Below the pieces are notes generated by a model, which was not told the origin of the DNA, did no database searches, and saw nothing but the letters and a program-made list of their open reading frames with translations. 64,000 nucleotides of DNA from Chloroflexota bacterium (GTDB lineage Bacteria > Chloroflexota > UBA11872 > VXOZ01), in NCBI GenBank assembly GCA_964291655.2, contig OZ219801.1, positions 480,001-544,000 of the forward strand, read 5' to 3'. The position numbers were made by a program, and so were the translations under genes. This document shows positions 1 through 64,000 of this stretch, one piece after another. The first letter of the stretch is position 1. Each line of letters opens with the position of its first letter.

Positions 1-18
1 ACGTGAACGCTCCGGCCG

Positions 19-1818
19 CTATACCGCAACAGGCGGAAGACGCCAGGCCGAGAGCCGGTTTTCCTCGTCAAGCACGACCAAGAGATTGCCGTCGTTTGCC
101 ACGGCGAAATCGCGGATGGGTACCAGTGGGCTCACTGTCCCCAGTATGCTGCCGTCGTACTTGACGACAACCAGACGAATGTTCTCCGACAGACCGATGA
201 GATAGTCGAAGTTGGCCACAATCTGAGACACGGGCATGGCGTCTTGCGCCCACAACTGACGGCCATTCTGGTCGAAAGCCGTAATGCCTTGTACACCGCC
301 GACGTAGATGATGTCACCGGGTTGGGATACCGCCAAAGTGCGTCCACGGGCCGCCGCCTGCCACTCAATTTGCTGCGAGGCGATGTCGAATTGGCTCACG
401 TGCCTATCGGTGAGAACAATGAGCTTTCGATCGAGATTGGCAAGCGCGACGCTTACGACCGGCTCAAAGAAATCTGAGCCCATCTGTTTCTCGCCGCGCT
501 CATTGAGCACCAATACGTGAAACCGACCTTCGCCGACCGCTCCCAGCGCAATTCGCGTACCGTCTGATGAAAGGTGTGAGCTGTTCACGCCAAGCGATGG
601 CGGAGTAACCCACGCGAGGCCGGACTGGTGGAAGCCGAAAGCCTGTCCAAGGCCTTCTGCATTGGACGTGGCGGCAACCATGAATGCACCGTCATGGCTG
701 ATCTCTGCTCTCTCCAGAATGACGTCATATGCGTCTAAGGAATCACGCCAGCTTACCTCTCCAATCCCGCTGAGTGCCTGCGCGCCAATTCCTGCCGCAA
801 AGATGTTCTCTCCTTCGCGGGTTACCGCCAGCGCAAACGTGGGCAGTGAGAAAGACTGCGTCCACTCGTGCGCGCCGTGCCCTGTTCGGCGCTGTATCAC
901 ACCACTTGTGTCGCCGGCAAGGATGACATTTCCTTCAGGGGACACTGCAATGAAGTGCGCCGACAGTTCCAAGTCGGAAAACCAGGCTAACTCACGCCAC
1001 GTATGGCCCTGCACCGGCGCAACCTCGGCAGCGCGGAATTCATACACGGTATCTTCGTGCACGGCTGCAGCGACTCGGAGCTCCCGCCACTGTGCCGCCA
1101 CCGCCCGCGCCTCCGCCGCAACGCGGAATGGCCCCAACCAGACCGTGGGCACTTCGTCCTGCTTGATCACAGCACCTTGTAATGCCGCTGCCTCTTGCAC
1201 CTTTTGGGCCTCTTCAAGGCTGGCAAACGGTCCCAGCACTACGCGAGAAACTGCCGTTGGCTCCGCTGAAATCTCGATTCGACCTGCTTGAATGAGGAGG
1301 TCCTGCAGCGTTGGGCCATCCTTCAAGTTGGTATTGGCAATGAAGTATTCCAGTTGAAAATGCGCCTCGGAGAGCTGGGAATAGGCCGCAGCCAAAGCAG
1401 CATCCTGCTCCGTATCGATGTAGCGGCGAAATCCCGCTGCCGCCCGCGCAAGAGGATCAATAGCATCCAGCAAGCCATCCGAAACTTCCTCGGTGCCATC
1501 TGCACTAACATCGACGACTTGCTGGGCCAACAAGTGAATCTCAGGAATGAGAAAGTCAAGAGCTACACGATATTTGCTCGGGGTCAGCGATTGACGCATG
1601 AACGCCAGATTGTTGATGTTGAGGCGCCGGACAATGAGAATAGCATCGCGCGAGATTTGCTCGATGCGCTCATCCGACTGGCGGGCAACTTCCTCAGGCG
1701 TCTGAATCGAAGGGGTCTGTGAGGGAAGGGTACTACATCCGAGAGCAAGTACTGCAACTAATGAACAAAGTGCAATCGCTCTCAAAGCTTGTCGCGATAG
1801 GATCATGGCGGGAACCAA
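19..1818 (-). CDS. Lipoprotein with tandem SPOR-like motifs and C-terminal WD40/PQQ-like beta-propeller
   Basis: Lipobox LALGC. Two motifs RVVLGPFASLEEA and TVWLGPFRVAAEA. Repeated propeller blades (IAVSPEG, LAVTREG, LSSDGTRIA, LAVSQPG). Confidence 0.65.
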   Translation of the reverse strand: MVPAMILSRQALRAIALCSLVAVLALGCSTLPSQTPSIQTPEEVARQSDERIEQISRDAILIVRRLNINNLAFMRQSLTPSKYRVALDFLIPEIHLLAQQVVDVSADGTEEVSDGLLDAIDPLARAAAGFRRYIDTEQDAALAAAYSQLSEAHFQLEYFIANTNLKDGPTLQDLLIQAGRIEISAEPTAVSRVVLGPFASLEEAQKVQEAAALQGAVIKQDEVPTVWLGPFRVAAEARAVAAQWRELRVAAAVHEDTVYEFRAAEVAPVQGHTWRELAWFSDLELSAHFIAVSPEGNVILAGDTSGVIQRRTGHGAHEWTQSFSLPTFALAVTREGENIFAAGIGAQALSGIGEVSWRDSLDAYDVILERAEISHDGAFMVAATSNAEGLGQAFGFHQSGLAWVTPPSLGVNSSHLSSDGTRIALGAVGEGRFHVLVLNERGEKQMGSDFFEPVVSVALANLDRKLIVLTDRHVSQFDIASQQIEWQAAARGRTLAVSQPGDIIYVGGVQGITAFDQNGRQLWAQDAMPVSQIVANFDYLIGLSENIRLVVVKYDGSILGTVSPLVPIRDFAVANDGNLLVVLDEENRLSAWRLPPVAV

Positions 1819-1847
1819 ATAGACAACACAATGCGGTTTATATGACG

Positions 1848-2675
1848 CTAGAAGCCATCTTCCACCATCATCAAATCGTCATGATCGACCGCTTCCTTTT
1901 CGAGGTCGGCCCAGTCATCGGCATCGCCGAACTCATCCGCCGCATCGCTCTTCAGCGAAACTGCTGAATGTCGAACGAAAGCCAGCCTGCCGCTCTGCGC
2001 GCGACTCTGACTTGGGAAGGAGTGCTGCCCGGCCAGGCTCGAGTGTTGATACGTCTCCTTTATCACGATGAAAATGTCACCACTCTGAATACCCACCACC
2101 GCGGCTGCAAAGCGATTACCGGATTCAATCAAGAATGCAAGCCGTTGCGAAAGCGCAGCGCCCAATTGCCCCAATGGCACCCCATTGCGGCTTACGACCC
2201 GTATGATGCTGCCATGTTGTTGGAGACGCAATGGATCTCCTGGCAAGGGCAGGGCACTACTCGGCTTTCTGGGAAGCGGAAGCAACTTGACTATTGTCGT
2301 CTTGCCGGATTCTGCAATGAAGATGTCCGCAGGGACATGAGGAATGTCGTCAGCGCTAGCAATCTCAGGGGTAGCGCACAAAGAGGACCGGAGCCGTTCC
2401 AGATTTCGCCCGGCAATTGCGTTAACAGGATCCAGCTCCAGCGCTCGCCGGTAGACATCTTTCGCTTCATGCAACAATCCCATCTCCCACAGCGACTTGC
2501 CGAGACGATTGTGCGCGTCAACATCATCCGGGCAGAGTTTCACGATCGAGCGATTAATCTTTTCGGCTTCAGCCCAACGCTGATGAGCGGCGCATTGAAT
2601 CGCTTGCTGCTCCCAATACCGCTTGAACCGGCTTCGGTCAGTGCTAATGACTTGTGACATGTCTCTTGGCCTCAC
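1848..2675 (-). CDS. TPR-repeat protein with HIRAN-like C-terminal domain
   Basis: TPR pattern (PDDVDAHNRLGKSL...AKDVYRRALELDPVNAIA). C-terminal PGDPLRL...NGVPLGQLGAALSQRLAFLIESG. Acidic tail. True start may be 2660. Confidence 0.65.
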   Translation of the reverse strand: MRPRDMSQVISTDRSRFKRYWEQQAIQCAAHQRWAEAEKINRSIVKLCPDDVDAHNRLGKSLWEMGLLHEAKDVYRRALELDPVNAIAGRNLERLRSSLCATPEIASADDIPHVPADIFIAESGKTTIVKLLPLPRKPSSALPLPGDPLRLQQHGSIIRVVSRNGVPLGQLGAALSQRLAFLIESGNRFAAAVVGIQSGDIFIVIKETYQHSSLAGQHSFPSQSRAQSGRLAFVRHSAVSLKSDAADEFGDADDWADLEKEAVDHDDLMMVEDGF

Positions 2676-2807
2676 TCAGGACAGGTATGAACGACACACA
2701 GGTTTACAAGAATCAGCATGGCGTGCATGCCAAATGGAGGAGAACTTTGCCACGGACACACTACTCCCCCGGGAATTGCAGGTGGGAGCAACGATTGCCA
2801 GCGGCGA

Positions 2808-2849
2808 TGCTATAATTGACTTGAACTAGAGGGTAGTTACAAGTCAATT
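2808..2849 (+). promoter_or_regulatory. Extended -10 element overlapped by a 36-bp imperfect inverted repeat
   Basis: TGcTATAAT at 2808-2816. AATTGACTTGAACTA-gaggg-TAGTTACAAGTCAATT at 2814-2849. Confidence 0.4.
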
Positions 2850-3183
2850 CACGAATCTACTATAGCATAAGATTTCGTTAAATCACTACTTTAAGCGTAG
2901 AAACCACCCAAATCTCAAGAAAATTCCTCTACGACCCGATTCAACGTAGAAGTCCGCTGACGAATTCCTTGGCTAGATGACCATGCCCATGGCTGTCGGC
3001 GTCAGATTCTCGGCCGGCAGAGATTCAGCAGGAGTGCAGACCTGTGAACGACGGGGAAGTCCTATAGTCCTATCGCCTTCAGCCGCTTACCCAGCCTGCG
3101 CAAGCGCCCTTTCACCCAAGGGCTAGTTTGAGATCCTAGTCTCCCCTATCACGTAGACCATCCGACACGAAGAACTTGAAGCG

Positions 3184-4197
3184 ATGCTCAAAGACACGAA
3201 TGACAAGCCGGAAACACGCACAGAGGAATCACTCGATGCCCCACTGTCCGTGAGCGTCCTCATTCCGACCTGGAACGGCAGAGACCTGCTGCGCGCCTGC
3301 CTGGATTCTCTTTTGCAGCAGACCCACCGAGATTTTGAGGTGGTTGTGGCCGAAAATGGTTCTGTCGACGGTACAAGAGACATGCTAGAGCAGGAATATC
3401 CGTGGGTACGAGTCGTGGCCCTCGACCGGAACCTAGGTTTCGCTCGCGGCGTGAAAGCGGCGTTCGACGTTGCTACAGGAAACCTGATCGTCCTGCTAAA
3501 CAATGATACGGAAGCGGCGCCAACCTGGCTTGAAGAGCTTGTGGCCGCGGCACACGGCCATCCCACTGCAGCGTCATTTGCATGCAAGATACTCCTATTT
3601 CAGGATCGTAGACGCCTGCACTCTGCTGGAGACTACTACGGCTGCGACGGCGTGCCGGGAAACCGCGGAGTATGGGAGCAGGACGGACCGGACTATAGCG
3701 AACGCGGCTGGGTGTTTGGCGCACAAGGGGCGGCTTGCGCCTACCGCCGGAGCCTCTTAGACACTATTGGCTTCTTCGACGAAGACCTTGTCTCTTATTG
3801 CGAAGACGTTGACCTAAACTGGCGCGCTAATCTTCGCGGATTTCGGTGTCTCTATGTTCCAGAAGCCCAGGTCTTCCATCACGTCTCTGCGACCGGTGGC
3901 GGGGCGCTTGCCAGCTACTATTGCGGACGAAACTTCATTGCTGTCGCAGTGAAAGACGTCCCCGGGTATCTCTGGCGGCGATACTGGAGACGGATAATTG
4001 GACAGCAGTTAGCCATTACTGTCGAAGCCTTGCGCAACTTTCGAGGTGAAGCGGCGCGCGCACGCCTGCGGGGACAGCTTGCAGGTCTCGCCCTCATCCC
4101 CTCCATGCTACGCAAACGCCGCGTCGTCCAGGGACAGATAACGGTTGATCTGTCAAAGATAGAAGAGTTGATGGGTCCGTGGATATTGCCGCTCTGA
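3184..4197 (+). CDS. Glycosyltransferase family 2
   Basis: VSVLIPTWNG, ENGSVDG, NLGFA, LLNNDT, GFFDEDLVSYCEDVDL motifs. Confidence 0.93.
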   Translation: MLKDTNDKPETRTEESLDAPLSVSVLIPTWNGRDLLRACLDSLLQQTHRDFEVVVAENGSVDGTRDMLEQEYPWVRVVALDRNLGFARGVKAAFDVATGNLIVLLNNDTEAAPTWLEELVAAAHGHPTAASFACKILLFQDRRRLHSAGDYYGCDGVPGNRGVWEQDGPDYSERGWVFGAQGAACAYRRSLLDTIGFFDEDLVSYCEDVDLNWRANLRGFRCLYVPEAQVFHHVSATGGGALASYYCGRNFIAVAVKDVPGYLWRRYWRRIIGQQLAITVEALRNFRGEAARARLRGQLAGLALIPSMLRKRRVVQGQITVDLSKIEELMGPWILPL

Positions 4198-4547
4198 CAA
4201 TAGACTGCCGGACAATGCATGCTGACGCTTGGTACATGAAATGCGCCCTTTAGATGAAAAGCCTAATTGGCGGGGGTGTACTGCGAACAGTACAGCCGGC
4301 GGCATGAATAACAACCGCGTAAATCTTGAATGGTGCGGCAATGAGCGCTTGCTTGATAACGGAGACCGGCCGCAATAGAGGATGCAACTCCACTCGACCG
4401 CACTCAATCCACCTCTCACTGCCCCTATGTCTAAGCATTGGCCCCACCATCGTCGCCCGGAGAAAATTCGTACAATAGGAGTCAAGAGAGGCAAGCAGCT
4501 TTCAGTAAGTCATTGAGCAATCGCAAGACAAGGGAGTGAAACCGCCG

Positions 4548-4922
4548 ATGAAGTACCTAAAACGTCTTTTGTTCGAATCAGGCAATGACGCTGACAACGT
4601 CAAAGACGCCGATCCAACCGCCGATCCTAATCTTTTCTGGTACTACGTGCGCTGCAACAGATGTGGCGAATCTGTTGCAGTGATGGCGCGCAAGGGCTAT
4701 GACCTTGTGGAGGAATTCGAGGAATCCAGCAACAGCGATGCTCCGGTCGGGTATAGCCTATTCAAGGATGTCATGGGACGTAGCGACACATGCTTCCAAC
4801 AGATGCGCATCGAGATTCACTTCAGCACGAGCTACGAAGAGCAGAGCAGGCACATCGAGGGTGGACAGTTCATCACTGCTGCGGAGCACCGTGCCGGCAC
4901 GAACGGAGAAGAGCAACTTTAA
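4548..4922 (+). CDS. Small hypothetical protein with CxxC
   Basis: ORF with GGGAG RBS upstream and VRCNRCGE motif. Start at 4536 or 4548. Confidence 0.65.
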   Translation: MKYLKRLLFESGNDADNVKDADPTADPNLFWYYVRCNRCGESVAVMARKGYDLVEEFEESSNSDAPVGYSLFKDVMGRSDTCFQQMRIEIHFSTSYEEQSRHIEGGQFITAAEHRAGTNGEEQL

Positions 4923-5195
4923 AAGGAAGTACCGGTGGCTGCGAATCCCAAAGTGCATTGCCGGCGCAAAGCTTTGCACGCCTCAGCTTCCCGTGGAAGG
5001 GACTTTCAGCCACTATTGCGCAGGGGTGACTTTGCGATTGCCTAACCTTGCTTCTCTGCAATTCTGCGCCCATCACAACGCACATTGCTTCGCGTTGCCG
5101 CCCGTCACATCGCGAATTCAAGGTCAATCGGCAGGCCAAGTTTACAGACATGATCGGCAAGGGAGTCTCCGGCGAATGAGAAAAGAGCACCAACG

Positions 5196-6632
5196 GTGAG
5201 TTTGGGACTACCGGCCGGTCTCCTGCGCAGCGAAGCTTTGGGCCGCATCTCCTGGACGGTCCTCTTTTTGCTCATTGCAATTCTGCTGGGCATCGCTATC
5301 GGCTGGGGAGCGGTAAACTACTCGCCGTTTACGCTTCTCTTTCTCCTGGTGGGCCTAGTTGGGAGCGTTGCCGTTGCCTTCTCCCCGGGTCTAGCAGTCA
5401 TCGGGTTAATGGCAATCATCTGGTTACTTCCCTTCGGCACCTTGCCGTTCCGCGTTGGCTTTCGCTTCAGTTTCCTAGACCTTGCAACCGGCGCGCTGCT
5501 CTTTCTGTTCGCATGGCAAGTGTGCACACATCGTCTGCGTTTGCCAAGCCGCCTATCGGTAGTTGCCGTTGCGCTCTACGTCCTCCTCTTGCTAGTTGCC
5601 GCCGGCAACGGTCTGCGCTTTGGCATGTCTGAAGATGCCATCACGTATTCAATTAAATTGGCCTCGAGCGCCTTAATGTTCATCATGCTCGTCACGTGGT
5701 TGCAAACTGTGCAAGCAGCTCGACGCGCGGCCACGTGGTTTCTTGTATTCGCCGCCGGCCAGGCCATGATAGGTGTCGTTCTTTACTTAATTCCCACAGC
5801 TTATTCAATCAAGATACTCTCTCAGTTTGGGCGAATAGGCTATCCGGTTGGGGGCGGCGTGCTGCGATACATAGCCGACACTCCCTTGCTACGCGCGACG
5901 GGAACGAGCATCGATCCTAACATGCTGGGCGGTGCCTTGGTATTCGCCATCGCCTTTGGCGTGGCGCTATGGGCCAGCCACCCACGAAGATGGTGGTTGC
6001 TCGGCCTGCTTGGCCTTTTGCTGCTCTGTCTTCTTTTCACGCGTTCGCGTGCCGCACTCCTTGGGAGCGGCGCGGCAATTGTGGTTCTTACAACCCTCAG
6101 ATACCGGTGGCTGTTTTGGCTCTATCCTCTTGGCGGCATTACGATCGCCGCTCTGCCTCAGACTCGTGCCATGCTCCTGCATCTCTTATCGGGATTGCGC
6201 GCACAGGATCGTGCGGCAGCGATGCGTTTGGATGAGTATTCTAAGTCATTTAACCTCATTCAAGATCATCCATTGCTGGGCGTGGGATTCGGGCCGCCGC
6301 CCACCATCGACACCTTCGTCGGCGTATCGAGCATTTACTTGCAACTGGCCGAATTGGGTGGACTTGTCACGCTCGCCGCCTTCAGCCTGGCAGTTGGGGC
6401 AGCGCTCTGGAGCATGTTGCAAGGATGGCGTAGAGGCTTGACACCGGACAGTGAATGGGTGGCGCTCGGCGCTCTCGCAGGCCTGTTGGGAGCGCTCGTA
6501 ACCGGACTGTTCGACCAACACTACGTCGTCTATCCTCACATGGCAACACTATTCTGGCTAGTTGCCGGGCTTGGCGTTGCCGCCGCTTGGGTTAGGCAAG
6601 ACTCCAAACACTCTACTGAAGACACCTTGTGA
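5196..6632 (+). CDS. O-antigen ligase/polymerase family membrane protein
   Basis: Many TM helices. RATGTSIDPNMLGG, TRSRAA, HPLLGVGFG and LAELG motifs. Glycosyltransferase context. Confidence 0.88.
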   Translation: MSLGLPAGLLRSEALGRISWTVLFLLIAILLGIAIGWGAVNYSPFTLLFLLVGLVGSVAVAFSPGLAVIGLMAIIWLLPFGTLPFRVGFRFSFLDLATGALLFLFAWQVCTHRLRLPSRLSVVAVALYVLLLLVAAGNGLRFGMSEDAITYSIKLASSALMFIMLVTWLQTVQAARRAATWFLVFAAGQAMIGVVLYLIPTAYSIKILSQFGRIGYPVGGGVLRYIADTPLLRATGTSIDPNMLGGALVFAIAFGVALWASHPRRWWLLGLLGLLLLCLLFTRSRAALLGSGAAIVVLTTLRYRWLFWLYPLGGITIAALPQTRAMLLHLLSGLRAQDRAAAMRLDEYSKSFNLIQDHPLLGVGFGPPPTIDTFVGVSSIYLQLAELGGLVTLAAFSLAVGAALWSMLQGWRRGLTPDSEWVALGALAGLLGALVTGLFDQHYVVYPHMATLFWLVAGLGVAAAWVRQDSKHSTEDTL

Positions 6633-6721
6633 TGCTATGATTATTTCAAAGGCCTCCTCTTCCACGAGGACCCTAAGCGAGTTGGATCAAATGGAATTTC
6701 ACGTGAGCCCTGCAACAACGC

Positions 6722-7828
6722 ATGAAGATCGGCATTGATTGTCGCCTCCACTACTACAATCGCACAGGAATCGGCCACTATATTCGAAACCTGATTCGGG
6801 AGTTTCCGGAGTCCGCCAATACTGAAATGGAGTTAGTCCTACTCCAAAGTAGACGGGAACGCGAAGCACTCCTGCAAGCCCCCCGAATGCGCTGCCGTAG
6901 AGTCTTTACTCCTGCCCACCATCCCGTGGAGCGGTGGTTCCTGGCAGCGGAAATTGCGGCTCAGCGGCTAGACGTACTGCATAGCCCTGACCACGTGGCA
7001 CCGAAACGGACAGGGTGGGAGAGCGTGGTTACCATTCACGATCTCTGCTTCTTGGCTCATCCGGAAGCCTACGATTCTGCCAGTCTTCTCTACTACACCC
7101 AGGTTTTTCGCACACTACCTCGTACAGCCAAGGTTATCACGGTATCGGAATTCACCCGGCACGAAGTCCTAAACCGCATCTCCATCGCACCGGAAAAGGT
7201 TATCACCGTTTACGAGGCAGTGGATCCGGCTTACTATACGCGCACAGAGGCTGATTGCGAACACATCAGACGTCGTCTTGGTATTTCTGAGCCGTATATC
7301 CTCGTAGTTGGCACCATTGAAGCACGCAAGAATCTGGAACGAGTAATTGAGGCATATGCCGTGCTGCCTCGCCGAGACCGTCCCCAACTCGTCTTTGCCG
7401 GCGGCCGGGGCTATCAATATGAAAATGTCCTCGAGGCAGTCCAGGGGCATCGCCTTCAGGACCAGGTCAAGTTTCTCGGTTTCGTGGACGACGCCGAGCT
7501 ACCGATGCTTTATTCCGGCGCGGTCTGTCTCCTGTTCCCATCTCTCTACGAAGGATTTGGGTTGCCCATACTTGAGGCGATGGCGTGCGGCTGCCCTGTC
7601 ATCACCTCAAACTTCGGCAGCATGGCAGAAGTTGCTGGGGATGCCGCCATCCTCGTAGATCCAAACTCCGCCGCAGCGATTGCGCAGGGCATCTCGTCTC
7701 TCTTGAGTGACACGGCGCTGCGCGACGGCATGAACGCCAGAGGGCACGCACGCGTGAAGCAGTTCTCGTGGCGCACTGCGGCTCAGCAAACGCTTGCCGT
7801 CTACCGCGAGGCTGCAGGACCACACTGA
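6722..7828 (+). CDS. Glycosyltransferase family 4
   Basis: TGIGHY, VGTIEARKN, FPSLYEGFGLPILEAMACG. Confidence 0.95.
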   Translation: MKIGIDCRLHYYNRTGIGHYIRNLIREFPESANTEMELVLLQSRREREALLQAPRMRCRRVFTPAHHPVERWFLAAEIAAQRLDVLHSPDHVAPKRTGWESVVTIHDLCFLAHPEAYDSASLLYYTQVFRTLPRTAKVITVSEFTRHEVLNRISIAPEKVITVYEAVDPAYYTRTEADCEHIRRRLGISEPYILVVGTIEARKNLERVIEAYAVLPRRDRPQLVFAGGRGYQYENVLEAVQGHRLQDQVKFLGFVDDAELPMLYSGAVCLLFPSLYEGFGLPILEAMACGCPVITSNFGSMAEVAGDAAILVDPNSAAAIAQGISSLLSDTALRDGMNARGHARVKQFSWRTAAQQTLAVYREAAGPH

Positions 7829-9036
7829 TGCGAGTCCTCTTCCTTACGCCGCAACCGCCCTGGCCGCCTCACGCCGGCCCGGCAGTCCGCAACTATCAAC
7901 TCATCTCTGGCGCTGCTACCCAACACCAAGTGTATGTATTGTGCTTTGGCGACTCCGACACTGATCTAACAGCACTGAACGAGATTTGCAGTTGGGCAGG
8001 ATGGGTAGCCCGGCCCCATTCAACTCTTCGCGACCGCATACTTCACCTGCTACGGAGTTCGGAGCCGGATCTCGCGTTTAGGCTCCAGAGCGAGGCCTTT
8101 GCAGAACGCTTGCGTTTCATTCTGGCACATCAGCACTTCGATCTCATTCAATTCGAGGGCTTGGAAATGGTCCCTTATCTTGCCTGGGCACGAAGGGAGA
8201 GTCCGAACAGTCTGCTCGTTCTCGACGAGCACAATGCGGAATATTTGCTCCAAGAGCGCATATCAGCCACCTCCCAGAGCTTAGGGCGCTGGTACTCTCG
8301 CATCCAAGCCCGCAGACTGCGCCAGTATGAGTCGAATGCGCTCGCCTCGAGCGACGGCTGGATCACCGTTTCCAAAGTTGATGAAAGCCACCTGGAACCC
8401 CTCTCCAGCGGCAAACCGCATACGGTCATTCCTATCGGCGTTGACCCTGAGAAGCAAGGCGCCCAGGGCGTACCCCTCGCGCCTTTGCCGCGCCTATTTT
8501 TCGCAGGAAAGCTGGACTATCGACCGAATAGGGATGGCTTGCGCTGGTTCTGCACCAAAGTCTGGCCGCTCATTCGATCTGAAGTCCCAACCGTGGAATT
8601 CATCGTGGCCGGATCCGGTGCCAGCCCTGAAAGGCGCTGGCTCCGCCAGCCGGGGATACAGTCACTGGGCTACCTGGACGACAGAGAGTTCGCGCAAGCC
8701 CTCGGCAGCGCGTGGGTCTCGGTGGTACCGGTTCAGGCGGGAAGCGGCATGCGCGTAAAAATACTCGAGTCTTTCCTATGGGCGAAGCCGGTTGCGACCA
8801 CAAGTATCGGCATTGAGGGTATAGAAGCTGCACCCGGCGAGCACGTGCGCATTGGCGACACCCCGGAGGACTTTGCCGGACATGTAGTCGATCTCTTACG
8901 CGATCGTCTCTTGGCGCAAGAGCAAGGCCTGGCAGCCAAGCGACTTGCGGAGGAACTCTACGATTGGCGCCGCTTCACGCCTCGCCTGCTCGATTTTTAT
9001 GGGCGCCTGCATGAGTCACGTGATGGGTATGTCTAG
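7828..9036 (+). CDS. Glycosyltransferase family 4
   Basis: TGATG coupling to the upstream gene. MRVLFLTPQPPWPP, GKLDYRPN, GSGMRVKILE. Confidence 0.92.
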   Translation: MRVLFLTPQPPWPPHAGPAVRNYQLISGAATQHQVYVLCFGDSDTDLTALNEICSWAGWVARPHSTLRDRILHLLRSSEPDLAFRLQSEAFAERLRFILAHQHFDLIQFEGLEMVPYLAWARRESPNSLLVLDEHNAEYLLQERISATSQSLGRWYSRIQARRLRQYESNALASSDGWITVSKVDESHLEPLSSGKPHTVIPIGVDPEKQGAQGVPLAPLPRLFFAGKLDYRPNRDGLRWFCTKVWPLIRSEVPTVEFIVAGSGASPERRWLRQPGIQSLGYLDDREFAQALGSAWVSVVPVQAGSGMRVKILESFLWAKPVATTSIGIEGIEAAPGEHVRIGDTPEDFAGHVVDLLRDRLLAQEQGLAAKRLAEELYDWRRFTPRLLDFYGRLHESRDGYV

Positions 9037-10063
9037 AGTCTCACTGATAATCACGGTGTGGAACGAGGAAGCGGCCCTGCCAGTCCTACTGAGATCGCTC
9101 GTAGCACAGGACCGCCAACCGGACGAGATCGTCATCGCTGACGGCGGGTCAACCGACGGTACAGTCCCTTTGCTGCGGGACTTTGCGGCAGCGCGACAGC
9201 ACTCTGTCATTCCGGCTTCCGCCGGAATCCAGTCTCACATCGTCCTGCTTGAACTACCAGGCGCCAACATTGCGGAGGGTCGTAATGCCGCCATTCGCGC
9301 CGCCACCGGTGACATTATCGCTGTCACCGATGCCGGCGTTACGCTGCCTAATTACTGGCTTGAAGAGTTGGTGCGTCCGTTCGAGGACCGGCCGGATGTA
9401 AACATGGTTAGCGGCTATTCGCGGCCGGACCCTCGTACACGCTTTGAGGAACTGCTGGCCGTGACGACGCTTCCTCTGGTAAGCGAAATCCGTGAAGCAT
9501 CCTACCTTGCGTCAAGCCGCACCGTGGCATTTCGCCGTGAATTGTGGGGGAAAGCGGCTGGGTATCCAGAGTGGCTTGACTACTGCGAAGACGTAGTCTT
9601 CGACTTCAATTGTAAAGCGGTTGGCGCCCACGTTGTGTTTCAGCCGGCGGCGAGCGTGCGCTTTCGACCGCGCCCGCACCTCAAGGCATTCTTTCTGCAG
9701 TACTATCGCTATGCCCGGGGTGACGGCAAAGCAAACTTGTGGCCGGGCCGCCACGCGCTCCGCTACACTGCTTATGTTCTCGGGTCCATTCTGCTTTGGC
9801 GCGGCAGGCAGAATCCACTGTGGTGGGCGCTGCTCGCGTTGGCGATAGTTGCGGGCTCCCGCAAACCGCTCCTTCGTGCACTCACAGATCCCGCATCAAA
9901 AAACAAGAAGAGCCTTGTCTCTTCGTTTGGTAGTATCTTGCTCATACGTGTAGTGGGCGACATTGCCAAAATGCTTGGGTATCCGGTAGGAGTCTGGTGG
10001 CGATGGCGACTGCGTCAAGGACGGCGCCTTCGTCAAGGACGGCGACTGCGTCGAGGCCAATGA
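9029..10063 (+). CDS. Glycosyltransferase family 2 (carries an in-frame palindromic element)
   Basis: VSLIITVWNE, DGGSTDGT, TDAG, EDVVF. Start inferred at ATG 9029. Confidence 0.92.
   Translation: MSRVSLIITVWNEEAALPVLLRSLVAQDRQPDEIVIADGGSTDGTVPLLRDFAAARQHSVIPASAGIQSHIVLLELPGANIAEGRNAAIRAATGDIIAVTDAGVTLPNYWLEELVRPFEDRPDVNMVSGYSRPDPRTRFEELLAVTTLPLVSEIREASYLASSRTVAFRRELWGKAAGYPEWLDYCEDVVFDFNCKAVGAHVVFQPAASVRFRPRPHLKAFFLQYYRYARGDGKANLWPGRHALRYTAYVLGSILLWRGRQNPLWWALLALAIVAGSRKPLLRALTDPASKNKKSLVSSFGSILLIRVVGDIAKMLGYPVGVWWRWRLRQGRRLRQGRRLRRGQ
9206..9232 (+). repeat. REP/RPE-like palindromic element inside a CDS
   Basis: GTCATTCCGGC-TTCC-GCCGGAATCCAG hairpin, translating as VIPASAGIQ. Confidence 0.7.
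10004..10057 (+). repeat. 3x 18-bp tandem repeat at the GT2 C-terminus
   Basis: tggcgactgcgtcaagga / cggcgccttcgtcaagga / cggcgactgcgtcgaggc, encoding (W/R)RLR(Q/R)G. Confidence 0.8.
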
Positions 10064-10974
10064 AAGCAATGGGTACGGCTCCTATCGAACTCTCCATCAT
10101 CGTTGTCACCCACAACGTCGTGGCGCTGCTGCGCACGTGCCTCGCTTCGATCTATGCCAGCGACTTTGCGGATCGGTGTGAGGTGTTCGTGGTGGATAAC
10201 GGCACTGACGAGTCACTTGCAATGGTGGAGGACGATTTTCCGGCAGCGCAACGCATCCTGGGATCGCCGCACATCGGCTTCGCGGCGGGAAACAACCTTG
10301 CACTCGCGCGGGCACGCGGTCGCTACGTTCTCTTGCTCAACCCGGACACAGAACTCCCGCCTTCTGCACTCTCACAATTGCACGCCGTCATGGAGAAAAA
10401 TCCGCAGTGGGGCATTGTTGGGCCGAGACTCGTTCGCGCCGACGGGAGCTTGGATCTGGCCTGCCGACGTTCATTTCCAACACCTTGGAATGCGCTCATG
10501 AAGGCTTGCGGTCTCGCGAAGCGGTTTCCCAAGTCTCGTGTAACCGCCGGATACAACCTCACGTATCTCGATCCCAATCAGTGCTATCCCTTGGATGCGG
10601 TAGTCGGCGCATTTATGTTCATACGCCGCGACGCGCTGGCTGAGGCCGGCCTGCTGGATGACTCGTTCTTCATGTACGGTGAAGACCTTGACCTCTGCTA
10701 CCGCATAAAGCAAGCTGGATGGCAAGTATGGTATTGGCCGGCGGTTGCAGTGCGCCACCTGAAAGGCGAAAGCAGCCGCCAACGTCCAGGCCGAATGACA
10801 TTTGAGTTTTTTCGCTCTATGCACTTGTTCTATGCCAAGCACCAAGCGCCCCAAAACCCTACTGTCTTGAATGTCCTCGTATTCTCAGCAATCTGGACTT
10901 TCTTTTTCGCAGCAATGCTCCGGGTATGGGCGCGACGAGATTCCCACCACGCCCCGCGGCTTTCAGCGTTCTAG
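10060..10974 (+). CDS. Glycosyltransferase family 2 (WbbL-like)
   Basis: ATGA coupling. LSIIVVTHN, GFAAGNN, LLNPDT, FFMYGEDLDLC. Confidence 0.92.
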   Translation: MKAMGTAPIELSIIVVTHNVVALLRTCLASIYASDFADRCEVFVVDNGTDESLAMVEDDFPAAQRILGSPHIGFAAGNNLALARARGRYVLLLNPDTELPPSALSQLHAVMEKNPQWGIVGPRLVRADGSLDLACRRSFPTPWNALMKACGLAKRFPKSRVTAGYNLTYLDPNQCYPLDAVVGAFMFIRRDALAEAGLLDDSFFMYGEDLDLCYRIKQAGWQVWYWPAVAVRHLKGESSRQRPGRMTFEFFRSMHLFYAKHQAPQNPTVLNVLVFSAIWTFFFAAMLRVWARRDSHHAPRLSAF

Positions 10975-10987
10975 GAGGGAGGGGGCC

Positions 10988-12394
10988 ATGACACTCAAGG
11001 GAGATCTGCGCCTCATCATTGTGCCGCTGTGGCTCATTCTTGACGCTTTGGCGATCGGCCTCGCCGTACTTTGTTCCTATTACGTGCGTTTCACGTTAGG
11101 TTGGCCGCCACCGGAGGAAGCTCATTCCCTGCAGATGTATTACCGCCTATGGTTACTCATAACCGTGGTATACATGGGCACCATGCTCATTAATGGGCTT
11201 TATCGCTCCCATCAACACGTACCGGCGGAAGAATACCTCCTCAAGATTCTGCCTGCCATTGCGCTGGGGACGGTTGTAGCGGTCGGTTTATCCGCTTTTT
11301 TCGGGCGCACAGGATTCGAATACTCCCGGTTGCTCATCGGCTATGCGGCGATTCTGAGCGTCTTCTTCCTCACATTCGAGCGGGTGCTTGTTTCCTTCGC
11401 TCGCGGCGTGCTGCACCAGCGAAACATGGGGACGGTGCGCACACTCATCGTGGGACACGGGGTCGGCAGCGCAATCGTTGACGTGCACTTCCAGCGCCTT
11501 CAGCAACTCGGCTATGAAGTAGTCGGAATCCTGGATGACGACCCCGACGACAACGTCCTTAAACTCAGCTACCCCTTGCTTGGCGAAATCGACCTACTCC
11601 CGATCGTCATCTCTCAGTATGACGTGAAGGAAGTTATCATTACGTTGCCTGCACTCAATACGGTTGAATTGCTGCGCATTCTTGACCTGTGCCCCACGGA
11701 GAACGTACACATACGAGTGCATCCGGATCTCTTTCAGTTCCTGGTCACAACCATCCAAGTAGACGAGATTTCCGGCCTGCCACTTCTCACTGTTAAGGAA
11801 CCTCGTCTCGCCGTTTGGCACCGCATGGCAAAGCGCTCGTTGGATCTTGTGGTCGCTGCCATTACATTGATCGTGCTCTCCGGACCGCTGCTGCTCGTTG
11901 CCCTCTTGATCCGTCTTGACTCGGCAGGCCCCACCTTCTTCATCCAGGAGCGGGTAGGACGAGACGGCAAAGCATTCCCAATCATCAAGTTTCGCACGAT
12001 GGTGGCAGATGTTGCCGCCCAAGAAGGCCGCGACTGGACCGTGCCCAATGACCCGCGACGCACTCGCTTGGGCAAGTTCCTCAGGCGGTTTTCCGTAGAT
12101 GAGCTACCCAATCTGATCAACGTTCTCATCGGCCACATGAGCCTGGTCGGACCTCGTGCGGAACAGCCGCAGTATGTTAGGCAATTCAGCGCCGAAATTC
12201 CACGCTACATGGAACGGCACCGCGAAAAGGCCGGCATGACCGGTTGGGCGCAAGTCAACGGCCTGCGCGGCGACGTGCCCATCGATCAACGCACGCAGTA
12301 CGACCTCTATTACATCGAGAACTGGTCGATTTACTTTGATATTCGCATCCTCCTACGTACGGTAATTGCCGTATTTAGGCAACCGGCCTATTAG
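10988..12394 (+). CDS. Undecaprenyl-phosphate sugar phosphotransferase (WcaJ/WbaP family)
   Basis: N-terminal TMs and CoA-binding-like domain. KRSLDL, KFRTM, DELPNLINVLIGHMSLVGPR, GMTGWAQVNG, YDLYYIENWS. RBS AGGAGG. Confidence 0.95.
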   Translation: MTLKGDLRLIIVPLWLILDALAIGLAVLCSYYVRFTLGWPPPEEAHSLQMYYRLWLLITVVYMGTMLINGLYRSHQHVPAEEYLLKILPAIALGTVVAVGLSAFFGRTGFEYSRLLIGYAAILSVFFLTFERVLVSFARGVLHQRNMGTVRTLIVGHGVGSAIVDVHFQRLQQLGYEVVGILDDDPDDNVLKLSYPLLGEIDLLPIVISQYDVKEVIITLPALNTVELLRILDLCPTENVHIRVHPDLFQFLVTTIQVDEISGLPLLTVKEPRLAVWHRMAKRSLDLVVAAITLIVLSGPLLLVALLIRLDSAGPTFFIQERVGRDGKAFPIIKFRTMVADVAAQEGRDWTVPNDPRRTRLGKFLRRFSVDELPNLINVLIGHMSLVGPRAEQPQYVRQFSAEIPRYMERHREKAGMTGWAQVNGLRGDVPIDQRTQYDLYYIENWSIYFDIRILLRTVIAVFRQPAY

Positions 12395-12482
12395 TGCTGT
12401 CAATCCTGAAAGCGAATTCTGCCGTGGCACTTCCGCACAACTCAACCGGAAATGAAATCTAACATCAGACAAAGGGTGAAAC

Positions 12483-13562
12483 ATGAGAGTTACTGACATC
12501 ACGCATCGTCTCTACCGTTGGCCCCGCCGGAAGCCAATCCGAAACGGCATGTTCACGTACACCGACGTTACGCTCTCCGTGGTGGAAATTGAGACTGATG
12601 CCGGCCTCACCGGTCTTGGATTAGGTGGTGTCAATCCTTCCCTCCTAGAGCAATTCAAGCCCCTGCTCATCGGCGCAGACCCCTTCAATGTGGAACGACA
12701 CTGGCATGCACTGTGGGTGCCGAAACTTGTAGGAAGGCGCGGCACAGAGACGCGCACCATCTCAAGCTTGGACATCGCCCTTTGGGACCTGGTCGGCAAA
12801 GCAACAGACAAATCCGTGCACCAATTGCTTGGCGGCTATGCAGAGCGTATCCCAGTCTACATCGCTGGCGGCTACTACGAGGAAGGCAAGGGCCTCAAAG
12901 AGCTGGCGGACGAGATGGCAGAGAACCTGCGTCTGGGCGCGCGGGCGGTAAAGATGAAGATTGGCGGCGCGCCGATTGGTGAAGACGTGGAACGCGTGCG
13001 CGTCGTCCGCGAGACGGTGGGGCCGAATGTGGAAGTGATGGTAGACGCGAACAATGCCTATCCTGCTCACGAAGCCATCCGCATAGCGGCGCAGATGGAG
13101 AAGTACGACATCTACTGGTTTGAGGAGCCGGTGGGCGCAGACGACTATGCGGGCTGTGCCCGCGTGGCCCAAGCAACGACAATCCCCATTGCTACCGGCG
13201 AGAACGAATACACGCGCTACGGATTCCGCGACCTGATTCAGCACCAAGCAGCCAGCATCCTCAATGCCGATGCCAATATCTGCGGCGGGGTTACGGAGTT
13301 TCGCCGCATTGCCGCGCTTGCCGCCTCCCATGATCTGGTGATCGCGCCCCATGGATCACAAGACGTGCACATTCACCTAGTTACCGGCATCCCCAATGGG
13401 CTGATTCTCGAATATTACCGCGACACCGTGGACCCCATGTGGGGCAAGACGTTCAAAGAAACGCTCATGTTGGACGCGGACGGCATGCTCGCGCCGCCGG
13501 ATAGACCGGGTTTTGGCATAACGCTCAATGAGGACGCTTTGGCGGAATTCCGGGTGTCGTAG
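12483..13562 (+). CDS. Mandelate racemase subgroup enolase-superfamily enzyme (probable acid-sugar dehydratase)
   Basis: DIALWDLVGK, KMK, DAN, EEP, GEN, IAPHG. Confidence 0.9.
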   Translation: MRVTDITHRLYRWPRRKPIRNGMFTYTDVTLSVVEIETDAGLTGLGLGGVNPSLLEQFKPLLIGADPFNVERHWHALWVPKLVGRRGTETRTISSLDIALWDLVGKATDKSVHQLLGGYAERIPVYIAGGYYEEGKGLKELADEMAENLRLGARAVKMKIGGAPIGEDVERVRVVRETVGPNVEVMVDANNAYPAHEAIRIAAQMEKYDIYWFEEPVGADDYAGCARVAQATTIPIATGENEYTRYGFRDLIQHQAASILNADANICGGVTEFRRIAALAASHDLVIAPHGSQDVHIHLVTGIPNGLILEYYRDTVDPMWGKTFKETLMLDADGMLAPPDRPGFGITLNEDALAEFRVS

Positions 13563-13744
13563 CACCCAAAACCTAGGCAAATCATCTAATTCGCGGATAG
13601 TCGCAATGCCGCGTGAATCTCGATCAACTGCCAAACGTACCCGGCCTTTGTGCCTTTGCCGCCACTGCGATGCGGTAAGATGTGTACAGTGAACTGCGCC
13701 GCCGCGTCCGTCCTTTAGCAAAGAGAAAGCGAGCATCTGAGCCA

Positions 13745-14629
13745 ATGACTGTCTTTCAAAAGCCGGGGAACTGGTACAAGGGCAATCTCCACACCCACTC
13801 CACGAATTCTGACGGCCTCTATCCTCCGGAGATGGTGTGTTTGTGGTATTGGACAATGGGCTACGACTTTCTTTCAATCACCGACCATCGTTCGCTCACA
13901 CTCTTTGAGGAGCCGCCGGCCCGCAGTCCCGTGCTCATCCCGGGTATGGAACTCAATGGCGACGACGCCCGCGCCGGAGGCGGCTACCATATCGTCGGAC
14001 TCGGTCTGCGCGACATGCTCGTACAACCGCCGAACCTGGATGCGCAGGGCGCAATCGATGCGATTCGGACGGATGGGGGTCTGGCCGTGCTGGCACATCC
14101 CTACTGGCTGGGACACGTAACCACTGACCTGACGCACCTTGAAGGCGCCCTCGGACTCGAGGTCTTTAACTATGGGACGCAAGTGAGTATCAACAAGGGC
14201 GACAGCACGTATCTCTGGGACGGACTGCTCGACCGCAAACGACCGCTCTTGGGCTTGGCCGTAGACGACGCCCACTGGAAGCTGCCTGATGCCGGCGGCG
14301 GCTGGGTTATGGCCAAAGCGGATTCGTGCACATCGGAGACAATCCTGGCTGCGATTGCAAGTGGAGACTTCTACTCCTCCCAAGGGCCGGAGATCTACGA
14401 CTTTCGCCTCGAAGACGGTGTGGCCTCCGCCAAGACTTCACCGGTCCGCACAATCGCCTTTATGTCCGAACGCTCGCATGGACAAGCAATCAGATCGCCA
14501 CAGGGCGATCCCATCACATCCGCCCACTATTCGCTGCGAAACGAGCATACCTATTTGCGCTTAGAGTGCGTTGACTTTCAAGGGCGCCGGGCGTGGAGCA
14601 ATCCCATTTGTCTTGAAGGAGACGCGTAG
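13745..14629 (+). CDS. PHP-fold metallohydrolase (CehA/McbA-like)
   Basis: WYKGNLHTHSTNSDG, ITDH, AHPYW, DDAH. Confidence 0.85.
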   Translation: MTVFQKPGNWYKGNLHTHSTNSDGLYPPEMVCLWYWTMGYDFLSITDHRSLTLFEEPPARSPVLIPGMELNGDDARAGGGYHIVGLGLRDMLVQPPNLDAQGAIDAIRTDGGLAVLAHPYWLGHVTTDLTHLEGALGLEVFNYGTQVSINKGDSTYLWDGLLDRKRPLLGLAVDDAHWKLPDAGGGWVMAKADSCTSETILAAIASGDFYSSQGPEIYDFRLEDGVASAKTSPVRTIAFMSERSHGQAIRSPQGDPITSAHYSLRNEHTYLRLECVDFQGRRAWSNPICLEGDA

Positions 14630-14646
14630 CTTAAGGAGAGAATTGC

Positions 14647-15783
14647 GTGAAAATCGTAAACCTTAACATCCATCCCGTAGCCGTTTCCCGGCAATACGCC
14701 ACGCTGACCTCCGGCGGCCAAGAAGGCCGGAAGAATCCTGGCGCCGCTCCCGTGGAACTGTCCTATTTCTACATCCTCGAAGTAGAAACCGACGCCGGCA
14801 TCGTGGGCATCGGCGAGATCTCCGACATCGATCCAAAAATGCGCATGGTCGATGGGTCTCCAATGGAGATTGAGAATGTTGCCGGTAAACTGAACTCACT
14901 TCTCGTCGGACGGGACCCCAGCGACTTGGAGCGGCTCTCTTTGGAGGTGCGCACCGGCGGTCTTATAGACTGCGCGATCGACACTGCATGCTATGACATT
15001 ATGGGAAAGTCCTACGGAACTTCCGCCACCACCTTAGCCGGCGGGCACTTGCGGAAGAGCGTTTGGGTATCCTGGGTTGCCTACATTCGTGAACCCGAGG
15101 CCATGGTTCCCGAGATTCAGGAGAAACTAGCGCAAGGCTTCGACGCTTTCAAGTTTAAGGTTGGCAGAGACATTGATCTTGACGAAGCGCGCATCAAGCT
15201 ATTTCGCGAAATCGGCGGCTACGACTTGAACCTAAAGCTCGACGCCAACGCGGCTTGGGACGTTGATGAGGCCATTACCTTTATGCGCCGCCTGGAGAAG
15301 TACAACATTTCCGGCGTGGAGACGCCAATTGACAAAGAAAACGTTGCCGGCATGGCTCAGGTTCGCAAGGCCGTTGACACGCCGATACTGGAGCACGTTA
15401 GCACGCAGGAATACGCCCTGGAACTTGTCCGCCATGAAGCCGTGGACGTCTTCAACGTTTCCACCGTGGGATGCGGCGGTATCTACCGTGCGAAGAAAGT
15501 AATCGCTATTGCCGAAGCCGCCGGCTTGCACGCGCTGCTTGGCAGTACGGTGGAGCTCGGCGTCGGCACAGCGGCGCAACTCGCACTCGCCGCTTCTTCG
15601 TGGCGTATTGACTGGCCTTCGGACCTCATCGGGCCGCTCATGTACACCGATGACGTGCTCGTGGAGCCCTGGGAGTGGGACAACGGCTACCTGCGCGTAC
15701 CATCAGGCGCCGGTCTCGGCGTTACCCTCGACCCCGCCAAGCTCGAGTCGTTGCACAATCCGCTGCCACCGTCGCGGCAATAG
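14647..15783 (+). CDS. Muconate-lactonizing-like enolase-superfamily enzyme
   Basis: ETDAGIVGIGE, KFK, DANAAW, ETP, GSTVELGVG, PSGAGLGV. RBS AAGGAG. Confidence 0.85.
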   Translation: MKIVNLNIHPVAVSRQYATLTSGGQEGRKNPGAAPVELSYFYILEVETDAGIVGIGEISDIDPKMRMVDGSPMEIENVAGKLNSLLVGRDPSDLERLSLEVRTGGLIDCAIDTACYDIMGKSYGTSATTLAGGHLRKSVWVSWVAYIREPEAMVPEIQEKLAQGFDAFKFKVGRDIDLDEARIKLFREIGGYDLNLKLDANAAWDVDEAITFMRRLEKYNISGVETPIDKENVAGMAQVRKAVDTPILEHVSTQEYALELVRHEAVDVFNVSTVGCGGIYRAKKVIAIAEAAGLHALLGSTVELGVGTAAQLALAASSWRIDWPSDLIGPLMYTDDVLVEPWEWDNGYLRVPSGAGLGVTLDPAKLESLHNPLPPSRQ

Positions 15784-15890
15784 AGACGTGCGGGGTTGCA
15801 CTGACGGCCGTGCGGACGCATTGCACTAAACCTTGCGCAACAGTCGGACATCTATTCAAAGTAAGCCCGAATTACCGTTCTTGGTGAGTT

Positions 15891-15920
15891 GCCTTGCCTG
15901 AGCTCGCCGAAGTGTCGAAC
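15891..15920. repeat. REP-like element, same family as 60520-60716
   Basis: Reverse complement reads GTTCGACACTTCGGCGAGCTCAGG, matching TTCGACACTTCGGC at ~60521. Confidence 0.55.
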
Positions 15921-16006
15921 CATGGACTACCTGAATACTGCGAGTCCCAAGGCTATCGACGGTCCCATCTCAGCAGGCTGCGCGCAATCCGCATGCAAAC
16001 CCTCTG

Positions 16007-16036
16007 TTGACACTTCCGCCTCGCCATTGCTATCCT
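16007..16036 (+). promoter_or_regulatory. Sigma70-type promoter of rplU-rpmA
   Basis: TTGACA-18 nt-(TGc)TATCCT. Confidence 0.55.
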
Positions 16037-16134
16037 AAGCAATGCAGGGCAGCACTGACCCTTGGGTAGGTGCGCATTCGGCCCTGTATCATGAATACCT
16101 AAGAAGTCGTGCATCTATATAAACGAGGAACATC

Positions 16135-16446
16135 GTGTTCGCAGTCGTTGAAATCGCCGGGAAGCAATATCGGGTTAGCCCCGGAGACCGTATCGCAGTT
16201 GAGAGACTGGATGCAGAACCCGGCAGTGAGATTATGCTGGACTCTGTTCTGTTGGCATCCACAGATAATGGCGTTACCGTCGGCACTCCGGTGATTGACG
16301 GCGCCAGCATCAGCGCACAAGTGATCGCGGAAGAGAAGGACAGCAAGGTGCTCGTGCTCAAATACAAGCGGAAGAACCGCTACCGGCACCTCTCAGGTCA
16401 CCGGCATACCCGCACTATTCTGGAAATAGACTCCATTAACACGTAA
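16135..16446 (+). CDS. rplU: 50S ribosomal protein L21
   Basis: [14 protein letters not shown]...[15 protein letters not shown]. Confidence 0.98.
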
Positions 16447-16519
16447 AGCCAACAACCGAAACGAGGGGTCTCGAAGGTATTCCCGCGTCCCTCCAACGAA
16501 AACGAGGAGTAACGAACAA

Positions 16520-16777
16520 GTGGCACAAAAGAAAGCCGGCGGCAGCAGCCGCAACGGTCGGGATAGCGCAGGCAGACGACTAGGCGTCAAGCGCACCGAC
16601 GGGGAATTAGTGCGCGCCGGAAACATTCTCGTGCGCCAGCGCGGCACCCCAATTCGCCCGGGCGAGAACGTCGGTATCGGCAAAGACCACACCCTCTTCG
16701 CCAAAGTTGACGGCGTTGTCCGCTTCGAGACCTTCGGCCGCGATACCAAGCGCGCCATCATCGTTCCGCTCGGCTAG
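16520..16777 (+). CDS. rpmA: 50S ribosomal protein L27
   Basis: [15 protein letters not shown]...ILVRQRGT...DHTLFA. Confidence 0.99.
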
Positions 16778-16848
16778 CGCCAGCACACAATCGCAACACG
16801 CAACATTGCCACGCTAAAGCCGAGTACTGCCTCGCATAGACAATTCTC

Positions 16849-16920
16849 GGGCCGGTAGCTCAGTGGGAGAGCGCTGCGTTCGCATCGCAGAAGTCGGGGG
16901 TTCAAATCCCCCTCGGTCCA
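16849..16920 (+). tRNA. tRNA-Ala(CGC)
   Basis: Cloverleaf with acceptor GGGCCGG/TCGGTCC-A and G3:U70, D arm GCTC/GAGC, anticodon arm CTGCG-TTCGCAT-CGCAG, T loop TTCAAAT. CCA is not fully encoded. Confidence 0.97.
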
Positions 16921-16967
16921 CCTCAATCGCCGATTCTCTAAACTTTGTGCACATGTCACATCGGCAA

Positions 16968-18149
16968 CTATTTATGCGTAGCCTCTATACAAGAATCCTC
17001 TGTGCGTTCGATGGAAAAGCTCAGACCATTCAAGCCCCCAGTTGATAGTCCCGCTGCTCGAGAATTCTCTTCCCAACTAATAACCTCAGCCGCGAAGCCA
17101 AGGGTCTGCAACACCCGCAGGATCCGTTTAATAGTGATATAAGGAGCACCAGACCCAATGTAATTGCGCTCTAGTAGGCTAAACTGCTCGGTGAGGGAGT
17201 TGTGCAATCGAAGACATTCATACTCGTCTTGACATAGCAATACCACGACACAGTCGGTGATTGCGAATGGCGGCCCTAGTGGAACATAGGCTATTTTGTC
17301 CTGTCGCGGTTTGCCAACTCTATGAATCAGGACTGCAGGACCAGTAATCGAGCGGGTTCCAAAGGGGACTTGCCTTTCCGACTCTCGCAACCGGTAATCC
17401 TGTAGCTCGGTTGAGTGTACCAGCGGTATGCTCTCTCCCGTCTCAACACTTGGTAGGTTATGAGTTTGAAGTGTTCCGCGTAGCAACCCAATTGTAGGCC
17501 CGGTCACAGTAAGGAAAGGCTCAATCTGAGTCTTGTTGTTCTGGGTTGTAGGGCCGCGTTTTAGATACGCGATAGTTACCTTTAGGCTTACTCCAGGAAA
17601 CTTTGCTGTCTCTTCTAGGACTGCCCGGAACTCTCCGATCTGATTTAGTGCAATTCTAGCATCTTGGTCCCGTTCAGCATGAGATGCCCCTGCAGGCAAG
17701 AGAGTCACAAGACTTCCGTCTGGACTGAGGTACTGCGACGCGATCAGAACGAAAGCCATCGCCGGACTGCAACGCATTCTTAGCCCATTTAGAAGAACCT
17801 CCACTCTCGTCCCGCCACGAGCCGAAAATGGGGGATTCAAGACTGCCAGGTCGACTTTAGCCTTGATTTTCTCGAGATTGGAGAGAGAGTGCCTACTAGA
17901 GTTTTCCAAGAAGTTGCACTGAGCCAAAGTCCAATCGGTTCTGACCTGCGCGAGACTTGCAACTCTATTTCTGCTGATATCACATCCAAAAAATGTTGCA
18001 TTGGGCCACCGTTGCTTGGCGGCAGCCAAGAGTTCACCAGTACCTACAGCGAAGTCCGCGATTGTTCTCGGTTCGCCTTGGCACAGCTGATCCGCAACCT
18101 CAACTAACTTTGCCGCAAGGTGAGGGGGAGTATTGAATTCATCAATCAA
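16968..18149 (-). CDS. N6-adenine DNA methyltransferase (gamma-class order) with C-terminal TRD-like region
   Basis: FNTPPHLA (motif X), IADFAVGTGELL (motif I), LNPPF (motif IV). TTG at 18149 lies 1 nt after the upstream stop; the ORF is open to 18200. Confidence 0.85.
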   Translation of the reverse strand: MIDEFNTPPHLAAKLVEVADQLCQGEPRTIADFAVGTGELLAAAKQRWPNATFFGCDISRNRVASLAQVRTDWTLAQCNFLENSSRHSLSNLEKIKAKVDLAVLNPPFSARGGTRVEVLLNGLRMRCSPAMAFVLIASQYLSPDGSLVTLLPAGASHAERDQDARIALNQIGEFRAVLEETAKFPGVSLKVTIAYLKRGPTTQNNKTQIEPFLTVTGPTIGLLRGTLQTHNLPSVETGESIPLVHSTELQDYRLRESERQVPFGTRSITGPAVLIHRVGKPRQDKIAYVPLGPPFAITDCVVVLLCQDEYECLRLHNSLTEQFSLLERNYIGSGAPYITIKRILRVLQTLGFAAEVISWEENSRAAGLSTGGLNGLSFSIERTEDSCIEATHK

Positions 18150-18150
18150 C

Positions 18151-19086
18151 TTAATTCCAAAGCGGGCTGAGCTCGTATATTTGAAGCAAGCCCGTTCCAA
18201 TTGATCGATTCGCCCTGGGAATTGGGTGGTCGTAGACTAGCTCAATTCGCTCTGGGTCCAGAATGGCTAGCATTACTGCCCCTAGGGCGTGAGGACGAGT
18301 ACCTAAAGGCGCAACCTTTAGTCGCGCATTGTGGCAATCGACTGCAATGTCCTTCAATGCATACATGAGGCTGAACGGACAATTCGCGATGGCGAATCGA
18401 ACATTCTGCCATATTGGGCTATCCTCGAACGGAGCTCTATTTCCAAGGTAGGAATGGAAGGGATAGTCCGGTCTGAATCCTGGCGAACCTACGATAGGAA
18501 GAACTCGCTCATAGGGAATCTCTATCTGGTTTAGCGCATAGGCTAGACGAGCACCTTCGAATCCAAGTATCGGCACAAAGTAAACGTCGTCAGAGTCGCG
18601 CGGTTCTGTAAGGCGCGCAAAGCCGGGCAAACTTGAAATCCCCATGATCCTCTCACTAAGATCAAATATTAGTGAATCTGCACTAGCTCCACTAGGAATG
18701 TATCCGAAAGGTTCAACGTAAACGGCATGGACATTTACACCATGCAGAATTGCGCGCTTCAGGACAACGGCCCAAATGTGGTAAGGCAACCCAGTGATGT
18801 TCAAATAGAGTTCTTTACCGATTTTCCCTATTAGGGCTTCCAATTGAGTTGCACTCCTCAACTGAACAGTCGACGAGATCGCACCCACTGTCTCAAAAGC
18901 CATGCTGCCTTTGTCAACGCACTCTACGAATCTGGCACTGAATTCCCGCTCTTCCCACTCCGAAGGATGCTTGGACCTAGGCTCAACTGAATTACTCCAC
19001 AAATAAACGGAATCTGGACTTAGATACAGTTCGTGCCATCCGCATAGTGTCCGTGTATAGAGTGGCCGCTCTTCAAATGGAAGCAT
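18151..19086 (-). CDS. Hypothetical protein, putative tandem CARF-like (Rossmann) domains
   Basis: LYLNITGL...VHAVYVEPFGY and VPILGFEGARL...KVAPLGTRPHALG...ELVYDHP both resemble CARF strand-loop-helix signatures. The ORF is solid; the fold is inferred by eye. Confidence 0.55.
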   Translation of the reverse strand: MLPFEERPLYTRTLCGWHELYLSPDSVYLWSNSVEPRSKHPSEWEEREFSARFVECVDKGSMAFETVGAISSTVQLRSATQLEALIGKIGKELYLNITGLPYHIWAVVLKRAILHGVNVHAVYVEPFGYIPSGASADSLIFDLSERIMGISSLPGFARLTEPRDSDDVYFVPILGFEGARLAYALNQIEIPYERVLPIVGSPGFRPDYPFHSYLGNRAPFEDSPIWQNVRFAIANCPFSLMYALKDIAVDCHNARLKVAPLGTRPHALGAVMLAILDPERIELVYDHPIPRANRSIGTGLLQIYELSPLWN

Positions 19087-28859: not shown

Positions 28860-29618
28860 ATGAGTACAGCAGATACCAGCGCGCAACCTGGAGCCAAAGC
28901 TGCCGGCCTGGCCATCATGGCGGGTATGGTTCTGACTCTCGTCGCATCACTGTTGTTTCCCGGGGGACCGATTATCGATTCCGTGGATCAAACGGACTTT
29001 CCGGCCGCCGCCGCCGCATTGGCTGCCAATCCTATTCTGGCGCATGCGATGACTCTTTTGGTGATCGTCGGCATGTTACTTTACAGCTATGGTTTCATTG
29101 AGCTATTGCGCCTTCGGGGGCAGGGAGCAGGTTTTGGGGTCTCGGTTCTGCGGTTTGGTCTAGTGACGAGCCTGTTCAGTTGGGGCGTATTCATCGTTGG
29201 TTTTGGCGTGAGGCATAGCGCTATATACCTCATGCAACAGGGCGTGAACGCCGGAGAAGGCACGGAACTGCAAGCAGAATTCGCAACCCTTGCCGTGTCC
29301 AGCCATATCACCATGATGGGAGTGCTGCTGGCATTTATGGTCGTAAATCCAATTGGGTCCGCTCTGGTTGGGTTTGGCCTCGCGGCGAGGTTTAGCAGCA
29401 TGAATATCTATAAGCTGGCCTCCTACGGGCTGGTAGTCATCGGACTAGCTGGCTTCATAAACATGGCACTAGCGCTGCTTCTCTCCGATCCGGACGTCGT
29501 GCTGCATCTCACGGTCAGCCAGCTCTTGCTGCTTGTTGGATCGGTCTGCCTATTTGTCATAGGCGCGGGATTGTACGGAGGCCAAAGCGAACTCGTTGCA
29601 GAAGGTTCCCCGAGTTAA
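28860..29618 (+). CDS. Multi-pass membrane protein of unknown function
   Basis: About 6 hydrophobic helices, GAGG RBS, divergent from the MMPL gene. Confidence 0.8.
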   Translation: MSTADTSAQPGAKAAGLAIMAGMVLTLVASLLFPGGPIIDSVDQTDFPAAAAALAANPILAHAMTLLVIVGMLLYSYGFIELLRLRGQGAGFGVSVLRFGLVTSLFSWGVFIVGFGVRHSAIYLMQQGVNAGEGTELQAEFATLAVSSHITMMGVLLAFMVVNPIGSALVGFGLAARFSSMNIYKLASYGLVVIGLAGFINMALALLLSDPDVVLHLTVSQLLLLVGSVCLFVIGAGLYGGQSELVAEGSPS

Positions 29619-29672
29619 ATTCGGTCGCCTCTCCGATTCAGCCGTATGCGCTTGCCAACAGAATCCGGTCTT

Positions 29673-29707
29673 GAATGCGGGCACCCTAGGGTGCCCGCAT
29701 TCTTTTT
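29673..29707 (+). terminator. Intrinsic terminator
   Basis: Perfect 30-bp palindrome GAATGCGGGCACCCTAGGGTGCCCGCATTC followed by TTTTT. Confidence 0.8.
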
Positions 29708-30109
29708 GGAGCACAGCTCCCACTGCAGTGGCCGCTGTACGGTACAATTCAATCCACCTTGCTCCCGAGATTCTACTTGATGGCGCCTGTTGCCTACCAA
29801 CACATGCGAGTGATTCTGTCGCTTCCGCGGCATCTGCCAATTCCTTTGGCACGTCCGCTTAGCGATTCTGTGAAGTGATGTGCCGGCTGCCTCCTGTGAG
29901 AATTGTCAGTCTGAGAGCATACGGACAGACAAACCTGCTCATCTGCCCTCAGGCTCCAATGAGATCGGTCCCACCACTGCTGGCAGGCCAGTTAGACCCA
30001 CCACTCCCACAGGAGACCATTGTAAAACCCTAGCGGAAGCGAGCGAGTTCCCTCTCCCGGACGCTGCTGAGTGAGGGTCCATTGAATCGAGTCTCTACGC
30101 AGCAAAGCT

Positions 30110-30145
30110 AGACCCCGCGCCGGGTGGTGGTTTAGCGCGGGGTCT
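30110..30145. terminator. GC-rich hairpin, possible terminator
   Basis: AGACCCCGCGC-14 nt-GCGCGGGGTCT, weak U tail. Confidence 0.45.
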
Positions 30146-30364
30146 TGGGGATAGTGGATTGGGCGGAATGCTAAGTTAGTGATGCATCAGACATCCGTAA
30201 TGAGCGTTCATCCAAACGATCTCGGCGGCTGTCTTCGTGGTTCGACTTCCAGTTAAAGGCAGTACCTCGTCTGCGTCGATCCACTGCATGCCCAGACAGC
30301 ACAATTCGCATGGTTCTTTTCTATCAACACTTCATACAATTCATACTATCATTACAGTGTCCCA

Positions 30365-30394
30365 ATTGTAGCATAGGTGTGTTATCCGTGCCAA
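30365..30394 (-). promoter_or_regulatory. Putative sigma70 promoter
   Basis: Minus strand TTGGCA-18 nt-(TGc)TACAAT. Confidence 0.4.
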
Positions 30395-30661
30395 GTCGAC
30401 TCTCCACTCGTGGATAGAGGCTGTCATTTGAACTACTATAATCATACCTGAGCTTGAGTCAACTTGAGGGCCGTTGTGGTACTTACAACTATGAAATCGC
30501 GGTGCAACAGACCTGGAATGCTTGAGCCGTAGACTGGAAACGCGATAATCGCTACCATAGCGTGGAATGTGTGCTGGGACATAGTTGAATTGCATAGAGC
30601 TGTTCAGTCTCTGTTAAAGATTGCGGCGGGTAGGCTTGCTCAACAAACGCGAGATTCGTAA

Positions 30662-31381
30662 TTGGACGATTCAACTAGGAATGTGCCAATGACTGCGGCT
30701 GGGCTGCTTGGCGCATTGGCAACTGCATCCTGCGGCGCGTACGGTGTCACCGTGGACCAGACCATAGTCTTCTGGAATGGCGCAGCAGAACGAATATTGG
30801 GCCATACATCCCGCGAAGTACTCGGTCGCCGATGCAACGAGGTCGTTGATGGACTGGCTCAGGGCGCCCTAACTCCGCAGTGCTTGAAGGGGTGTCCCTC
30901 AATTCGCTATTTGCGGTCCGGCTTGGTGCCCGCCACCTCGCGGCTGCGGGTGCTTTGCTCCACCGGCGAGCGCAAGTGGGTCAATGTAACGCCGATGGTG
31001 GTGGCCGGCATTCTCAAAGACGCGCCCCTGCTAGTCCACCTCTTCAATGAAGAAGGAGAAGCGGAAGAATTCACAGAGTCTCACGAAACACTGCGGAAAT
31101 CGCTGATAGCGGGTGGTGCTGACATCCTTTCGTACAATCCTCCCAACCCCGATCCTCCCCCATTGGCGCAAACTCTGACAAAACGCGAGCAAGAAGTGCT
31201 GCGCTTGGTCGCGCTTGGCTGGGACACGACAAGAATTGCCGGAGAGCTGGGAATTAGCCGGCACACGGTGCGCAACCACATCCGCAATCTGCGGCAGAAA
31301 CTCAAGGCAACCTCCAAGCTGGAAGCGGTGGTCACCGGCATTCGCCTCGGCATCCTGCCAGTCTGCGAACTTTCGCCATAA
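30662..31381 (+). CDS. PAS-domain LuxR-family transcriptional regulator
   Basis: IVFWNGAAERILG..EVLGRRC (PAS). LTKREQEVLRLVALG...LGISRHTVRNHIRN (LuxR HTH). Confidence 0.92.
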   Translation: MDDSTRNVPMTAAGLLGALATASCGAYGVTVDQTIVFWNGAAERILGHTSREVLGRRCNEVVDGLAQGALTPQCLKGCPSIRYLRSGLVPATSRLRVLCSTGERKWVNVTPMVVAGILKDAPLLVHLFNEEGEAEEFTESHETLRKSLIAGGADILSYNPPNPDPPPLAQTLTKREQEVLRLVALGWDTTRIAGELGISRHTVRNHIRNLRQKLKATSKLEAVVTGIRLGILPVCELSP

Positions 31382-31382
31382 T

Positions 31383-31448
31383 GGGCGCGGGCTATCACCC
31401 TTGAGGGCACAGGCTATCGCCCTTGAGGGCGCGGACTATCGCTCAAGG
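31383..31448 (+). repeat. 3x 22-bp degenerate tandem repeat
   Basis: gggcgcgggctatcacccttga / gggcacaggctatcgcccttga / gggcgcggactatcgctcaagg. Confidence 0.7.
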
Positions 31449-31535
31449 GGACTTCGACTTCCGCAGAGAACTCAAGCCTCCAGAGACCTTTGCGTAACCC
31501 CGGCCGGATGCGCAAGAAATACTCCCTCTCCTTGG

Positions 31536-33179
31536 GAGGGTGTCTCAAAAATAGATCTACTGGATATATACTGGTGTGAAGAGAAGCAAGGTGAGGTGGT
31601 GGGATAGTTTGTAGAGAGGTAGTGACGATGCCGTTGAGACCGTTTAGTCGTGAACAGGCCTGGCTGTTGCCGCCGACGCTGGACGAACTGATCCCGGACG
31701 ACCATCCTGTCAGGTTTGCGGCAGCGTTCGTGGACAGCCTCGATGCTGCGGCCTGGGAGGCGATGGAGATTGACCTGCAAGGCGATCCGCGTGGCGCCGG
31801 GGCCTACCATCCGCGCGCGCTGCTGGGCGTATGGGTCTACGGCTTCATGACCGGCGTGCGCTCGAGCCGCAAGCTGGAGGCAGCCTGCCGGGATCAGGTA
31901 CCGTACCTGTGGCTGGTGGGGATGCAGCAGCCGGACCACAACACGCTGTGGCGCTTCTACAAGGCGCACCGCGACCGGATGCGGATGCTGCTCAAGCGCA
32001 CGGTGCGCACGGCGGTGCGAGCCGGCCTGGTGGAGTTGGCAATCCAGGCGGTGGACGGCACCAGGATCGCGGCCAACGCCGGGACGCGGCATACCCACGA
32101 CGCGCAGGGGCTGCAGCGGCTGTTGTCCCGCACCGAGCAAGCGATCGCGGACCTGGAGGCGCAGAACGCCACGGGGGGCGACGCGCCGCCAGCGACTTTG
32201 CCGCAGGAACTTGCCGATGCCCAGGCCCTGCGGCGGCGGGTGGACGACGCGCTCGCCCGCGTCGCGGCTGAGGACGGGCCGCGCTACACGAACCTGACTG
32301 ATGCGGACGCGGCCCTGCTCAAGACTGGCATGGGTGGCTTCATCACCGGCTACAACGCCCAGGCGCTGGTCTCCCCTCTTGCGTCCCCGGACGAGGGCGC
32401 AGGGGGGAGGTTGATCACAGCCGTGGACGTGAGCGCCAGTGCCGACGACCATCCCCACCTGGCGCCGCTGATCGAGGCGGCGCAGGAGAACATCGACGCC
32501 GCGCGGGACGTGGTGACCGTTGCGGACGCCGGCTACCATTCGGGGGCCAACCTCGCCACGTGCCACGCCGGCGGCCACACGGTATTGATGCCCACGACCC
32601 ACGAGCGCAGACGCCGCAACCCCTACCATAAAGACCACTTCACCTACCGTCCAGAGACCGACACCTACCTGTGTCCCCAGCAAAAGGTGCTCACCTACAC
32701 GCACCGCTTGACCCACAGCAACGGCTACCGGGTCAAGCGGTACCAAGCCAACGGCCGGGACTGCAGAACCTGTCCGGCCTTCGGCGTCTGCACCTCCTCC
32801 CAGAGGGGCCGCTCCATAAAGATCAGCGCCTACGAGCCAATACTGCAACGGCACAGGCAGTTGATGGCCACCGCGCCTGCCAAGCAGGTGTACCGCCGCC
32901 GGAGTACCATCGTCGAGCCGGTCTTTGGCCTGCTCAAGGAGTGGCACAGTGCCAGGCGCTTCCTGCTCAGAGGCCGCAGCCACGTGACGTCCGAATGGCA
33001 CCTGCTGGCCACCGCGTTCAATCTCAAGAGCCTCCACGCCCTGTGGCGGTCTGGGTGTAGTCCAGCGTCGCCCCGGGGACGAGTCTCTCACTGGCACCGT
33101 CTTGTTCATACCACCCGCCATCTGTCTGTCCTTCTCACCCCATTCACCGTGCCCCGCACCAAAATATTGAGACAGCCTC
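31536..33179 (+). mobile_element. IS1182-family insertion sequence
   Basis: Terminal IRs GAGGGTGTCTCAA / TTGAGACAGCCTC. 4-bp target duplication TTGG (31532-31535, 33180-33183). Higher GC than flanks. Confidence 0.93.
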
Positions 33180-33448
33180 TTGGGGAGAGGGCTGGGGTGA
33201 GGGGAATTCTGCTTAACCCAACCGTCTGCCAGCAAGACCGATACGCAAGAGTGCAACAACGGGATAAGAGCTCCCAGGTTGCGGTATATACCCCCCTCAC
33301 CCCCGTATCGAGTACGGGGCAGGCTCTAACCCTCTGCCGGCGGGAGAGGGGAATTTTCCGTCCCGGCAAGGGTTGTGCAATGGTCTCCTTCGGGATAGCG
33401 GTATTGCCAATGCTTGTAAAAGCCTGCCGTCCCCCCAGATGTGACTAG
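31622..33448 (+). CDS. IS1182-family DDE transposase (reading frame runs past the right IR)
   Basis: LLPPTLDELIPDDHPVR, SSRKLE, PDHNTL, AVDGTRIAANA, ADAGY, YRRRSTIVEPVFG, AFNLK. Confidence 0.95.
   Translation: MTMPLRPFSREQAWLLPPTLDELIPDDHPVRFAAAFVDSLDAAAWEAMEIDLQGDPRGAGAYHPRALLGVWVYGFMTGVRSSRKLEAACRDQVPYLWLVGMQQPDHNTLWRFYKAHRDRMRMLLKRTVRTAVRAGLVELAIQAVDGTRIAANAGTRHTHDAQGLQRLLSRTEQAIADLEAQNATGGDAPPATLPQELADAQALRRRVDDALARVAAEDGPRYTNLTDADAALLKTGMGGFITGYNAQALVSPLASPDEGAGGRLITAVDVSASADDHPHLAPLIEAAQENIDAARDVVTVADAGYHSGANLATCHAGGHTVLMPTTHERRRRNPYHKDHFTYRPETDTYLCPQQKVLTYTHRLTHSNGYRVKRYQANGRDCRTCPAFGVCTSSQRGRSIKISAYEPILQRHRQLMATAPAKQVYRRRSTIVEPVFGLLKEWHSARRFLLRGRSHVTSEWHLLATAFNLKSLHALWRSGCSPASPRGRVSHWHRLVHTTRHLSVLLTPFTVPRTKILRQPLGERAGVRGILLNPTVCQQDRYARVQQRDKSSQVAVYTPLTPVSSTGQALTLCRRERGIFRPGKGCAMVSFGIAVLPMLVKACRPPRCD
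33184..33351. repeat. Inverted REP pair (CCCTCTCC/GGAGAGGG family) with a nested palindromic element
   Basis: GGAGAGGGCTGGGGTGAGGGG at 33184-33204 and inverse CCCCTCACCCC...TAACCCTCTGCCGGCGGGAGAGGG at 33291-33351, interrupted by CCCCGTATCGAGTACGGGGCAGGCTC. Confidence 0.75.
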
Positions 33449-34064
33449 ATAGTTGGCCGTGCTGCAACCGCCGGCAGTATACGGCAGAGTTTTCGCGACT
33501 GATTCGGCAATGGCGTACATTTCGACTTCATGGCCTAATTCCTATGTTTGCCCGGAGTGAGCCGCATCCTCCCCATTCACATCTCGGCGCATGTCAGGAA
33601 GACTACCGGTTTGCGCGAGTAGACCTTGCAAGCATCTCAGCACACTTCACCGTGAAAACGCACTGCACTCACCGACCTGAATGCTGCCGTCCTTTCACTC
33701 ACCCCCATAAGTTGTGGCATAATGCTGGTGCAAACAACCCAGGAGATTTAATCGGGTTACATGATTTGCCGGCAGGCGAGCCCGCAGACCGGCTTCCGGA
33801 CTCAAGAAACCGCAAGCTTCCCTAGATTACTTTCAAGGCCGTGGGTGAAATGGTGCACACTTTTCAGTACGATACGGCAGGAACCGCACGTTTACGTCTG
33901 CCGCCAACTATTGTTTGGGGAATTGCCATCCCGGAATCAAGACAGACGCATTCGGAATAGAGGCAAGGCGGGCTTGTAGGGTAGGACTCTTAGTCCCAGG
34001 CGCCATGTAACTCAAGCACCTGGTTCATACTCGTCACGACTATCAAGAGCAAGGTCACTCGACA

Positions 34065-34871
34065 ATGGATACGATCACACAACTCGCCCAGCGTATAGCG
34101 AACGCGCGCGCTTTTGAATTCGTGATAGTCGCCATTATCATCTTCAATGCCCTCTTGCTAGGCCTTGGTACCTCGCCTACGCTCGACCAGCAGTATGGCG
34201 ACTGGATGCAACTCGCGTATCAGATGATTTTGGCCATTTTTGTCTTGGAAGCGCTGATCAAAATGGCAGCATCTACGCCGCGTGTTGGCGGGTACTTTCG
34301 AGACGGCTGGAACGTCTTCGACTTCTTGGTCATTGTAGTGGCCTTGATTCCGTTCACCGGTCAGTTCGCTACTATCGCCCGGCTCGCCCGACTGCTGCGC
34401 GTAATGCGGCTCGTGTCGACTATCAAAGATTTGCGCGTGATCGTTACTGCGCTAGTCAACTCTATTCCAAGCGTCGGACATGTCATTATGCTGATGGGCA
34501 TTATCGTATATATATACGCCATCATTGGGATTAATCTGTTCAGTGAGCATGATCCGGAGCACTGGCGCAACGTCGGGTATGCCGTCCTTACCCTCTTCAA
34601 TATCATTACCTTCGATGGCTGGACCGATGTCATGTTTACCGCAATGGACCTCAATCCTCTGGCATGGGTCTATTTTGTCAGTTTTGTGGTGGTCGGCACC
34701 TTCGTCGTGATTAACCTGTTCATCGCCATCCTCATCGATAAGATTGGTGATGCAAAGCTGGAGCGAATTCTTGATCAAGAGAAACCTGTGACCAAGGAAG
34801 AGCTCTTGGAGGAACTCCGGGCCACCAAGGAAACGCTGCAAAGGCTCGAAGAGCGGATACAGGACGAATAG
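34065..34871 (+). CDS. Voltage-gated cation channel, BacNav/Ion_trans family
   Basis: YFRDGWNVFDF. S4 RLARLLRVMRLVS. Pore filter TFDGWTD. S6 VINLFIAILID. C-terminal coiled coil. Confidence 0.93.
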   Translation: MDTITQLAQRIANARAFEFVIVAIIIFNALLLGLGTSPTLDQQYGDWMQLAYQMILAIFVLEALIKMAASTPRVGGYFRDGWNVFDFLVIVVALIPFTGQFATIARLARLLRVMRLVSTIKDLRVIVTALVNSIPSVGHVIMLMGIIVYIYAIIGINLFSEHDPEHWRNVGYAVLTLFNIITFDGWTDVMFTAMDLNPLAWVYFVSFVVVGTFVVINLFIAILIDKIGDAKLERILDQEKPVTKEELLEELRATKETLQRLEERIQDE

Positions 34872-35201
34872 GCCGGCGCCGGGGGCTTCCGCCTCCAGCC
34901 GGACTACGGGCTAGACTCAATTCGGTAGCATGCCGGCGCTTTCTGGGTTCGTTAGCGTGTTGGTATACGCCACACCCGTCGATTGCTACGGGTCCAGAGG
35001 CAAGACGCCTTCCGGGCAGTTCCTGTGCACGCTGTCTACATAGAGGCCCGGCTGCCGGCACGCAAGAGTCCTCGGTGCACCATTGGGAAGCAAAGTCCCT
35101 GTTTGCAGTGGAAATGGCCATATCCTGTCATCACTGAGTTGTATAATGGCTTGTATCACTGTCAAAGAGAGTTTGGGAGGCAACTCCAAATAGCTTCCAC
35201 C

Positions 35202-36929
35202 GTGTCCCAGAATCCCCGTTACGAGGCGCATGAGAACCCGCCCTTCTTGGCAAGTGTAGGGTATGGGTTTCAGTTTAGTCTGCTTGCGTCCGCCACTCTC
35301 CTGGTAACTCCCGTTATCGTGGCTAAGGCCTCCGGTCGAGACGACTCCTACCTCATCTGGATGGTCTTTGCTTCCCTGATCGTGGTGGGCATCACGACGC
35401 TCTTGCAGGTTCGCCGCGTTGGCCCGGTCGGGGGTGGGGCCGTGCTGCCAATGTTCACGGCGGCCTTCTCCATCCCGTTCTGCATTACGGCGGTGGTCGA
35501 TGGCGGGCCCGCGACATTGGGCATGTTGGTCATTGCCTCCGGCATCTGCCAGCTCATCATCTCGAAGTGGCTCTTTATCCTGCGGCGCATGGTTACGCCT
35601 ACAGTCGGTGGCACGGTGATGATGATCCTCTCCGTTACGTTGGCATCGGTTGTCTTTGCTCTGCTGGACGAAGCATCGACTGCCGAACCAACGTCCGCGA
35701 CCGTGACCGCGCTGGTAACGCTCCTTGTCGTTTCCGTGCTCACCTTCCGCGGCAATCCCGTGCTGCGCCTGTGGGCGGCTCCCATTAGCATTGTCGTCGG
35801 CTGCCTCGTTGCCGCCGTTTACGGCACGTACGAGTTTGAACGGGTGCTGCAGGCGCCGTGGCTAGGCCTGCCTTCTGAAGTGCCGGACCTCACGCCCAAT
35901 TTCGGCATCCCGTTCTGGACGATACTGCCGTCATTCGTTTTTCTGGGCATCATCATTTCAATCCAAGCCAACGGAGAATCCATCGCTCTTCAACGTGTTT
36001 CAAGCCGCGAGCCCAAAGCCATCGATTTTCGCCAGGTGCAGGGCACACTGGCCGGTGGCGGCATCGGCAACATCCTCAGCGGCCTGGCGGGCGCGGTGCC
36101 CTTGATCATCCATCCGGGCACGGTGGCTTTCACCCAAGTGACCAGCGTTGCCGCCCGCCGGGTGGGGTATCTAATCGGACTCCTCTTCATTGTGATGGCC
36201 TTTGTGCCCAAACTCTCCGGTCTGCTCAGCACCATCCCCGGACCTGTGATGGCGGGCTATCTCACGCTGGTAACGGGCACGCTCTTCGTGGACGGCGCGC
36301 AACTGGTCATTCAGAGCGAACAGAACCGCCAGAAAGTCGTCGTGGCAGGGGTTGCCTTCTGGGTCGGCGCCGCCTTCCAATTCAAGCTGTTCGCCCTGCC
36401 GGAGCTGGGACCGGTGTGGGATACGCTGCTCAAGAGCGGCATTTCCACCGGCGGGTTCCTGGCCATTATCATGCTGCTCTTCTTGGAGTTTACCTCTCAC
36501 CGCAGCATGCGCTTCAGTTCCCCACTCAACATCGATGCGCTGCCGGACCTCAACGAGTTTATCACCGAATTCTCCAAGAGCAGAGGTTGGAACCAAGCTA
36601 TGACGGAACGCCTCATGGCAGTAGGGGAAGAAACTCTCCTCACCCTTGCACCGCTAGACCTGGAAGCCGAAGAAGAGGAGCACGACGATCGCCTGCTTGT
36701 CGTACTCGCTACCAGCGAAGGCCCCGTGGCAGACCTGGAATTCATCGGCGGCGGCGATGACGAAAACCTGGAAGACCGCATCCGCCAGCTTCAACAACAC
36801 GACTCCGAAACCCCCATCGAACAGGAACTCTCCCTCCGCCTCCTCCGCGGCTTCGCCGACTCCGTCCAGCACAAGCAATACCAGGACAACGACGTCATCA
36901 CCGTCCGCGTCACCGCGCCGGAGTCCTAG
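35202..36929 (+). CDS. NCS2 (uracil/xanthine) permease fused to a degenerate HATPase_c/RsbW-like domain
   Basis: ENPP, TTLLQV, TPTVGGTV, TSVAARRVG, IPGPVMAG. C-terminal LPDLNEF...AVGEETLL...LSLRLLRGFADSVQH. Start inferred at GTG 35202. Confidence 0.8.
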   Translation: MSQNPRYEAHENPPFLASVGYGFQFSLLASATLLVTPVIVAKASGRDDSYLIWMVFASLIVVGITTLLQVRRVGPVGGGAVLPMFTAAFSIPFCITAVVDGGPATLGMLVIASGICQLIISKWLFILRRMVTPTVGGTVMMILSVTLASVVFALLDEASTAEPTSATVTALVTLLVVSVLTFRGNPVLRLWAAPISIVVGCLVAAVYGTYEFERVLQAPWLGLPSEVPDLTPNFGIPFWTILPSFVFLGIIISIQANGESIALQRVSSREPKAIDFRQVQGTLAGGGIGNILSGLAGAVPLIIHPGTVAFTQVTSVAARRVGYLIGLLFIVMAFVPKLSGLLSTIPGPVMAGYLTLVTGTLFVDGAQLVIQSEQNRQKVVVAGVAFWVGAAFQFKLFALPELGPVWDTLLKSGISTGGFLAIIMLLFLEFTSHRSMRFSSPLNIDALPDLNEFITEFSKSRGWNQAMTERLMAVGEETLLTLAPLDLEAEEEEHDDRLLVVLATSEGPVADLEFIGGGDDENLEDRIRQLQQHDSETPIEQELSLRLLRGFADSVQHKQYQDNDVITVRVTAPES

Positions 36930-37408
36930 TCCGCACCGCAATGTGTCGAATCTCTACTAAGACTGCACCCCATGGCCGCGTTGCGCATACACAGTAAGGC
37001 GGGCACGTGCTATGTCACCGTCTGCGCTCGACGCCGGGCGTGCATTCTTGGTAACGTCATATAACGAAAGCCTGCACCTTAGCGAGGCCGAATGGCTGGC
37101 GCAAGCCGATTGGGAAGTGTTGCCACGGCACAATCCGCACGTTCGCTTGGTCTGTCACTTCCAATCATGTGCATGGCATCACGTTTCTGAGGTCGACCCT
37201 TTTGACTGGGTAACGGTGGGTTTGAAACCTGCCCATCAACATAGCCGCAGATTGCTAACCACCAGCCACAATAGCAAGGAGGCCCCGTAACCCAGACACC
37301 ATGGGGCATAGGAACCAGATCTTGACGCTCGCCCTTCACCTAGTCCCGTCCACAAACTATCCGGAGTCCTCTGGCTCGGCCATTTGCTGGCGCAATGGGA
37401 GGAATAAG

Positions 37409-37448
37409 TTGACCCCCGCAGACAATGGTGTGTACCATTTATACACAC
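37409..37448 (+). promoter_or_regulatory. vapBC promoter with overlapping operator
   Basis: TTGACC-18 nt-TACCAT. Inverted repeat GTGTGTA-7 nt-TACACAC across the -10. Confidence 0.6.
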
Positions 37449-37475
37449 AGTCGAATGCAAGAAAGAGGCCGGGCA

Positions 37476-37751
37476 ATGGCCAGAGTCCAGTTGATAATCC
37501 CCGATGAAGACCGTGACCGGTTCGTTCAGCAGGCGCGAAAGGAAGGCATGACCTTCAGCGCATGGCTGAGAGCCGCCGCTCGCGCCCGGCTCGAAGAACG
37601 ACAGCGTGTCGAGCGGTTCGAATCGCCGGAGGACCTGAAGCGGTTCTTCGCAGAGTGCTCCCAGCGTGAAGGTCCCGGCAGAGAACCGGATTGGGAAGAG
37701 CACCTCCGGACACTCCGCGAATCGATAACCGGCGGCCTCCCCGGCGTATGA
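37476..37751 (+). CDS. VapB-like RHH antitoxin
   Basis: MARVQLIIPDEDRDRF..ARKEGMTFSAWLR. ATGA overlap with the PIN toxin. Confidence 0.85.
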   Translation: MARVQLIIPDEDRDRFVQQARKEGMTFSAWLRAAARARLEERQRVERFESPEDLKRFFAECSQREGPGREPDWEEHLRTLRESITGGLPGV

Positions 37752-38149
37752 TCTTTGTAGACGCCAACGTCTTCATGTACGCGGTTGGGCGCTCGCACCC
37801 ACTGCAAGCTCACGCTCAGGAGTTCTTTGCAGACTCACTGCGCAATCACACGCCGCTCTTCACCTCGGCAGAGGTTTTCCAAGAGTTGATGCACGTCTAC
37901 CTGCGGGTCAACAGAACGCACACCTTGGACTCGGCGTTGGAGTTAGTGGACCGAGCCAGTGTCCAAGTATGGCCGCTGGAGGAAGCCGATCTCACTCTCG
38001 CCCGCCAACTCCATGACCGGCATCCCATCTTTAGCGACAGAGACTTGTGCCATCTCGCAAGCTGCCGGAGGCGAGGCGTGATTGAGATCATGACATTCGA
38101 CCAATCACTGGCTGCCGCCGGCTTGATACTGACCGGGAACCCTGAGTGA
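37748..38149 (+). CDS. vapC: VapC PIN-domain toxin
   Basis: MIFVDANVFMY, TSAEVFQEL, RDLCHLA, MTFD. Confidence 0.93.
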   Translation: MIFVDANVFMYAVGRSHPLQAHAQEFFADSLRNHTPLFTSAEVFQELMHVYLRVNRTHTLDSALELVDRASVQVWPLEEADLTLARQLHDRHPIFSDRDLCHLASCRRRGVIEIMTFDQSLAAAGLILTGNPE

Positions 38150-38205
38150 TTTCCGGCTTTGCTAAAGTTGTCGATCGGTTTCTACCTCTACCCCGCCTAC
38201 ATACC

Positions 38206-38352
38206 CTCCGGCCGTTGGCGGAAATCCGGGTTGATATTCTTCGCTGGGAGTGCGGGCGTCTCGCCCGCAGCCTGCGGCCGTTGGAGAAAACCCGGGCTGA
38301 TATACTGGATCTAGAGAAGGAAACCGGGGGTCTGCTAGGAGAGGTTGTAGGT
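38206..38352 (+). pseudogene. Probable remnant of a type I R-M hsdM 3' end, partly duplicated
   Basis: LRPLAEIRVDIL and LRPLEKTRADILDLEKETGGLLGEVV resemble the C-terminal helix of HsdM proteins (from recall). Confidence 0.5.
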
Positions 38353-38372
38353 GATGGAAGGAAGGGGCCGCC

Positions 38373-38648
38373 GTGAACTACGAGACAAACGCGGAAGAGC
38401 GTGACATTCTCGCTCGCTTCGAGCGGAGCGCGTTGCGTTCTGCGCCTGACGCGGAACGCGAGGTCGAGACCGCCCGTCAGGCGGCCCGCAATACCTTCAA
38501 CAAGACCAAGCGGGTGAACTTGCGCGTAACCGAGCGCGAATTCAACCTCGCTCACTCCCGCGCCCGTGAAGAGGGCATACCCTATCAGGCCCTGCTTTCC
38601 AGCGTGATTCATAGATTCCTCTCCGGTCGGCTGACCGAGAAACGCTAG
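38373..38648 (+). CDS. CopG/BrnA-like antitoxin (orphan)
   Basis: KTKRVNLRV...AREEGIPYQALLSSVIHRFLSGRL. No toxin ORF adjacent. Confidence 0.8.
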   Translation: MNYETNAEERDILARFERSALRSAPDAEREVETARQAARNTFNKTKRVNLRVTEREFNLAHSRAREEGIPYQALLSSVIHRFLSGRLTEKR

Positions 38649-38723
38649 CCCACCACCGCATCGAGTACGGCGCATAGGAGCGACACGTGTCTGATCTCAA
38701 CATCTTTGTGATTTTGGGGGTTA

Positions 38724-39881
38724 TTGGTGAAGCCTTACACTAGTCGGACTCTACTTCTGACCGTTGGAATTCTGGTCTTCTTACTCGTAGCCATTGGCTG
38801 TCAGACCGCGCCGGGGTCGATGGATGGGACGTTGGAGATTCCCTCCGGGCGGGAGCCGAATGCGGCGGTGAGTGGGACGGTGACGTATCGAGAGCGGATT
38901 GCGCTGACGCCGGGGGCGAAGCTGGTGGTGGAGTTGCGGGACGTGTCTTTGCAGGACGCCGCGGCGCCGCTCATTGCGCGGCAGACGATTGAAAGCCCCG
39001 GTCAGGTGCCGATCGCGTTCAACGTGGAGTACAACCGCGACGATATCAACTCCCGCAACACATATGCAATACAAGCCAAAATCATCGAATCTGACGGCCG
39101 GCTCGCCTTCATCAACGATACCGCCTATGACGTCATCACTCGCGGCAATCCCACTACGGTCGACATGCTCCTGGTATTGGTGGAGCCGCCGCCCGATCAG
39201 GTAGAGGAAGGGCAGGACTGGCGCAGGTGGGTGGAGGCGCCGGCGCCGATACTTTGGGCCAACCTGATACCGAACGAAGCCGATCCCTTCCTGCGAATAG
39301 CCTATCACCAGTCAACCATCGAGGGCTGCGCCCGTCCCGGCAATGAGGGACTGAGCGTTGCGGGCACCGACATCATTGCCCGGGTTACGTTGATGCAGCC
39401 GCCGCCGACCTCGTGGGCCATTCCGTGCCACGAGCAGGTGGTGGAACTCGACACGGTGTTACCGGTTGATGTCGCTCTCGAACCGGAGCAGACCTATCGC
39501 GTCATAGTCAACGATCAAGTAACGACGACGTTTTCTCTGCCGAGGGTAGGCTTCCCCGCCTCGGAACTTCGAGAATCGCCGATTGAGCACACAGAGATCG
39601 AAGTGCTAGAGCGCACGCCGACAGAGTACCAATTGCGCGTCGTTTCCGGCATGCCCAGCGGCAGTTGCTCGCACTTCAACGGGTTCGAAATCTGGCGGGA
39701 CAACTCCAACGCGATTGACGTCCGCATCACCCATCACTACGTCGTGGAAGAAGAGGTCGTCTGCACAATGGACTACCCCATTGTCGAGACCATCGTGCCC
39801 TTAGGTTCCGAGTTTGAGCAAGGTGTGGAATACACCCTTACCGTAAACGGCGAGAACAGTCAGTCCTTCGTTGCGCGCTAG
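38724..39881 (+). CDS. YbaY-family lipoprotein with two additional Ig-like domains
   Basis: Lipobox VAIGC. VSGTVTYRERIALTPGA.LVVELRDVSLQDA, GQVPIAF. Two Cys-paired beta domains ending YRVIVN and YTLTVNG. Confidence 0.85.
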   Translation: MVKPYTSRTLLLTVGILVFLLVAIGCQTAPGSMDGTLEIPSGREPNAAVSGTVTYRERIALTPGAKLVVELRDVSLQDAAAPLIARQTIESPGQVPIAFNVEYNRDDINSRNTYAIQAKIIESDGRLAFINDTAYDVITRGNPTTVDMLLVLVEPPPDQVEEGQDWRRWVEAPAPILWANLIPNEADPFLRIAYHQSTIEGCARPGNEGLSVAGTDIIARVTLMQPPPTSWAIPCHEQVVELDTVLPVDVALEPEQTYRVIVNDQVTTTFSLPRVGFPASELRESPIEHTEIEVLERTPTEYQLRVVSGMPSGSCSHFNGFEIWRDNSNAIDVRITHHYVVEEEVVCTMDYPIVETIVPLGSEFEQGVEYTLTVNGENSQSFVAR

Positions 39882-40271
39882 CCGCACGCTTTAGATTCGC
39901 AGATGTCCTCCCGGTCCAGACTTATAGAGCATGCTGACGCGGACCGCGGGTCTCTGTCGGCAGTGCTCGACCTGCAAGGCGCGACTTTTCCTGCAGGAAC
40001 AGCGCAGCCATTGCTGTTTCGCCCACGCGCTAGGCAAACTACTCCGTTTCACCTGCTGAAGAGACGAGCAAGGGCCTGAATGAGTATAATCAAGCTAGAT
40101 CGTGTCAGCTCGACCCCCAAATCCGTACGCGCACCGTGCAACTGCGTCCAATCCGCTGTCCGGCCCGTCGCCAAGTGAAACATCCGCCTTTTGGTCGCTC
40201 CGTCCCACGTGATAGCCAAGTAGTGAAGCCAGCCGTTAAGCAGCCCCGTTTGCCGGGGCATTGGAGGACTC

Positions 40272-40862
40272 ATGACTGATCTCTCCCAGCACCCGGAACT
40301 CTATGTGCGCCAGGAAATCGAGCACCTGGAAGTCTTTTCGGGCCTGGAGACCCAGAACCGCTACAGCGTGAGAACACCCGGTGGAGAACAACTCCTCTAT
40401 GCCTTCGAAGAGTCGGGACTGCTGGGGCGCAACGTCCTCAGCTCCCACCGACCTCTGACAATCCACGTAGTGGACCGGAACAATACGGAAGTCATCAATG
40501 CCAGCCGGAGCTTCTTCTGGTTCCTCTCCCACCTGCACGTCAGCGACGGCGCGGGCCGGCGCATCGGCTCGATGCAGCGGCGCTTCTCATTCCTCACGCG
40601 CAAATTCGACTTGATGGATGCAACCGGCAGCGTAGTCGCGGAAATGCGCGGGCCAATCTTCCGCCCCTTCACCTTCATGGTCTACCAGCAGGGACAGGAA
40701 ATCGGCCGCGTAACGAAGCAGTGGAGCGGCTTAGGCCGGGAGGCCTTCACCGACGCCGACACGTTCAAAGTGGAGGTGGACACCAGCCGCACCGACCAGG
40801 AATTCTCACTGCTCATGCTCGCCAGCGCGATCTCAATCGATTTAGATTTTTTCGAGAAGTAA
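40272..40862 (+). CDS. Phospholipid scramblase/LURP-one-like protein
   Basis: GLETQNRY, IGRVTKQWSGLGREAFTDADTF, ISIDLDFFE. RBS GGAGG. Confidence 0.9.
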   Translation: MTDLSQHPELYVRQEIEHLEVFSGLETQNRYSVRTPGGEQLLYAFEESGLLGRNVLSSHRPLTIHVVDRNNTEVINASRSFFWFLSHLHVSDGAGRRIGSMQRRFSFLTRKFDLMDATGSVVAEMRGPIFRPFTFMVYQQGQEIGRVTKQWSGLGREAFTDADTFKVEVDTSRTDQEFSLLMLASAISIDLDFFEK

Positions 40863-41285
40863 CTGGGGCAATGGCATTAGGGCCAACAAGCAGTACTTTT
40901 TCTCTTACAGGGCTACCTGCGTTGGGAAGGGAATTCATAGCCGCAATTTTCCTGAGAGATAGCAAGCGGTCATTCTTCTCCGCTTGCCAGACCCGGCGTC
41001 AAGGAACAGCTGCGGAGCTAGGCCACTCAAGAGTAAGCGCAGCGCCAGGCTAACACTGAAGAGGTGGACTAGCTCAGCCCGAGATTAACAGCAGTCAAGC
41101 TGTTGGTCTGTCGCCCTAATTTGCCCAGACCGATCATGGTTAGGAGACACCAGCAGGACCCAAGAGTTGTCCTATTCAGAGTGTTGCCAAACTGAGGCGT
41201 GGCGGTGCTGTGAAGTGCCGGTTTCGCACTCTTTAGAAACCGCAGTTAGTTGACGCACCACTCTCACTCTAAGCGCTAAGGCAAA

Positions 41286-42107
41286 CTACGGTTTTGTGCC
41301 CATGCATTCGCCAAAGGCAAACGCCGCCATGCCCCCCGGCGTGTCTCTCCATTCTTCGAGGTCATTGCGCCATTCGTCAAACTGCTCGCGCGTAGCCAAG
41401 CCGTACTTCGTAGCGGCATCCACCACCTCGGGCGCGTGAAACCAGTCCAGCACAAACTGAAAGAAGAAGCCAGTATCTGCAGGAGTTCCAAACGAGTCGT
41501 ATGAAGCGGCTGCCTTCACGTCACTAAAGCCGGCACCGAGGAAATGAGCGCGTAGCTCCTTGCCAATTTCAGGGTGACCGCCGTTGCCCGCGAGCAATCG
41601 CGCAAATGTGTTCCAGGCAGGCCGCGTCTTTTCTTCCCCGGGCTCGATGAACGAAGACGAGACGATGAGTTCGCGGCTGAACAGGAGACCGCCCGTTTTC
41701 AAGACCCGTTTCGCGTCATTGAGGGCGGCGGCAGTGTTTGGGACGTGCGTGAGCAGCGTGTGACAAAATGCCACGTCAAAGTAGCCATCTTTAAACGGAA
41801 GCTTAGTTGCGTCACCTACATGGAACGTTGCGTTGTCGTGACCGCCCGCTTGGGCCGCTGACCGGGCAATGGCAATTTGAGACTCCTCCATGTCGATTCC
41901 GTGAAACTCGCCCGGCTCTACCGCTTTGGCTAGACCAACGGAGATGGTGCCCGGCCCGCAGCCAAAGTCTAAGAGACGTTGACCCGACCTGAGGTGAGGA
42001 AGCAGCCCGGCTGCATTCGTCTGCGCACTTCGTTTGTCCAGAAGCTGCAAGAACTCCTCACCATACCCCATCGTGTAGCCAGGATCAGCATGTGTTTGGT
42101 CGGACAT
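41286..42107 (-). CDS. Class I SAM-dependent methyltransferase
   Basis: LLDFGCGPG, GDATKLPFKDGYFD, KRVLKTGG. Confidence 0.93.
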   Translation of the reverse strand: MSDQTHADPGYTMGYGEEFLQLLDKRSAQTNAAGLLPHLRSGQRLLDFGCGPGTISVGLAKAVEPGEFHGIDMEESQIAIARSAAQAGGHDNATFHVGDATKLPFKDGYFDVAFCHTLLTHVPNTAAALNDAKRVLKTGGLLFSRELIVSSSFIEPGEEKTRPAWNTFARLLAGNGGHPEIGKELRAHFLGAGFSDVKAAASYDSFGTPADTGFFFQFVLDWFHAPEVVDAATKYGLATREQFDEWRNDLEEWRDTPGGMAAFAFGECMGTKP

Positions 42108-42612
42108 TGCGCGTACTCCTTTGTCGCTAGGTCTAGCTAGTGCGTCCTTGCACAGAGTCTAGGTACGTATATTTCAATGTTAGGTTTCAATCCTGAATCT
42201 GTCTATGCGCAAATGGCGACGGGTACATCTCCAAGAGGGGCCCGCTTTACTCATCGTGAAGGCAGCGAAGCAACCCGGGTGACAGCGTCATGCAATTGGC
42301 AGTTTAAACTATCCTTAGAGAAAGGCTCAGCGATGACCGACACTAAGATCACCTTGCAAACCACTTCGCCAGGGCAATAAGAATGCGGTAGACTGAATCG
42401 TAGAGAGCGCACGCAACTTCCAGGCCTGTGCGTCCCGAGTTCGTGCCTCAATCTCTAGTGGTTTGCGGTTTGTGGGAACAAGACTCAGACTTGGAATTGG
42501 TTGCCGTTCCCGCACCGCGACCGGCGCGAACGCTTGTTCAAACAGCCACATCTGAGGTGCGCATCTACAGAAGTTTCTTGACCGCACGTGACAGCGCAAA
42601 TCGGAGGAAATT

Positions 42613-43035
42613 ATGCCGCTAAACGTCTACTTGGTCTTTACAGACACTTGCCGCGAGGCTTTTGACTTCTACAAGTCTGTGTTTGGAGGCGAGTATGTGG
42701 CTATTATGACATTCGCTGACGGACCTGAAGACATGGAGGTCTTGGAGTCCGATCGGGATAGAATCATGCACGTGACACTGTCGTTCGACGACTGCATCCT
42801 CATGGGCAGCGACACTCCCTCCAATTTTCCCCAGCAGCTCAATCCCGGCAATAACTTCTCCCTTTCCTATAGGTGTCCGAGCAGAGAGAAGGCGGATGAA
42901 TTGTTTGCCAAGCTATCGGAAGACGGATCAGCCAACATGCCAATGCAAGAGACCTTCTGGGGCTCCTACTTTGGCTTCTGCACTGACAAGTTTGGCATCA
43001 ACTGGCAGATCGATTTCGATCTTTCGGAAGAGTAA
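42613..43035 (+). CDS. VOC/PhnB-like protein
   Basis: EAFDFYKSVFGG, IMH, LMGSD, MPMQETFWG, DKFGINW. RBS GGAGG. Confidence 0.93.
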   Translation: MPLNVYLVFTDTCREAFDFYKSVFGGEYVAIMTFADGPEDMEVLESDRDRIMHVTLSFDDCILMGSDTPSNFPQQLNPGNNFSLSYRCPSREKADELFAKLSEDGSANMPMQETFWGSYFGFCTDKFGINWQIDFDLSEE

Positions 43036-43299
43036 CGTGGAGAGAGCTGGATGTTCGGCAGCCACCACACTGGGGAACGGCCTGGTGAACGTGCAAAGTC
43101 AGCTAACGCATCAGTGGATTCCGAAATCTGCCAGTATGGGCACGTTCTTTACACTTCACGCTGCTGGGCAGGTCTTGTAGCGTGACACTCCGGCCACTGG
43201 TTGACCATGGGGCTAACCAAGCAAACTGGATCCATCTCGTTGACGGATTGTTATTCCAACCCGAGAGCTCATCTAACGGGAAAGTAGGCACAGCTCATC

Positions 43300-43580
43300 T
43301 GGAAAGGCTCTTGCTGAACTTGGCATTGCCTTGACGCTCGCCCTTTCCGGTTGCACGGTCGGTGGCGAGGCGGGCGAGCATGAATGTGGGTCAGGGTTCT
43401 CTGAGGAAGACGAAGAACCCAATGTCCAATTGGAATTGGACGATTCCTTCGATGCAGGTTGAACCGGCCGGAGGCCGGCCCTATCCTATGATGCCGACTC
43501 CAGGACATTCATCGGTAAAGTAACTAACTCCACCGACGCCACGCTGCGGCGGGTGCGCGTAGAAGTGCTGAGAAAAGAGC
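43300..43580 (+). pseudogene. Degraded lipoprotein gene
   Basis: One frame reads LGIALTLALSGC...SEEDEEPNVQLELDDSFDAG*TGRRPALSYDADSRTFIGKVTNSTDATLRRVRVEV. In-frame TGA at 43460, no start codon. Confidence 0.5.
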
Positions 43581-43745
43581 GAATTGGGGGAGTGAGCCTT
43601 GTCGGTCACAGCAGGCCGCAAACGCCGCCGGTACGTCTCCAGTCTCGACTCCCAAGCAGGGAATTGTACGTCCTTCAAAGCGTTCGTAAACAAGCCATGA
43701 ATTTGCATATCAACCCAGGACCACTCACCCTATTGAATAATCGCT

Positions 43746-45890
43746 ATGGATAAAAAGCACTCAGTAAGCCGACGCGCGTTGCTGGCCGGCGGAGCCGCAC
43801 TTACTTTGGCCGCGTGCGGCGGGCCGCCCCGTGGACGCGACCCACTCGATTCTGTCCATCAGGGCTTGGCCGCCGCACCGCTGCCACCCCCTTGGAAACC
43901 CATCGTCGTGCGGGGCACGGCGGTCGAGGTTGCCGGCCATCGTTACCGGTTTGACGCAGGCCCGCTCCCGACCAGTCTCGAAGTGAATGGCGCCGAGCTG
44001 CTCTTCGATGCGATGAAGTTGGACATCCGCGTGCAAGACGAGTTGCTTGTCTGGCAGCGGGCACGCACCATCTCGATTGACGCAGCGGAAGTAGAACTGC
44101 TTGCCCGGGGTAACGCCGGCGATTTGATAGCGCAGACGCGCGTCACTGTGAGTTACGACGGGGCATGCCGAATTCGGGTCAGCCTGATACCTCAGGGCGT
44201 CATCACCATAGACTCCATCCTGCTGGATGTCCCCATTCTTCGCACAGAGACGACCCACTACGCGCATCACGTGCTCGGAGCGGATACCATCACGTACTCC
44301 TGGGAGGAAATCGCCGGCGCTCCACAAGCCCAGTGGGGAGGCGGACGCGTTCCCGACAACGGCTGGTCCGGTGACATCACGCCGTTCTATTGGGTAGGAA
44401 ATCCGGACCGGGGCATCGTCTGGTTTACCGACACAATCATTGGACCGCAGCACGAGGGAGCGGTTGCGCAAGTGCAATTGCGGCCGGTAGCGGGAGCGAT
44501 GCGCCTCCTTGTGGAACTCATCACCGGCCCGCTCGACATGCCCAACACGGTGCACCTCGACTTTGGCTTGCAGCCCACTCCAATGCGGCCTACTGCTGCC
44601 CCGCAGAGTCCCGTTCGGCCGGTGCGTTTCCAGTGGTCGGCGGAGGGAAGCCGTTTGGCCGCTGAGCAACTAAATCGCACCCCGGCTGATACACAGAAGG
44701 ACCTGGAGTCTCTGCGGGATCGGGGAGCGACGGCTCTCGTTCTGCGGCAAGGCTGGTCGGACATTCCGGGCTTTCCCATTTTGGAGAGCTCAGAGGACAA
44801 GCGCGCGTTTCGTGAAATAGTAGACCTTACCCACGATGCCGGATTAAAGATCATCCCTGAGATCTCCGTTCTTCAGCTCTCAGATAGAGTCCCCGGGGCG
44901 AAAAAGATCTTAGAAGACATGCCCCTCCCAATAGGGAACATAGTTGCGAACATATCGCCATTGGAGCGGATATACCCGCTGTTTCACACAGATGCCACCG
45001 TTTCGTTATTCGAAGACGCTGTCCGTGAATTTGCCACCGAGTTTCCGATAGATGGTGTGCACGTAACCATGGCTGCACCTGCGGTGAGGCTCCTTGATCA
45101 GAACGAGAGTGTGCCGGGAGCCGTAGCCGCTCTGGACCTCCACGCGCGGCGCGAATTGCTGAAACGTTTGTATGCGCTCTTCCACGGCGGGCTTCGCGAA
45201 AACGATGAGGACGGCATCGTGATTGCCCACTCGCTAATTCCCTGGAGCATGGTGCACGGCTTTGCCGATCTGGCCGTCACGGGACTCTTTCTCTACCAAA
45301 CGATCGCGTCCCGCCGGCTCAGCGACGAGGCGTTGTCTGAGCGCTGGCAGCCCGATCTCGTGCCCTATCTCTACGGCGACGTGCTCCATCAAGTGCCCAC
45401 CCTCTGGCAGGTTTTCGCGGCGGACGCTCTGTTCCCCAGCATTGTAGAAAGCTACGCACGCGAGGACTTGATAACCGACCAGGAGCTGTTCGGCCTGGCG
45501 GCGGTGCACAATACGTCGCTTTGGCCGGAGGAACTCACACCTACCGCTTCCTTTGAAAACCTTGCTCGCTTGGAGCAATTGCGGTCAAGCCTTGGCTTTG
45601 GCGATGCAGCATGGCACCCGTACTGGGAACGCCGACAGCAGCTTATCGTCCAGCCGACCAGTACGTACTTCGGCTATTGGCAAAGCGCTTCCGGGGCAAT
45701 CCTGCTGCTCGTGCTCAATGGGGCTGACGACGAGCAGGACATCCTGATAGAGATGCCGTCTGCCACGTCCGGGAGCGTGTCAAGGCTCTCCGTAGAGGAA
45801 GTGTGGAGCGGTGGGCCCGTTCGTACGAGGGACAACCTGATTATCACGACGCTAGGACGTTCACAACTGGCAGCCCTGCATATCCAGTGA
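43746..45890 (+). CDS. Tat-exported lipoprotein, putative glycoside-hydrolase-like (beta-sandwich plus TIM barrel)
   Basis: SRRALL twin-arginine motif and LAAC lipobox. WVGNPDRGIVWF, FGLQPTPMRP, HDAGLKII, IDGVHV, WHPYWE. Confidence 0.6.
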   Translation: MDKKHSVSRRALLAGGAALTLAACGGPPRGRDPLDSVHQGLAAAPLPPPWKPIVVRGTAVEVAGHRYRFDAGPLPTSLEVNGAELLFDAMKLDIRVQDELLVWQRARTISIDAAEVELLARGNAGDLIAQTRVTVSYDGACRIRVSLIPQGVITIDSILLDVPILRTETTHYAHHVLGADTITYSWEEIAGAPQAQWGGGRVPDNGWSGDITPFYWVGNPDRGIVWFTDTIIGPQHEGAVAQVQLRPVAGAMRLLVELITGPLDMPNTVHLDFGLQPTPMRPTAAPQSPVRPVRFQWSAEGSRLAAEQLNRTPADTQKDLESLRDRGATALVLRQGWSDIPGFPILESSEDKRAFREIVDLTHDAGLKIIPEISVLQLSDRVPGAKKILEDMPLPIGNIVANISPLERIYPLFHTDATVSLFEDAVREFATEFPIDGVHVTMAAPAVRLLDQNESVPGAVAALDLHARRELLKRLYALFHGGLRENDEDGIVIAHSLIPWSMVHGFADLAVTGLFLYQTIASRRLSDEALSERWQPDLVPYLYGDVLHQVPTLWQVFAADALFPSIVESYAREDLITDQELFGLAAVHNTSLWPEELTPTASFENLARLEQLRSSLGFGDAAWHPYWERRQQLIVQPTSTYFGYWQSASGAILLLVLNGADDEQDILIEMPSATSGSVSRLSVEEVWSGGPVRTRDNLIITTLGRSQLAALHIQ

Positions 45891-46036
45891 GGCTAACAGG
45901 CATAGAGCCAATCAAGAGCCGTGGACGAATTCTCATGCGGCAAGGCTCTAGCTAAGAAGACGGACTTCGCATGCCATAGCCGGACACTGGCGCCGCGCCT
46001 GCTGCCTTCGGTCATACCGACTCAACAGACCTCAAA

Positions 46037-46816
46037 TTACGTCCCGGCACGTGCAACTGATGCATCGCGCGTCTGGGCGGAGAGAGCGACGAAGTCCTCG
46101 GCATTCAGACTCGCGCCGCCAACCAAGCCACCATCCACGTCCGGCTGGGCAATGATTTCGGGCCATACGTTAGGATTGATGCTGCCGCCGTAGAGGATTC
46201 GAATGTCCTCCGCGATGGAAGCATCGAATTCACGCCCAACCACAGCGCGCACGAGACCAATCGTCGCGTTGGCCTCCTCCGGCGCCGCGGCGCGACCGGT
46301 GCCAATGGCCCATATCGGCTCATAGGCCAGAATGGCTGACGCGGCTTGCTGTGATGACAACCCTGAGAGCGCTCGTGTGGTTTGGCGGTCGAGTACTTCC
46401 TGTGTCATGCCTGCTTGGTTCTCGGCATCAGTCTCCCCTACACAAACAATGGGGGTCAAGCCGTGGGCGATCGCCGCGATGACCTTCCGGTTCACCATTG
46501 TGTCGGTCTCGCCAAAGTGACTGCGCCGCTCGGAATGGCCGAGGATGACGTGCGAACAAAGATTCTGCACCATCTGCGGGGAAATCTCGCCCGTAAAGGC
46601 CCCGGCGGACTCCCAATGCATGTTCTGCGCACCAATTGCAACTGTAGAATCCTGCAGGGCATCTCGAACGGCGGCAAGGGCCACAAAGGGCGGACAGACT
46701 ATTATGTCCACTTCAACCCGCGAGCCACATCCATCCTTCAGGTCTTTTGCCAACGCGACGGCTTCCCTGAGAGTCTTGTTCATCTTCCAGTTTCCGGCGA
46801 TGACGAATCTCCGCAT
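46037..46816 (-). CDS. tpiA: Triosephosphate isomerase
   Basis: AGNWKMN, GHSERR, AYEPIWAIGTG, LYGGS, LVGGASL. Confidence 0.99.
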   Translation of the reverse strand: MRRFVIAGNWKMNKTLREAVALAKDLKDGCGSRVEVDIIVCPPFVALAAVRDALQDSTVAIGAQNMHWESAGAFTGEISPQMVQNLCSHVILGHSERRSHFGETDTMVNRKVIAAIAHGLTPIVCVGETDAENQAGMTQEVLDRQTTRALSGLSSQQAASAILAYEPIWAIGTGRAAAPEEANATIGLVRAVVGREFDASIAEDIRILYGGSINPNVWPEIIAQPDVDGGLVGGASLNAEDFVALSAQTRDASVARAGT

Positions 46817-47084
46817 GGCAATTCCTTTACCTCGCTACGTTTGAGAGGGACGGGGCTGCGACTCTCGTCTTCCGCAGTGCTTCTGAAGTATCAAGAGTGC
46901 CCGGCTTACGCACACTTCAGGTCCGCACTTCATGGTATAGTATGAGCATATTACACCGAAGCGCTCTGATTGCGCTGCACGTGTGCCCGCATCATCGCAA
47001 GGCATCCTTCCCCTTCAGCAAAGTTATCGCTTCACCGCGCAGCCTGATCTCCGCTCTTAACTTAGGCGTCCAAGCGCCGACTAC

Positions 47085-48281
47085 GTGAAAGCAATGCCAC
47101 AGCGCCGGATTTATCTGGATTACGCCGCCACTACTCCGCTTGACCCACGGGTAGTGGCAGCAATGCTACCGTATCTCACCGACTCGTATGGCAATCCTTC
47201 CAGTTTGCACGCGACCGGACGGCGCGCCCGCCAGGCCATAGAGGACGCCCGGGAGCAACTTGCTGCCACTCTCGCATGTCAGCCGACGGAGATAATCTTC
47301 ACAAGCGGCGGCACGGAGAGTGACAATAGCGCGGTTCTGGGCATTGCCCGCGCACAGCGGACAGCCGGCCGGGGCAATCACGTCGTCACCAGCCAAATCG
47401 AGCATCACGCCGTGCTCCACGCGTGCGCACAGCTAGAAGTAGAAGGCTTCCGCGTAACCTACGTACCGGTTGACGAGCATGGGACGGTAGACCCGCTGGC
47501 AGTGGAAGCCGCGCTGCGCGACGACACGGCGCTCGTCTCGGTCATGGCAGTGAACAACGAGATCGGCGTCATCGAGCCCCTAGCGGAGATCGCGTCAATT
47601 TGCCGGGCACGGAACATCCCTGTGCATTCGGACGCAATCCAGGCGTTCGGCTATTTGCCCGTGAGTGTTGCGGATTGGGGCGTTGACGCGCTTTCACTCA
47701 CCGCCCACAAGTGCTATGGGCCAAAGGGTATTGGGTTGCTTGTATTGCGCCACGGCCTGCCGTTTCAGCCGCTGCTGGCCGGCGGCGGTCAAGAACGCGA
47801 GCAACGGCCCGGCACTGAGAACGTCGCCGCAATTGTGGGCATGGCGAAAGCGCTCCAACTCGCCCAGGACGAGCGCGCAGATCGCGTTAGCCACACCCAA
47901 GCGCTGCGAGATCGATTGGAAAAGGGGATCAAGACTCACATGCCGTGGGTACAGAAGAATGGACACTCCACCAGGCGGGTTGCCGGTATAGCGAATATCT
48001 CGTTTCCCGGCATATCAAACGAGATTCTCCTCCTGCGCATGGATCTGGCTGGGATAGACGTCTCAAACGGCGCAGCGTGCACGTCCGGCACTGTCGAACC
48101 GTCTCACGTGCTGCGTGCATTGGGAAAACCGGACGACTTGGCAACCAGCGCGCTCCGTTTCAGCATAGGCAAAGACACCACGTGCGCGGACATCGACGAT
48201 ACCTTAGAAGTCTTGCAAAGCACCATTCACGCCTTGCGCGCAGAGTCGGCAGCGTCTGTGCAGGGCAGCAGCTTGTCTTGA
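47085..48281 (+). CDS. iscS: Cysteine desulfurase (IscS/NifS family)
   Basis: IYLDYAATTP, FTSGGTE, AHKCYGPKG, RPGTEN, GAACTSG. Confidence 0.93.
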   Translation: MKAMPQRRIYLDYAATTPLDPRVVAAMLPYLTDSYGNPSSLHATGRRARQAIEDAREQLAATLACQPTEIIFTSGGTESDNSAVLGIARAQRTAGRGNHVVTSQIEHHAVLHACAQLEVEGFRVTYVPVDEHGTVDPLAVEAALRDDTALVSVMAVNNEIGVIEPLAEIASICRARNIPVHSDAIQAFGYLPVSVADWGVDALSLTAHKCYGPKGIGLLVLRHGLPFQPLLAGGGQEREQRPGTENVAAIVGMAKALQLAQDERADRVSHTQALRDRLEKGIKTHMPWVQKNGHSTRRVAGIANISFPGISNEILLLRMDLAGIDVSNGAACTSGTVEPSHVLRALGKPDDLATSALRFSIGKDTTCADIDDTLEVLQSTIHALRAESAASVQGSSLS

Positions 48282-48362
48282 GAGGGCAGGCGCCTCACTC
48301 GGCGACAATTCACGCCGGCGTCTCTTCTCTTGCGGCGTTTGCAATTACCCACGTACGCTACG

Positions 48363-48668
48363 ATGAACTTTCTTGACCTAGAGGTCCTTTCGCATACACT
48401 CGGCGACTACTTAGCCCTCGTGCCGCCGGTAATAGTCCTTGGCGTCTTATTGGGAAGCTTGGAAGCTGCTGCCTACCATGTTTTCTTTGGCCGGGGCGAC
48501 CGCACGACATTCTGGTACTTAGGAATCGGACTCGCGGGGTTCTGGCTCGGTCACGTCGCAGCCGAGTACATTGGGGCCATCTTTCCACCGGTGGGTCTTC
48601 TCCACGCCGGGGAAGCTTCGGCGGCGTGTGTTACGTTGCTCTATATTGCGGATTACGTGCGCAGTTGA
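48363..48668 (+). CDS. Small membrane protein
   Basis: Three hydrophobic segments, GLAGFWLGH motif. Confidence 0.65.
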   Translation: MNFLDLEVLSHTLGDYLALVPPVIVLGVLLGSLEAAAYHVFFGRGDRTTFWYLGIGLAGFWLGHVAAEYIGAIFPPVGLLHAGEASAACVTLLYIADYVRS

Positions 48669-48735
48669 TACAATTTTAATAGAGAACAATGGCTATGAGA
48701 CTCTAATCAGTATAGTTTAGTGCAGGAAGGCTAGT

Positions 48736-49074
48736 ATGCCCAAGAATACGGGAAGCTTCATTTTCGGATTGACATTCGGCGCGCTTTGCGGGGTAGTCAT
48801 GGCACTGCTCTTGACCCCCCAGAGCGGCGAGGAAACGCGCGAACTCCTTGGCAAGAAGACTGATGACTTTAGGAGGGGCGCGGAAGACGCAGTCGAGCGC
48901 GCGCGTGAGAGTACCGCCGGCATTGTGGATCGTGGCCGCAGCTTTGCGGAAGACGCGCAGACTCGTCTCCACGCCATTCACGGCACTCAGCAGCCCGCGC
49001 CTGAGCAGGAAACCGCACCGGAGCCACAGCCCACACCCGAGCAGCAGCCGGAACGCGTGCAGCCCCAGGTCTAG
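48736..49074 (+). CDS. YtxH-domain protein
   Basis: FIFGLTFGALCG..ALLLTPQSGEETRE. Confidence 0.88.
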   Translation: MPKNTGSFIFGLTFGALCGVVMALLLTPQSGEETRELLGKKTDDFRRGAEDAVERARESTAGIVDRGRSFAEDAQTRLHAIHGTQQPAPEQETAPEPQPTPEQQPERVQPQV

Positions 49075-49548
49075 GCGAGTTTCGTCTCGCGCCAATTCGC
49101 CACTCGTCACTGGGTTTCGCTCACACACTCTTTCACCTGTGATGAGGAATTGGTTGGAGCTTGGCCTGATCTTCATCTGGGTATCTGTTCAGTAACAGGC
49201 GCCGCGCGCGATGAGAATCGGCGACAGTTGAAAAGGTGCAGACAGAAGACAGGCAACGCATACCAGAACTTGAGGCAGCACAGTCAGCGGGGATATGTGG
49301 GGAGAGAACGTACCCTAAAGAAGAATCATCGGTGAGCCTTCCTGTGTCTTCATGGGAAGGCATTTCGTTTAAGCTGTGACTATAGACCAAGTCATAGCGG
49401 CGTTTGCCACGACAACGCGGACACTGGCGCCCCTAATCGGCCTTTCTCTGGCTGACAAAGTGATTGCTACCAGCCGCAAGCAAGCATGGGGACGAAAGCA
49501 CCCTTGGGCAGAATTGCCAGGTGTACCGAAAGAGAGAACTCAAGCCAA

Positions 49549-50421
49549 ATGGGGATGCAGGCCGCTGCGAGAGTGGGCATCATCGGGGGCACGGGATTTG
49601 CAGACATCGAGGGACTGCAAGACCGCCGGGACGTCCACATAGCAACACCCTTTGGGCCGCCAAGCGATGCATTCACCCTGGGCACGTTGGACGGCGTCCC
49701 TCTTGCATTTCTCCCCCGGCACGGCCGGGGCCACGGAGTCCAGCCCAGTGATCTCAACGCCCGAGCGAACATCTACGGCTTCAAGCGCCTCGGGGTCGAG
49801 TATCTCATTTCCATCTCCGCCTGCGGCTCACTGCGCGAAGACCTGGCTCCCCAGCACATTCTCGTACCGGACCAACTCTACGACCATACGAAGCGGCGTG
49901 TTAGCACCTTTTTTGGCGACGGCATCGTTGCCCACGTCGGCTTCGCACAACCGTTCTGTCCGGTGCTAAGAAGTGTGCTCTATCAGACCGGCGAAACGGT
50001 CGGCATAGCAATGCACAGCGAAGGCACATACATCTGCATTGAGGGTCCGCACTTCTCTACAAAGGCCGAATCGGAAGTCTTCCGCGGTTGGGGCATGGAT
50101 GTAATCGGCATGACTGCGGTGCCGGAAGCAAAGTTAGCGCGGGAGGCGGAAATCTGCTACGCCACCCTCGCGTGTGTCACGGACTATGATGTGTGGCACG
50201 ATACAGCGGGCGAGGTTACTGTTGAGATGGTAGTTGAGAACCTGCAGCAGAACGTGGATCATGCCAAGGAGATCGTCCGGCGGGCCTTGACGACACTCCC
50301 GGACGTGCGCGGCGGTTGTCCCTGCCCCGACGCGCTTGCCAATGCCATCATCACGTCGCCGGACAGCATTCCGGCAGCACAACGGGCCGCGCTAGACCTG
50401 ATTGTCGGTAAGTACATATAG
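49549..50421 (+). CDS. mtnP: S-methyl-5'-thioadenosine phosphorylase
   Basis: VGIIGGTG, TPFGPPS, PRHGRGH, EGPHFSTKAES, GMTAVPEAKLAREAE, VTDYD. Confidence 0.95.
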   Translation: MGMQAAARVGIIGGTGFADIEGLQDRRDVHIATPFGPPSDAFTLGTLDGVPLAFLPRHGRGHGVQPSDLNARANIYGFKRLGVEYLISISACGSLREDLAPQHILVPDQLYDHTKRRVSTFFGDGIVAHVGFAQPFCPVLRSVLYQTGETVGIAMHSEGTYICIEGPHFSTKAESEVFRGWGMDVIGMTAVPEAKLAREAEICYATLACVTDYDVWHDTAGEVTVEMVVENLQQNVDHAKEIVRRALTTLPDVRGGCPCPDALANAIITSPDSIPAAQRAALDLIVGKYI

Positions 50422-50520
50422 ACCGGAGAAAGATTGGCGCATGCTTGTAGGAGCCAAAGGCATCACCTCTGTACATGCGCTGCGGTCCCATCTTCAAAGC
50501 TGGAGTATCCTGGCAGCGAA

Positions 50521-52729
<2,209 letters not shown>

Positions 52730-52801
52730 AAACCACGCCGGCGCCTCCGCACGGCGCTACAGCGAACCATCAGGTATATGAGGATGAGTAAGGAGACTAG
52801 A

Positions 52802-53983
52802 ATGAGTTTGGGCATTGGCTCATCAGCCAAAGTACTATTCACATCTGAGTCAGTGACGGAAGGTCATCCGGACAAGATGTGCGATGCGATCTCGGACGCG
52901 GTGCTGGATGCATTCATCGAGCAGTACCCCGAAGCGCGGGTCGCGTGCGAAACGGCTACGACAGCGGGGTTGATTGTAGTTCTCGGCGAAATAACGGCCA
53001 AGGCCAACGTAAATATTGCCGAGGTAGCCCGCAACGTTGCCGGAGAGATCGGCTACACGTCGGAAGACTATGGCTTAGACAACGAGACGTGTGAAGTGAT
53101 TGTGTCCGTAAGAGAACAGTCATCCGACATTGCGCTGGGGGTGGACAAAGCTGGCGCCGGGGACCAGGGTATGATGATTGGCTATGCCTGCAATGAAACG
53201 CCGGAGCTCATGCCCGCGCCTATCATGTGGGCTCACAATCTCGTCCGCAAACTCACAGCGCTCCGCAAAGACGGGGCGCTTTCATATCTCCGCCCCGACG
53301 GCAAGTCGCAAGTCACTGTCGAATACAGTTATGGCAAGCCGGTTCGCATAGACACTGTCGTGCTTTCCGCGCAACACCATCCGCATGTCGACCAGGAGAC
53401 AATCCGCCGCGACCTCATCGAACATTGCGCCCGCGCCGTAATTCCTGCCAAGTGGCTGGATGACGACACGCGATTCTTAATCAACCCAACCGGAAGATTC
53501 GTCACCGGCGGGCCGCTGGGTGATGCGGGTTTGACCGGTCGCAAGATCATCGTTGATACGTACGGGGGGATGGCCCGCCACGGCGGCGGGGCGTTCTCCG
53601 GCAAAGACCCCACCAAAGTGGACCGCTCCGCCGCCTACGCTACGCGCTACGTGGCAAAGAATATTGTCGCGGCGGGGCTGGCCGATCGCTGTGAGATTCA
53701 AATCGCCTACGCCATTGGTACAGCGAATCCCGTTTCCATCATGGTAGACACCTTTGGAACGGGTAGAGTGGCTGATGACGAACTCGTTGCCATCATTCGC
53801 GATCACTTTGATCTTCGCCCTGCGGCAATCATCTGCGATCTGGATCTACGGCGACCCATCTATCGCCAAACGGCAGCATACGGACACTTTGGGCGCCCTG
53901 ACATCGACGTGCCGTGGGAACGAATTGACAAAGCAGATCTGCTTCGCAATGCGGCCGGTAATCTCTCAGGCGCCACCACATAG
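52802..53983 (+). CDS. metK: S-adenosylmethionine synthetase
   Basis: [35 protein letters not shown]. Confidence 0.99.
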
Positions 53984-54061
53984 CCCGCCGCTGCTGCGCC
54001 GGTCGGAATTGCGCCTTTGCAACGTGGTGAGCAGGGCGCATGTGGCGCCCGGCCAATTCCT

Positions 54062-54652
54062 TTAGCGGGACTGGTACCAGACATGAAAGACGCGCTGCAC
54101 GGTCGTGAGCAGCGTGAGTACCGCCAGCATCCATATGACGATCTTTAGCACAATACCTAGAGAGTCCGGGAACAACAACGCCAAGCCGAGTGCGATTACG
54201 CGTTCCGGACGCTGAAACCATCCTACTGTGCAGGAAAGCCCTAACCCCTCCGCGCGGGCGCGCGTGTAGCTCACCATCTGGGACCCTACAAGCATGAGCG
54301 CGATGCCTAGCACAGTCAGGTCGTCCTGCCGGGCGAGGAAGTACCCGATCAACCCCAGGCATATTGCAGCTTCAGACAGCCTGTCCAGGGTCGAATCAAA
54401 GAATGCCCCAAAAGTGGTGCCCCGGTCGCTCACCCGCGCCAGCGCACCATCCACCATATCAAATGCACTGGCAACCAGCACGAGAATCGCGGCCCAGGGC
54501 CACACTCCCTGCCAGACCGCCGCAGCCGCCACGAGGCTAAGTACAAAGCCAAGAGTCGTGACTGTATTTGGCTGAATACCAATACGTGCGAGTGGGCGAA
54601 CCAGCGCCTCCATGGCAGTCTGCGCCCAGGCACGGACGCCTGGATGAATCAT
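54062..54652 (-). CDS. CDP-alcohol phosphatidyltransferase (probable phosphatidylinositol-phosphate synthase)
   Basis: PNTVT, DMVDGALAR...FGAFFDSTLDR, VSYTRARAE, RPER. In the ino1 operon. Confidence 0.9.
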   Translation of the reverse strand: MIHPGVRAWAQTAMEALVRPLARIGIQPNTVTTLGFVLSLVAAAAVWQGVWPWAAILVLVASAFDMVDGALARVSDRGTTFGAFFDSTLDRLSEAAICLGLIGYFLARQDDLTVLGIALMLVGSQMVSYTRARAEGLGLSCTVGWFQRPERVIALGLALLFPDSLGIVLKIVIWMLAVLTLLTTVQRVFHVWYQSR

Positions 54653-54719
54653 GATTCACACTGCTCCATTGACGTGCACCGTAACCTTGCTTGCCTCTTG
54701 CGGTCCAGGATCACTGTGC

Positions 54720-55901
54720 TCATTCCTTTCTACGCCGCTCGACTCTTGCCCAGTCAAAGCGGCGGCTGCGCGGCCTTGCGCTGGCGATGGTCTCTTCATA
54801 GAACGCAACCAACTGAGTCGCGATCTTCTCCCAAGAATAGCCTTGCGCCGCGTGTAATCCCTTGGCGCCAGTCTCGTCGCGAAGCGATTCATGGCCAAGG
54901 AAGCGCATGAGCGTCCGAGCCAAAGCTGCTTCATCTTGCGGGGGAACCAGCTCGCCGGCTCCTGTGCCATCCAGCACTCCACGATACCCTTCAATGCTGG
55001 ACGCCACGACCGGCTTGCCGGCAGCCATGGCCTCGAGCAAGACGATGCCCTGGCTTTCGCCGCCGGTAGACGGCGCGCAAAACACATGGCATGACTTGTA
55101 GTAACGTACCTTCTCTTCTCTACTTACAAACCCGACGAAAAGCACATTCGACAAGCCAAGCTGAGCAACTCTCTTCTCATACTCGCCGCGCTGTTCCTCT
55201 GTGAACGCACCCACAACAATAAGGCGAACGTCATAGGTGCCGCTCTCCTGCACAATTCGCAGTGCCTGCAAAAGGTATGTCAATCCTTTGCGTTTCTCCA
55301 GCCGTCCGACAAACAGTATGTTGAGCATACCGTCATCTAGATTGGGAAAAGGAGGCAACGCGCTTTGGAAGAGCTGCATGTCGATGCCATTGGGAATGAT
55401 GCGGTACCTGGCGGGAAAGTAGCGTTCAATCAGCTCGCGGGCCGCATCAGATACGGCAACCCGTCCCTGCAATCGATTGAAGTACCGCTTCAACAATGGT
55501 TTGCCGTAAAGATACGCGAAGTGGGAGCGCCGGTAGGTATGGAATGTCCCGACGTTTACTGTCCGGGAGTGACGGAGCACCGTGATAGGCAACGCCGGTG
55601 CGAGCGGCTCGTGCAGGTGCACCACGTCGAACCGCTCATTGGCGAGAATTTCCTTCACCTGACGCGAGAGCGTGAGCGAGAGCGAAATGCGCGCCACTGA
55701 GGCATTCGTCGGAACCCTGACGATCGTCTTCCCAACCCGGTAAAGGTTTTCGTAGGGCAATTCTTCTTCAGGCTGGGATGAAGGCGCAAGTATGCGGACC
55801 TCATGCCCCATACCTTGAAACTGCCCATTGAGGTGACTGATGTGCTCGGTCACACCACCGGGATATGCATAGTCGTATGGTGAAACGAGGGCAATCTTCA
55901 T
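54720..55901 (-). CDS. GT4, PimA-like phosphatidylinositol alpha-mannosyltransferase
   Basis: MKIALVSPYDYAYPGGVTEH, HLHEPLAP, STGGESQGIVLLEAMAAG. Confidence 0.88.
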   Translation of the reverse strand: MKIALVSPYDYAYPGGVTEHISHLNGQFQGMGHEVRILAPSSQPEEELPYENLYRVGKTIVRVPTNASVARISLSLTLSRQVKEILANERFDVVHLHEPLAPALPITVLRHSRTVNVGTFHTYRRSHFAYLYGKPLLKRYFNRLQGRVAVSDAARELIERYFPARYRIIPNGIDMQLFQSALPPFPNLDDGMLNILFVGRLEKRKGLTYLLQALRIVQESGTYDVRLIVVGAFTEEQRGEYEKRVAQLGLSNVLFVGFVSREEKVRYYKSCHVFCAPSTGGESQGIVLLEAMAAGKPVVASSIEGYRGVLDGTGAGELVPPQDEAALARTLMRFLGHESLRDETGAKGLHAAQGYSWEKIATQLVAFYEETIASARPRSRRFDWARVERRRKE

Positions 55902-55909
55902 GCTCCGCC

Positions 55910-56653
55910 TCACTTTCCGGGAACGAGCGTCTGTCCCAGCCAATCCGCATACCGTCGCATTTTGCGCCGAAAGTAGAGCATAGACTCATCTAGATCAAAG
56001 TACCCGCCGCACGCCATCGTCGTCTTGTGTTTGATTGCTTCCCGCACGTCATTGGCTGTCTTGCCGGGGAAGACGGTGTGCGCCTTGCCAATCCCCTCTA
56101 AAATGTGCGCGTCACTGCCGCCTACCTGGGGCAGGTCAAGTCTCTGTTGAATCTCAAGCGCTTTCTCGTAGCTCATCTTGCCCGCCGGGCTCGCATTCAT
56201 GACTTCGATAGCGTCGAACCAGTACCCTTTTCTCGCCAAGCGATTGAAAGTGTACTGCCGAAAGCTAAGGGTCAACCAAGACATCGGGTGAGGCACAATC
56301 ACTAATCCGCCCTGCTCTCGTATGGCATCGATGGTCCACTCAGCACTGCGCAAGACCGGAAACGCCGTCTCTACCCACAAGCCTATGAGGTGGCCGTCGA
56401 AGGTGGATACCTCGATACCTGGGATCACCTCCACACCCGGGAATTGGTCGGCGAGCGCCGCCGCCTCCAGTGCGCCGTCAATTTCATCGTGGTCCGTGAC
56501 CGCAAGAACCGCTATATCTGTCTCGGCACTTACATATTCCAGCATCTCAAAGGGCGTAAACGTGCCGTCACTCGCCTTCGTGTGGATGTGCAGGTCCGCC
56601 TTGCTGGCAAGGGTCGGGCCTAACAATTCTTCTGGAGACGGTCGCATTCGCAT
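55910..56653 (-). CDS. PHP-family phosphoesterase
   Basis: DLHIHTKASDG, VTDHD, GIEVST, PHP, GGSDAH. Start inferred. Confidence 0.9.
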   Translation of the reverse strand: MRMRPSPEELLGPTLASKADLHIHTKASDGTFTPFEMLEYVSAETDIAVLAVTDHDEIDGALEAAALADQFPGVEVIPGIEVSTFDGHLIGLWVETAFPVLRSAEWTIDAIREQGGLVIVPHPMSWLTLSFRQYTFNRLARKGYWFDAIEVMNASPAGKMSYEKALEIQQRLDLPQVGGSDAHILEGIGKAHTVFPGKTANDVREAIKHKTTMACGGYFDLDESMLYFRRKMRRYADWLGQTLVPGK

Positions 56654-56664
56654 ACCCCTCCTAC

Positions 56665-57576
56665 CTATGCCTGTCCCGTGCCGGGGGCCTCGGAGCAAAG
56701 AGGTCGGGCCCACATAGGACGAAACATGTACCACTGCTCCGGACACGAGCGAATCATCTCTTCCAACAATCCTGCAAGTTGCTGCATGGTGGCTTGTATG
56801 TCGCTCTTCTCATCGTCACTGGGAACGGCGTAAATGGGCGGGTAGACGGTGACAGCCAAGCCATTTCCCTCACTGCGCCGGCACTGACACATCACGAGCG
56901 GAGCTCCGGTGCGCAATGCCAGCGCGGCCGGGCCGGCGGGAAGAAACGCCTGACTCCCGAAAAATGTAACAGGAACGCCGCGGCCGCCCATCGGCCGATC
57001 AAACAGCAGTCCTACCACACGATTGGCTTGCAGTTGCCGCAACATGGCGCGCAGCCCGCTCTCCACCGGCACCGTATCAATACCTAAACGCTCACGCACT
57101 CTGCGCACGATCCAATCAATCGTCCCACTACCAAACTGGTCCACTGGGATCAGAACCGGAAATCGTTGCGCCAGCATTGCGCCGCCTAAGTCCCAGAGCC
57201 CAAAGTGACCGGAGAGGAAAATCACGCCCTTGCCTGCCTTCAGGGCCTCAGTGAGATATTCTTCCCCTTGAAACTCGCGCACCCGCTGCTCCAAGCGCTC
57301 TGGGGTCATCCGCATCCAGCTCAGAAAGTCGGCTAAGTACCAGCCGTAGTTCTCCATAGACTTCCTGGCCACTCGCCGCGTCTCCGGATGCAGCAACGGC
57401 TTTCCCAACACATGAGACATATTGGCCATTGCGTTTTCGCGACCTGTCCGCCAAACACGAAAGACCGCCCGGGCCAGCAGACTCGCCATGCGATACTTGA
57501 TAGACTGCGGCAAAGCGCCGTCAAGTGTGGCACCCGTTACCAACAAGAGCCGTCCAGTCAGGCCACTCATCGTCAT
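56665..57576 (-). CDS. PatA-like (lipid A lauroyl/lysophospholipid family) acyltransferase
   Basis: HFGLWD (HxxxxD), LLFDR, VTFFG, PEQWYMF. Confidence 0.88.
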   Translation of the reverse strand: MTMSGLTGRLLLVTGATLDGALPQSIKYRMASLLARAVFRVWRTGRENAMANMSHVLGKPLLHPETRRVARKSMENYGWYLADFLSWMRMTPERLEQRVREFQGEEYLTEALKAGKGVIFLSGHFGLWDLGGAMLAQRFPVLIPVDQFGSGTIDWIVRRVRERLGIDTVPVESGLRAMLRQLQANRVVGLLFDRPMGGRGVPVTFFGSQAFLPAGPAALALRTGAPLVMCQCRRSEGNGLAVTVYPPIYAVPSDDEKSDIQATMQQLAGLLEEMIRSCPEQWYMFRPMWARPLCSEAPGTGQA

Positions 57577-57591
57577 GACACGAACTCTCAG

Positions 57592-58710
57592 CTATGCCTG
57601 TTGCTCCCCGCCCTGGAGGACGTGGCCCGCATCATCACCGGTTCCGGCAATGAATTCCTCGAGCAAATCCCGCGCGCGCTCATCAGTAATCTGCTGTGGG
57701 GGCGACTTCATAAGATAGGCCGACGCCGCGACCAATGTGCCGCTGAGACTGCGGTCGAGCCCGATCTTGGCGAGCCGCACGGCATCGATGACCACACCGG
57801 CCGAATTCGGTGAGTCCCACACCTCCAGCTTGATCTCTGCCCGCAGTGGAACGTCGCCAAAGGCCTTACCGTTCATATGAATATATGCCCACTTGCGGTC
57901 CTGCAGAAACGGCACGTGATCGCTGGGACCAATGTAGACGTTGCCTTCGCCGGGATCGTAATCCAACAGCGAGGTTACCGCGTTCGTCTTGGACTCCTTC
58001 TTGGAGCTCAAACGAGAGCGCTCCAACATGTTGAGAAAGTCGGTATTGCCTCCGACGTTGAGCTGGCTCGTCTCCTCCAAGCGTACACCGCGGTCCCGGA
58101 AGAGCCGCGCCAAGGTGCGATGGACAATCGTTGCCCCAACCTGGGACTTGATGTCATCGCCAACAATTGGGACCCCTGCTTCATGAAAGCGCCGTTGCCA
58201 GTAGGGCTCACGGCCGATAAAGACCGGAATGCAGTTCACGAAAGCGCAACCGGCGCGCAATACCTGCTCCACGTACCACTTCGTCGCTTCTTCGCTGCCT
58301 ACCGGCAGATAGCTTACTAGGACATCCGTGCCGGTGTCTTTCAAAATGCTCACAATATCGTCCGTGGATCCGGGCGCTTTGTGCACGACCTCGCTGAGAT
58401 ACTGACCGATACCATCGTGGGTCATGCCGCGATGGACCGACACGCCAAGCGGCTCAACCTCCGAAAACTTGATCGTGTTATTCGGCGGCTGCCAGATCGC
58501 CTCGCCAAGGTCCTTGCCAACTTTGTTTTCATCAACGTCAAAGGCAGCGGAAAACTCAATGTCGCTCACGTGATAGTCACCCAGCCGCACGTGCATGAGA
58601 CCGGGAACGAAGTCCGAGTCCGCTGCGTTTCGGTAATATTGGACACCCTGGATTAGAGACGACGCGCAGTTTCCTACGCCGACTATCGCCACCCGTACCT
58701 TACTTCTCAC
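57592..58710 (-). CDS. ino1: myo-Inositol-1-phosphate synthase
   Basis: [51 protein letters not shown]. Start inferred at GTG 58710. Confidence 0.97.
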
Positions 58711-58816
58711 CGGTTCTTTTCTCCCTAAGATTGTTGCAATTCTTCCAGTCGACTCTTGAATGTGCACTCTCCACGGCGCGCACACCCATGTCCTCCGCTA
58801 AGTTTCGTCGCTCTAG

Positions 58817-59143
58817 CTAAGACGAACTCGCAGTCTGCTCAGCGAGCGCTGCCTCCGCATCTTGTTCGGTTGCCAACAGATCGTCTAGTCCCTGGGAGAC
58901 CTGCTGGAATCCGGTCCGGTTCAGCGCGTAGTGCACCTGTCGCCCGTCCTTCCGCGCATCCACCAGGTTGGCACGGCGCAATATGCTCAAGTGCCACGAA
59001 AGCAAGGGCTGGCTAAGCCGTATTTGCACCCGCAATTCGGTCACCGTCATGCTCTCTTCAGCGGCAAGGAGATGAAGAATCTCCAAGCGAGAACGACTGG
59101 CAAGCGCGCGAAGTTGCCTGCTGAGGTCTCGAACCGGTTGCAT
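58817..59143 (-). CDS. ArsR/SmtB-family regulator
   Basis: RALASRSRLEIL, SQPLLSWHLSILRRANLV..RKDGRQVHY. Confidence 0.93.
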   Translation of the reverse strand: MQPVRDLSRQLRALASRSRLEILHLLAAEESMTVTELRVQIRLSQPLLSWHLSILRRANLVDARKDGRQVHYALNRTGFQQVSQGLDDLLATEQDAEAALAEQTASSS

Positions 59144-59184
59144 TACTACTCCTCGTCAAAATGCGACCACTACGCCTATAATAT

Positions 59185-59200
59185 ATCAATTATCGTTGAA
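59185..59200. promoter_or_regulatory. Putative ArsR-family operator
   Basis: ATCAA-N6-TTGAA just upstream of arsR, similar to the SmtB/ArsR ATCAA-N6-TTGAT box. Confidence 0.45.
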
Positions 59201-59368
59201 GTGATTTTTCTTTATATTATCTTGAACTCTCGGTTGCGTCAAGATAAACGGAGGCTAGATTCGCTCCCAAGTCGTCGTCTCTCTCGGCAGGGAGAACTCC
59301 TCAGCGAACATTGCTGGGTTGTGCCGCCTTTGTCCCCCCAGGGGGCACTTTGCTAGCATAGAATCAAC

Positions 59369-60481
59369 ATGCAAGTGGCACTAGCGCACGATTACTTCTT
59401 TGCCCTGGGGGGCGCCGAGCAGACCGTGGCGGTCATGCACGGGCTTTGGCCCCAAGCGCCCGTATACACTTCTTTCATTGACCGCGGCACGTTCCCGGTG
59501 GACGTGACCGCGTGGGACATGCGGACCTCATTTCTCCAGCGCATTCCTCATCCTGCGCGCGTACAAAAGTTGCTTACACCGCTCTACCCGCTTGCTTTTC
59601 GCAGCTTTGATATGGAGTCATTCGACGTGGTCATCTCATCGGCCAGTTTCGCCGCAAAAGGCATTCCACGGCGGCCAAACACCTTGCACATCAGCTACTG
59701 TTATACGCCCCCGCGCTTCCTTTGGGGCATGACGCCGGCCACAGACCGCGGTCAGATGTCCCGGCCGCTCCGCAGTCTCGACGCCTTGCTCCGCCCGCCA
59801 TTGCGTCGTTGGGACCTTTGGGCGGCGGCGCAGCCGCACCATCTGGTGGCGATCTCGCGCACCGTGGCGGCACGCATTCGCCGCGTCTACGGCATCGAGG
59901 CGCCCGTCATCTATCCGCCCGTCGCCACGGGCCGCTTTGGCTCGCAGCCCTGCCGCGATGACGGGTATTATGCATTTGTAGGGAGGCTGGAAGCCCACAA
60001 GCACGTGGACCTCGCAGTCGCTGCCGCTCAGGAAGCGCACGTTCCCTTGCGCGTTATCGGCGACGGGCCTCTACGAGAGACTCTGGCCAAATCGGCGCCG
60101 GCCAACGTATCAATCCTTGGCTGGCTGCCGGAGCAGGAGTTGGCCGCACAACTTGCCGGCTGCCGTGCCCTGCTCTTTCCGGGTGAAGAGGACTTTGGCA
60201 TCGTCATGGTGGAAGCCCTGAGCGCCGGCAAGCCCGTCATCGCCTTTGGCGCGGGCGGCGCAACCGAAATCGTGCAGCCGGGTGTAAACGGCTTACTCGT
60301 ACCGGAGCAGTCCGAAACCGCGTTTGCACAAGTGCTCCGGGACTTCGACCCAGATCGATTCGCGCCTGACGTATGCCGCGAAACTGCCGCACGTTTTGAC
60401 GAATCTGTGTTTGCCGGCAAGTTCAAGGAATTCGTCGAGGCAAAGTGGACTGAGTTCAAACAGGACATTCAAGACAACTAG
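59369..60481 (+). CDS. Glycosyltransferase family 4 (WbaZ-like)
   Basis: VALAHDY...GGAE, YCYTPPR, EEDFGIVMVEA. Confidence 0.93.
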   Translation: MQVALAHDYFFALGGAEQTVAVMHGLWPQAPVYTSFIDRGTFPVDVTAWDMRTSFLQRIPHPARVQKLLTPLYPLAFRSFDMESFDVVISSASFAAKGIPRRPNTLHISYCYTPPRFLWGMTPATDRGQMSRPLRSLDALLRPPLRRWDLWAAAQPHHLVAISRTVAARIRRVYGIEAPVIYPPVATGRFGSQPCRDDGYYAFVGRLEAHKHVDLAVAAAQEAHVPLRVIGDGPLRETLAKSAPANVSILGWLPEQELAAQLAGCRALLFPGEEDFGIVMVEALSAGKPVIAFGAGGATEIVQPGVNGLLVPEQSETAFAQVLRDFDPDRFAPDVCRETAARFDESVFAGKFKEFVEAKWTEFKQDIQDN

Positions 60482-60519
60482 GAGCTATCTCATAGATCTG
60501 TCCGCTAAGCCAAATCGTG

Positions 60520-60716
60520 TTTCGACACTTCGGCACGCTTGTGCTGAGTACTTCGACAAGCTCAGTACAGGCTTTGTCGCAGTGCTCAGAACCGCCAAGG
60601 TCTTCGCGCAGTACTCAGCACGAACAGTATCCTGCCTATTTCCTTCACCCCGAGCCTGTCGATTTCCGTTCGCCCTGAGCCTGTCATATTCCGTTCGCCC
60701 TGAGCCTGTCGAAGGG
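60520..60716. repeat. Cluster of nested and tandem REP-like elements
   Basis: CTTCGACAAGCTCAGTACAGGC nested in TGCTGAGTAC...GTACTCAGCA. Three tandem TTCCGTTCGCCCTGAGCCTGTC-like units at 60640-60716. Confidence 0.75.
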
Positions 60717-60762
60717 CAGGTCTACACAGAGCCATGTACATTCGAGGCAAGTTCCTATCAAA

Positions 60763-61506
60763 ATGAACGATAGCAAGCCCCCCAGTGCCGACGTGCTGGG
60801 CGTGCGCGTGGACTGCGTAACCGTATCCCAGGCGCTCGACCATTGTGCACAATTGCTCGATACCGACGGCCACCACCAGGTGGTAACGCTCAACTCTGAA
60901 TTCGTGATGTACGCCCAGCACGACGCTTCCTTTCGCGCGCTTGTTCGCGAGACCGACCTCGTCGTACCGGACGGCGCCGGCATCGTGTGGGCTGTACGCC
61001 GCCAAGGCAAAGCCAATATCGAACGCGTGACGGGCGTTGACTTGATGCAAGATCTTTGTATCCAGGCCGCTCAGCAGCAAATAGCTGTGTTTCTACTCGG
61101 CGCGGCTCCTGGGATTGCCGCACAAGCGGCAGCAACGCTGCAAGCAAAGATACCCGGCCTCGTGATGGCCGGCACGGCCGTCGGCGCACCTGATCCCGAT
61201 CAAGCTCCCGGACTATGCGCGCAGGTCCGCGAGTCAGGCGCTGGTATGCTCTTCGTTGCCTTTGGCTGTCCGGCGCAGGATTTCTGGATTCAGAAGTACC
61301 AGGAGAAAACTGGCGCGCGCTTGGCAATGGGCGTCGGCGGGAGCTTTGACTATGTCTCCGGCACAGTGGCGCGCGCTCCACTTTGGATTCAGCGGATAAA
61401 CCTTGAATGGTGTTATCGTTTGGTGCGGCAGCCTTGGCGCTGGCGCCGACAGCGTGTGCTCATCGCCTATCTGTGGAGAGTCTTGCGGGAGAAATCATCT
61501 CAATGA
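60763..61506 (+). CDS. WecG/TagA/CpsF-family glycosyltransferase
   Basis: VVTLNSE, PDGAG, RVTGVDL, FGCPAQD, GVGGSFD, RAP..EWCYRL..QPWRWRR. Confidence 0.95.
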   Translation: MNDSKPPSADVLGVRVDCVTVSQALDHCAQLLDTDGHHQVVTLNSEFVMYAQHDASFRALVRETDLVVPDGAGIVWAVRRQGKANIERVTGVDLMQDLCIQAAQQQIAVFLLGAAPGIAAQAAATLQAKIPGLVMAGTAVGAPDPDQAPGLCAQVRESGAGMLFVAFGCPAQDFWIQKYQEKTGARLAMGVGGSFDYVSGTVARAPLWIQRINLEWCYRLVRQPWRWRRQRVLIAYLWRVLREKSSQ

Positions 61507-61614
61507 GCCGAGCAATGCGGGCGGCTATAATGCACCTTGGATGCTGTCCGATCGCTCGCAACTCCAGCACGTGCACTAAGTGATCCCAGTAACGCGCACT
61601 AGTGATGAGAACCG

Positions 61615-62616
61615 ATGAAAGTCCCCACCCGAGAGGACACACGAATACACAATGAGGTGCTGGTAGTTGGCAGCGTCAACACAGACCTCGTGGTGTCGGT
61701 GCCAACGCTCCCCCAAGCGGGAGAGACCGTGCTCGGCGACGACTTGCAGCGAATCGGTGGTGGCAAGGGAGCCAATCAGGCAGTGGCTGCCGCACGCTTG
61801 GGGGCGCGCACCGCTTTCCTCGGCTGCGTCGGGGCCGACGCGTTTGGCGATGCGCGCAAGTCAGAGCTAGAATCATACGGTGTCGCCATTGACTCCGTAG
61901 TTGAAGACCCTGTTCGACCGACGGGAACGGCGCTCATTCTCGTGGATGGCCAGGGTGACAATGCCATTGCCGTATCCCCAGGCGCCAATGCCGCGCTCAC
62001 GCCGTCTCACATAACTGACGCAAAGTCGCTCTTTGCGCACAGCAGCGTGCTTATCTGCCAACTTGAAATCCCGCTCGATACGGTACGTACCGCCCTTGAG
62101 CAGGCCCGCGCACACGACATGGAGACCATTCTGAACGCCGCACCCGGCACCGCTGAGGCAGCAGCGCTACTGCCTTTGACAGACATACTTGTCGTGAATC
62201 GAGCAGAGGCCGCGAGTCTTGTCGGCCGCCCGGTGCAGACGACAGCCGCAGCGCAGGTGGCCGCGCAAGAGCTAAGCAAACACGTTCGGCGCGCAGCCGT
62301 CCTTACGCTTGGCGCGGAAGGCAGCATCCTGGCTACACATGACAGTGTGTCGCACGTCCCGGCCTGGCGGGTGCCTACGGTTGACGCCACCGCCGCGGGT
62401 GACGCCTTTGTCGGCTCGTTGGCAGCAGCGCTCGCGCGCGGTGAAGAGCTAGCAGACGCCGCCCGCTACGCCACAGCGTCGGCCGCAATCGCAGTCGGCC
62501 GATTCGGCGCGCAACCGTCACTGACTACCAGCCATGAAGTCGCCGCTTTTCTCGCTCATCCGCCTCTTGCTGAACGCGCCAACGGCTGCCAACATGAGGA
62601 GAGGAACTGCTCGTGA
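61615..62616 (+). CDS. rbsK: Ribokinase
   Basis: VVGSVNTD, GGKGANQAVAAARLG, QLEIP, NAAP, DATAAGDAF. Confidence 0.9.
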   Translation: MKVPTREDTRIHNEVLVVGSVNTDLVVSVPTLPQAGETVLGDDLQRIGGGKGANQAVAAARLGARTAFLGCVGADAFGDARKSELESYGVAIDSVVEDPVRPTGTALILVDGQGDNAIAVSPGANAALTPSHITDAKSLFAHSSVLICQLEIPLDTVRTALEQARAHDMETILNAAPGTAEAAALLPLTDILVVNRAEAASLVGRPVQTTAAAQVAAQELSKHVRRAAVLTLGAEGSILATHDSVSHVPAWRVPTVDATAAGDAFVGSLAAALARGEELADAARYATASAAIAVGRFGAQPSLTTSHEVAAFLAHPPLAERANGCQHEERNCS

Positions 62617-62638
62617 ACGTTCCACTGGAGGCGCTCCG

Positions 62639-63652
62639 ATGACAACACCTCAATGGCAAGACGCCCTGGAGCGCTTTGCAAGCCAGCGGATTCTCGTAAT
62701 TGGCGACATGGTGGCCGACGAGCACATCTTTACGCGCGCAAGCGGCATGTCGCGCGAAGCGCCGTTGCCGGTCCTTCATTATGTAGACCGAAAGCTCGTT
62801 CCCGGTGGGGCAACGAATGTTGCTCGCAATGCCCGTGCACTCGGCGCGGAAGTCTGGGTGTCGGGCGTAATTGGGAACGACCACATAGGGCGCGATCTCC
62901 GACAGTTGCTGGAGGACGACGGCATTCACTGCAGTCAGCTTCTTGCCGCAGAGGATCGCCTAACTTCAACCAAGACCCGCATTTGGGCCGGCGGTGACCA
63001 GCAACCCGTGCAGCAGCAGGTTTGCCGCATTGATCGCGTCGAGAGAGACGCTGTCTCGTCAGACCTGTGCCAACGGATTATTTCGGGGCTGCATGACCGC
63101 ATTGCTCAAGTCGACGCCATTGTCGTGGCCGACTACGAAATAAGTATGATCGACGATGCCGTTATCGAGGCAGTCCTAAGCCTTGCCCGCGCGGAGGGCA
63201 AGCCGGTGACCGTGGACTCACACGGCAACCTCAGGCGCTTTCCCGGAGCCCACACATTCACGCCAAACCAACCGGAAGTGGAGTTCACGCTGGGACGAGC
63301 GCTTCAGTCAATTGCGGAATTGGAAGAGGCGGGAGCAGACCTACTCCAGTTACTTGAGACAAGTGTGCTGCTTGTAACTCGCGGCAATGAGGGCATGTCG
63401 CTCTTCACCGAGAATACGACCCCCTGCCACATACCGGCCCTGGGCGAGGACCGGGTGATTGATCCTACGGGCGCAGGCGATACGGTCTCAGCGGTGCTCA
63501 CGCTGGCGCTGCTGGCTGGTTTGCCGCCTGCTCGGGCTGCTATGCTGGCAGCAGCAGCAGCAAGCATCGTGGTGCGCAAGCTCGGTGCGGCGATTCCTAC
63601 CCATGCTGAAATCCTGGCGGTGCTGGCATCTGTGGAAGGCTTGGGCACGTGA
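62639..63652 (+). CDS. RfaE domain I-like sugar-phosphate kinase (HldA-like)
   Basis: [41 protein letters not shown]. Confidence 0.85.
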
Positions 63653-64000
63653 CAGCGGCTAAGATCCTTTCCGAATCGGAGTTACAGCGCCAAGTCGACG
63701 CCCTCCGGCAACAAGGGAAGGTTGTCGTCTTTACCAATGGCTGTTTCGACTTGCTCCACGCGGGCCACGTCGCCTACCTGGAGAGCGCGCGAGCCCTTGG
63801 CGATGCACTCGTCGTCGCTGTCAATAGTGATCGATCCGTGCGCGCGCTCAAAGGGCCGACACGTCCCATCACTCGTGCCCAAGACCGATCGCGTCTACTC
63901 GCGGCGCTGGCGTGTGTGGATTGGGTGATCGTCTTCGACGATGCTACAGCGGAACGCTTGCTAAGCAGTCAGCAACCCGATATTTATGTCAAAGGCGGAG
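63649..64000 (+). CDS. RfaE domain II adenylyltransferase (HldC-like), 3'-partial
   Basis: GTGA overlap. Manual translation gives [27 protein letters not shown]...[15 protein letters not shown]. Runs off the window. Confidence 0.92.

Follow-up and report, generated by a model that had tools for sequence, protein, structure and literature searches.

A stand-alone protein with two predicted CARF-type lobes in a cassette of PRTase, ATPase and methylase genes

To our knowledge, CARF and SAVED sensors are understood solely downstream of Cas10 or CD-NTase cyclases. What could a CARF-like protein sense, and on whose behalf, if it is encoded beside neither of them? This question is raised by the gene that stands third in an operon on the minus strand of the window, the stretch of 64,000 nucleotides from a Chloroflexota bacterium that was analysed here. 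The operon encodes, in this order, a phosphoribosyltransferase-fold protein (PRTase), an ATPase, the CARF-like protein, and a methylase (Table 1). An earlier note, made from the DNA letters, had taken the third gene for a single-chain tandem CARF-like sensor that lacks an effector domain, stands outside CRISPR and CBASS, and receives or degrades a nucleotide, a signal possibly linked to the PRTase.

Table 1. Features of the cassette and of the island that carries it (positions within the window; residues of the CARF6 protein where given)
Feature	Position	Strand	Details and basis
CARF6-family gene, stand-alone tandem CARF (predicted pseudo-dimer)	18151..19086	-	311 aa, ATG start; ORF, PADLOC match and predicted model
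C lobe, canonical six-stranded CARF fold (predicted)	residues 166-311, 18154..18591	-	DSSP of the model, fold matches, conservation
Inter-lobe segment	residues ~131-165, 18592..18696	-	pLDDT <50 at 134-148; conserved F/D-L-S-E and P154-G-F motifs
N lobe, degenerate CARF-like Rossmannoid (predicted)	residues ~23-130, 18697..19020	-	beta-hairpin (63-75) replaces one alpha/beta unit
ORC-CDC6-like AAA+ ATPase	19073..20971	-	632 aa; Walker A GGRGTGKT; Pfam PF24389 E 2.1e-132, full length
PRTase-CE phosphoribosyltransferase-fold enzyme	20929..21828	-	299 aa; PRPP-loop motif VLVDDFVGTGQQ; PF24390 E 1.2e-43, PADLOC PRTase_III-A E 8e-14
Amino-methyltransferase	16968..18200	-	410 aa; motif I DFAVGTGE, motif IV NPPF, C-terminal ~190-aa domain
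tRNA-Ala(cgc) and 5 preceding bases, left direct-repeat copy bounding the island	16844..16922	+	ARAGORN; 79-nt repeat D2
Right boundary of the island, a further tRNA-Ala(cgc)-like copy	25805..25883	+	90% identical, 3' 50 nt identical

A catalogued family without fused effectors

Judged from its relatives, the open reading frame is a real gene because its pN/pS is 0.09 (against the copy in locus L001, which is 95% identical) and because the protein has 742 homologues at E<=1e-3 (2739 candidates screened) and relatives in 1011 clusters (50% identity) at the same threshold. All strings from which the earlier note had built its units are found in the translation, namely LNITGL at residues 95-100, VYVEP at 122-126 together with Y129, VPILGFEGAR at 171-180, VAPLGTRPHALG at 258-269, and LVYDHP at 283-288. 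The claim that there is no effector domain also holds. The relatives are about 300-335 residues long, fused forms of 546-2000 residues were not found among 2452 candidates, which is weak evidence, and only 12 short matches were obtained, two of which share one contig. These short matches look like fragments, and a split form of the gene was therefore rejected.

The protein belongs to a family that has already been catalogued, CARF6, of which it is an ordinary instance with nothing to distinguish it. The PADLOC model PDLC01913 ("CARF6--CARF_CARF_CARF") matches residues 5-309 of 311 with E 5.5e-94, three further CARF6 models match as well, and all 34 aligned relatives match the four models. The label CARF_CARF_CARF may denote repeated CARF units. 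The family is said to stem from the CARF census of Makarova et al. in 2020 and is carried in PADLOC-DB as models PDLC01910-01925. Other resources add little: neither Pfam (E<=1) nor NCBIfam has a family matching the protein, SAVED sequence models match neither in Pfam (E<=1) nor in PADLOC (E<=1, where only CARF6 models do), a profile of 34 sequences found 0 matches at E<=10 among all PDB sequences, and the ESM Atlas holds only clusters of hypothetical proteins without Pfam families. In the literature searched we found neither a tested function for any CARF6 member nor a description or test of a cassette of PRTase-CE, ORC-CDC6-like ATPase, CARF6, and methylase; such an account may exist in print.

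Two CARF-type lobes and their conserved loops

An AlphaFold model of the 311-residue protein (pLDDT 83.1, pTM 0.86) was compared to 48,161 chains by an all-against-all VIA structure search. The C lobe is predicted to have six strands (168-174, 198-201, 230-233, 255-260, 281-286, and 301-305, according to DSSP) in the order b1-a1-b2-a2-b3-a3-b4-a4-b5-b6, the Rossmann-like arrangement closed by a b5-b6 hairpin that marks CARF domains. Its best 14 matches are all solved CARF proteins with Z-scores of 10.0-7.0, from Csm6 down to Csm6', including Csm6 8jbc_A (Z 10.0, 131 residues aligned), Can2 8bao_B (Z 8.9), Cam1 (Z 8.8), and Card1 (Z 8.4). The N lobe is further from the canon. In the model it keeps the strand order of CARF domains except for the exchanged unit, and no chain reaches Z>=8 in the structure search. 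Its top match is the CARF domain of Csa3 (6wxq_B, rmsd 3.4, 98 residues aligned, model residues 25-129 to chain residues 1-125) with a middling Z of 7.1, and among the best 18 matches there are eight CARF proteins, mixed with other Rossmannoids at Z 5-6. When the N-terminal 165 residues were modelled separately, a pLDDT of 82.4 was obtained. The C lobe aligns to the same Csa3 chain (Z 7.9, model residues 167-291 to chain residues 1-125), and residues 1-125 of Csa3 are thus a common target of both lobes.

The whole model matches the double-CARF protein Can1 (6sce_A, Z 9.2, rmsd 4.2, 213 residues) across both lobes, from residue 25 to 289, and 11 SAVED entries also span both lobes (model residues ~23-291, Z 7.0-5.9, 170-196 residues aligned). 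By its predicted structure the protein is therefore a fusion of two Rossmann-like lobes of the CARF type, as the earlier note had proposed, and as a pseudo-dimer it resembles the paired CARF domains of Can1 and the SAVED domain. The two units that the note had seen are both of the strand-loop-helix-strand type in the model (strands 92-96 and 118-124 around helix 102-114, and strands 255-260 and 281-286 around helix 264-276), and the second lobe is predicted to begin where the note had placed it, at strand 168-174 (VYFVPIL). The alternatives that would have spoken against this reading, a PRTase that has lost its activity or some unrelated fold, were rejected, as the sole PRTase match (Z 5.2, N lobe) ranks 22nd and below eight CARF proteins. 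When the full model was compared to the PDB with Foldseek, only poor global matches were obtained (TM 0.2-0.27, to KaiC, KCC transporters, and arabinose-binding protein), which show two alpha/beta lobes and nothing more. At the level of sequence no significant repeat appeared: a profile-profile comparison of residues 1-165 and 166-311 from the family alignment of 127 sequences, in the register of the earlier note, gave E 0.097 and a probability of 0.6%, and other splits gave E 0.04-0.21, which is no better than chance. The internal repeat is thus one of predicted structure, not of sequence.

In solved CARF dimers the ligand sits at the strand ends and the loops following them, and the motifs of CARF domains were reportedly defined by Makarova et al. 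in 2014 as those that directly follow strands 1 and 4. In both lobes conserved motifs are found directly after these two strands, where the ligand loops lie. Residues kept in at least 95% of 127 sequences (26-43% identity) are R37, D96, Y123, E125, P126, and Y129 in the N-terminal part, and G175-F-E-G178, R180, G200, P202, G203, G262, T263, P265, H266, and D286 in the C lobe; they cluster at strand ends and in the adjoining downstream loops. The conserved set of the N lobe comprises R37 after b1, D/N96 at the end of b4, the weaker T98-G99, and Y123-x-E125-P126-x-x-Y129. The corresponding loops of the C lobe, conserved at the same level, are G175-F-E-G-x-R180 after b1 and G262-T263-(K/R)-P265-H266 after b4. 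Between the lobes, L143, G155, and F156 are invariant in 34 sequences, and P154 is kept in at least 95% of the 127. Near-invariant polar residues are R37, D96, E125, E177, R180, N216, T263, H266, and D286, a large set that would suit an enzyme too.

A mobile cassette with a fixed core

The ATPase and CARF6 reading frames overlap by 14 nt, and CARF6 overlaps the longest methylase frame by 50 nt. Among 80 loci, which come from many phyla, PRTase and ATPase lie upstream of CARF6 in 76, the methylase is present in 79, and the complete order PRTase-ATPase-CARF6-methylase is kept in 73, with the methylase upstream in three more. The ATPase adjoins CARF6 in 76 of the 80 loci and in every variant cassette examined. 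The methylase is probably a DNA N6-adenine methylase, as suggested by its matches to Pfam MTS (3e-7) and N6_Mtase (5e-6) and to PADLOC MTase_II (9e-16) and mad2 (2e-12). No nuclease domain was found in the four proteins with Pfam, PADLOC, and NCBIfam, and the cassette does not show the pairing of methylase and nuclease known from R-M systems. PDB sequence searches with the PRTase, the ATPase, and the methylase gave nothing informative. One locus, L065, was omitted from alignment A2 because of an in-frame stop in its reference. A dUTPase or ThyX gene adjoins 20 of the 80 cassettes.

Here the cassette lies on a 9 kb island at a tRNA-Ala gene, whose flanks are only about 200 nt apart in the same-genus genomes G001 and G016. 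The CARF6 family also appears in 149 plasmid records, 129 of which are from Klebsiella, and the cassette is thus mobile on plasmids and islands. That it is mainly phage-borne was rejected because viral collections contained so few loci, one in IMG/VR (pattern scan) and two records that belong to a single Acinetobacter phage. The cassette is probably an anti-virus or conflict system.

The known makers of CARF and SAVED ligands were sought in the genome and around the loci. In the host genome, which is 97.55% complete, neither the CD-NTase family SMODS (PF18144) nor Csm1 (TIGR02578) nor Cmr2 (TIGR02577) was matched, and SMODS, Csm1, Cmr2, and cas genes were absent from the 150 ORFs that flank 26 related loci. 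The placement outside CRISPR and CBASS is thus supported. The link to a signal synthase that marks CARF proteins (Cas10, type III CRISPR) was not found, and neither were the CD-NTase partner and fused effector that mark SAVED proteins. A ligand of CARF6 would come from a source other than a Cas10 or CD-NTase cyclase, and we know of no cassette enzyme that makes CARF ligands.

Could the PRTase be this source, making a new nucleotide signal from PRPP that the tandem CARF senses, as one version of the link suggested in the earlier note would have it? The PRPP-loop residues D157, D158, G161, G163, and Q165 are invariant in 35 of 35 sequences, and the gene keeps strict collinearity with those of the ATPase and CARF6. 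However, other genes take its place in relatives that keep ATPase and CARF6: a TIR domain fused to the ATPase, with a PF01555 methylase, in G015, and a calcineurin-like phosphoesterase (PF24408), with a Dam-like methylase, in G204. A third variant, G257, also keeps the two genes but lacks a methylase and adds to PRTase-CE a PfkB-like protein and proteins with weak HAD matches; this set is reminiscent of the biosynthesis of nucleosides or nucleotides and would suit a signal-making PRTase. DNA methylases of PF01555 or PF02086 can take the methylase slot in variant cassettes. The fixed core is therefore ATPase and CARF6, and the PRTase position is a swappable slot, probably for the effector. Because a TIR or calcineurin-like protein can fill this slot while the core stays, comparison of the cassettes suggests that PRTase-CE is more likely such an effector than the signal maker. 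The best CARF6 sub-model also changes with the effector (PDLC01913 here, 01917 with TIR, 01915 with the calcineurin-like protein, and 01910 in the PfkB variant), so that ligand and enzyme could co-vary, but a PRTase that only signals would leave the cassette without any other effector. In addition, the Pfam family listed for type III-A1 retrons is also PF24390, "CE" stands for conflict effector in a preprint (bioRxiv 10.64898/2026.01.15.699771), and defence PRTases are portrayed as effectors or toxins (bioRxiv 10.1101/2025.09.30.679545), such as ShosT, which is described to perturb purine metabolism and to form with a protein antidote the pair ShosTA (PMC11961720). The signal-making PRTase thus seems quite improbable to us, and the link drawn in the earlier note is weakened.

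Sensor, processor or adaptor

The reading that we favour, and to which we would give about an even chance, is that CARF6 is the regulatory subunit with which a conflict system linked to methylation senses nucleotides, and the partner of the ORC/Cdc6-like ATPase. An asymmetric nucleotide-type ligand would bind in the cleft lined by the loops after b1 and b4 of both lobes, the ligand state would pass to the ATPase switch through protein contact, and the switch would then license a nucleotide-targeting effector, here PRTase-CE. We infer the binding of the ligand, the partner that is contacted, and the direction of the signalling from the comparisons given above.

The same fold and loops might instead belong to an enzyme, a ring-nuclease-like or other CARF/SAVED nucleotide processor that either switches the system off or contributes a step to the effector chemistry beside PRTase-CE. 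Some CARF and SAVED proteins that stand alone and lack an effector domain are indeed ring nucleases, and both Sso2081 (7ygh_A, Z 6.8) and a viral SAVED ring nuclease (9r8s_B, Z 6.5) are among the fold matches. The many near-invariant polar residues, including H266, D286, E125, and E177, would fit catalysis, and a recent preprint assigns to CARF/SAVED domains the roles of sensors and also of signal-terminating endonucleases. However, the conserved loops are equally typical of pure sensors, and with no cyclic-oligonucleotide synthase in the genome or the flanks there is no known substrate for such an enzyme. We therefore regard this role as unlikely.

It is also conceivable that the protein binds no small molecule and has only inherited its fold from CARF proteins, serving as a structural adaptor or antitoxin-like restraint on the ATPase or the effector. 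The overlaps of the reading frames suggest translational coupling, CARF6 and ATPase strictly co-occur, and ShosTA offers an example of a PRTase toxin that is coupled to a protein antidote (PMC11961720). What makes this role very unlikely is that conservation does not appear to gather in one surface patch but in the loops that canonically hold the ligand, in each of the two lobes, and that the family has kept Gly-rich and Arg/His/Thr motifs of the sort that nucleotide sites typically have.

Returning to a nucleotide-sensing CARF6, its ligand might be a modified mononucleotide that is freed when an invader degrades DNA marked by the methylase of the cassette. As receptor of this mononucleotide the tandem CARF would flip the ATPase and unleash the nucleotide-destroying effector, be it PRTase-CE, TIR or Calcineurin-CE, and the dUTPase found next to many cassettes would be a co-effector converting dNTP to dNMP and pyrophosphate for the PRTase. 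As a whole this chain of events seems distinctly doubtful, but, if true, it would account for a methylase without a nuclease and for a CARF protein without a cyclase. In any cyclase-free cassette of this kind the CARF6 ligand would be a new type of immune signal or danger molecule. The family is widespread, with its many clusters found in many phyla, and a fixed core of ATPase and CARF6 combined with swappable effectors and methylases provides a clear experimental handle, the cassette being small (about 4.9 kb) and easily cloned.

Among known systems, Can1 is a single-chain type III CRISPR nuclease with two CARF domains per chain forming a pseudo-dimer. A nuclease and a nuclease-like domain are placed between its CARFs and behind them, and the protein is activated by cA4 from Cas10. 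CARF6 shares the paired arrangement but has no effector domain, no Cas10 in its genome, and no sequence similarity to Can1 (11% identity over the 213 aligned residues). The SAVED proteins (Cap4, Cap5, Cap14, CalpL, and SAVED-CHAT) have a fused double CARF-like fold as well, and the viral ring nuclease 9r8s, which is matched over both lobes, also stands alone. However, the C lobe of CARF6 is nearer to classical CARF domains than the whole model is to SAVED, and an effector is not fused. Sso2081, a Crn1-type ring nuclease, and Csa3, a regulator consisting of CARF and HTH domains, each pair two copies of a single CARF as a homodimer and have links to type III CRISPR. They resemble CARF6 in having a CARF without an enzymatic effector domain, but CARF6 is a fused, heterodimer-like pair of unequal lobes that is tied to ATPase, methylase, and PRTase-CE.

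Conflict effector systems of the PRTase-CE and Calcineurin-CE type were reportedly described by Nicastro et al. in 2023. The PRTases of ShosT and of the type III-A retron and OpnC of Ophion resemble PRTase-CE as toxins or effectors, in line with the PADLOC PRTase_III-A match, but ShosTA, the type III-A retron, and Ophion have neither CARF nor ORC-like ATPase nor methylase. A proposal of the Aravind laboratory, as outlined in a preprint, casts the ORC-CDC6-like NTPases as switches or as sensors of DNA that work together with a distinct domain for sensing nucleotides (bioRxiv 10.64898/2026.10.19.760177). As the present cassette would, PUA-Cal-HAD, the conflict effector system that serves as the tested example, joins a conflict effector with a nucleotide-binding sensor, and the effectors are of the same families, PF24390 here and the calcineurin-like protein in G204. 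PUA-Cal-HAD is described as sensing Dam-derived m6-dAMP and depleting dNTPs (bioRxiv 10.64898/2026.01.15.699771), and it carries its sensor, a PUA-like domain, in fusion with the effector, without an ORC-like ATPase and without a methylase of its own. A receptor for a modified mononucleotide would follow the m6-dAMP logic of PUA-Cal-HAD, except that the marking would be done by a methylase private to the cassette and the sensing by a CARF-type protein.

The gene, its family and its predicted fold

The CARF6 gene is the third in a minus-strand operon whose reading frames overlap. It is real and under purifying selection, with 53 synonymous and 15 non-synonymous differences from a 95%-identical copy (L001; pS 0.242, pN 0.021, ratio 0.09). 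All motif strings quoted in the earlier note are found in the translation and in the order stated there, LNITGL at residues 95-100, VYVEP at 122-126, Y129, VPILGFEGAR at 171-180, VAPLGTRPHALG at 258-269, and LVYDHP at 283-288. No Pfam or NCBIfam model matches the protein at E<=1, and no solved structure was found by sequence at E<=10 with a 34-sequence profile. Of 2739 candidates in a word-indexed search, 742 are homologues with E<=1e-3, and the 120 homologues listed are 181-339 aa long, unnamed or 'hypothetical protein', and without a precomputed Pfam domain. Profile searching over 1.84 billion representatives matched 1011 clusters with E<=1e-3; the count falls to 671 at 1e-10 and to 268 at 1e-30. 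The PADLOC-DB model PDLC01913 'CARF6--CARF_CARF_CARF' matches residues 5-309 (E 5.5e-94), three further CARF6 models match with E 6e-27 to 5e-10, and all 34 aligned relatives match the four models. Because these models already cover the protein and its relatives, the CARF assignment is prior art and the protein, judged by its profile matches, belongs to a known, catalogued family. The assignment goes back to the census of CARF and SAVED domains by Makarova et al. 2020.

The earlier note had proposed a tandem CARF-like sensor that lacks an effector domain, and this absence is borne out. The relatives have about 300-335 aa, a search of 2452 candidates for relatives of 546-2000 aa gave no hit, which is weak evidence by the tool's own statement, and the 12 short matches (30-170 aa, single-member clusters, 45-76% identity, two on one contig) look like fragments.

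The AlphaFold2 model (34-sequence alignment) has a mean pLDDT of 83.1 and a pTM of 0.86, with values below 50 only at residues 134-148. A Foldseek comparison with the PDB gave no useful matches (KaiC, KCC transporters, TM about 0.2). In an exhaustive VIA-align structure search over 48,161 chains the top 14 rows are CARF proteins throughout, namely Csm6 8jbc (Z 10.0), Can1 6sce (9.2), Can2 (8.9), Cam1 (8.8), Csm6 9w3u (8.8), Can2 (8.7), Card1 (8.4), Csa3, Cdn1, and Cami1 (7.9 each), Can2 (7.6), VC1899 (7.5), Csm6 (7.1), and Csm6' (7.0), and most of them cover residues ~166-291. Can1, a single-chain protein with two CARF domains, aligns with 213 residues across model residues 25-289 (rmsd 4.2), and Csm6 9w3u (761 residues) with 219 residues across 25-287 (rmsd 7.4). 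Eleven SAVED entries also align across both lobes (Z 7.0-5.9, 170-196 residues), comprising Cap14, SAVED-CHAT, several Cap5, two Cap4, a viral SAVED ring nuclease, and CalpL. Residues 1-165 were folded separately with their own 46-sequence alignment drawn from the genome loci (pLDDT 82.4). Their best match is the Csa3 CARF domain 6wxq_B (Z 7.1, rmsd 3.4, 98 residues, model 25-129 on chain 1-125), and the same Csa3 residues 1-125 are matched by the C lobe at Z 7.9. CARF proteins make up eight of the top 18 rows for this part; all Z scores stay below 8, with non-CARF Rossmannoids (sugar-phosphate cyclases, binding proteins) at Z 5-6. Therefore the tandem fold gains support from the models: very probably, a canonical CARF domain forms the C lobe and a degenerate CARF-like Rossmannoid, with a β-hairpin replacing one α/β unit, the N lobe, in an arrangement resembling the CARF pseudo-dimers of Can1 and SAVED.

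The two internal units described earlier are present at equivalent positions of both modelled lobes (strand b4, loop, helix a4, strand b5), but as a sequence repeat they do not rise above chance (hhalign of 1-165 against 166-311 with a 127-sequence alignment, E 0.097, probability 0.6%). The hhalign register is the one proposed before, LYLNITGL...VYVEP over LKVAPLGT...VYDHP. The two-unit observation is correct in the predicted structure, on which it rests.

Composition of the cassette and its variants

In general, the composition of the cassette is well conserved. In a tblastn survey of 80 genome loci from Chloroflexota, Planctomycetota, Acidobacteriota, Actinomycetota, Pseudomonadota, Bacteroidota, Bacillota, Spirochaetota, and others, PRTase and ATPase lie upstream of CARF6 in 76 loci; two of the other four end at the contig edge (L013, L026), L019 is fragmentary, and L068 is decayed. 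The methylase is missing only in L047 (79/80) and lies upstream of the PRTase in L006, L021, and L040. The location outside CRISPR and CBASS is supported: no SMODS, Csm1, or Cmr2 match was found in the source genome (97.55% complete), and 150 ORFs flanking 26 loci include neither cas genes nor cyclases.

Coordinates of the cassette, its surroundings and related loci (L-numbers, homologous loci; unprefixed positions, window)
Feature	Position	Strand	Details
PRTase-CE, operon gene 1	20929-21828	-	PF24390, E 1.2e-43
ORC-CDC6-like ATPase, operon gene 2	19073-20971	-	PF24389, E 2.1e-132
CARF6, operon gene 3	18151-19086	-	ORF, ATG start, 311 residues
Amino-methyltransferase, operon gene 4	16968-18200	-	after CARF6; NPPF motif
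tRNA-Ala(cgc)	16849-16922		repeat copy 16844-16922; left island boundary
tRNA-Ala(cgc), second copy, 90%	25810-25883		repeat copy 25805-25883; 3' 50 nt identical; right island boundary
Leucine-rich-repeat ORF, 803 aa	23070-25481	+	12 tandem 72-nt (24-residue) repeats at 23311-24402; long C-terminal domain
Leucine-rich-repeat protein flanking cassette	L007:10552-12168
TIR variant (G015)	L085:4136-8597
Calcineurin-like variant (G204)	L116:3794-8761
PfkB-like kinase variant (G257)	L117:2480-9695
pKPHS2 cassette (NC_016846)	L082:1626-6702
CARF6, N-terminal part	L065:6001-6471		in-frame stop; sign of decay
CARF6 across two frames	L019:1327-2435		no ATPase upstream; sign of decay
CARF6 and 117-aa methylase stub	L068:5905-7244		no PRTase or ATPase; sign of decay
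Trimeric dUTPase beside cassette	L008, L011, L017, L018, L021, L022, L028, L030, L035, L040, L041, L061, L064
Dimeric dUTPase_2 beside cassette	L044, L050, L054, L081:1489-2151
ThyX (flavin-dependent thymidylate synthase) beside cassette	L002, L003, L016, L023, L028

The slot beside the ATPase is swappable. In a genome of the same genus (G015) the ATPase carries a fused N-terminal TIR domain and is followed by CARF6 (PDLC01917, E 8e-32) and then by a DNA methylase of family PF01555; this cassette contains no PRTase. In G204 a Dam-like PF02086 methylase and a calcineurin-like phosphoesterase with a PF24408 wHTH are combined with the ATPase (E 6e-98) and CARF6 (PDLC01915, E 1e-50), arranged in this sequence. 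The cassette of G257 keeps PRTase-CE and the ATPase, its CARF6 has 385 aa (PDLC01910, E 1e-117), and a weak HAD-like protein and a PfkB-like kinase are added; no methylase was seen in it. One genome tally counts two further genomes (G172, G364) with P-loop-level matches only, and no claim is based on either. Three unrelated DNA-methylase families thus appear in the same role, which argues that methylation itself is the selected function. Likewise, PRTase-CE, TIR, and calcineurin-like enzymes share one slot, which argues that this is the effector slot.

The swaps also bear on the suggestion that CARF6 senses a signal made by the PRTase. This is weakened by the TIR or calcineurin-like enzyme in the PRTase's place, by a published table that lists PF24390 also with type III-A1 retrons, and by the description of defence PRTases as toxins or effectors (PMC11961720; bioRxiv 10.1101/2025.09.30.679545); 'CE' itself stands for conflict effector (bioRxiv 10.64898/2026.01.15.699771). 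Because the CARF6 sub-models differ with the enzyme, a PRTase-made signal keeps some standing, but we consider it distinctly unlikely.

A dUTPase or ThyX adjoins the cassette in 20 of the 80 loci, at most about 350 nt from its edge in 19 of these and often co-oriented, and in a Moraxella plasmid the operon opens with a dimeric dUTPase. The same place is taken by two unrelated dUTPase folds (PF00692 and PF08761), which suggests selection for dUTPase activity. These enzymes may be co-effectors or safeguards of the PRTase-CE chemistry. The window's own cassette has neither dUTPase nor ThyX. Ribonucleotide reductase genes are found downstream in L037.

Mobility of the cassette

In two genomes of the same genus (G001, G016) the sequences flanking the two tRNA copies are only ~200 nt apart and represent the empty site; the ~9.2 kb between about 16.9 and 26.1 kb, cassette included, are therefore an inserted island. 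The GC content is 0.49-0.53 over 16-22 kb of the window compared to 0.56-0.62 around. No integrase-sized ORF was noted within the island. Its leucine-rich-repeat ORF has a GC content of 0.62, above that of the cassette, and a leucine-rich-repeat protein likewise flanks the cassette in L007. CARF6 occurs in three of 16 other same-genus genomes, one with a distant variant, and in none of the 24 other same-class genomes searched. Plasmid records with the cassette number 149, most of them conjugative, and 129 are from Klebsiella. The latter, pKPHS2 and 128 others, are IncFII-type conjugative plasmids with a distant cassette version (28% identity over residues 83-307), which starts with the methylase and adjoins repA; its order in pKPHS2 is methylase-PRTase-ATPase-CARF6. 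RefSeq annotates the three non-methylase genes as hypothetical. Two records of a single Acinetobacter phage contain the cassette as well.

Proposed nucleotide sensing and known systems

Across 127 sequences with 26-43% identity to the query, R37, D96, Y123, E125, P126, Y129, P154, G175, F176, E177, G178, R180, P197, G200, P202, G203, N216, G262, T263, P265, H266, D286, and G297 are conserved to at least 95%. Nearly all are located at strand C-terminal ends or in the following loops, among them the ones behind b1 and b4 in the C lobe and behind b1, b4, and b5 in the N lobe. The same post-strand loops hold the ligand in solved CARF dimers. Residue 96 at the end of N-lobe b4 (window 18799-18801) is Asn in the query and its close clade (7/34 aligned) and Asp in at least 95% of the wider family. 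With these loops conserved, it is very unlikely that CARF6 is just an adaptor without ligand. A role as nucleotide-degrading or nucleotide-converting enzyme, for which the viral SAVED ring nuclease among the structural matches would be a parallel, seems unlikely.

We give an even chance to the reading that CARF6 regulates an ORC/Cdc6-like ATPase switch as its nucleotide-sensing subunit, in a conflict cassette linked to methylation and with PRTase-CE as effector. This reading builds on the family, the fold, the stand-alone state, the constant pairing with the ATPase, the swaps, and the mobility. A ligand would be bound in the cleft between the lobes and CARF6 would contact the ATPase switch, the order of events being equally putative. 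The instance of the family in the window is an ordinary one.

As to the ligand, the methylase of the cassette might create a mark whose breakdown product is sensed by CARF6, which we regard as rather improbable. This idea is modelled on m6-dAMP sensing by PUA-Cal-HAD, in which, according to the preprint, a Calcineurin-CE/HAD filament is triggered by Dam-derived m6-dAMP freed in phage-induced chromosome degradation (bioRxiv 10.64898/2026.01.15.699771).
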